Shown here in pieces: positions 1 to 32,000 of a stretch of DNA of 32,000 nt (the stretch's first letter is position 1; the number at the start of each line of letters is the position of its first letter). The position numbers were made by a program, and so were the translations under genes. The stretch spans positions 24,921-56,920 of the forward strand of contig CABMGU010000077.1 of the NCBI GenBank assembly GCA_902385765.1. The letters are read 5' to 3'. This DNA comes from an uncultured archaeon. Its GTDB lineage: Archaea; Nanobdellota; Nanobdellia; Woesearchaeales; ARS49. The notes beneath the pieces were generated by a model. It was not told where the DNA came from. It saw only the letters and a list, made by a program, of their open reading frames with translations, and did no database searches.

Positions 1-766
1 TTTTCGCGTCTATTTCTGTGTCTTTTATTTCGAGCGCAGAATCAAGTAATGCGATTTTCGGAGTCTTCAGCATTTTTGGCATTCCCGGGTGCACTGCTTC
101 TTTTTCAAGGACAACGCCTTCTATTAGCTCTGATTCTTCCACTGAGCTTCCTGTTCTTTTTTCGAGCTTGATGTTTTCTTTGTCAAAGTGGACGTGTCCG
201 TCTGCGTATTCTATTACTCTTTTTACTGCCTTCAAGGCTATTTCTGAGAGCTTTGTTTTTGCGCTTTCTGCTCCTTTGCCTGTGAGTGCTGTTTCTGCTA
301 TTCTGCGCAGTACTGCTTCGTCTTTGTCTGTAACGTTTTCTGCTATTTGGCTGAGGATTTCCTGTGCTTTTTCTTCTGCCATTCTGTATCCTTTGGCGAT
401 TACAGTGGGATGCACGTTCTGGTCGAGCAGTTCTTCTGCTCTTTTCAATAGTTCTCCTGCTATTATGACTGCTGTTGTTGTTCCGTCTCCTACTTCTGCT
501 TCCTGCGTTTTTGCAACTTCCACTATCATTTTTGCAGCAGGGTGTTCTACTTGCATTTCTTCAAGGATTGTGACTCCGTCGTTTGTTACTGTTATGTCTC
601 CCATGGAATCGACTATCATTTTGTCCATTCCTTTTGGTCCGAGTGTTGTTCGCACAGTTTCAGCTACCAGTTTTGCAGCCATTATGTTGTTTCTTTGCGC
701 GTTCTTTCCAGTAGTTCTTTGAGTGCCTTCCGGCAGGATAAAGATAGGTTGTATTTCTTTGCTCAT
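1..766 (-). CDS. ths: Thermosome (group II chaperonin) subunit, N-terminal part; the gene continues past the left window edge
   Basis: The minus-strand translation from ATG at 766..764 reads [107 protein letters not shown]. It carries the GPKGMDKM and GDGTTT chaperonin motifs. The frame is open to position 1, so it is absent from the ORF track. A GGGGGGG SD-like run precedes the ATG. Confidence 0.93.
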
Positions 767-802
767 ATTAATCCCCCCCAGAAGTTTTTTTAGACGATGT
801 CT

Positions 803-1597
803 TTAAAAAGTTTGCGTTAAAACCGCGCTTTCCAGCCCTGATTCTGCGTCTTGCTTTGCAGTGCCTACGAAGAATCTTGCTTCTGCTATTCCTTCCCTTG
901 TTTTGCCTTCTTTTTTTCTTGCCAGAACGAGATCTGCTACTCCAACGCCTGCTGTTTTTCTGACTTTTTTTACTCCTACGAGGACTATTTCTTCTGCTTG
1001 GAGAGTTCTGTGGCTGAAAAACTTGACTTCCTGTCCAAGGTATACCGGCATTCCGGGCAGCAATTTTCTTTTTTCGTTGTATTTTTGGAGTGCAGAAGAT
1101 ATCTTGCCGAATGCCAGCAGGAGCGGATCTTTTGGTCTTCCTATGGCGTATGCCAGGTCTTCCAATTCTGAGTCCCGTAATGGGTAGAATGAGATCCACT
1201 TGATTTTTTGTTCTGAGCCGAGGTCATTTGGCTGAGGAATTCCATATGTTAAAGTTGCTTCTGCTACTTTTTTTTCTCCTGAAAAAACAGGGATTGCTAT
1301 TCTCAGGACGTCGCTTATTTCTCCTGTCAAAGTTTTTGGAAGGTTTATTTTAGAATCGTTTTCTATTTTTTCATCAAACCTGCATTCCATTCTTGTGCAT
1401 TGTAATTCGTATCCGCAAGACATCATTAAACGGTCTGTTGATTTTTTAAGCCAGGCGGCAATCTGGCTTCCATAAACATATTTTTCGTGCAATTTGTTGT
1501 AATCTTTTGTTGCTTGGCCGAATGCTTCAACGTGTTCTTGTGCTATGAAGAATGGTGAAACGTCTCTGGTGGATAATTCTATTGTTGTCATCTTCAC
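803..1597 (-). CDS. Hypothetical protein, 264 aa; weak resemblance to a tandem hot-dog (MaoC-like) fold
   Basis: Long ORF with normal composition. The N-terminal segment FIAQEHVEAFGQATKDYNKLHEKY loosely resembles the hot-dog motif F..tgD.NP.H. No catalytic motif was confirmed. Confidence 0.6.
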   Translation of the reverse strand: MKMTTIELSTRDVSPFFIAQEHVEAFGQATKDYNKLHEKYVYGSQIAAWLKKSTDRLMMSCGYELQCTRMECRFDEKIENDSKINLPKTLTGEISDVLRIAIPVFSGEKKVAEATLTYGIPQPNDLGSEQKIKWISFYPLRDSELEDLAYAIGRPKDPLLLAFGKISSALQKYNEKRKLLPGMPVYLGQEVKFFSHRTLQAEEIVLVGVKKVRKTAGVGVADLVLARKKEGKTREGIAEARFFVGTAKQDAESGLESAVLTQTF

Positions 1598-1673
1598 TCA
1601 ACTTTTATTTTTTTCCTCGTTCTATTTAAATTTTGCCATAAGCAATATAAACAGGAAGTGAATTGCTTTATTC

Positions 1674-2222
1674 ATGATTATCACAATCTCTGGCACTCCT
1701 GGAAGCGGAAAGTCGACTGTTGCCAAGGCTGTCGCAAAAGAGTTTAAGCTCAAGCATTATTCTGCAGGCGACTTTATGCGCGAGATGGCTGCTGAGCGGG
1801 GTATTTCTCTTGAAGAGCTTTCCAAACTTGCTGAAGAAGACATTTCAGTTGACCGGGAGATTGATGCCCGCAATAAGCGTCTTGCTAAGGAGGACAATTT
1901 TATCATTGATTCCCGTCTTGCTTTTCATTTCCTTCCGAAGGCAATAAAGATTTTCTTAAAAGTTAATCCAAAGATTGCCGCTAAGCGCATTTGGAAGGAT
2001 ATTCAGGACAAAAAGCGGATGGTTGAAATTTTTAAGTCTGAGAAGGAAGTTCTTGGCGGCATTCTGGCTCGCCAAAGAAGTGACGTGAGCAGGTACAAAA
2101 AATACTATAATCTTGATTATCTGGATGAGAAGAATTATGATTTTGTGCTTGATACCTCTAAGTTGAACCTTCAGGAATCTATTGAAGAAACTTTAAAATT
2201 TATAAGAAAAAAAATAATTTAG
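1674..2222 (+). CDS. cmk: Archaeal-type cytidylate (CMP) kinase
   Basis: N-terminal P-loop MIITISGTPGSGKSTVAK. The size (182 aa) and overall pattern match short archaeal NMP kinases. Confidence 0.8.
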   Translation: MIITISGTPGSGKSTVAKAVAKEFKLKHYSAGDFMREMAAERGISLEELSKLAEEDISVDREIDARNKRLAKEDNFIIDSRLAFHFLPKAIKIFLKVNPKIAAKRIWKDIQDKKRMVEIFKSEKEVLGGILARQRSDVSRYKKYYNLDYLDEKNYDFVLDTSKLNLQESIEETLKFIRKKII

Positions 2223-2572
2223 TATGTTGTGCAGCAGAGTTCTATCTGGCAGCTGTTTCCATACATCGTCTGTTTTGAGACGCAGGTGCTGACTTCTATT
2301 GGTCCTCCAAGCACTTGCGGGCATTCTGATTGTACTTTTGTAAGCGCATCCGTGAATGCCGTGTTGCATTTGCCTGCTGGCACGTGCGCTCCTAATTGAT
2401 ATCCTGCATCTCCTGTTCTGCAGCATTGGGGCAGCTGTACTGTCTGCTGTCCTGGATAAGCGACTGGCTGTATCTGCGCCATTCCTGATGCGCCATATTT
2501 GAAAATCATAAATGTTCCGATTGCAGCCAATACAAGCACTGCGATAAGAACGACTGTTGTTTGACCTTTCAT
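2219..2572 (-). CDS. Small cysteine-rich exported protein with a pilin-like (class III-like) N-terminus
   Basis: MKGQTTVVLIAVLVLAAIGTFMIF is a short charged head with KG-Q, followed by a hydrophobic helix. The C-terminal 70 aa contain 8 Cys (QCC...KC...EC...TC...SC...LCC). It is convergent with cmk and overlaps it by 4 nt. Confidence 0.6.
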   Translation of the reverse strand: MKGQTTVVLIAVLVLAAIGTFMIFKYGASGMAQIQPVAYPGQQTVQLPQCCRTGDAGYQLGAHVPAGKCNTAFTDALTKVQSECPQVLGGPIEVSTCVSKQTMYGNSCQIELCCTTY

Positions 2573-2665
2573 ATGAACACCTCGTTTTGAATAAATATCG
2601 TGGTGTGGTTTAAATATTTTGTCAAAAAGTGAAGTTTTTTAAACAAATCCTAGTCCCATTCCGGT

Positions 2666-3313
2666 ATGCCTATCAAAAAGCACGATTTTGTGGAACTGGA
2701 ATACACCGGTCGTTTGAAGGAAGGCAGTTTTGTATTTGATACTACTGATGAAAAAACTGCAAAGGAAGCTCAGATTTTTACTGAAAAGTCCCAGTACGCT
2801 CCTATCGTAATCTGTATTGGCGAGCATATGATTTTGCGTGCTATTGACGAATTCCTTGAAGGAAAGGAGCTTGGAAATTATGCCCTTGAACTGCCTGCTG
2901 AGAAGGCATTTGGCAAAAAGACCGCTGAATTGGTGAAGATGATTCCTACGAGCAAGTTTACCGAGCAGGAAATCAAGCCTGTTCCTGGTCTGCGTTTGAA
3001 CATTGACAATTATGTTGGTATTGTTAAGACCGTGAGTGGTGGCAGGACTGTTGTTGATTTTAATCATCCTCTTGCTGGCAGGGATGTTGTTTATGAGCTG
3101 AAACTCCTTAAGATTGTTAACGACAAGAAAGTTCAGGTTGAGTCTTTGTTGAGGGGCTTGCTTGGCGTTAAGGCGCCTGTTGAAGTGAAGGAAAACAAGG
3201 TTGCTATTACTTTCCCTGCTGAACTGCCTGAAAAGCTGAAAACAGAGCTGGCAAAAAAACTGGCAGAATTGACAAGTCTTGAAGTTTCTTTTGAAGTTAA
3301 AAAAGAAAAGTAG
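2666..3313 (+). CDS. FKBP-type peptidyl-prolyl cis-trans isomerase (long archaeal / SlyD-like type with insert-in-flap domain)
   Basis: The sequence shows VELEYTGRL...G.VFDTT, then VVDFNHPLAGRDVVYELKLLKI, which matches the DFNHPLAGK signature of SlyD/archaeal FKBPs. It has a C-terminal helical extension. Confidence 0.85.
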   Translation: MPIKKHDFVELEYTGRLKEGSFVFDTTDEKTAKEAQIFTEKSQYAPIVICIGEHMILRAIDEFLEGKELGNYALELPAEKAFGKKTAELVKMIPTSKFTEQEIKPVPGLRLNIDNYVGIVKTVSGGRTVVDFNHPLAGRDVVYELKLLKIVNDKKVQVESLLRGLLGVKAPVEVKENKVAITFPAELPEKLKTELAKKLAELTSLEVSFEVKKEK

Positions 3314-3340
3314 AAAATATATTCTGGTCTGACGTAATGC

Positions 3341-3348
3341 TTATATAG
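3341..3348 (+). promoter_or_regulatory. Candidate TATA box upstream of ftsZ
   Basis: TTATATAG lies about 47 nt upstream of the ftsZ ATG, with AAGGGGGA SD-like sequence in between. Confidence 0.35.
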
Positions 3349-3387
3349 TTATTCATTCTCTGAAAATTCATTGACAAAGGGGGACAG

Positions 3388-4503
3388 ATGGATTTCATAA
3401 AACCGCAACAGCCAGTTTCTAACGACCCGAAGCTAATGCAGAAACCTACAAATGCGAATCCTTTGGATACCGAACTGCAGGAGCTTCTTTCTAAACAGCA
3501 CGCGAGCATTAAGGTTGTTGGTTGCGGTGGTGCTGGAAATAACACTATTAACAGGATTACTGAGGTTGGCGTTCACGGTGCTGAGACTATTGCTGTTAAC
3601 ACTGATGCGCAGGATTTGTTGTATACGACTGCTGACAAGAAGATTTTGATTGGCAGGGAAGTTACTAAAGGTCTTGGTGCTGGTGCTGACCCGAGAGTTG
3701 GTGAGGAGGCTGCAAGGGAGAGCGAGCACGATTTGAAGAATGCAATGCAGGGCGCTGATATGGTTTTTGTGACTTGCGGTCTTGGAGGAGGTACTGGCAC
3801 TGGTTCTGCTCCTGTTGTTGCTGATACTGCCAAGAAGATGGGTGCTTTGACTGTTGCGATTGTGACTATGCCTTTTACTATGGAGGGCAACAGGCGTTAT
3901 GATAATGCAGTGATAGGTCTTGAAAAGCTTCAGCAGTTTGTTGACACTTTAATCGTTATTCCTAACGATAAATTGTTAGAGCTTGCTCCTGATCTTCCTT
4001 TGCATACTGCTTTCAAGGTTGCTGATGAGATTCTTACAAACGCTGTTAAGGGCATTGCTGAATTGGTGACTAAGGCAGGTCTTGTTAATCTGGATTTTGC
4101 TGATATCAGGGCAGTTATGTCTAACGGCGGTGTTGCGTTGATTGGTGTTGGCGAGAGTGATTCTGAGAACAGGGCTGTTGAGGCTGTTGAGAAGGCGATT
4201 AACAATCCTTTGCTTGATGTTGATATTACCGGCGCAACCGGCGCTTTGATTAATGTTGCCGGCAGCAAAGACCTGACATTGAATGAGGCGAGGCGTGTTG
4301 TTGAGACTGTGAGCGAGCGTCTTGCTGAGGATGCGAAAATCATTTGGGGCGCGCAGATTTACGAGGACCTTGGTCCTGTGCTCAGAGTCATGCTTATTGT
4401 TACTGGTGTCAAGTCTCCTCAGATTTTCGGCAAGACCAAGAAGTTGTCAGAAGCGACGCGAGAGGAGATGCAGTCTGAGCTGGGTATTGAATTTGTGGAC
4501 TGA
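3388..4503 (+). CDS. ftsZ: Cell division GTPase FtsZ
   Basis: Carries the tubulin/FtsZ signature [15 protein letters not shown], plus [14 protein letters not shown] and NTDAQDL. Confidence 0.97.
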
Positions 4504-4508
4504 TTCTT

Positions 4509-5075
4509 ATGAGACCTCTTCAGAAGCTTGACAAGCTTGTTAAGAACGAGCTGAAGGGCATCAAGAAACCTGCAGGTTTTAATGTTCGGTTTCGGTCAAG
4601 CGATAAGGCAGGTGACGGTCAATTTACTGTGCAGACAAGAGTGGATGATATTTCAATCAAGTATGAATGTGAAAAGGATGGCGTAGAGCTGACTTTAAAG
4701 TGCAGGGGCGAGCGCCTGTTTATTTCTGCTGACGAAAGCACAGTGTATCATGTTTCTGTCAATGAACAGGAATATTATCAGAGTTTTAACGATGAGGAGG
4801 ATGAGTCTTGGAGAGATCATGACGAAAAAGGGAGAGAGCGATTGAACGCCCTTGCACGTGGCGGAAAGTGTCTGAAAGAAGTGCAGGATTATCTTAAAGG
4901 CGCTGTTCCTGATTTAATCAGGCTTATGGAGAGTTATTTTTCCAGGAAACTCATGCCATTGGATGATCTGATGCCGGCGCACTCGAACGAAAAAGTTTTT
5001 GAAATGTTCGATTTGCGAAGAAAGCTTAATAAACCACATATTGAAAATTCACTTTATGGACGAGCAAAAGCCTGA
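4509..5075 (+). CDS. Hypothetical protein, 188 aa, immediately downstream of ftsZ
   Basis: The ATG lies 6 nt after the ftsZ stop. Composition is normal and charged. No motif recognised. Confidence 0.6.
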   Translation: MRPLQKLDKLVKNELKGIKKPAGFNVRFRSSDKAGDGQFTVQTRVDDISIKYECEKDGVELTLKCRGERLFISADESTVYHVSVNEQEYYQSFNDEEDESWRDHDEKGRERLNALARGGKCLKEVQDYLKGAVPDLIRLMESYFSRKLMPLDDLMPAHSNEKVFEMFDLRRKLNKPHIENSLYGRAKA

Positions 5076-5439
5076 TGAGGAATTGCAGGAAGAGATTGAA
5101 GAGATAGAGTCTGCTGAAACGCCTGCAGAAGAACAGCCTGTTGAGGAAGTTCCTGCTGAAATAGTTGCGCCTGTTGAAGAAGCGCCTGCAGAAGAAACTG
5201 CTCAGCCTGAACTGCCTCAGAAGCTTGTTGAACAGCCAAAGCATATCGGTGCTCCTGTTCCCGGCAAGATGGAACGCTTGAAGACGTTTATTATGGAGTG
5301 CAAAAGAGTTTTGCGTGTTACCAAGAAGCCAGACAAGCAGGAATTTTACACTATTGTCAAGATTTCCGCCGTAGGAATAGCCATTATCGGCTTTATCGGC
5401 TTCCTTGTGCATTTTGCAAAGGAATTGCTGATTAAGTGA
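5056..5439 (+). CDS. secE: Protein translocase subunit SecE / Sec61-gamma with a long acidic N-terminal extension
   Basis: The C-terminal RLKTFIMECKRVLRVTKKPDKQEFYTIVKISAVGIAIIGFIGFLVHF is the canonical SecE amphipathic segment plus single TM. The start was chosen at MDEQKP (5056). An alternative start at MERLKTF would give a typical 56-aa SecE. Confidence 0.85.
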   Translation: MDEQKPDEELQEEIEEIESAETPAEEQPVEEVPAEIVAPVEEAPAEETAQPELPQKLVEQPKHIGAPVPGKMERLKTFIMECKRVLRVTKKPDKQEFYTIVKISAVGIAIIGFIGFLVHFAKELLIK

Positions 5440-5449
5440 GGGGGTTGAA

Positions 5450-5941
5450 ATGGAACACGATTGGAAAGTTTATGCTTTTGACAGAAAGTGTTATGTTTTT
5501 CAGGACGGTGAATTTTTTGAGGTTTTTGAGGCTGGCAAAAAAGAAGGTCATGGAATTAGAAACTATTTTCGTTTGAAGCATCCGGTTTCCGTGGAGGAAA
5601 AACAGGGGGTTGTGGCTCTTCTGCCTTCTATGAAATTAATTGCCAGCTCGAGAAACGAGTTCTTATACGTTCGTGATTTGGGTATGCATTTTGATGGCCT
5701 TGCAAGAAAGCTTGATGAGGCTGGAGAAATAGCTAAAGTTGAAACGCTCTCAGAAGAAGAAGCAAATCGGCTTCGGGATGTCGCCACACATTGTTTGCAG
5801 CAAGCAACAGAGCTGGCGTCTTTGGGCTCAGGGTTTTATTCGCAGGCAAGGGGAGCCGCTCTTAACGGTCTGATTTGCAATCCTGATAATAAAGAGCTTG
5901 AAGAGTTGCTTATCAGCATAGAATCCCTACAGCGTTCCTGA
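5450..5941 (+). CDS. Hypothetical protein, 163 aa, between secE and spt5
   Basis: GAGGGGG SD-like sequence lies 5 nt upstream of the ATG. The protein looks soluble. No motif recognised. Confidence 0.6.
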   Translation: MEHDWKVYAFDRKCYVFQDGEFFEVFEAGKKEGHGIRNYFRLKHPVSVEEKQGVVALLPSMKLIASSRNEFLYVRDLGMHFDGLARKLDEAGEIAKVETLSEEEANRLRDVATHCLQQATELASLGSGFYSQARGAALNGLICNPDNKELEELLISIESLQRS

Positions 5942-6016
5942 ATAAGTTCATTAATTAGAAACCTTTAAAAACCCTTTACTATTCTTTTATTCTATTATTC
6001 TCGGTGAAATAAAAAA

Positions 6017-6661
6017 ATGGAAAACGAGCAGGGGTCAGAGCAAAAGGAGCCGGAAGTAGTTGAAGCTCCGGAAAAGCAGGCAGTTCCGATTATTGCTGGA
6101 GCAACAGAGCCGGAAGTTAAAGAGGTTGAGGAAGTCAAAAAGCTTGTTCCTGAAGCTCCTAAGAAAGAAGGAATAAAGACTCACATTTTCGCATTAAGGA
6201 CTACTGCTAATCGTGAGGACCAGGTTATGGACTTTCTGGTCAGCAATGTAAAGAAGAAAAAAATGCAGATTTTCTCTGTCATCCGCCCTCACGGAATGCG
6301 CGGTTATATTTTTGTCGAGGCTAACGACCGTCAGAGTGCGGAGGAAGCCAGTTTTAACATTCCTTATGCCAGAGGCATTTTGCCGAAGGAGATTCAGTAT
6401 GCTGAGATTGAGCATATGCTTGAGCAGGTCAAGAGAGAGGTTGACATCCGCAAGAATGACGTTGTTGAGATTATCTCAGGTCCGTTCAAGCGCGAGCAGG
6501 CAAAGGTTACAAGGATTGACAAGTCCAAGGAAGAGGTTGTTGTTGAGCTTCTTGGCGCCGCTGTTCCGATTCCGATTACTGTCAAAATGGATGCTGTGAA
6601 GGTCATCCGCAGGGAATCCGGGGAAGCCCAGCCTGAAGAGCAATCAGACTCTGAAAGTTAG
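6017..6661 (+). CDS. spt5: Transcription elongation factor Spt5 (archaeal NusG) with an acidic N-terminal extension
   Basis: NGN domain HIFALRTTANREDQVMDFL...GYIFVEA and KOW motif DVVEIISGPFKREQAKVTRIDKSKEEVVVEL. About 55 extra E/P/K-rich residues sit at the N-terminus. Confidence 0.9.
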   Translation: MENEQGSEQKEPEVVEAPEKQAVPIIAGATEPEVKEVEEVKKLVPEAPKKEGIKTHIFALRTTANREDQVMDFLVSNVKKKKMQIFSVIRPHGMRGYIFVEANDRQSAEEASFNIPYARGILPKEIQYAEIEHMLEQVKREVDIRKNDVVEIISGPFKREQAKVTRIDKSKEEVVVELLGAAVPIPITVKMDAVKVIRRESGEAQPEEQSDSES

Positions 6662-6697
6662 AAAGGTTTTTAAATATCATATTGGGGGTTTCATTTT

Positions 6698-7462
6698 ATG
6701 CCAAAACAGACTGTAGACGCAATGGTTGAAGGCGGTAAAGCGTCAGCTGCGCCACCATTAGGCCCTGCTCTCGGTCCGTTGGGCGTTAACATCGGCCAGA
6801 TTATTTCTGAAATCAACAAGAAGACTGCTGACTTCAAGGGTGTTCAGGTTCCTGTGAAAATCGTTGTTGATGAGCAGAAGAATGTTTCGATTTCAGTTGG
6901 TACTCCTCCTGCAAGCGCTTTAATCAAGCAGGAAGCTCACATTGAGAAAGGTTCAGGCAACCCCGAGACAGAGCTTATTGCTGATGTCAAGATTGAGCAG
7001 ATTATCAAGATTGCAAAGATGAAAACAGATAACTTGTCCGGCAAGGATATGTTTGCGCGTGTCAAGGAGATTGCAGGCACTTGCAACAGTATGGGTGTTA
7101 TGATTGAGGGCAAGCGTGCTGTTGAGACTATTGCTGATATTAACAAGGGAATGTTTACTGAGGAAATCAGGGCTGAGAAGACTGAGCTTTCTGCTGCTGA
7201 GCTGAAAGAGCTTGAGGAGAAGAAGCTGAAGCTGGCTGCCGATATTGAGAAGAGGAAGGCAGCTCTTACTGCTGCTGCAAAGCAGATTATTGAGAGCATG
7301 GCTGGTCAGCCTCGTGGCGCTATTAAGGCAAAGCTTGTTGAAGCCAAGATTCCAACAGTTCTTATTGATGAACTGCTGCCTGTCGAGGCTCCTGCTGCAA
7401 CGCCCGGCGCTCCTGGTGCTGCTGCTCCTGGCGCAAAGCCTGCTGCTGAAGCTAAGAAATAG
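6698..7462 (+). CDS. rpl11: Ribosomal protein uL11 with a ~95-aa C-terminal extension
   Basis: Residues 1-155 match uL11: GGKASAAPPLGPALGPLGVNI...VGTPPASALIK...AGTCNSMGV. The frame then continues through a coiled-coil and an Ala/Pro-rich tail. Confidence 0.9.
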   Translation: MPKQTVDAMVEGGKASAAPPLGPALGPLGVNIGQIISEINKKTADFKGVQVPVKIVVDEQKNVSISVGTPPASALIKQEAHIEKGSGNPETELIADVKIEQIIKIAKMKTDNLSGKDMFARVKEIAGTCNSMGVMIEGKRAVETIADINKGMFTEEIRAEKTELSAAELKELEEKKLKLAADIEKRKAALTAAAKQIIESMAGQPRGAIKAKLVEAKIPTVLIDELLPVEAPAATPGAPGAAAPGAKPAAEAKK

Positions 7463-7506
7463 TTCTAATCGTAAGCTTTTAATATACTTAAACTGTTTAT
7501 AGCTCG

Positions 7507-8061
7507 ATGGCCGTTCAAAGAGGTATTGGTACAGTTGTTTTTTCAATCGTTGGGATTGTTATTATTATCGCTGCGGTTGTTATCATTCTGCTCGTTTTCA
7601 AGTCAGCGCCTCCTGCTAAGGAGCTTATTTACAAGACGATTGACCTGCGCCGCGCAGCTGATCCGGTCGATAAAGCCAACTTAATCAGCGCGCTTGATGA
7701 TTTGGTGGCCCAGTCCAAGAGCACGGATGTTAAGGATCAGTGGGACAGGATGATGCAGTGCCTGTCCTCAACCTGTCCTGATGAAGCCTTCCTTGATATG
7801 TCTTTGGTGACTGTTGCGACTTTTGAGAATGATGTTCCTGAGAGTGCTTTGTTGGTTAATGTTATTGCGACAAGCAAGTATTGGGGAAATGCTGAGCATT
7901 TGCTTGAGTTTTCAAAGGCTTTGAGCATGGCTAATGAGCAGATTCAGCTTCTTGATGATAGGAAGGTTGAGAAGTTATGGCAGCAGATTGTTGAGTGCAA
8001 TAATGTTTGTCCTGAAAAGAATGATTTGTATTTCGAGCTGATTAAGACGATTGTACAATGA
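7507..8061 (+). CDS. N-terminally membrane-anchored helical protein, 184 aa
   Basis: MAVQRGIGTVVFSIVGIVIIIAAVVIILLVF is a signal anchor. It is followed by a Cys-containing helical ectodomain (CLSSTCPDE, ECNNVCPE). This is the first gene of a tightly coupled four-gene run. Confidence 0.65.
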   Translation: MAVQRGIGTVVFSIVGIVIIIAAVVIILLVFKSAPPAKELIYKTIDLRRAADPVDKANLISALDDLVAQSKSTDVKDQWDRMMQCLSSTCPDEAFLDMSLVTVATFENDVPESALLVNVIATSKYWGNAEHLLEFSKALSMANEQIQLLDDRKVEKLWQQIVECNNVCPEKNDLYFELIKTIVQ

Positions 8062-8867
8062 CGTGGAAAAAAGCGGTTTTGGTTTTGTCGGTTGTGATAG
8101 CGCTAATCCTTACGTTGATTGCCGTGCATCCTGCAGACGTGTCTGAACTGCGCGAGCATACTGATGTCCGGTTGTCTCAGTCTGCAAAGATTCCTTTCCA
8201 TCATGCTTTTTCTTTGACGGGTTTTGCCTTGTCAGGCTCTTGGGAGGGTTCTGGCAGTGCCAAGGTCTGGCTTGTCGGAGGGGAAAAAAGGTATCTTGTT
8301 TTGGATACGAAAGCAGTGACTTCAACTCTTGAGTTTTCCTCTTTTGGCACGCGTTTTGAGTCTGCTTGTGATGAAACCTGTTCTATTCCTCCGTTGCAGG
8401 CTGAGTATTTGCTGATTGTTTTATCCGGTCCTGGTTTTCTGACCATTGATTCTTATCATATGGCTATTCCTTTGGAGCCTACTGGTTTTCTTTCTTATCC
8501 TAAAACAGTGTTTGACCTGCCGACTCCTAATCACGCTTTGTTTTTGCTGGCATTGTTGCTTTTAATCTCAGTGATTGGCTCTCATGCATTGGGGCATTAC
8601 TGCAGGAATTTGGTTACAAAGCGGATTGTTTTGATGGTTTTCCTTGGCGCGTTTATTGCTCTTGGCAGCGTGTTTGGTGTCACGCTCCTCACTCCTACAT
8701 CTGCTTTTTCCATTGTTACAAAGCAGGTTGTTAGTGTTTTTGCTGCTTTTGTTCTTGTCGTTCTTGTTGTTCTGACCGCTTTTGAGATTCTTGTTCATAG
8801 ACAGCCCGGTCCTAAGCAGGATGTCTGGAAGGATTTGGAGGATGCAGAGGAGAAATGGGAAAAGTGA
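8058..8867 (+). CDS. Membrane protein: N-terminal anchor, CxETC beta-domain, 3-4 C-terminal TM helices
   Basis: ATGA start/stop overlap with the upstream gene. The ectodomain is paralogous to ORF 9505..10038. The C-terminal half is hydrophobic. Confidence 0.7.
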   Translation: MTWKKAVLVLSVVIALILTLIAVHPADVSELREHTDVRLSQSAKIPFHHAFSLTGFALSGSWEGSGSAKVWLVGGEKRYLVLDTKAVTSTLEFSSFGTRFESACDETCSIPPLQAEYLLIVLSGPGFLTIDSYHMAIPLEPTGFLSYPKTVFDLPTPNHALFLLALLLLISVIGSHALGHYCRNLVTKRIVLMVFLGAFIALGSVFGVTLLTPTSAFSIVTKQVVSVFAAFVLVVLVVLTAFEILVHRQPGPKQDVWKDLEDAEEKWEK

Positions 8868-9499
8868 ATCATCATCATGCAGCTCACGAACATCATCATG
8901 AAGCTCAGGAGCATCATCCAGAACCTCCAAAGCCGTCAAGGTTTTCTTTGTTCAAGCACAAGGTTGCTGGATTGTTTAAGGATATCGTTGAAGTGCCTCC
9001 TGAGGAATTGAAGCCGAAGGAGGAAGTAGTTGAGGAGGTTAGTCCTTTTCAGGAGATTAAGGAAGAGGAAATTGAGAAAGAGGAAGAACAGGTAGATGAA
9101 GATGTTTCTGTTGAGGATGAGCGGGAGAGGACTCGCCAGCAGATTCACGCTCATATTGTTCAGAATCTGAATCAGGCTGTTTCTAAGTGGAAAGAGACCG
9201 GCGAGATTGGAATGCACTTGGAGCCTCCTGTTCCTTTAAGCGACAGGATGAAAGCAGTGTGGGACAAGATTCGGCCTGCCAGTGCCGCAGTTTCTGCAAA
9301 GCTGAAATGTTATGCTGATGAGGTTATGGAAAAGGTTTCCTCCCGTTTGCAGAAGGCTGAAGTCGAAGGTCATCACGTTGAGCCTGAAGCAGTGATTGAG
9401 GAGGAATGGGGCACTGTTTTGAAAAAAATAGAAGAAGTCAGCTCCTCTTCTGAGCGTGATGAAATCGAAAAGATTTATAAACAGCTTATTGAAGAGTAA
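8855..9499 (+). CDS. His-rich / acidic soluble protein, 214 aa
   Basis: The N-terminus reads MGKVNHHHAAHEHHHEAQEHH, followed by E/K-rich segments. It overlaps the upstream gene by 13 nt. Confidence 0.6.
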   Translation: MGKVNHHHAAHEHHHEAQEHHPEPPKPSRFSLFKHKVAGLFKDIVEVPPEELKPKEEVVEEVSPFQEIKEEEIEKEEEQVDEDVSVEDERERTRQQIHAHIVQNLNQAVSKWKETGEIGMHLEPPVPLSDRMKAVWDKIRPASAAVSAKLKCYADEVMEKVSSRLQKAEVEGHHVEPEAVIEEEWGTVLKKIEEVSSSSERDEIEKIYKQLIEE

Positions 9500-9504
9500 T
9501 TGTT

Positions 9505-10038
9505 ATGGAATCACATCGCTTGCTGTTGGGCGTGACTGTGTTTGGTGTGATTTTGTTCACGCTGTTTTTCAGCAAGCCGACAATCACGGGCTTTGTACCT
9601 GCAGAGACTTTTTCACAGAGTTTGGATATGGATGTTTCTGAAAGCCAGCGCTTTGTGCTTAGTTCTGAGGCGCCGTTGAAGTTGTCTTCCTTGTCCTTGT
9701 CAGGCAAGGTTAACGGTGCTGGTCTGGTTAATATTTACCTTTCTGATGGCGCTACTGAGCGGTTGGTTTTTTCCAACAAGAGGCGCCAGGGTTCTGCTAT
9801 TGATCAGATTACCGGTATGGCTTCGCTTGATATTTCTCCCGAGCAGATGCTTGAAAGGATTGAGAGTCTGCCTGCGGGCTATGTTGCAGTGCCCGGAGTT
9901 TTCAATAACGAGTGCCGTGAGACCTGTATTCTTGATCCTGCTTTGCTCAAGAATCCGGATTTGTATCTTGATGTTGTCGTTGAGCCCGGCACTGCCGTGC
10001 ACATTTCCGGGTTGAGATTTTCTATCTTTTCCAAATAA
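9505..10038 (+). CDS. Exported protein with a CxETC beta-domain (paralog of the 8058..8867 ectodomain)
   Basis: Signal/anchor sequence followed by KPTITGFV. It shares the LSLSGKVNGAGLVNIYL and NECRETCILDP blocks with the ORF at 8058. Confidence 0.7.
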   Translation: MESHRLLLGVTVFGVILFTLFFSKPTITGFVPAETFSQSLDMDVSESQRFVLSSEAPLKLSSLSLSGKVNGAGLVNIYLSDGATERLVFSNKRRQGSAIDQITGMASLDISPEQMLERIESLPAGYVAVPGVFNNECRETCILDPALLKNPDLYLDVVVEPGTAVHISGLRFSIFSK

Positions 10039-10100
10039 CGCAGACTTTTAGTCTGCGGGATAGAAGAATTGCGCACTAAAGTGCGGGATTAGACCCCGCA
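10039..10100 (+). other. Two tandem GC-rich hairpins, each followed by GCGGGAT(A/T)AGA, plus a mutually exclusive third hairpin
   Basis: Hairpin 1 is cgcagac-tttta-gtctgcg (10039-10057). Hairpin 2 is cgcac-taaa-gtgcg (10072-10085). The alternative hairpin is tgcggg-attagac-cccgca (10082-10100). The site lies between the stop at 10038 and the Elp3 TATA-like CTTTATAAA. Confidence 0.5.
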
Positions 10101-10145
10101 ATTCGTCTATAAGCTTTATAAACCGCGTTCTTTGTTTTCTCGTCA

Positions 10146-11768
10146 ATGGATGGCTTTTTTGATGAGGTCAGGGGTGCTGGAAGTTTAAGCAAGGATGATT
10201 TGTCTAAGCTGAAGACCAAGCTTGCAAGGAAGTATAAACTGCCTAAGATTCCTTCTAATGCTGAGGTTTTTTTGCATACTAAGGAGAAGATTGTTACTAA
10301 GCCGATTCGCACTTTGTCCGGTGTTGCTCCTGTTGCTCTGATGACTGCTCCTTTTCCCTGTCCTCACGGCAAGTGCTTGTATTGTCCTGGCGGTCTTGGT
10401 TCTCCTTTTGGTGATGTGCCTCAGAGTTATACTGGCAGGGAGCCGAGCACTATGCGTGGTGCACGCAACTTATATGATCCTTATTTGATTGTTTTTAATC
10501 GTCTTGAGCAGTTTGTTGCTATCGGTCACCTGCCTGAGAAAGTCGAACTTATCATTCAGGGCGGTACTTTTCCGGCTCTGCCTCAGGATTATCAGACTGA
10601 TTTTATTACATACGCGCTTAAAGCGCTCAACGATTTCGGTGAAAGATTTTTCGGCAGGTTTGATGATTTCCTTTCTTTTTTTGAATTGCCTGGAGTTCTT
10701 GGTGATGAAAAGCGCACTGAGCACATTCACGAGAAAGTTTTGAAGTTGAAAGGAAAAAGTTCTCTTGAGGTTGAGCAGAAGCGCAATGAGTCGGCAAAGA
10801 TTCGTTGTGTCGCTTTGTGTGTTGAGTCAAGGCCTGACTGGTGTTTTGAAAAGCATATCGATGGTATGCTGAAGCTTGGCGCTACTCGTGTTGAGATTGG
10901 CGTGCAGTGTTTGCGTGATGATGTTCTTGATTTTGTTCATCGCGGTCATTCTGTTGGTGATACCGTCAAAGCTTCTAAATTGATGCGCAACAGTTTGCTT
11001 AAAGTTGGTTATCATATGATGCCTGGGCTTCCTGGAATGACAAAAGAGATGGATATTGAGGATTTCAGGACATTATTCAGTAATCCTGATTTTATGCCTG
11101 ATGCAATCAAAATCTATCCGACGACAGTTATTAAGGGCACTGGTTTGTTTAATCTGTGGAAGTCTGGAAAATATTCTCCTTTGTCTGGCGAGGATGCTGT
11201 TGAGATTATCATTGAAGCTAAAAAGTTCGTTCCTAAATGGTGCCGTATTATGCGTATTCAGCGTGATATTCCTGGCAATGTGATTGAGGCCGGTCCTAAG
11301 CTTTCAAATCTGCGCCAGTCGATTGAGCATAAAGCAAAGTGCAGGTGTATTCGTTGTCGTGAGCCTCGCGACAAGCCTGTTGACTGGTCTTCTGTTAAAT
11401 TATTGCGCGAGGATTATGAAGCATCTGGCGGGAAAGAAATCTTTTTGTCTTTTGAGGATACAAAAAATGATTTGTTGCTGGGCTTCTGTCGTTTGCGAAT
11501 TATTCCAGAGAGCCATCGTTCAGAAATTCCGAAGGATAGTGCCGGTATTCGTGAATTGCACGTTTACGGTCAGGCTGTTCCTCTTGGCGAGTCTGGTGAC
11601 ATCCAGCATAAGGGTCTTGGCAGGAAGCTGATGGCAGAAGCTGAAAGGATTGCAAAAGAAGAGTTCTCCTGCAGGAAAATGCTTGTTATTTCTGGTGTGG
11701 GAGCGAAAGAATATTATTTTAAACTCGGGTATAAACCTGATGGAGTGTACATGAGCAAATGGCTTTGA
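10146..11768 (+). CDS. elp3: Elp3-type radical SAM / GNAT tRNA U34 modification enzyme
   Basis: PIRTLSGVAPVALMTAPFPCPHGKCLYCPGG is the Elp3 radical-SAM cluster region. The C-terminal GNAT block reads IRELHVYGQAVPLGE...HKGLGRKLMAEAE. Confidence 0.92.
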   Translation: MDGFFDEVRGAGSLSKDDLSKLKTKLARKYKLPKIPSNAEVFLHTKEKIVTKPIRTLSGVAPVALMTAPFPCPHGKCLYCPGGLGSPFGDVPQSYTGREPSTMRGARNLYDPYLIVFNRLEQFVAIGHLPEKVELIIQGGTFPALPQDYQTDFITYALKALNDFGERFFGRFDDFLSFFELPGVLGDEKRTEHIHEKVLKLKGKSSLEVEQKRNESAKIRCVALCVESRPDWCFEKHIDGMLKLGATRVEIGVQCLRDDVLDFVHRGHSVGDTVKASKLMRNSLLKVGYHMMPGLPGMTKEMDIEDFRTLFSNPDFMPDAIKIYPTTVIKGTGLFNLWKSGKYSPLSGEDAVEIIIEAKKFVPKWCRIMRIQRDIPGNVIEAGPKLSNLRQSIEHKAKCRCIRCREPRDKPVDWSSVKLLREDYEASGGKEIFLSFEDTKNDLLLGFCRLRIIPESHRSEIPKDSAGIRELHVYGQAVPLGESGDIQHKGLGRKLMAEAERIAKEEFSCRKMLVISGVGAKEYYFKLGYKPDGVYMSKWL

Positions 11769-12712
11769 AACCTTTTTTGGATGCGGACAAGTATGTGTTT
11801 AAGGAGAAGTTTATTGAGAGGTATAGCCAGCTTACTGATTGGGATGTTTTCAAGAAGTACACTTTGTCATTCTTGAGAAAATCGATTCGGGTTAACACCC
11901 TGAAAATTTCTGTTGAAGACTGCATTAAGCGTTTGCAGAAGGATTGGATTCTTGAGCCGATTTTGTGGTGTAAGGAGGGCTTTTTTATTGAGCATAAGCA
12001 GGGTCGTTTGGATGTTGGTAATACTGTTGAGCACGGTTTGGGTTATTATTATGTCCAGGAGTCTGCGAGTATGATTCCTCCTGTTGTTTTGAATCCTCAG
12101 CCTGGAGAGATTATTTTGGATATGTGTGCTTCTCCTGGCAGTAAGGCTTCCCAGATTGCTCAGTATATGAAGAATTCCGGCGTTCTTATTGCTAATGATG
12201 TTAAGGGCGACCGTTTGGCTGCTTTGGGCATTAATTTGCAGCGTGTTGGCAGTTTTAATCATTTGACTACTTTGATGCAGGGCGAGAAGTTTGCTGATGC
12301 CGGCATTTTGTTTGACAGGATTTTGTTGGATGCTCCTTGTTCCGGTACAGGCACCATTAGAAAATCTCCTAAGACTATTTTGATGTGGAATCCTGATATG
12401 ATTGTGCGTCTTGCCAAGGTTCAGAAGCGTTTGATTTTGGCTGCGTGGAAGATTTTGAAGCCAGGAGGAACGTTGGTTTACAGCACTTGTTCTTCTGAGC
12501 CTGAGGAGAACGAGGCTGTTGTCAGTCATCTGCTTGAAAATGTCAAGGATGCAAAAATGCTGGAGATTGATTTGCCGTTAAAGAGAAGTGCTCCTGTTCT
12601 TGAGTTTGAGGGTGAGCATTATCATCCTGAAGTTCATTGTTGTTTGAGGTTGTGGCCTCAGGATAATGATACTGAGGGTTTTTTCGTTGCTGGTATAAGG
12701 AAGGAGGTATGA
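11759..12712 (+). CDS. NOL1/NOP2/Sun-family RNA cytosine-C5 methyltransferase
   Basis: Motifs DMCASPGSK, LLDAPCSGTGTIRK and GTLVYSTCS, the last two carrying the catalytic Cys pair. It overlaps elp3 by 10 nt. Confidence 0.9.
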   Translation: MALKPFLDADKYVFKEKFIERYSQLTDWDVFKKYTLSFLRKSIRVNTLKISVEDCIKRLQKDWILEPILWCKEGFFIEHKQGRLDVGNTVEHGLGYYYVQESASMIPPVVLNPQPGEIILDMCASPGSKASQIAQYMKNSGVLIANDVKGDRLAALGINLQRVGSFNHLTTLMQGEKFADAGILFDRILLDAPCSGTGTIRKSPKTILMWNPDMIVRLAKVQKRLILAAWKILKPGGTLVYSTCSSEPEENEAVVSHLLENVKDAKMLEIDLPLKRSAPVLEFEGEHYHPEVHCCLRLWPQDNDTEGFFVAGIRKEV

Positions 12713-12715
12713 AAG

Positions 12716-13369
12716 ATGAAATATCTTGCATTGTTGTTATTGTTGCTGGTTGCCTGTGCGGCCAAGCCGGTTGTTAAGGATGAGTTGAATGCTTCTTTGG
12801 AAGTTGTTGAGAAAGAGATTGTTGAGGCTGAGAAAGCTGAGGCAAATGTTTCGGCTGCAGAGAATGTTTCTGCCGAGGTTGAAAAATTGGACTTGGAGGA
12901 GAACATGAACACTATTGTTGAATTGGAAACAAGTATGGGTACTATGAAAATTAAACTGTATGATGATAAGGCCCCTAAGACTGTTGAGAATTTCAAGAGT
13001 CTTGTCCAGAAGGGCTTTTATGACGGCACTATTTTCCACAGAGTCATCAAGAATTTTATGATTCAGGGCGGTGACCCTACTGGCACAGGTACTGGCGGTC
13101 CTGGTTACGAGATAGATGATGAGTTTGGTTCTGTTTTGAAGCATAGTAAGAAAGGTATTCTTAGTATGGCTAATGCTGGTCCGAATACTGGTGGCAGTCA
13201 GTTCTTCATAACATTGGTTGCAACTCCTTGGCTTGATGGCAAGCACGCTATTTTTGGAGAGCTTATAGAAGGTCAGGATGTTTTGGACAAGATTGGTTCA
13301 ACGCCTACTGGTCCTGGTGACAGGCCTAAGACTGAAGTGAAGATAATTAAGGCAAGAGTGGTGAAATGA
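12716..13369 (+). CDS. Cyclophilin-type peptidyl-prolyl isomerase with a lipoprotein-like signal peptide
   Basis: [18 protein letters not shown] has a lipobox-like LVAC. Cyclophilin blocks are [25 protein letters not shown] and [18 protein letters not shown] strong AAGGAGGT SD lies upstream. Confidence 0.9.
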
Positions 13370-13373
13370 TGGA

Positions 13374-13628
13374 GTGCCAAAAGTTTTATTAAAAAGAGAA
13401 GAATTCAGCAATTTGATGGAGATTATTTTTACAAGCCACGCAGAATTTCGGATTAAAAAGAGGAAACTTCTTGAGCAGGAGGTTGTCGACACCATAAGGT
13501 ATCCTGATATAACTATCAAGAAATACGACAAGTATTATTTCCAGAAGAAGCTCGAGAGAGGCACTATTGAAGTTTCCTGTGAAAAAACGGAAAGATATAT
13601 AAAAGTAATAACGGTATATTGGATTTAA
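13374..13628 (+). CDS. DUF4258-like toxin-type small protein
   Basis: MEIIFTSHAEFRIKKRKLLEQEVVDTIRYPD matches the DUF4258 pattern (i.fs.HA..Rm..R.I....v..vi..P). The true start may be the internal ATG at 13416. Confidence 0.65.
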   Translation: MPKVLLKREEFSNLMEIIFTSHAEFRIKKRKLLEQEVVDTIRYPDITIKKYDKYYFQKKLERGTIEVSCEKTERYIKVITVYWI

Positions 13629-13629
13629 G

Positions 13630-13845
13630 ATGGAAATCAGCTACGATAAGGAAGCGGATGCAATGTATATAGAATTCCGTAAAGGGGAATTTGCTAAGAA
13701 TAAAAAGATAGATGACTTGACGATAATTGATCTTGATAAAGATGACAACCTTTTGGGAATAGAGTTTCTTGAGGTTAGCAAGAGAATTCCTATTGAGTCG
13801 CTTTCTGAAGTGCATGTCAAGAACTTGCTCGCAGTAGCGCAATAG
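13630..13845 (+). CDS. DUF2283-like small protein (usual partner of DUF4258)
   Basis: MEISYDKEADAMYIEFRKGE...IIDLDKDDNLLGIEFL matches the YD.EAD.lYI... G.v.GiEil pattern. The start is 1 nt after the upstream stop. Confidence 0.7.
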   Translation: MEISYDKEADAMYIEFRKGEFAKNKKIDDLTIIDLDKDDNLLGIEFLEVSKRIPIESLSEVHVKNLLAVAQ

Positions 13846-13893
13846 TATGAATGATGTTGATGCATCTTAAATCCCAAACAAACTTATTGTAAA

Positions 13894-15029
<1,136 letters not shown>

Positions 15030-15046
15030 TTATTACTTGCGTTATG

Positions 15047-15054
15047 TTTATATA
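15047..15054. promoter_or_regulatory. Candidate shared (palindromic) TATA box for divergent gap and the dehydrogenase gene
   Basis: TTTATATA lies 36 nt from the gap ATG (minus strand) and 35-42 nt from the ATG at 15089. AGAGGT SD-like sequence precedes 15089. Confidence 0.35.
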
Positions 15055-15088
15055 TTTAGCGTCTTGTTCAAAACATAAAAGAGGTCTT

Positions 15089-16093
15089 ATGTCAAAAATA
15101 GTGTTTTTCGAGCTGGAGGATTGGGAAACTGCTTACATTAAGGCGCACTTGAAGGGTCACGACCTTGTTTTTGTTGAAAAGAGGCTGACTGAGGGTGTTG
15201 CTGACAAATATTCTGATGCTGACGCTGTTGCCGTATTCATTTACTCGCCTATCAACACGTCCATCCTGTCAAAACTGCCGAAGGTTAAGCTTGTTACTAC
15301 AATGTCTACTGGCTTTGACCATGTTGACCTTGACGCTTGCAGGAAGAAGAATATTGTTGCCTGTAATGTTCCTGCTTATGGTGATAATACTGTTGCTGAG
15401 CACGCTATGTGCTTGCTGTTGGCGATTGCCAGGAAGCTGGTTCCCAGCGTTGAGCGTACTAGGAAAGGTGATTTTTCTTTGGATGGCTTGCGTGGTTTTG
15501 ATTTGAAGGGCAAAACTATCGGCATTGTCGGTACTGGCAAGATTGGCAGGAATATGGCTCATTTTGCAGAAGCCTTTGGTATGAGTGTTATTGCTTTTGA
15601 CAAGTTCCCGAATTATGAGTTGGCAAAGGAGTGCGGTTTTGCTTATGTTTCATTGGATGCATTGTTTGCCCAGTCTGATGTCATCAGCCTGCATTTGCCT
15701 GAAAGCCCAGAAACTCATCATATCATCAATAAGGATAATGTGAGAAAAATCAGGAAGGGTTGCGTTCTTATCAATACTGCAAGGGGCGGTCTTGTTGAGA
15801 CAGAAGCTATTTTGATTGGTTTGAAGGAAAAGATTTTTTCTGCCTGCGGAATTGATGTTTTGGAGGAGGAATGCCACATTAAGGAGGAAAAGGAGCTTGT
15901 GCTTGAGTCTTTCCATCATACCTGTGATATGAAGACCATGTTGCAGACTCATATGCTTTTGTTGCAGCCGAACGTCATCATTACGCCTCATAACGCGTTT
16001 AACAGTTCTGAAGCTCTCGTGCGTATTCTCGATACCACGATTGACAACATTAATGCCTTTTTCGCTAATGTTCCCAAGAACAAGATTACGTAA
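15089..16093 (+). CDS. D-isomer-specific 2-hydroxyacid dehydrogenase (D-lactate dehydrogenase-like)
   Basis: NAD-binding motif GIVGTGKIGRNMA. The sequence also shows INTARGGLV and the catalytic-region ITPHNAF. The start was moved to MSKIVFF behind an SD; the track ORF begins at 15044. Confidence 0.88.
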   Translation: MSKIVFFELEDWETAYIKAHLKGHDLVFVEKRLTEGVADKYSDADAVAVFIYSPINTSILSKLPKVKLVTTMSTGFDHVDLDACRKKNIVACNVPAYGDNTVAEHAMCLLLAIARKLVPSVERTRKGDFSLDGLRGFDLKGKTIGIVGTGKIGRNMAHFAEAFGMSVIAFDKFPNYELAKECGFAYVSLDALFAQSDVISLHLPESPETHHIINKDNVRKIRKGCVLINTARGGLVETEAILIGLKEKIFSACGIDVLEEECHIKEEKELVLESFHHTCDMKTMLQTHMLLLQPNVIITPHNAFNSSEALVRILDTTIDNINAFFANVPKNKIT

Positions 16094-16148
16094 GTCTACT
16101 TTTGAATGGTAACAAACCTATTTAACTGATAAAGGCAAAAACTTCTCT

Positions 16149-16952
16149 ATGCGAAGTACTTTACTGCTAGTCGCGATTTCACTGCTGTTGTTTCCTATAC
16201 TGCTCCTGTTAATTGTTACACAGCAGGGCGCTTCTTATTTGGGAAATGTCGGGAACGTTTTCAATATTGTTCTTGCCTTATGTGCCGCGCTTGGCTGCTG
16301 GTTTGCTTATAGGAATATTGGTAAAGCTTTCCGTGATGAGAAGAAAGGCTGGTTTTTTGTTGCTCTTGCTTTCTTTATGTTTACTGCTGGAGAGCTTTTT
16401 TGGGCTTATTTTGAGTTTAAGGGCATAGAGGTTCCTCTTGGTTCTCTTGCTGACCTGTTCTGGACTTTGGGCTATTTTGCATTGATTTTTGGCTTGTACA
16501 CCTTTTTGTCAATGATGTTTTTCAGTTCAGAGTCTTATAATTATGTCATTCTAGTTGTTTTTGCGCTGATAGGTGGAGTTGTTGCCTTTTTTACCATTCC
16601 GTCAGACATTGCATCTGGAATGCTCACTCTTGGTCATTTTGTCCAGCAGTTTTACGTACTCCTGGACTTTATTTTGCTGGGCATGATAGTGGTTTTGATT
16701 CTTCCTTTGCTTCAGGCGCGTAATCGTCTTTTTGTTGCCTGGCTGCTTTTTGGTCTTGGTATTACTGTTTGGGTCGTGTTTGATTTCTTATTTGCAGGTC
16801 TTACCGAATTTAACATGTATTACTCTGGCAATCCTATTGATATCTTGTATGCGCTCTCTTATGTCCTGTTTGTTTTCGCTGCTGATGCAAAGCTGAAGTT
16901 GACAGAGCACGGAACTTATTTGCCTGCCAGAAAGGTGATTAAGTATGCGTAA
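16149..16952 (+). CDS. Polytopic (7-8 TM) membrane protein, paralog 1 of 3
   Basis: Shares the blocks EKKGWFF.ALA, G(E/D)..W..FE, P.GS..D.F and YYSG.P.D..Y...Y.LFVFAA with the ORFs at 16945 and 18184. Confidence 0.75.
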   Translation: MRSTLLLVAISLLLFPILLLLIVTQQGASYLGNVGNVFNIVLALCAALGCWFAYRNIGKAFRDEKKGWFFVALAFFMFTAGELFWAYFEFKGIEVPLGSLADLFWTLGYFALIFGLYTFLSMMFFSSESYNYVILVVFALIGGVVAFFTIPSDIASGMLTLGHFVQQFYVLLDFILLGMIVVLILPLLQARNRLFVAWLLFGLGITVWVVFDFLFAGLTEFNMYYSGNPIDILYALSYVLFVFAADAKLKLTEHGTYLPARKVIKYA

Positions 16953-17727
16953 GTCATTTTCGCTGGTAGTCTTGGCTTTGCTGCTTTTATCTCTGCAAAC
17001 TCTGGTATACGTCACTATGCAGGGCTACATTTACTTGGACATTCTTGGCAACCTGTTTATTTGTTCTATTTCCTTGTGCGCGATGGTTGCCTGCTGGATT
17101 CCTTATCGTAAATTGTCTAAGAACTTCCCGTTGGAAAAGAAAGGCTGGTTTTTTATTGCATTGGCAACGACCTTGTTCTTTTTGGGAGACATCGCTTGGG
17201 CTTTCTTTGAGGTTTTTTTGAAGATTCACGTTCCTGTCGGCTCTCTGTGTGATCTTTTCTGGAATCTTGCTTATTTTTCTTTGATGTACGGGCTTTGGTG
17301 TTTGATGTCCGTATTATTCTTTGAATCCCAAAACCGCAATAGAATCATATTATTCGCTTCATTCCTCATCGGCTGCGTGGTTCTCTTTTTCGACTTAAGA
17401 GTCCATTCGGCAAATCTGAGCTTTGTGGACTTTATTCAGCACCTTTATGTTTTTTATGACGTTATCATCCTCGGCATGATTTATCTCATTCTTATGCCAC
17501 TCTTAATGGCTCATAATCATCTTTTTATCACCTGGACTATTTTCGGTTCAGCCATTATTGCAAGAATTGTTTTTGATTTCATCTTTGCGCATATGAACGA
17601 TGCAGGGACTTTTTACACAGGTCACCCGCTTGACCTCGTTTACACATTTTCATACTTTTTGTTTGTCTTTGCTGCTTATGAGAAAGATAAATTAATAGGC
17701 ATAATTACAATGAGAGAAAAAGCATGA
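16945..17727 (+). CDS. Polytopic membrane protein, paralog 2 of 3
   Basis: Same conserved blocks as paralog 1. It overlaps the upstream gene by 8 nt and has an ATGA overlap with the downstream gene. Confidence 0.75.
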   Translation: MRKSFSLVVLALLLLSLQTLVYVTMQGYIYLDILGNLFICSISLCAMVACWIPYRKLSKNFPLEKKGWFFIALATTLFFLGDIAWAFFEVFLKIHVPVGSLCDLFWNLAYFSLMYGLWCLMSVLFFESQNRNRIILFASFLIGCVVLFFDLRVHSANLSFVDFIQHLYVFYDVIILGMIYLILMPLLMAHNHLFITWTIFGSAIIARIVFDFIFAHMNDAGTFYTGHPLDLVYTFSYFLFVFAAYEKDKLIGIITMREKA

Positions 17728-18182
17728 TTAAACTCATCGTAACCAAGAGCGAGAAGATGCAGGGCTTGTTTTTAAGCAGTGTTAAGAAGTTTAAGTCTTC
17801 AGGTGTTTGCGTTCTTGTTGCCAAGCCTTATTCTGCTGTAAAGAGTTCTTTGAAGAGTTCCCGTATTTTCTTTATTGATACTCTTGCCGAATCTAGTGAG
17901 GAGAATGTCATTCACGTTCCTCCGAGCAATCTAACTGCTTTGAGCATCGCGATTAACCAGGCTTTGCAGTCTTTGGAAGGCAAGAAGTTTTTGGCGTTCG
18001 ATTCATTCTCAACTTTGACTGTGCGCAATCCTCCTAAGGTTGTTTCTAAGTTTGCTTTGTTTTTGCTTGAGCGTATCCGTTCTTGGGATGTTGATACTGT
18101 GATTATTGTCTCAAAAGAAAGCACTGATGCTGAACTGCTCGCCATACTGAAGCAGTCTGTTGACAAGGTTGAGGAAAAGTAA
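17724..18182 (+). CDS. Small cytoplasmic alpha/beta protein, KaiC/RecA-like core without a P-loop (DUF835-like), copy 1
   Basis: The pattern GVCVLVAKPYS...IFFIDTL...NLTALSIAINQAL...FLAFDSFSTL...KFALFLLERIR...TVIIVSKES..ELLAILKQSVDKV resembles the degenerate KaiC-like DUF835 domain. No GxxxxGK(S/T) motif is present. Confidence 0.6.
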   Translation: MIKLIVTKSEKMQGLFLSSVKKFKSSGVCVLVAKPYSAVKSSLKSSRIFFIDTLAESSEENVIHVPPSNLTALSIAINQALQSLEGKKFLAFDSFSTLTVRNPPKVVSKFALFLLERIRSWDVDTVIIVSKESTDAELLAILKQSVDKVEEK

Positions 18183-18183
18183 T

Positions 18184-18960
18184 ATGCGCCGTTTGCTGGT
18201 GTTCTTTGCACTCGTTTTCTTTGTTTTGCAGCTCTTTTTTGTCGCGACTCAGCAGGCTAATCCTTCATTGGCGTTGGCAAGCAATATTTTGCAGGACCTC
18301 CTGGGCTTGTGCGCTGTTATCGGATTTTGGATTGTTTATGCAAAAGTTGAAAAAAGGTTTGATGAGGAAAAAAAGGGCTGGCTTTGCATCGCCCTTGCGT
18401 TTTCGCTGTTTTTCATTGCCGATGTTATCTGGACTGTTTTTGAGGCAATTCTGCACATCAATCCAATTGGTTCTGTTCCAGACTTTTTTTATCTTTTAGC
18501 ATACCTTGTCTTGATGTGGGGGATGTATTATTTCATATCCTCAATGTTTTTCCGGTCGCAGGCTCTTAACTGTGCTATTGGAGGATTGACTTTTATTATT
18601 GCAGGTCTTTTCTTTTACATGAATATTCTGCAAAACGTCCTGGTAAAAGTGTTTTCGTGGGCCTCGCTTATTCAGGAATCTTATGGCTTTTTTGATATTC
18701 TTCTTTTGGGGCTTGTGCTGATTTTGATAATCCCTCTCATTGTATCTCATAACCGCCTGCTGAGGTCCTGGCTGCTTTTTGGAATGGGCATTATTGCTTT
18801 GGCAGTCTTTGATTTGGCTTTTTCAGAATTTGCTGTTCGGGGAATGTATTATTCCGGTCATCCTATTGACATTGTGTATTGTCTTGCGTATCTGCTGTTC
18901 GTTTTTGCCGCATATTATAAGCTTAAACTTTTGAAAAATGATAACCCTCATAATCACTAA
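18184..18960 (+). CDS. Polytopic membrane protein, paralog 3 of 3
   Basis: Starts at MRRLLVFF, 1 nt after the upstream stop. Conserved blocks are EEKKGWLCIALA, YYSGHPIDIVY and LLFVFAAYYKLKL. Confidence 0.75.
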   Translation: MRRLLVFFALVFFVLQLFFVATQQANPSLALASNILQDLLGLCAVIGFWIVYAKVEKRFDEEKKGWLCIALAFSLFFIADVIWTVFEAILHINPIGSVPDFFYLLAYLVLMWGMYYFISSMFFRSQALNCAIGGLTFIIAGLFFYMNILQNVLVKVFSWASLIQESYGFFDILLLGLVLILIIPLIVSHNRLLRSWLLFGMGIIALAVFDLAFSEFAVRGMYYSGHPIDIVYCLAYLLFVFAAYYKLKLLKNDNPHNH

Positions 18961-19411
18961 AAGCGAGAAAGTGCAGGAAGCGTTCCTGAATAGTGTGAAG
19001 AAGCTTAGAACTCAGGGTGTCTGCGTTCTTTTGGTTAAGTCTTACTCTGCAATCGCTGGTTTGCTTGCAAAAAATAGCGTAAAGACCTCTAATTTTTTGT
19101 TTATTGACACACTTTCTTCCTCAGAATTGGATAATGTGATTTATGTTCCTCAGGAGGATTTGACTGGTTTGAGCATCTCTATCAGCGCGGCTTTGCAGTC
19201 TTTGCCTGAGAAGGCAGCTCTGGTTTTTGATTCCTTTTCTACCCTGTCAATAAAGCACGATTCAAAAGTCGTGGCTAAATTTGCCCGTTTCTTGTCCCAA
19301 CGCCTGCATTATTGGAAGACAGAAGCGGTCATTATTGTTGCAAAGGAGAGCACTGACCCTGAACTGCTCGCTGTCCTGAAGCAGTCTGTTGACAAGGTCG
19401 AGGAAAAGTAA
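18938..19411 (+). CDS. DUF835-like small cytoplasmic protein, copy 2
   Basis: Collinear with 17724..18182 (MITLIITKSEK versus MIKLIVTKSEK). In the last 21 aa, 19 are identical (ESTDPELLAVLKQSVDKVEEK). It overlaps the upstream TM gene by 23 nt. Confidence 0.6.
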   Translation: MITLIITKSEKVQEAFLNSVKKLRTQGVCVLLVKSYSAIAGLLAKNSVKTSNFLFIDTLSSSELDNVIYVPQEDLTGLSISISAALQSLPEKAALVFDSFSTLSIKHDSKVVAKFARFLSQRLHYWKTEAVIIVAKESTDPELLAVLKQSVDKVEEK

Positions 19412-19439
19412 TTTAAAGGAGTTCTGTTCTCATAGACTT

Positions 19440-20579
19440 ATGCGTTTATTAAAAGAGGCGAATGTTGCTGGAAAAACTGTTCTGATGCGTGTTGATTTTA
19501 ATGTGCCTTTGAAAGACGGTAAAATAAGTGATGACAAGCGCATTCGCGCAGTCCTTCCAACGATTGATTATTTGAGGAAAAAGAAAGCCAGAATTATTCT
19601 TATCTCTCATTTGGGCAGGCCTGACGGTAAGGTTGTTGATGAACTGCGTCTTGCGCCTGTTGCTGACCGTTTATCAAAACTTTTGAAGTATCCTGTTCAT
19701 TATGAGCCTGACTGCATTGGTTCTGATGTTGAGATCTCTGCTCGTGGTCTGCACGAGGGTGATGTTTTATTGTTGGAAAACCTGCGTTTTTATCCTGAAG
19801 AAGAGCAGGATGATGTGGGTTTTGCTCAAAAGCTTGCCGCGCCTGCCGATATCTACGTTAACGACGCTTTTGCTGTCAGTCATCGAGCTCACGCGAGTGT
19901 TCACGCGATTACTAAATTCCTTCCGTCTTATGCCGGTTTCCTGTTGGAAAAGGAAGTCAGGATGTTGTCCAGCCTGTTGAAGTCTCCAAAGCATCCTTTT
20001 CTTGCCATTATGGGTGGTGCAAAGGTAAGCGACAAGATTGGCGTTATCGAGAATTTGCTGAAAAAGGTTGATGCCGTTCTGATTGGCGGTGCTATGATGT
20101 TCACTTTCTATAAGGCGCTGAACTGCGAGGTTGGCAGGTCAAAGTTTGAAGCTGATAAGGTGGACCTTGCCAAATCATTGCTTAAAAAAGGCAAAAAAAG
20201 AATAATCTTGCCGACAGATGTCGTCCTGTCCAACAGGCGTGTTGTTCCTGCTAATAAGATGCCTAAAGCATTTGCTGGTTTTGATATTGGTCCTGAGACT
20301 CAGGCGATTTATTCTGAGATGATTAAGAGTGCCAAGACTGTGTTCTGGAATGGTCCGATGGGTTTGTTTGAGCAGAAGCCGTTTGATAAGGGCACGATTG
20401 CAGTTGCAAAAGCGATGTCCGGGTGCAAAGGTGTTACTGTTGTCGGCGGTGGCGACAGTGTTTCTGCTGTTGAAAAAGCAAAGCTGGAGAAGAAGTTCAG
20501 CCACGTCAGCACTGGTGGCGGTGCCGGTTTGGAATTTCTGGAAGGAAAGGAACTGCCTGGAATTAAAGTGTTAGAATAA
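19440..20579 (+). CDS. pgk: Phosphoglycerate kinase
   Basis: The sequence shows [40 protein letters not shown] and [13 protein letters not shown]. The start is at MRLLKEA; the upstream part of the track ORF is a duplication artefact. Confidence 0.95.
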
Positions 20580-21741
20580 TTTTGAACTTTTGCAGTTCCT
20601 GTTTAAGCTCTTCTTTTATTTCTATGTCGCTCGGTATTGTCAGTTTTGCTATCGTTTTTTCCAGCTGTTCTATGTCAGTATTTGCTCTCTTTATGTCTTC
20701 TGCATACTGCGTATATTCTTTCATTATTGGTCTTTCTGCTACATCTCCTTGTATGTCTGCCTCTCTTTTCTTGGCTTTCGCGTATCTGTGTATCATTGTG
20801 CTGAGTCTTTCTTTTGTGAGTTGTTTTATTGCGTCAAGTGCTTTTTGCGTTTTTTCTGGCTTAAGCTCCAGTTCTCCGCCTGTTATTGCTTTTGCAAGGT
20901 CGTCTTTGTGTTTGAGTATTGCCAATGAGTAGTCTTTTATCAGTGTTTGAAGCGGGTTTTCGGCGTATTTTGCTATTTTCTCGTTTTTTATCTTGTGGGC
21001 GTATTTTTTTATCGCGTCTGATAGTGCCAGGAATAGTCCTGTTATGTCTTGTTCTGCTTCCTGTCTTTCTTTTGCTGAGGTTATTATGTCCTCTTTTACC
21101 TGCACATACTCCGGTCTCTTGTTGAATTCCTCTTTTTCTTTTTTTAGTGTGTCTCTTTTGTTTATCAGCTGTTGCAGTTGTGTCTGGAATTCTGCCTGCT
21201 GTTTTTCTATTGTTTCTTTTTCGTTTTTGGTGTCGTCTATCTTTTGTATGAGGTTTGTTATTTTCTGCATTTCCTCTTTTTGTGCCTGTATTTTCTTGAT
21301 ATTGACTATTTTTTCCTCAATCGAAGCCATCGCTCCTCTCAGTTCTTTTACTTCATCTCCTATGAATTCTGTGAGGATTGCGGCCGGTCTTGCCACGTTT
21401 TGCGCGTATTGATGGAATAACAAGTCGATTTGGCTGATGTCAGTGCTGTCTTTTGGTATGAAGATGTTTTCAACGAATTTGCTTGTCAGCCTGATGAACT
21501 GTTCCCTGTTGCCCTGCATGAAGTGTTTTGCTCTTTCAGGTATGTTTGGGTTTCTTAGTTCTGCTTTTTCCAGTTTGAAAACTGCTTGTTTTACTCCGAT
21601 TAGAAGTTCTGGCAGTGCTTGTTGTCCTGCTTTTATGGCTTCTTGTTGTTCTTTTTCCAGTTTTTCCTGTTCTTCATTCAGCCAGCCGCGTACTTCTTCC
21701 AGGCTTTTCTTTTTAAAGAACAGTTTTCTGAACCACTCCAT
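20563..21741 (-). CDS. Coiled-coil protein of unknown function, 392 aa
   Basis: Starts at MEWFRKLFFKKK, behind a GAGGA SD. It has long K/E/Q-rich heptad-like stretches. It is convergent with pgk and overlaps it by 17 nt. Confidence 0.65.
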   Translation of the reverse strand: MEWFRKLFFKKKSLEEVRGWLNEEQEKLEKEQQEAIKAGQQALPELLIGVKQAVFKLEKAELRNPNIPERAKHFMQGNREQFIRLTSKFVENIFIPKDSTDISQIDLLFHQYAQNVARPAAILTEFIGDEVKELRGAMASIEEKIVNIKKIQAQKEEMQKITNLIQKIDDTKNEKETIEKQQAEFQTQLQQLINKRDTLKKEKEEFNKRPEYVQVKEDIITSAKERQEAEQDITGLFLALSDAIKKYAHKIKNEKIAKYAENPLQTLIKDYSLAILKHKDDLAKAITGGELELKPEKTQKALDAIKQLTKERLSTMIHRYAKAKKREADIQGDVAERPIMKEYTQYAEDIKRANTDIEQLEKTIAKLTIPSDIEIKEELKQELQKFKIILTL

Positions 21742-21759
21742 TTGATTATTTCCTCGTTT

Positions 21760-21842
21760 CGCCGCGGTCAAAGACTGACTTTCTTTCTCCCCTTGCAAAG
21801 CGCGGGGAGAAGAAAGTCACTTGGGCAAGCCCAAGCGCGGCG
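21760..21842 (+). repeat. Four-way-junction (cloverleaf-like) structured element, copy A
   Basis: Outer stem cgccgcg/cgcggcg. Hairpin 1 is gtc-aaa-gac. The long hairpin is (t)gactttctttctcccc / ggggagaagaaagtc(a), with one bulged T and loop ttgcaaagcgc. Hairpin 3 is cttggg-caag-cccaag. An oligo-T run (21852-21857) follows. Confidence 0.6.
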
Positions 21843-21868
21843 TGATATTTGCTTTTTTCGACCAAATG

Positions 21869-21876
21869 TTTATATA
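21869..21876. promoter_or_regulatory. Candidate palindromic TATA box between the coiled-coil gene and rnp4
   Basis: TTTATATA lies about 45 nt upstream of the rnp4 ATG (21918). In the opposite sense it could start a transcript that includes element A as the 5' leader of the minus-strand gene. Confidence 0.3.
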
Positions 21877-21917
21877 GTTTTATCCTCTACAGTATCGATG
21901 TGAAGCAAAAGGCACCT

Positions 21918-22160
21918 ATGGTTGCTGAATTGTTTGAGCAGGCTGCAATGCATCCTGACCAGGCGAGGAAGCTTATAACCGCTGCAAGGAAGCTTGCTGC
22001 CAAGTCAAGGATGAAAATTCCTTTGGAATGGCGCAGGCGTTTTTGCAAAAAATGTAATTCGATGCTGGTGCCAGGGAAAAACTGCCGTGTTCGCACGAGA
22101 AAAGGCTTGGTCGTTGCGACCTGCCTTGATTGTATGAATATCCGGCGTGTAAAGAGGTGA
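21918..22160 (+). CDS. rnp4: RNase P protein component 4 (Rpp21/Rpr2 family)
   Basis: Zinc-ribbon pattern RRRFCKKCNSMLVPGKNCRVRTRKGLVVATCLDCMNIRR, preceded by a helical N-terminus. An in-frame GTG at 21900 is an alternative start. Confidence 0.85.
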   Translation: MVAELFEQAAMHPDQARKLITAARKLAAKSRMKIPLEWRRRFCKKCNSMLVPGKNCRVRTRKGLVVATCLDCMNIRRVKR

Positions 22161-22164
22161 CTAT

Positions 22165-22506
22165 ATGAAGGAACTGTGGTATTTTGTGTTGATGGTGCTG
22201 ATGCTGGGCGTTTTGGCTTGTTTTACTTCTATGACGCCTACTGGTGCTTTTGTTGCTAACCTGCCCCCAAAATGGGATTATCCTACTGACGAGTTTTCTT
22301 ATGATGAATCCTTCAGTCTTGACTTGAACACTGCTTTTTTCGACCCTGACGGTAATCCTTTGTCGTTCAGTGTCTCGCCGTCTGAAGGCTTTACTGCTGG
22401 CCTGTATGATAACGTCTTGGTGGCTTTGGGCGAGGGTCAGGTGACCATTACGGCAAGCGATGGAAATAGTGTTGTCTCAAAGACGATTAAGGTTCTTAAG
22501 AATTAG
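22165..22506 (+). CDS. Small exported protein with one cadherin-like / Ig-like domain
   Basis: Signal sequence followed by MTPTGAFV. The blocks LDLNTAFFDPDGNPLSFSVSP...VTITASDGNSV resemble He_PIG/cadherin-like domains. Confidence 0.65.
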   Translation: MKELWYFVLMVLMLGVLACFTSMTPTGAFVANLPPKWDYPTDEFSYDESFSLDLNTAFFDPDGNPLSFSVSPSEGFTAGLYDNVLVALGEGQVTITASDGNSVVSKTIKVLKN

Positions 22507-22820
22507 CTTTTTTGTTTTTTCAGGTATTCTTTCTGCAATAACAGCATATAGATGAAAGTGCAGATTATTATTAGCTCGAAGAATCCGTTTATGTGTACTG
22601 GAACGTTTATCACTTCAAGCTGTCTTAGTATCGTTAATCCTTCTTCGATAATGAACACGATTACTGCGAAGAATATGATTTTCCAGGGCATCAGGTAGAC
22701 TCTTTTGTCTCTTATAGGTGTTGTGAACAGTTTAATGAAAAGGAATAGCACGATTATTACAAAACCCAGATTATAGATTGGGGCTACTTGTGATAGGCTT
22801 TCTGCAATCATTCGTGGCAC
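22503..22820 (-). CDS. Small 3-TM membrane protein (paralog of 22808..23113)
   Basis: Three hydrophobic segments. It shares the block DKRVYLMPWKIIFFAVIVFIIEEGLTILRQL with its upstream neighbour. Confidence 0.6.
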   Translation of the reverse strand: MPRMIAESLSQVAPIYNLGFVIIVLFLFIKLFTTPIRDKRVYLMPWKIIFFAVIVFIIEEGLTILRQLEVINVPVHINGFFELIIICTFIYMLLLQKEYLKKQKS

Positions 22821-23113
22821 CCCCTTGTTATGTCTATCTGTCTTATGAGGGCCGCTATGAAGAAGACCAATACAAAGCTTACAAGCACGTGTGTTATCCA
22901 GGGATTGCTGTAGACCCCGAATATTTTCAGTGCGCCTATTATCTCTTCAGCTGCAAATAGGAGCAGCGCAATTAATAACGGCTTCCAGGCAGCAAGGTAT
23001 TTTCTTTGTGAAGCTGCAGTGAACATGCTTAATGCGATAAGTCCGGCTATTATGCTTAAGAAAACCACTGAAAACGTAGTTATTCCATATACCCAGTCGT
23101 ATATTGTAAGCAT
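22808..23113 (-). CDS. Small 3-TM membrane protein (paralog of 22503..22820)
   Basis: QRKYLAAWKPLLIALLLFAAEEIIGALKIF aligns with the neighbour's block. The two genes overlap by 13 nt. Confidence 0.6.
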   Translation of the reverse strand: MLTIYDWVYGITTFSVVFLSIIAGLIALSMFTAASQRKYLAAWKPLLIALLLFAAEEIIGALKIFGVYSNPWITHVLVSFVLVFFIAALIRQIDITRGCHE

Positions 23114-23212
23114 TCTTCACCTCTTTACCGCTTTTGTTGAATTGAGTATATTTAAAGCTTTCGCACTGCCCTATTGCAAAAGTTTTTAAATTATTGGCTT
23201 ATCAAAAATATT

Positions 23213-23791
23213 ATGAATAAGAAGTGGCTCGCTCTTCTGGCTTTGGTGATGACAGTAATTCTCATAGTCTCCACAATCCTTTTCTGGCAGGACAAGAATA
23301 TTGAGTTCATTTATTACAATATTTTGTTTTTCATAATCTTGTCGTTCATCGTTGTTACAAATCGCAGGCTTAATCTTGGCGTTCCTGTTTTACTGGCTCT
23401 TTCAATGCTGATTATTATACATTTGTCAGGAGGTTTAATACCAGTGGATGGCGCCCGATTATATGACGCCTCTTTTGGTCCTTTGCCTTTTGACAAGATT
23501 CATCATTTTGTGCTGGGCTTGGTCTTTGCATTTCTGACTGCAAGCCTGTTTATTGATACTCTGGAATGGAAACTCAGAAAGCCTAAATTGTTTTTCTTCT
23601 TTATCTTACTGGCCGCTCTTGGTTTTGGCTCATTGGTTGAGATTTTTGAGTTTGCCGGCGTTACGTTTTTGCATTCCCCGGGCGTGGGCGATTATTTTAA
23701 CAATGCAACCGACCTTGTTGCTGACCTATTTGGAGCAGCCACAGGCGCAATCATTATGCTGTTGATTAAAAATGGAAAAGATTTACGATAA
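23213..23791 (+). CDS. Polytopic membrane protein, YjdF/DUF2238-like
   Basis: FDKIHHFVLG...SLVEIFEFAGV...GVGDYFNNATDLVADLFGAATGA resembles the YjdF pattern (H....G / E..E / G.qGD.wD.q.Dm....GA). The start was moved from TTG at 23174 to the ATG at MNKKW. Confidence 0.55.
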   Translation: MNKKWLALLALVMTVILIVSTILFWQDKNIEFIYYNILFFIILSFIVVTNRRLNLGVPVLLALSMLIIIHLSGGLIPVDGARLYDASFGPLPFDKIHHFVLGLVFAFLTASLFIDTLEWKLRKPKLFFFFILLAALGFGSLVEIFEFAGVTFLHSPGVGDYFNNATDLVADLFGAATGAIIMLLIKNGKDLR

Positions 23792-24419
23792 GTTTTATTC
23801 CAGGCTTGTTGAATGGGTTGGTCGTAACTCTTACTTTAAAAAGCATGAAAGGTCCGCCATTATTTCTTTCCTGAAGGATATGGGTGCCAAGAAGGTTCTT
23901 GATTTCGGCTGTAATGTCGGCTTTACCAGTTCTGAATTTAAGAAGCATACAAATGCAGATGTTTACGGCACTGACATTAATGATTATGCTTTGGCTCGTG
24001 GCAGGCAAAAGTATCCTGAAGTGAATTTTGTCTCGCTTGATGAGGTAAAGTCAATGAAAAAAGAGTTTGATGTGATTGTTGTCAGTAATGTTCTTGAGCA
24101 CGTGCCTGACTGTCACGAAACGCTTTCTTTCCTGAAGAGTCTTCTTTCGCCGGATGGTAAAATCATCATCTCTGTTCCTCAGGAGAGGATTAAGGGCGAT
24201 TGCAATATTCCCCATATTGTTTTGTGCTCTTTGGAGAATAAGAGATATACAAATCCTCATTTGCGCGTTCTTAAGTGGAAAGCTCTTAATCAGGTTCTGG
24301 AGCAGGAAAGTATTGAAATTGAAAAGCACGCTTATGTGAACATGCTTCCTCCTTTTTTCAGTAAAAAGTATGTTTGGCCGACTGCTATGTCTCTTGTTGC
24401 TGTCTGCAAAAGGGCTTAG
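23772..24419 (+). CDS. Class I SAM-dependent methyltransferase
   Basis: Motif I is VLDFGCNVGFTS. The post-I acidic residue is in YGTDIN, and the motif III/IV region is FDVIVVSNVLEHVPD. Confidence 0.8.
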   Translation: MEKIYDKFYSRLVEWVGRNSYFKKHERSAIISFLKDMGAKKVLDFGCNVGFTSSEFKKHTNADVYGTDINDYALARGRQKYPEVNFVSLDEVKSMKKEFDVIVVSNVLEHVPDCHETLSFLKSLLSPDGKIIISVPQERIKGDCNIPHIVLCSLENKRYTNPHLRVLKWKALNQVLEQESIEIEKHAYVNMLPPFFSKKYVWPTAMSLVAVCKRA

Positions 24420-24904
24420 ATTTTTCTTATTTTGAACGGGCTTGCCATCAGCACCGCGGATGCTAAATACATATACGGCCAAATTGCTTGTGGAAGCAGG
24501 AATACGGTTATTAGAATGATTACCGCGTTCCACGTTATTGGCATTCCCACGTAATAATGTTCCCTGTGGAGTATGTTGTATCTCGCCAGCCTGAATACTC
24601 CTGCGCTTATGTTGATGAAATATGCTGTTATTGCAAATGTTGCAGTGTAGTGCATGAAGCCCAGCATTGCTGGTGCCATTCCAAAGCTTATTATGTCTGT
24701 TAGTGAGTCTATTTCTGTCCCGAATGCTGTTGCCTTGTGTGCTTTTCTCGCCATTCTTCCGTCAAAGAAGTCGCAAATCATTGATACTGCAATTAAGATT
24801 CCTGCAAGCACGAATCTGCCTGTGATGCTTAACAGTATGCTTGCAAATCCGCTTGCGAGTCCAAGCCAGGTGATGAGGTTGCCTAGTTTGAGTTCTTCGC
24901 GCAT
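24416..24904 (-). CDS. pssA: CDP-alcohol phosphatidyltransferase, archaetidylserine (phosphatidylserine) synthase-like
   Basis: DFFDGRMARKAHKATAFGTEIDSLTDIISFG matches the D-x2-DG-x2-AR...G-x3-D-x3-D motif. The start is at MREELKL, 2 nt after the psd stop. Confidence 0.8.
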   Translation of the reverse strand: MREELKLGNLITWLGLASGFASILLSITGRFVLAGILIAVSMICDFFDGRMARKAHKATAFGTEIDSLTDIISFGMAPAMLGFMHYTATFAITAYFINISAGVFRLARYNILHREHYYVGMPITWNAVIILITVFLLPQAIWPYMYLASAVLMASPFKIRKI

Positions 24905-24906
24905 TG

Positions 24907-25461
24907 CTAGGCTATGATGCTCGTCCCTGCTTGTACTCTCTGTCCTCTTTTTGTTTTTGTTTTGCATTTTGGAAGTATTAAGATGACTTGTGAGCCTAAT
25001 AATATTCTTCCTATTCTTTGCCCTTTTTGAAGCTTTTGTCCTTTTTTGGCAAATACCCTGATTCTTCTTGCCAGTATTCCTGCTATCAAAACAACCTTTA
25101 CCAGTCCTATTTCGCTTTTGATTGTTATTTCTGCGTGCTCGTTCTCCCAGGCATTATCAGAAAATGCAAAAAGTTTTCTGCCGGGAAAATATTTGATTTC
25201 TTTCACGATTCCTTCAATCGGCGCTCTTTGTACGTGTACGTCAAACAAACTGAGAAATATTCTTATCATTGTTGCGGGAAGCATTCCTTTTGCGAATCTC
25301 GCGTATCCTTTGCCGGATTTTACTGTTGCAGCTTCCAATACTTTTCCGTCTGCTGGTGAGACTATTCCTGTTTTTGGTATTTCTCTGTCAGGGTCTCTGT
25401 TAAAGTGTATGTAAAACAGAATTAATGCAACAATCACAATTGCAACAATTAAGAGCCACAT
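24907..25461 (-). CDS. psd: Short-type phosphatidylserine (archaetidylserine) decarboxylase proenzyme
   Basis: N-terminal TM helix. The sequence shows FDVHVQRAPIEG, ENEHA, VVLIAGILARRI, and RILLGSQVILILP, which holds the GS self-cleavage site. Confidence 0.8.
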   Translation of the reverse strand: MWLLIVAIVIVALILFYIHFNRDPDREIPKTGIVSPADGKVLEAATVKSGKGYARFAKGMLPATMIRIFLSLFDVHVQRAPIEGIVKEIKYFPGRKLFAFSDNAWENEHAEITIKSEIGLVKVVLIAGILARRIRVFAKKGQKLQKGQRIGRILLGSQVILILPKCKTKTKRGQRVQAGTSIIA

Positions 25462-25546
25462 AATGCTCTTTTAGTTATGTGCATTATTAAAGGTTTACTG
25501 GAGTTATTGAAAACATTTATAAGCGGACAAAAAATGATTTGAAGTC

Positions 25547-26158
25547 ATGCTTGGTAAGTTTTTCAGGAAAATTGAAAATTATGTTGGGAAAAGATATCTT
25601 AGACGCCTGCCTAGACTTGCTCCGAATATTATCTCTTTTGCAACTTTGATTCCGGCAGCAGGTTCAATTTATTTCATCATCAATAAACTCTATCTTCTTT
25701 CCGCGCTCATGATTTCTCTATCTTTGTTACTGGACGTTATAGACGGCTCAATCGCGCGCAATCAGAAAATGATGACCAAGTTCGGTGCTTATTTTGATCC
25801 TATGATGGATAGGTTTGCAGAAGCTTTGATTTATTTTGGTTTGTTTTTAAGTGGTTTCCAATTGGAATCTTTTCTTGCGATTGTAGGAATTTTGCTTATG
25901 GGCACGGCAAAGTCCTGGGCTTTCATGATTATTTCTATTGGCAATTTTGATTGGCCTGCTATTGGTGACAGGTCAGAAAGGTATATGGTTTTGTTGATTG
26001 CGCTTGGAATTGCTCATTTTAAGGCATTCATATTTGAACGTCCCGTGATATCACTCGCATTATGGATCATAATCGTCTTGGTTTATTTTGGCACAATTCA
26101 ACGGATTTTTTTCGCAAAGTCATTGATTGAAAAGTATGGAAAAAGAGGTGCAAAATGA
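25547..26158 (+). CDS. CDP-alcohol phosphatidyltransferase (second head-group transferase, specificity unknown)
   Basis: DVIDGSIARNQKMMTKFGAYFDPMMDRFAE fits the CDP-alcohol transferase motif. The protein is polytopic. Confidence 0.8.
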   Translation: MLGKFFRKIENYVGKRYLRRLPRLAPNIISFATLIPAAGSIYFIINKLYLLSALMISLSLLLDVIDGSIARNQKMMTKFGAYFDPMMDRFAEALIYFGLFLSGFQLESFLAIVGILLMGTAKSWAFMIISIGNFDWPAIGDRSERYMVLLIALGIAHFKAFIFERPVISLALWIIIVLVYFGTIQRIFFAKSLIEKYGKRGAK

Positions 26159-26655
26159 ACATCTTACTATTGTTGTATTTGATGCTTCCTGCCTATCTTG
26201 CCAATATGGCTCCTGCTTTTTTTGGCAAGAGGCTTTCAAAGCGTCCTATGGACTTTGGCATTTCTCTTGGCAAAACCCGTATTTTTGGTGATAATAAGAC
26301 CTGGGCTGGTTTTTTCTCAGGCGTTCTTGTTGCAATTATTATCGGCTTCATCGTATCAAAAATTTATTGGCCTTTTGAGTTTTCTGCAATTTATTGGTCT
26401 GCATTGCTCGGCATCGGCGCGTTAATTGGTGATGCTGTCAAGAGTTTTTTCAAGCGTCGTGCTGGCATCAAGCCAGGGCAGTCCTGGATTCCTTTTGACC
26501 AGATTGATTTCACCATCGGCGCATTGGCTTTTGGCAGTTTTGTCTTTTTCCCTGGCTGGTTGTATGCAGTTCTTGTCGTTATTATCAGTGCTGTCGGTCA
26601 TATCTTAATCAACCATCTTGGCTTTTATCTCGGTGTTCAGAAGAATAAGTGGTAG
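26155..26655 (+). CDS. carS: CDP-archaeol synthase (CarS, DUF46 family)
   Basis: The sequence shows LPAYLANMAPAFF, GDNKTWAGF and GDAVKSFFKRRAGIKPGQSWIPFDQIDF. It has an ATGA overlap with the upstream gene. Confidence 0.85.
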   Translation: MNILLLLYLMLPAYLANMAPAFFGKRLSKRPMDFGISLGKTRIFGDNKTWAGFFSGVLVAIIIGFIVSKIYWPFEFSAIYWSALLGIGALIGDAVKSFFKRRAGIKPGQSWIPFDQIDFTIGALAFGSFVFFPGWLYAVLVVIISAVGHILINHLGFYLGVQKNKW

Positions 26656-27032
26656 CCGAGCACTATTAGGATGTAGACTGCTATTGCTATCGTGTTGTTC
26701 ATTGCTTTGTTTCTTGTTCCTGTCGGTACAAAGTAGAGGAATATCGGTATTTGTGTTGCAGGCACCAATATTGCAGGTACTGCAAGTAGCGTCATTAGTC
26801 CTATCGGGTGCTTGAAGTTTGTTGCATAAAGCAGTACGAATAATATTATGCCTGCGATTACTGCAATCGTCTGGACTTTCCATAGTAATACTGCCAGTAT
26901 GACTCCAAGCAGTGCGTGTTGTAGAAGTAAAAAGTATTTTTGCCCTGATTTTATCTCGCTTTGCGCGAGCCAGCTGACTATTCCGCCGGAGACTAATCCA
27001 AGTACTGGCATTATTGTTACTAGTGTCCCCAT
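26637..27032 (-). CDS. Hypothetical 4-TM membrane protein
   Basis: 131 aa and strongly hydrophobic. It overlaps the dph2 fragment's end by 13 nt and is convergent with carS, overlapping it by 19 nt. Confidence 0.6.
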   Translation of the reverse strand: MGTLVTIMPVLGLVSGGIVSWLAQSEIKSGQKYFLLLQHALLGVILAVLLWKVQTIAVIAGIILFVLLYATNFKHPIGLMTLLAVPAILVPATQIPIFLYFVPTGTRNKAMNNTIAIAVYILIVLGYHLFF

Positions 27033-27274
27033 TCAGAATGCCCCCATTGTACCAGCAGGTCAACGCCCAGCCTATTTAATTCTAGCGGTATATCGCAGGC
27101 TCCCCAGCAGCTTCCCAGCCATATCATGATTCTCGCATCGGTTCTTTTTTGCAGTTCTTTGACGATTTCCTGCGCGCTTGGCTTTAGTCCGTCTGGAAGC
27201 TGTATGCATACTGTTTTTGCGCCGGTTATCTTCTGTTCTACTTTATCCAGCTCTAAATCATAGTTTTCCATCAT
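27020..27274 (-). pseudogene. dph2: Truncated Dph2 (diphthamide synthesis radical-SAM enzyme): N-terminal ~80 aa only
   Basis: MMENYDLELDKVEQKITGAKTVCIQLPDGLKPSAQEIVKELQKRTDARIMIWLGSCWGACDIPLELNRLGVDLLVQWGHSEW matches the Dph2 N-terminal domain (..V.lQ.PeGL......i...l......v.i.....yGACD.......lg.D.lvH.GHS). A stop then follows. No other frame continues the homology. Confidence 0.7.
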
Positions 27275-27282
27275 TTTTGAAG

Positions 27283-27355
27283 CGCCCCCGGTGAGACTCG
27301 AACTCACGACCCACTGATTAACAGTCAGTTACTCTACCGGCTGAGCTACGGGGGC
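27283..27355 (-). tRNA. tRNA-Asn (anticodon GTT)
   Basis: The minus-strand sequence is GCCCCCG TA GCTC AGCCGGTA GAGT A ACTGA CTGTTAA TCAGT GGGTC GTGAG TTCGAGT CTCAC CGGGGGC G. This is a 73-nt canonical cloverleaf with a TTCGAGT T-loop. CCA is not encoded. Confidence 0.95.
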
Positions 27356-27370
27356 TTAAGAATTGCTCAC

Positions 27371-28009
27371 TTAGAAGGCATTTAAATATGTTTTGCTTGC
27401 CGTATGAAGCTGAATGAGGTTTCTTTTGTTTGAGGAACCGATGACCGAACGCCACAATGTCAGGTTTTTAAATCCCGCCACTTCTAAGCGGTAATTGTCT
27501 GCATTTCGGGATACGGAACCGGTAAACCCGTGATTTTTTAAAAGCAACATTACGGAGTTGAGAAATGAGTAGTTTTTGCTTTTGATTTCAATTCTGGGAT
27601 AATATGCTTGCGTTCTGTGTTGTTTTGATAATATAACGCATCCGTCTGTATCAAATAGACCCCTGACAAAAGCTAATTGCCTGCATTTTGACTTTAATAC
27701 AAAATCGGGAATTTTGAGTAGAGAATATTTTTTGCCGACGGGAATCTCTAATTCTTGAAATCTTTTAAACATCTCTTTATCACTGAATTTTATGAAGATG
27801 GTGTTTTCATCTTTTCTTTTATGAGAATTTACCAGTTTTCCAAAAACTTTGTAAAAAAGATTTGGCACATACCTCTCCATGTAATCATCATCTTTTAGGC
27901 TGTTGCCTGAACAGTAAATGTAATATTTTACTTGGGACTTTGAGCTGGACAGGCATCCGTCTCCGCACATTATTCCTAGAAGTTCAGCCAGAGCCTGGTC
28001 TTTTTTCAT
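27371..28009 (-). mobile_element. Free-standing double-motif LAGLIDADG homing endonuclease gene
   Basis: The two LAGLIDADG motifs are LAELLGIMCGDGCL and LAFVRGLFDTDGCV. The protein is 212 aa. The gene ends 15 nt upstream of tRNA-Asn on the same strand. Confidence 0.85.
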
Positions 28010-28052
28010 TTAGAATATTGTTGCCTGTTCTATTTATAGCTGTTACGCGTGG

Positions 28053-28122
28053 TTGTCCAGTGCCTTTTTTGTCCAGTGCTTATCGACGATGAAAATCCGG
28101 AAGATTTACGAATTGTCCAGTG
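28053..28122 (+). repeat. Three direct copies of TTGTCCAGTG in the intergenic region
   Basis: Exact 10-mers lie at 28053-28062, 28069-28078 and 28113-28122, each followed by (C/A)(C/T)T. A partial TGTCCAGT lies further downstream inside ORF 28181. Confidence 0.7.
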
Positions 28123-28180
28123 ACTTTATCTCTAAGCGTTAGATTTATATACGCAAAGAATTATTTATATACTGAAAAAG

Positions 28181-28483
28181 ATGGTGAAGCAAAAACTTGG
28201 TCTGATATTGTTGGCTTTTGTAGCTGTTGTTGCTATTGGAGGCTTTACTGTCCAGTTGCGGGACACAGTCACTGGTGATTATACTGCGACCAATGTGGGC
28301 CGTTGGTATGCTGGTGCGCAGAAAGCCCAGATGCAGCCTGATGAGGCCTGCACTTATTCCGGTCTTGAGCCGATGTATCCTTGGCAGGTTTATACTAATG
28401 AGTATGGTACTTTTATGAGTTTGTGCAAGAAAGACGGATATTATGTCGGAGTGCCTCTTGTTCAGACAGTTATTGTTCCTTAG
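28181..28483 (+). CDS. Small N-terminally anchored / exported protein, 100 aa
   Basis: MVKQKLGLILLAFVAVVAIGGF is a hydrophobic N-terminus. The ectodomain is aromatic-rich and has 2 Cys. Confidence 0.55.
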   Translation: MVKQKLGLILLAFVAVVAIGGFTVQLRDTVTGDYTATNVGRWYAGAQKAQMQPDEACTYSGLEPMYPWQVYTNEYGTFMSLCKKDGYYVGVPLVQTVIVP

Positions 28484-30041
28484 ATTTTTTTTCTATAAAA
28501 TCTATTACCTTGCTTGATTCTGTGCTTGGCTGTTGAACCGGTGGTGTTTGCACTGGCTGTTGTGGCGCTGGTTGTGCCTGAGATGGCAGTGTAAGTATTG
28601 GTATTTTTGATGGCGGGCTTGGCAGTGTTGGTTTGCCTTTCACGATTATGTATGCCGTGCATATGCTTGCTCCGAACAGGAGTATTGCCATTGTCCAGAG
28701 TATTGTGTTGACTGTGTCTATTGGCTTTCTTGGTGTTTCTGTTTTTGGCGCTTCTGTTGTTTCTGTTTGTGTTGCCTGTCCTGTTGTTGGCGCTATTACT
28801 TTTGGTGCTTCAGGCGGTGATGGTGGTGCTGGTGTTTGTTCAGGCGCTGGCGTTGCTGGTTGTTCTGTTGGTTGTTCGATTCCTTCTGTTTCCTCGCTTG
28901 TTGGGCTGAACGTTGGTGTTGTTTCCCCTTCAAAAGTGCAATAGCCAGGGTACATCTTTGGTCGTTCGCACATGCGGTTTATCATTTCCAGGTTTGTTCC
29001 GCAGCAGCTGTATTGCTCGTATGAGCAGGTTTTGCATCCTGTGAATGCGTATTGCTGGCTGCCTCCGCTTCCTCCTCCTGGTCCGCATCCGGATATTGTA
29101 TAGTAATGGCAGGTTCCTTGTTCGCATACGCCTCTTGTGCACGAGCCCCCTTCATTGCAGTCGTCATCTCCATAGCAGTGGTCTAAAGTTATTTCTCCGT
29201 TTTCATCGTCAAACTGTTGTGTTGAGAACGGTTGTGATGACTGGTCTGTTGCTGACGCGCTTTGGAATGTTAGTGCGCTTGTTCCTGCTGCAACTGGCGT
29301 GTATCTGATGGTTGCTATGTTTACGCCTGTTTGTGCATCGCAGTCTGCGTTCTGGACATTTAATCCGTTGACTGCTATTGTTACAGAATCAGATGCTATG
29401 GTGTGCGAGCCGCTTCCTTGTTTTATTGAGACGCTTGTTGCCTTGACTATTCTCGGGTCGTGCGTTATGACCATGTTTGTTGATTTGACTGCTCTTTGCA
29501 GACGGGTGTTTGAGAGGCAGATGTTTACGTCGACTGGCGCTTTTATTGTTCCTCTCACTTTCGGCAGTTTGAGTTTTGTCAGCGGCGCTATTACTTTTAT
29601 TTTTGCTCCTGTGCCTGTTGCCTCAAGCGGGTTTCCTTCGCTGTCGCTGACTGTTAATTCTGTTATGTCCAGCTGGTATTCTCCTGCCGGTGTGGCTTCC
29701 GGTATTGTATATGATAGTGTCATTATTGGTCCTGTTCCTGCTGGTATTCCTGGCGTGTTTCCTCCGAATGCAGAGTAGACTGTTGTTTTGTCAGGAGTGT
29801 TTGCTGTTGCTCCGCTCAGTCCTCCTCCCAGTCTGGTTCCGCTTGTTGACGTCGAGAAAGTTATTGGACTGCTTTCTGTTATCTTTGCCGAGAATCCCCA
29901 TATCGGCGCATCATTTTGCAAGTTCAGGTTAACGGTTACTGTTTGTCCTGGTTCTCCTGATACAGGCGATAGCGTGAAGGTTGTTGCAGCGCTCGCGCTA
30001 GCTGCCATTATAAGTATTAGCAATAGTGTTGTTTTGTTCAT
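28470..30041 (-). CDS. Surface protein: signal peptide, two cohesin-like beta-domains, Cys-rich module, P/T/E/Q linker, C-terminal TM anchor and P/Q-rich tail
   Basis: MNKTTLLLILIMAASASA is the signal peptide. FTLSPVSGEPGQTVTVNLNLQNDAPIWGFSAKI is typical of cohesin domain starts. The Cys-rich module spans about 16 Cys within CYGDDDCNEGGSCTRGVCEQGTCHYY...CKTCSYEQYSCCG. The TM helix is ILWTMAILLFGASICTAYIIV. Confidence 0.75.
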   Translation of the reverse strand: MNKTTLLLILIMAASASAATTFTLSPVSGEPGQTVTVNLNLQNDAPIWGFSAKITESSPITFSTSTSGTRLGGGLSGATANTPDKTTVYSAFGGNTPGIPAGTGPIMTLSYTIPEATPAGEYQLDITELTVSDSEGNPLEATGTGAKIKVIAPLTKLKLPKVRGTIKAPVDVNICLSNTRLQRAVKSTNMVITHDPRIVKATSVSIKQGSGSHTIASDSVTIAVNGLNVQNADCDAQTGVNIATIRYTPVAAGTSALTFQSASATDQSSQPFSTQQFDDENGEITLDHCYGDDDCNEGGSCTRGVCEQGTCHYYTISGCGPGGGSGGSQQYAFTGCKTCSYEQYSCCGTNLEMINRMCERPKMYPGYCTFEGETTPTFSPTSEETEGIEQPTEQPATPAPEQTPAPPSPPEAPKVIAPTTGQATQTETTEAPKTETPRKPIDTVNTILWTMAILLFGASICTAYIIVKGKPTLPSPPSKIPILTLPSQAQPAPQQPVQTPPVQQPSTESSKVIDFIEKKSKEQ

Positions 30042-30072
30042 CTCTTTCTTGATGGGATTATTGGAAATTGGT

Positions 30073-30080
30073 ATTTAAGT
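30073..30080. promoter_or_regulatory. Candidate TATA-like box ATTTAAGT (left copy)
   Basis: It lies about 32-39 nt upstream of the minus-strand ATG at 30041. Read on the plus strand, it lies about 28 nt upstream of the outer stem of element B. The identical 8-mer recurs at 30241-30248. Confidence 0.3.
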
Positions 30081-30083
30081 GTT

Positions 30084-30207
30084 TTGGCGTAGTGAGCTCT
30101 ATGCCAAATTTCGCTGCTCTGGTCCTACGGACTGAATTATCTCTCCCCTTAGCTATGCGTGGGGAGAGATAATTCACCTCGCTTAAGCCGAGGCAGAGCG
30201 GTGAAAT
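30084..30207 (+). ncRNA. Structured element copy B: a 9-bp hairpin followed by a four-way-junction (cloverleaf-like) fold; candidate novel ncRNA or DNA structural repeat
   Basis: The leading hairpin is ttggcgtag-tgagct-ctatgccaa (30084-30107). The 14-bp outer stem pairs 30108-30121 with 30194-30207. Inner hairpins are gtcc-tac-ggac, (t)gaattatctctcccc-ttagctatgcgt-ggggagagataattc(a), and cctcg-cttaagc-cgagg. The three non-Watson-Crick pairs are all G-T as read on the plus strand. Confidence 0.6.
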
Positions 30208-30240
30208 GTGTGTCTTGGGATTGTATTGGCAGAGCAAAGC

Positions 30241-30248
30241 ATTTAAGT
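30241..30248 (+). promoter_or_regulatory. Candidate TATA-like box ATTTAAGT (right copy) for the protease gene
   Basis: It lies about 41 nt upstream of the ATG at 30282. Confidence 0.3.
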
Positions 30249-30281
30249 AGTGAATATTTCCTAGTAGTGGAAAAAGAGACT

Positions 30282-32000
30282 ATGAATCCGCGAATAAGAA
30301 TATATGTGGCTTTCGGCATGTTGGCGTTCTTTGCTTTTCTTATTTGGAATCCTGTTTTTACCGGTCAGGTGACTGGTGGAGAGCCTGAGAGGGTTGTTGT
30401 TGTTTTGAAAGCGCAGTCATCGAGCAATGGTTTGACTGGTGCTTTTTCTGCCGACGATTCGATTGTTGAATTAAAAGCAGCTACCGGGGTTGCCCAGCAG
30501 GAGGTTTTGGATGACGTTAATGCTCCTTCTTTGCTGGACAGGGTTACTGGCAATACTGCTCCTGATGTTGAGGTCGAGAGGAGTCTTGAGATTGTTCCTG
30601 CTATGATTGTAGAAGCGACTCCTGAGGGTATTAAGGAGTTGAAAGCTCACCCGTTGGTTGAAGCGGTTTATGCGAATATTGATTTTAATTTGCTTCTTTC
30701 AGACAGTGTGCCTTTGATTAATGCTGATGATGTTTGGCAGTTGCAGGTTAATGGAAAGCCTGTGGATGGCAGTGACGTCAGTGTTTGCGTTATTGATACT
30801 GGTATTTCTCCTAATTCTGCTTTCCAGAGCAGGATTGTTAATCAGAAATGTTTCTGTTCTCCTAACTGTTGCCCGAATGGCGAGTCAACTGATGATTTGG
30901 CTACTGATGTTCATCCTATCAGCCACGGTACTCACGTCTCAGGCATTATCGCTGCTAATGGGCAGTACAAGGGTGTTGCACCTGGCGCGAATATTGTCTC
31001 TGTAAAGGTTTGTGGTAATACTTGCAGTCTTGCAGATATTATTTCTGGGATGGATTATTGTTTGCAGGTTAAGGATACTTATGATGTTGTTGCTATCAGC
31101 GGAAGTCTTGGTGATGGTGGCAGTTATCAGACTCAGGAGCAGTGTCCTACTTTCTTTGATTCTGCTATTAATGCGGCGTATGATGCTGGTATTACGAGTG
31201 TTTTTGCTTCTGGAAATAATGGTTACTTGAACGGTATTAGTTATCCTGGTTGCAGTCCTAATGCTATTGGTGTTGGCGCAACCGACAAGAGCGATGTTAT
31301 TGCAAGCTTTACTAATCGTGGAGAACTGCTTGATGTGCTTGCTCCTGGCGTGTCGATTACAAGCACGAAAGCAGGAGAGGTTTATGGTGTTTTGTCAGGG
31401 ACTTCTCAGGCTACGCCTCATGTTTCTGGTGTTGTTGCTTTGCTTCAGCAGGTTGCAAAAGCCAGAAATATTCAGCTGACTCCTGCCCAGATTCGTCAGA
31501 AATTGCAGGATACTGGTGTTTCGGTTGGCAGTTGGAAGCGTGTTGATGCTCTTGCTGCTGTTCAGTCAATTATGCCTCAGAATACTGCCCCTGCAGCAAC
31601 GATTACTGCTCCTGCAGAGTCTGCAACTCTTGAATCTCCTGTTACTTTGGAAGGAAGCGCGACTGACGCAGAGGATGGAACTCTTGCACCAGAAAAACTG
31701 TCCTGGACTTCAGACATTGACGGTGCTCTTGGCACTGGAAACTCTCTGCCTGCAACACTGACAGTTGGACCTCACACGATTACCTTGACTGCAACCGATA
31801 GCGGAGCTCTTACTGATTCAAAAGTTGTTCACATTACTGTTCAAGAGCACCAGAATGCTGCTCCTGTTGCGACTATTACTGCTCCAACAGAAGGCACAAC
31901 TCTTGTATCTCCTGTTACTATGGAAGGAAGCGCTACAGATGCAGAAGACGGACATTTGCCTCGCGAGGATATGTCCTGGTCTTCAAGAATAGAAGGTAAT
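30282..32000 (+). CDS. Secreted subtilisin-like (S8) serine protease with C-terminal Ig/PKD-like repeats; continues past the right window edge
   Basis: The frame is open from the ATG at 30282 to the window end (573 codons), so it is not in the ORF track. The catalytic triad blocks are VCVIDTGI (Asp), SHGTHVSGIIAA (His) and LSGTSQATPHVSGVVALL (Ser). The N-terminal signal is MNPRIRIYVAFGMLAFFAFLIWNPVFTGQV. Confidence 0.92.
   Translation, partial: MNPRIRIYVAFGMLAFFAFLIWNPVFTGQVTGGEPERVVVVLKAQSSSNGLTGAFSADDSIVELKAATGVAQQEVLDDVNAPSLLDRVTGNTAPDVEVERSLEIVPAMIVEATPEGIKELKAHPLVEAVYANIDFNLLLSDSVPLINADDVWQLQVNGKPVDGSDVSVCVIDTGISPNSAFQSRIVNQKCFCSPNCCPNGESTDDLATDVHPISHGTHVSGIIAANGQYKGVAPGANIVSVKVCGNTCSLADIISGMDYCLQVKDTYDVVAISGSLGDGGSYQTQEQCPTFFDSAINAAYDAGITSVFASGNNGYLNGISYPGCSPNAIGVGATDKSDVIASFTNRGELLDVLAPGVSITSTKAGEVYGVLSGTSQATPHVSGVVALLQQVAKARNIQLTPAQIRQKLQDTGVSVGSWKRVDALAAVQSIMPQNTAPAATITAPAESATLESPVTLEGSATDAEDGTLAPEKLSWTSDIDGALGTGNSLPATLTVGPHTITLTATDSGALTDSKVVHITVQEHQNAAPVATITAPTEGTTLVSPVTMEGSATDAEDGHLPREDMSWSSRIEGN
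31581..32000 (+). repeat. Tandem 273-nt (91-aa) domain repeat inside the protease gene
   Basis: Unit 1 begins NTAPAATITAPAESATLESPVTLEGSATDAEDGTLAPEKLSWTSDIDGALG. Unit 2 begins at 31854 with NAAPVATITAPTEGTTLVSPVTMEGSATDAEDGHLPREDMSWSSRIEGN and is cut by the window edge. Confidence 0.85.

Follow-up and report, generated by a model that had tools for sequence, protein, structure and literature searches.

Correia/NEMIS, ERIC, BOX and RUP elements of bacteria are non-coding, dispersed sequences of 80–150 bp that have inverted-repeat ends and duplicate their target. They insert beside promoters and genes, where their co-transcribed, stable RNA structures are able to alter expression. Mitochondrial GC clusters and double-hairpin elements of fungi and algae are also mobile and intergenic, and conserve structure over sequence. 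Segments enclosed by inverted repeats are found in both orientations in the hairpin termini of parvoviruses (flip/flop) and in chloroplast hairpin loops, and template switching between short inverted repeats, as reported for chloroplast hairpin loops, inverts such segments without an enzyme. Compensatory changes are common in REPINs, for which hairpin or 'clover' forms of single-stranded DNA have been proposed (PMC3116915). In a census of MITEs, one Woesearchaeal genome was found to carry about 105 MITEs per Mb (PMC11602168).

Two copies, A and B, of a four-way-junction element were analyzed in an archaeal DNA window of 32 kb (the window being the whole stretch of 32,000 nt). Together they probably define a previously undescribed family of small, non-coding and non-autonomous mobile DNA repeats, the fold of which is kept at the level of the DNA or of the element. 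All members encountered so far come from a single narrow clade of Woesearchaeota-like (DPANN) archaea, and they are inserted into short AT-rich spacers beside promoters, start codons and stop codons.

Read with the mini-hairpin first, copy A consists of CGCCGCG, GTC-AAA-GAC, TGACTTTCTTTCTCCCC TTGCAAAGCGC GGGGAGAAGAAAGTCA, CTTGGG-CAAG-CCCAAG and CGCGGCG in that order, and every helix listed for it in the preliminary description was recovered at its position (Table 1). The 11-nt loop of the long arm, TTGC-AAA-GCGC, contains an extra small stem of U·G, G-C and C-G pairs closed by a triloop. Folded as RNA, the plus strand reached a minimum free energy of −51.4 kcal/mol (z = −6.2, equaled by 0 of 200 shuffles) and gave a fully paired four-way junction with zero unpaired junction bases. 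The complementary strand was nearly as stable (−48.6 kcal/mol), and the fold of the plus strand as DNA had a z of −5.5.

Table 1. Features of loci A and B, in positions of the 32-kb window.
Feature	Position	Strand	Basis or comment
Coiled-coil gene	20563..21741	-	mRNA predicted to carry copy A as 5' leader
Possible target-site duplication, gene side, TGATTATTT	21743..21751	.	Putative only; AT-rich, ambiguous
Copy A, core four-way junction	21760..21842	+ (mini-hairpin-first orientation)	Sequence, fold, covariance model (89 bits)
Copy A, transcribed strand		-	Predicted
Outer stem, 5' half, CGCCGCG	21760..21766	+	Partner is 21836-21842
Mini-hairpin GTC-AAA-GAC	21767..21775	+	Stem invariant in 16/16 copies
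Long arm	21776..21819	+	16 bp and one bulged T; apical CTCCCC/GGGGAG
Third hairpin CTTGGG-CAAG-CCCAAG	21820..21835	+	Sequence, fold
Outer stem, 3' half, CGCGGCG	21836..21842	+	Sequence, fold
Possible target-site duplication, promoter side, TGATATTT	21843..21850	.	Putative only
T6 run	21853..21858	+	Promoter-proximal spacer, outside the conserved core
Palindromic TATA box AAAACTATATAAACATTTGGT	21869..21876	.	Common to the divergent coiled-coil and rnp4 genes
rnp4, RNase P protein Rpp21/Rpr2	21918..22160	+	Pfam PF04032, E = 4.6e-16; neighbor only
Direct repeat TTGGC, left	30084..30088	.	9-bp form TGTTTTGGC, 30080-30088
137-nt insert with copy B	30089..30225	.	Alignment of filled with empty sites
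Copy B, core four-way junction	30115..30200	+	Helix order as in copy A; covariance model (82.7 bits)
Direct repeat TTGGC, right	30226..30230	.	9-bp form TGTATTGGC, 30222-30230

Further copies were collected by a scan for the apical motif CTCCCC-TT(N)GC-NNN-GCG-N-GGGGAG, in which each species was represented by one genome. The archaeal matches comprised many copies in the MAG CAYUHB together with copies in two Woesearchaeota MAGs (JAHWHB and JAPLZR); a scan of metagenomes added L081–L084, and viral contigs scanned for the same motif gave 0 matches. All copies obtained in this way, from the MAGs as well as from L081–L084, adopt the four-way junction of A and B. The covariance-model search proposed in the preliminary description was carried out with a model, R1, trained on 13 copies. 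It returned A (89 bits) and B (82.7 bits) from the 32-kb window with no third match, and at least 18 further matches in archaeal loci from related Woesearchaeota-like genomes, two of which had escaped the motif pattern. The window has two copies, and the fetched parts of MAG CAYUHB have at least 12. Degenerate copies (L015, L055 and L053) had R1 scores of 47–58 bits. In DNA from relatives, R1 detected no copy, either in ~66 kb searched with filters off or in another 20 kb, and the family looks both lineage-restricted and expanded. Multi-copy branched repeats with a C-run and a G-run were also seen in Anaerolineae (Chloroflexi) and Proteobacteria; they share the same apical hairpin and are possibly related.

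The conserved unit is a branched palindrome of 81–93 nt. Each of its DNA strands, and likewise each of the two RNAs, is able to fold into a four-way junction that is fully paired. Across the family, the outer stem measures 7–14 bp (often 10–14 bp), the long arm is a pyrimidine/purine helix of ~16 bp capped by CTCCCC-[TTGC-NNN-GCGY]-GGGGAG, and the third hairpin has 5–8 bp. Some copies have the third hairpin expanded into two further hairpins, as in L068a, L077a and L053, the three copies in which the third arm bears these extra structures.

Pairing statistics were obtained from a model-based alignment of 16 copies. In this alignment, which was fitted to R1 so that pairing was favored, standard pairs occupied 96.9% of the pair cells, compared to 83.4% in column shuffles and ~45% when partners were slid. 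Changes on both sides were present in 23 of 35 pairs (85 cells), a level matched by 0 of 500 shuffles, and the pairing excess is far too large for model-fitting bias alone. Both-side changes affected six of the seven pairs of the outer stem and all seven pairs of the third-hairpin helix across the family. Invariant or nearly so in the 16 copies were the four junction pairs (G-C, G-C, U-A and C-G), the GTC/GAC mini-stem, most of CTCCCC/GGGGAG and the GC/GC mini-stem within the loop. Covariation of the stems, which the preliminary description had noted between A and B, thus far exceeds chance in at least 16 copies. Among the junction-proximal bases that had been described as conserved, the four junction pairs and GTC/GAC are indeed kept, but the 'TGA' that opens the long arm is not invariant.

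Three loci (A, B and dnaK) proved polymorphic, with the element present in some genomes and absent from the orthologous site of others. Copy B is located between two divergent TATA boxes, that is, upstream of both transcription units, and the 137-nt insert that contains it is missing from the orthologous spacer of L092 (MAG CAYUHB), L093, L087 and L090. This spacer is ~100 nt long in these four relatives and reads ...GCTTTGCTCTGCCAAAACACTTAAATA... in the empty state of L092 and L093. The direct repeat that borders the insert can be taken as 5 bp exact or as 9 bp with one mismatch, and the empty site is available as a control. At the dnaK locus, dnaK and a small ORF are separated by 0–2 nt in L095, L096 and L097 and by 106–109 nt in L014 and L072, in which the spacer consists of the element and ~20 nt. 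Within this orthologous pair, the elements are ~64% identical (hand count) compared to 89% for the flanks, a contrast that suggests replacement, conversion or re-insertion. Copies A and B, first regarded as two independent loci that preserve a structure, are accordingly copies of a dispersed repeat, the same sites being empty in close relatives.

The boundaries of the inserts are less regular than those of a classical MITE. An exact 9-bp direct repeat was found at L058 (p about 0.02, a statistical case), and no significant target-site duplication was found at copies other than B and L058. A target duplication of fixed length was tested for at every copy and was convincing for B and L058 only. 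Inserts measure 104–113 nt at A, 106–109 nt at dnaK and 133–137 nt at B and L058, so that the inserted DNA exceeds the conserved core, and the extra flanks are neither conserved nor complementary. No terminal inverted repeats are present at the insert boundaries; the outer stem, an inverted repeat of 7–14 bp, lies 0–26 nt inside them. Long terminal inverted repeats extending beyond the outer stem were rejected, as flank complementarity was no better than in shuffles, and similarity between copies stops at the outer stem except for a weak GCG-N-AAA extension. An insert larger than its core, with boundaries devoid of terminal inverted repeats, is unusual for a classical MITE and counts against the interpretation of the family as mobile repeats.

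At locus A, the element is associated with a coiled-coil protein of a family conserved in Woesearchaeota, with the synteny Rpr2 / coiled-coil / PGK; adjacency to rnp4 is unique to this locus among the copies. The TATA box AAAACTATATAAACATTTGGT is identical in the window, L041, L094, L088 and L090 and has one mismatch in L086. The element occupies the same position in L041 (MAG CAYUHB), the coiled-coil protein of which is 84% identical. The site is empty in L086, L088, L089, L090 and L091 (60–71% identity), with 13 nt from the promoter block to the ATG, and in L094, with a spacer of 15 nt and a gene 93% identical in nucleotides to that of L041. With the tree ((L041, L094), window), this pattern implies either a gain and a loss or two insertions. 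The possible target-site duplication of copy A was derived by comparison with the empty site of L094, which reads GGT AATGAAATAATTGTT ATG. Copy A of the window (winA) and the L041 copy have diverged by ~20% with pairing kept: the outer stem is identical, and the other differences comprise three both-side changes, one G·U to A-U change and two mismatches. The both-side changes could also reflect in-place selection on a resident copy.

The promoter arrangement at locus A bears on the transcript in which copy A lies. In relatives devoid of the element, the TATA box is 22–24 nt upstream of the ATG, and the coiled-coil mRNA should hence be leaderless. In the window, the gap between the element and the ATG (21741) is 18 nt with nothing TATA-like, and since 18 nt is too short for an archaeal promoter, the TATA box must drive the minus-strand transcript. 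From promoter geometry, this transcript should start at approximately 21844–21847, 2–5 nt before the element. An SD-like GAGG is found 10 nt before the ATG in the window, and GGTGA in L041. The preliminary description had offered the 5' leader of a minus-strand transcript as one of two readings, and with nothing TATA-like in the 18-nt gap, that reading appears to be the right one. The insertion at locus A would have separated the TATA box from the start codon of a gene which, in relatives, is leaderless, and the coiled-coil mRNA would now carry copy A as a very stable 5' leader of ~105 nt, followed by the SD-like GAGG. If the leader affects translation or the stability of the mRNA, this would represent an exaptation or a by-product and not the cause of fold conservation. 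The T6 run, which starts 10 nt past copy A and had been proposed as its terminator, is outside the conserved core. Its counterpart is T5 in L041; of the empty sites, L088 (GAAACAAAAAGG) has T5 on the plus strand, and L086 and L090 have none. The run is therefore probably not a terminator of the element.

Several features of the family point to behavior at the level of the DNA. With each copy read mini-hairpin first, the flanks of the apical loop were TTGC-NNN-GCGY in 11 copies and RCGC-NNN-GCAA in 9. These represent one asymmetric motif in opposite orientations, with a middle triplet that varies independently, and the orthologous pair L014/L072 shows one loop orientation each. The inner module of arm 3 in L068a matches that in L077a at 52 of 61 positions as the reverse complement, compared to 41 of 61 in the same orientation. 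Target sequence from the opposite side of the insert recurs in inverted form in the flanks of copy B (GCTCTATGCCAAA) and L072 (TAATCCA), and the outer palindrome looks as if it had been extended by copying. Non-Watson–Crick cells on the mini-hairpin-first strand were G·T versus A·C in a ratio of 10 to 6, and approximately 5 to 4 on the transcribed strand (a hand tally with predicted transcription directions); assignment of an RNA strand by G·U asymmetry was attempted and gave no signal. Flips, copied flanks and strand neutrality fit both hairpin-mediated template switching or inversion and element-level selection, and none of the three is expected of an RNA that depends on loop sequence and orientation. 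In no copy have the asymmetric TT/GY loop flanks become perfectly palindromic, and these uncorrected apical motifs, together with the invariant junction pairs, imply recognition by some factor.

The genomic contexts of the copies are diverse. Copies are situated 7–22 nt from the start or stop codons of ordinary genes, with DnaK, DNA ligase, helicase, ABC1 kinase and MoxR genes as neighbors and with the E1β/E2 spacer of 2-oxoacid dehydrogenase among the sites. They occur in 5' leaders, tandem operon spacers and convergent gene ends as well as between divergent promoters, which answers in the negative whether copies always sit in divergent promoter regions. Both orientations relative to predicted transcription are represented (~5 versus 6). 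The fixed orientation and position of a cis-regulatory 5'-UTR element were not observed, as copies are 5', 3', intra-operon and inter-promoter. Five independent copies that face a gene with their mini-hairpin side all lie within ~20 nt of its start, a possible sign that orientation is constrained to some degree. The copies are not accompanied by a conserved promoter, terminator or partner gene, and no transposase or other partner gene was found in the fetched loci, which are genome fragments with housekeeping neighbors. A gene between two inverted copies in L077 was considered as a transposase and rejected; by eye, its product resembles a MoxR-type AAA ATPase and has no transposase features. 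Covariation had been put forward as the classic sign of a selected fold. The fold is real and co-varies, but the covariation is no proof of an RNA-level function in view of the mixed orientations, the flips and the strand-neutral G·T cells.

Database and literature searches returned no described counterpart. Rfam 15 assigned no family to A, B, a long variant or the bacterial look-alikes (gathering threshold and E up to 10); with E up to 10, A and B gave only chance, sub-threshold matches to miRNA-like hairpins, and the whole window gave tRNA-Asn only. ARAGORN called tRNA-Asn (27282-27355) alone in the window and did not call the element in the window or in eight loci. Phage and plasmid collections searched by BLAST with copy A contained no match, and no description of this element or its architecture was found in the literature searched. 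A tRNA or tRNA-like RNA was rejected on the negative results of ARAGORN and the Rfam tRNA model and on the absence of a D-, anticodon or T-loop. The hairpin and twister-sister ribozymes and the archaeal bulge-helix-bulge splicing motif were rejected because the arms are devoid of the required internal loops or bulges and Rfam was negative, and an integron attC because there are no cassette arrays.

Compared to the closest described systems, the family combines shared and distinct features. It resembles REP/REPIN sequences in being short, GC-rich, extragenic, palindromic and present in many copies, with a conserved fold and compensatory changes (PMC3116915), and in its occurrence in transcribed spacers in both orientations. 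Unlike REP/REPIN, the copies and their flanks have no conserved GTAG/CGTC end tag, with GTAG found beside copy B only. There is no REPIN-like doublet of inverted REPs, as the mini-hairpin and the third hairpin are unrelated in sequence, and copy B has a direct repeat of its target, which HUH transposition does not produce. The elements reside in archaea rather than bacteria, and no RAYT (Y1 HUH) gene is present in the fetched loci. As for MITEs, the element is small, non-coding, multi-copy and dispersed and shows insertion polymorphism, but terminal inverted repeats are absent. It is like the Correia/ERIC type in being a small, non-coding, dispersed element beside promoters and genes; it differs from bacterial MITEs in its perfect four-way junction with invariant junction pairs, in stems that differ between copies yet remain complementary, in insert boundaries devoid of terminal inverted repeats and in the flipping of enclosed segments. 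With mitochondrial GC clusters and double-hairpin elements it shares the form of a GC-rich mini-palindrome in a compact AT-rich genome, although those elements belong to an organellar genome, have two hairpins instead of a four-way junction and display no apparent homology. The likeness to parvovirus termini and chloroplast loops is one of behavior only, as these are replication termini or neutral hairpins and not dispersed chromosomal repeats. The closing stem of 7 bp and the arrangement of four helices about a junction recall tRNA; however, conserved tRNA loops are missing, and all hairpins of the element are capped by loops of 3–4 nt.

This resemblance underlies the reading of copy A as a stand-alone, tRNA-like small RNA gene on the plus strand, starting from a TATA-like sequence inside the coiled-coil gene, ending at the T6 run and perhaps processed by RNase P. 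Its cloverleaf-like shape with a 7-bp 'acceptor' stem, the presence of TTTTTAAAG ~45 nt upstream and of T6 10 nt downstream, and the slight bias of G·T toward the mini-hairpin-first strand (10 versus 6) are all in its favor. Yet the tRNA searches and the search for tRNA loops were negative, no promoter is conserved among copies, the T-run belongs to the promoter-proximal spacer outside the core, the outer stem is often 10–14 bp, and the copies are insertions in arbitrary contexts, with rnp4 adjacent at locus A only. We consider this reading highly improbable and already largely refuted. A host-selected, cis-acting RNA module that stabilizes mRNA, punctuates operons or tunes translation is also unlikely, if much less so. 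Mobility would then merely distribute the module, and covariation would result from selection on the RNA fold. Most copies are in spacers that must be transcribed, close to stop or start codons, and the strong covariation, the very stable RNA (−51 kcal/mol), the pairing kept between winA and L041 through three both-side changes and the SD-like GAGG or GGTGA after the element at locus A all agree with such a module. They have to be set against the use of both orientations relative to transcription, the position of copy B upstream of both flanking promoters, and the inversion of the apical loop and of an arm module between copies, for the loop even at L014/L072. The sense strand has no G·U excess, decayed copies are present, and very close relatives that share the genes have empty sites, from which it follows that the element is dispensable.

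At the level of DNA, the element might instead be a recognition site that is extruded as a cruciform or Holliday-junction-like structure. A protein specific for both structure and sequence, for example a recombinase, a nucleoid factor or a junction-binding protein, would then bind it or else recombine and invert it. The near-invariance of the four junction pairs and the GTC/GAC stem, the conservation of the asymmetric CCCC-TTGC..GCGY-GGGG in either orientation, the inversion of stem-enclosed segments between copies and a fold equally possible on both strands would all suit such a site. We nevertheless judge it quite improbable: no associated protein gene was seen in the fetched loci, the positions look opportunistic rather than organized, and short inverted repeats can give rise to inversion through template switching, with no enzyme required. 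A related and rather doubtful proposal is that the folded junction is itself the substrate of an archaeal mobility or recombination system. As a Holliday-junction mimic, it would be a target that a structure-specific enzyme inserts, excises and flips, for instance an HUH enzyme, a tyrosine recombinase or a junction resolvase. The enzyme would recognize the element by its invariant junction pairs and its asymmetric apical motif. If true, DPANN archaea would possess a mode of DNA transposition that is new.

A family of mobile structured DNA repeats thus remains the probable explanation. Base pairing would be maintained at the level of the element or the DNA, for which two routes can be envisaged. 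Folding may be needed for propagation, with element-level selection for the folded intermediate; alternatively, hairpin-templated (template-switch) correction may restore pairing and also invert the stem-enclosed segments.

Covariation is widely taken as proof of a functional RNA. That changes on both sides at 23 of 35 pairs can arise in a selfish, insertion-polymorphic DNA element makes the present case a warning. The family raises the question of what moves and maintains elements with an invariant junction, flipping arms and no terminal inverted repeats in very small genomes. It also provides natural experiments, as one insertion probably turned a leaderless archaeal gene into a leadered one with an SD-like motif, and another set two divergent core promoters ~137 bp apart. 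With it, DPANN archaea gain a structurally well-defined family of mobile repeats.

Three loci carry long variants of the four-way-junction element (L068, L077 and L053), in which two additional hairpins, GTCAAGACAAAAC..GTTTTGTCTGGAC and CTCCAGCCGAAC..GTTCGGCTTGAG, enlarge the third arm. The expansion was found in both orientations and may be a nested palindromic insertion. The apical hairpin at the tip of the long arm, CTCCCC-TTGC-NNN-GCG(G/A)-GGGGAG, is also common to multi-copy GC-rich repeats of Anaerolineae, Aggregatilineales, many Proteobacteria and Armatimonadetes. In these bacterial repeats, for which Rfam holds no family, the hairpin is set within C-run/G-run three-way structures. A flipped apical loop was not seen in the bacterial loci within L001–L080.

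Coordinates of element variants, bacterial repeats with the apical hairpin and other features
Feature	Location	Strand	Remark
Long element variant	L068:2922-3056
Long element variant	L077:763-903
Long element variant	L053:1753 to contig end
Bacterial repeats	bacterial loci within L001-L080		e.g. L005:1950-2040, L028, L065
dnaK-operon insertion site	L014:2428-2444
dnaK-operon insertion site	L072:361-371
tRNA-Asn (GTT)	window 27282-27355	-	sole Rfam or ARAGORN match within window

In locus L068, the 3′ part of a tRNA, comprising the T-arm and the acceptor, additionally occurs in three direct copies at 3730-4040 on the minus strand. The copies look like scars left by integrations into a tRNA gene, and the last appears to be part of an intron-containing tRNA missed by ARAGORN. 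Separately, positions 13446-13593 of the window hold an inverted repeat, TTTCGGATTAAAAAGAGGAAACTTC / GAAGTTTCCTGTGAAAAAACGGAAA (25 nt, 72% complementary, 98-nt spacer).

The element-rich MAG CAYUHB, source of L041 and L092, is labeled 'uncultured Methanosarcinales archaeon'. These and other CAYUHB loci share synteny and 82-93% nucleotide identity with Woesearchaeota-like sequences including the window; the taxonomic label is probably wrong.

The usual operon order is grpE-dnaK-(52-aa ORF)-dnaJ, with dnaK and the small ORF 0-2 nt apart; with the element inserted, in L014 and L072, they lie ~107 nt apart. In L072, the element puts TGAGGAAAATA-ATG ahead of the 52-aa ORF, similar to the tail of window copy A, GAGGAAATAAT. 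At locus A (window 21741-21876), a comparison with relatives that have an empty site (L086, L088, L090 and L094) shows that in these the TATA box-to-ATG distance of the coiled-coil gene is 22-24 nt. The gene is predicted to be leaderless in these relatives, while in the window and L041 it has gained a predicted leader of ~105-115 nt, which contains an SD-like motif (GAGG or GGTGA).

Follow-up and report, generated by a model that had tools for sequence, protein, structure and literature searches.

The structured element in the spacer between the cohesin-domain gene and the subtilase gene of the window (the whole stretch of 32,000 nt that was analysed), here called copy B, is a 137-bp insertion between two divergent genes, with a 5-bp target duplication (TSD), TTGGC. 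It probably belongs to a family of dispersed, MITE-like insertions that are small, non-coding and non-autonomous and occur in DPANN archaea of the Woesearchaeota type. What defines this family is not any conserved terminal sequence but a conserved core of nested inverted repeats, whose outer stem and three hairpins fold, on either strand, to a fully paired four-way junction. The genomes of DPANN archaea are tiny and tightly packed, and their mobile DNA is poorly known. The family shows that core chromosomal regions in these organisms accept small insertions, beside rpp21, PGK and ABC-transporter operons, and such insertions can give a leaderless gene a leader, or separate overlapping genes while supplying a new start signal.

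The original prediction described, within a 240-nt spacer between a cohesin-like gene and a protease gene (the subtilase), an outer stem enclosing three hairpins. Both the spacer and the gene pair were confirmed, and RNAfold reproduced the outer stem and hairpins H1, H2 and H3 exactly where they had been placed (Table 1). It had also proposed that the single T at 30133 and A at 30176 could pair, and they do: H2 is a perfect 16-bp stem (arms 30133–30148 and 30161–30176), and the junction holds three enclosed hairpins and zero unpaired bases. The 12-nt loop of H2 contains a mini-helix and is in what is here termed the 'group 1' orientation. As a whole, the inserted unit is composed of a 19-nt 5' flank (GTAGTGAGCTCTATGCCAA), the four-way junction at 30108–30207 and an 18-nt 3' flank (GTGTGTCTTGGGATTGTA), and no further copies of the two flanks were found. 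A 9-bp hairpin abutting the outer stem had been counted as part of the structure. It is indeed present at 30084–30107, but it consists of the left TSD paired with the unit's own ...CTATGCCAA, spans the TSD and the first 19 nt of the insert, and lies outside the conserved element.

Table 1. Positions of copies A and B, their parts and the predicted promoter elements near copy B, in window coordinates.
Feature	Position	Strand	Basis
Predicted TATA box, cohesin-domain gene (CACTTAAATAC)	30069..30079	-	Outside insert; conserved in empty L157, L162 and L163
TSD, left copy (TTGGC)	30084..30088	+	Single TTGGC in empty L162/L163 with near-identical flanks; blastn break at 30088
Copy B inserted unit, 137 bp	30089..30225	+	Filled/empty site comparison; ssDNA z -9.9
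Outer stem, 5' strand, 14 bp (subterminal inverted repeat)	30108..30121	+	RNA and ssDNA folds
H1, GTCC-TAC-GGAC	30122..30132	+	Fold and family alignment; stem sequence conserved, loop variable
H2, 16-bp pyrimidine/purine stem, TGA...CTCCCC / GGGGAG...TCA	30133..30176	+	100% complementary
H3, CCTCG-CTTAAGC-CGAGG	30177..30193	+	Fold; 4/5 pairs covary
Outer stem, 3' strand	30194..30207	+	Fold, family covariation
TSD, right copy (TTGGC)	30226..30230	+	Empty-site comparison, blastn, duplication search
Predicted TATA box, subtilase gene (CATTTAAGTA)	30241..30250	+	Outside insert; conserved in empty sites
Probable copy A inserted unit, 94 bp	21752..21845	+	TATTT at 21747-21751 and 21846-21850 (TSD); empty relatives
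Copy A four-way junction	21760..21842	+	7-bp outer stem, H1, H2 with one bulged T, H3; covariance model score 76.6 bits

The plus strand of 30084–30207 has a minimum free energy of -70.6 kcal/mol by RNAfold, compared with -35.0 ± 3.4 kcal/mol for dinucleotide shuffles (z -10.6), and none of 200 shuffles folded as well. The minus strand folds too (-57.0, z -7.4), and the whole inserted unit, taken as single-stranded DNA with DNA parameters, is similarly far from its shuffled controls (z -9.9). Short hairpins are common in AT-rich spacers and, as a prior, this would speak for a chance palindrome or an assembly artefact, but the probability of either is practically nil given the z-scores of copy B and of copy A (-6.6), the two matches in the window to the H2 motif CTCCCC-N-GGGGAG where a pattern search would expect none, and the presence of independent, covarying members in at least eight metagenomes and MAGs. 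Chance and artefact are already refuted by the folding, H2 pattern, covariance model and covariation results.

Syntenic loci of relatives were fetched via the flanking proteins, and in every relative examined the element was absent from the sites orthologous to A and B. Site B is empty in L162 and L163, which share 78–87% DNA identity with the window, and also in L157 and L159. In the first two the spacer is 99 nt long, matches the window nearly base for base on both sides and contains one TTGGC, the empty site reading ...CTCTGCCAA|AACACTTAAAT... on the cohesin-gene strand. The window has the same flanks with 142 extra bases between them (TTGGC, 137 bp, TTGGC; 30084–30230), and blastn alignments of the site break at 30088 and 30222. 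At the empty sites only about 17 bp separate the two divergent TATA-like boxes (their putative promoter role was judged from the archaeal BRE/TATA consensus), and the insertion point of copy B falls between them. From archaeal promoter geometry, copy B would therefore lie outside both predicted transcription units. It probably has no function for the cell and appears to be a neutral passenger.

An independent insertion could be compared with its empty site at a pair of permease genes. In L170 and L171 (92% and 87% protein identity) the 11-nt overlap of the two genes (GTGCTGACTGA) is intact, and in L143/L129 a 142-bp unit splits this stop/start overlap, with a 10-bp duplication, TGCTGACTGA, on either side. 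The downstream permease receives AGGAGG, together with the A of a new ATG, from the 3' flank of the L129 unit, and its start changes from GTG to ATG. L143 has a second copy, inverted and truncated, upstream of the same permease gene, and the two members, in inverted orientation, bracket this ABC-transporter permease gene (L143 1–1420; L129 1–190; L170 4970–5040; L171 11175–11245).

When checked against empty sites, the length of the target duplication is thus 5 bp for copy B and 10 bp for L129, and candidate duplications of 5–7 bp, approximately symmetric about the outer stem, were seen in five of six further candidates (L130, L150, L151, L091 and L123). Such duplications are what a staggered cut would be expected to leave. 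Members occur in divergent, tandem, convergent and intra-operon contexts, and their orientation relative to the genes is not fixed. The insertions leave the neighbouring genes intact, and in three cases they place a Shine-Dalgarno (SD)-like motif before a start codon.

A second copy with the same topology had been reported at 21760–21842, and folding bears this out. Copies A and B are 62% identical, keep 32 of the 34 model pairs and differ by fully compensatory changes at nine pairs. Comparison with relatives indicates that copy A is a second, diverged insertion, situated between a predicted TATA box and the start codon of a gene for a coiled-coil protein, although its boundaries are less certain than those of copy B as there is no very close relative to compare. 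In seven relatives the rpp21/coiled-coil spacer is 53 nt long and lacks the element, compared with 119 nt in the window, and exactly 14 nt separate CATTTGGT from the coiled-coil ATG. This ATG lies at 21741–21739 on the minus strand of the window, and the 5' end of the copy A unit, CCTCGTTT, reads as GAGG on that strand, 11 nt upstream. The coiled-coil gene would gain a leader of about 105 nt, with the minus-strand junction inside it and GAGG-N11-ATG at its end, and transcription of copy A would be confined to the minus strand, in the form of this leader. In relatives (L156, L158, L159, L164-L167; window 21742–21899), a single motif, AATAAAACTATATAAACATTTGGT, is highly conserved and common to rpp21 and the coiled-coil gene; it looks like one bidirectional promoter for two leaderless genes. 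On the element's minus strand, copy A (21752–21759) and L059 (2918–2942) also have a flank in common, AAACGAGGAAATA, and each time this flank stands 2–5 nt before the ATG of an unrelated gene, so that this subfamily carries an outward-facing SD-like motif.

Examples such as these could mean that the element is a cis-acting regulatory or insulating element, co-opted by the host and kept for that role after insertion, whether as a structured 5' leader, as an intercistronic element that brings a Shine-Dalgarno, or as a spacer or insulator between divergent promoters. The apparently leaderless gene that acquires a long leader and GAGG at site A (14 nt from motif to ATG in the seven relatives), the same flank before an ATG in L059, and the AGGAGG and new start codon at L129 can all be read in this way, and a BRE/TATA-like motif follows the element at a distance of 26–41 nt in about 10 of 14 members. 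Co-option is nevertheless quite improbable as an account of the family. The SD-bearing flanks lie outside the conserved core and differ between copies, the contexts include convergent gene ends and variable orientations, copy B is outside both predicted transcription units, and relatives do without any element at these sites. The observed pattern would be explained equally well by selection against harmful insertions.

Other members of the family were collected by pattern and by covariance model. The first pattern, GACTGA..CTCCCC..GGGGAG, was derived from A and B and proved too loose for genome contigs, where it gave about 118 chance bacterial matches and only two real ones, L059 and L091, both in the MAG CAYUHB01; with a tighter pattern, about 12 distinct members were recovered from metagenome contigs. 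A covariance model (R1) was built from relatives. It recovers 15 members of full length and one truncated copy, and the members score 66–93 bits. The model, run with filters off, found no third copy in the window, and it gave no further match in 743 kb of control loci; no members were found in the viral contigs searched. Building such a model and examining covariation had been suggested along with the original prediction, and this has now yielded about 13 distinct members beyond A and B, all on contigs of, or syntenic with, Woesearchaeota (DPANN) genomes. In the model-guided alignment of 15 members, 92.7% of pair cells are paired, as against 43–55% when the partners are slid, and both sides have changed in 17 of 34 pairs, an extent of covariation reached by none of 500 shuffles. 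In the outer stem both sides have changed in eight of the nine modelled pairs.

The members have a common plan: an outer stem of variable length, with up to 16 bp uninterrupted; H1, GGTC(C)-loop-(G)GAC; H2, TGA-N5-7-TCTCCCC / GGGGAGA-N6-TCA, with a loop of 10–14 nt that itself forms a mini-helix of 2–4 bp; and H3, CC...GG. The inserted units are 94–146 bp long and contain no ORF. There are two copies in the 32-kb window, and two (L059 and L091) in the contigs of CAYUHB01, a MAG that also holds the empty site L162; near-identical sibling copies were not seen in the window or in the fragments of related genomes. Peripheral parts of the fold tolerate expansion, as L134 (~1150–1296) has about 50 structured nucleotides within the H1 loop, with the 5' outer strand and the 5' arm of H1 shifted upstream, and L154 (472–573) has an H3 of doubled length. 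A weak and divergent relative in L142 (1249–1341) and L155 (725–817), at 20.5 bits (E 0.018), shares H1 and H2 with the family but differs in its 3' part, and may be a degraded copy or a separate subfamily.

The window itself encodes the archaeal core genes FtsZ, Spt5, L11, Elp3, GAPDH, PGK, Rpp21 and CarS. Homologues of the coiled-coil protein beside copy A are annotated as Candidatus Woesearchaeota, one of them on an 875-kb contig, Ga0247727_10000001, that carries the family member L136, and the permease beside L143/L129 likewise has Woesearchaeota homologues. The MAG CAYUHB01 (GCA_964444355.1; L059, L091 and L162) is titled 'uncultured Methanosarcinales archaeon', yet its locus L162 is syntenic with the window at 78–87% DNA identity; either the label is wrong or the bin is mixed. 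Several other features of the window were noted. A free-standing LAGLIDADG endonuclease ORF (27371–28009, minus strand), within neither an intron nor an intein, is situated directly upstream of tRNA-Asn (27282–27355) and on the same strand. Two small paralogous ORFs with DUF7504/KaiC-like matches (17724–18182 and 18938–19411) are found about 750 bp apart, upstream of PGK. The plus strand of the window has a strongly negative AT skew (T >> A, to -0.40) and a GC skew that is positive throughout, both largely regardless of gene strand.

The original prediction favoured a plus-strand RNA, on the grounds that the non-canonical pairs of copy B are G-T on that strand. The asymmetry holds for copy B but is weak across the family, where 18 G-U pairs occur on the plus strand and 10 on the minus strand, and so the argument does not generalise. 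In 11 of 15 members the plus strand has a slight advantage in stability, the energies of the two strands mostly differing by less than 2 kcal/mol. Relative to H1 and H3, H2 can point either way, with one orientation in four of the aligned members and the other in eleven. The loop form TTGC..GCGY is carried by A, B, L059 and L123, as well as by the truncated second copy of L143 (5 of 16 copies), and the remaining 11 aligned members have the opposite, 3'-A-ended loop, most of them near the reverse complement, RCGC..GCAA. The loop of L130 is exactly what the L059 loop reads on the opposite strand, the single bulge of H2 switches arm between the orientations, and both orientations have been found within one MAG. 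The flipping of H2 is an inversion at the DNA level across a perfect inverted repeat.

Against a dedicated plus-strand RNA gene stand the unconserved termini, the two orientations of H2, the weak strand bias, the variety of contexts and orientations relative to genes, the lack of a promoter (no BRE/TATA-like motif was found within the inserted units) and the lack of positional conservation, the orthologous sites being empty. Three options had originally been put forward for the element, and they fare differently. That of a mobile repeat is upheld by the empty sites and the target duplication, that of a new ncRNA family is not supported, and that of a structured leader could apply to copy A, on the minus strand.

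It could still be supposed that the copies represent a functional family of structured small RNAs, cloverleaf or tRNA-shaped, which has become multi-copy by spreading through an RNA intermediate. This would be a SINE-like retroposition, carried out by a host reverse transcriptase or by one of a DGR or group II intron, with the junction as the RNA fold that functions or is recognised. A functional RNA would likewise covary strongly in all four helices, the greater stability of the plus strand is clear in copy B, the conserved part is internal and not terminal, and duplications of 5 and 10 bp together with unit-specific flanks would fit target-primed reverse transcription of read-through transcripts. 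Against this, the units are without a promoter and copy B lies between divergent promoters, a sequence-specific RNA loop should not tolerate the inversion seen in H2, the G-U bias is weak, the 3' tail is neither A-rich nor conserved, and no reverse transcriptase is encoded in the window or adjoining members. Nor is there any similarity to Rfam families or to tRNA, in agreement with the original prediction, which had recognised no known RNA family. Across the whole window the only match to Rfam 15 at the gathering threshold is tRNA-Asn (27283–27355), permissive scans of the two spacers gave at best miRNA-hairpin models (14–20 bits, with cut-offs of 68–99 bits), ARAGORN detected no tRNA at A or B, and no description of a four-way-junction RNA or repeat in these archaea was found in the literature. 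An RNA family is, on this evidence, unlikely. Covariation in a DNA palindrome can arise without selection, via templated correction between the arms (quasipalindrome mutagenesis), and for this reason the covariation seen here does not settle the choice between RNA and DNA. There is a caution in this for the discovery of ncRNAs, as strong folding and covariation can stem from a palindromic mobile element.

If the element is, as seems probable, a MITE-like insertion, then its folded core, whether as single-stranded DNA, as a cruciform or as RNA, could be the cis signal for a trans-acting factor that would make a staggered cut of variable length. Pairing might then be kept partly by the requirement for recognition and partly by palindrome-templated mutation, with which the flipping of H2 is consistent, and the only insertions to persist would be harmless ones, or ones whose flanks by chance provide a ribosome-binding site. 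Should the fold be the signal for mobility, the mechanism would be an unusual one. No genes for a transposase, integrase or reverse transcriptase were found in the window or adjoining any member (fetched loci and gene tables), and no left-flank target motif is shared among members. No conserved termini were found among the units of A, B, L129, L130, L150 and L151. A and B have different ends although they lie in the same genome, and this does not fit a classical transposase, which would bind terminal inverted repeats. Two further points weigh against the MITE-like reading. The length of the target duplication varies (5 and 10 bp), and A and B are so diverged from one another, whereas active MITEs usually have near-identical siblings. 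The copies are old and diverged yet keep their pairing, which is odd for a MITE. A bolder and rather unlikely interpretation is that the family represents a new class of archaeal mobile element, in which the cis signal is the fully paired four-way junction (of the shape of a Holliday junction or tRNA) and not a terminal sequence. Such an element would be moved by a structure-recognising enzyme or by a reverse transcriptase, with staggered cuts of variable length, and its variable flanks could serve as portable ribosome-binding sites in the compact operons of DPANN genomes.

Several known systems were compared with the family, and some could be set aside. A tRNA with an intron or BHB motif was rejected as there are no bulges, an integron attC site as there are no R or L boxes and no cassette array, a replication origin ORB as the copies are scattered, and an operator palindrome as the half-sites covary rather than match a consensus. 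The four-helix cloverleaf is like that of a tRNA, and in many members the outer stem is about 7–9 bp, but the junction linkers and the signatures of the D-, anticodon- and T-loops are lacking and the central arm is 16 bp. As for SINEs, the variable length of the duplications (5 and 10 bp in the two verified cases) is a SINE-like feature, and no promoter motif in the units or conserved 3' tail was found.

Two systems resemble the element in the arrangement of its hairpins. The inverted terminal repeats of parvoviruses and AAV (flip/flop T-shaped hairpins) also have an outer stem that encloses small palindromes, and an internal palindrome that exists in two orientations; they are, however, the termini of linear ssDNA viruses and their whole interior flips, whereas the element lies within a chromosome and H2 alone flips. 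The double-hairpin elements and GC clusters of fungal mitochondria are short and mobile, with a conserved multi-hairpin fold and a variable primary sequence; their insertions are in spacers, and changes that preserve pairing are tolerated. They belong to another domain of life and another type of genome, and have two hairpins instead of an enclosed four-way junction, and no sequence relationship between them and the element is known.

The closest parallels are prokaryotic MITEs and repeats defined by their structure, namely REP/REPIN, PATEs and the mitochondrial double-hairpin elements. Like the MITEs of bacteria and archaea (Correia/NEMIS, ERIC and RUP, and those of Sulfolobus and haloarchaea), the element is small (94–146 bp), non-coding, intergenic and an imperfect palindrome, it has target duplications, is present or absent at orthologous sites, occurs in several copies per genome, and can supply expression signals to neighbouring genes. 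A census has reported a very high density of MITEs in a Woesearchaeal genome, among the most MITE-dense archaea (PMC11602168). Unlike MITEs, it is an internal, branched core that is conserved and not terminal inverted repeats, in copy B the inverted repeat is set back from the ends by 19 and 18 nt, no parent or cognate IS was found, the duplications vary in length, and the copies are diverged with compensatory changes and not near-identical. By analogy, the element may resemble in its recognition the REP/REPIN sequences (RAYT) and the IS200/IS605-derived PATEs (HUH), where a folded hairpin is recognised in place of a double-stranded terminal sequence, and as in those systems its structure is subterminal and its copies are dispersed and intergenic. 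REP/REPIN–RAYT systems and PATEs, however, have no TSD and insert beside a fixed tetra- or pentanucleotide, whereas the element has 5- and 10-bp TSDs and no conserved target; no gene for a RAYT, TnpA or HUH (Y1) transposase was found in the window or the fetched loci. The family is thus neither fully a MITE nor fully a REP/PATE, as it lacks conserved terminal repeats and yet duplicates its target.
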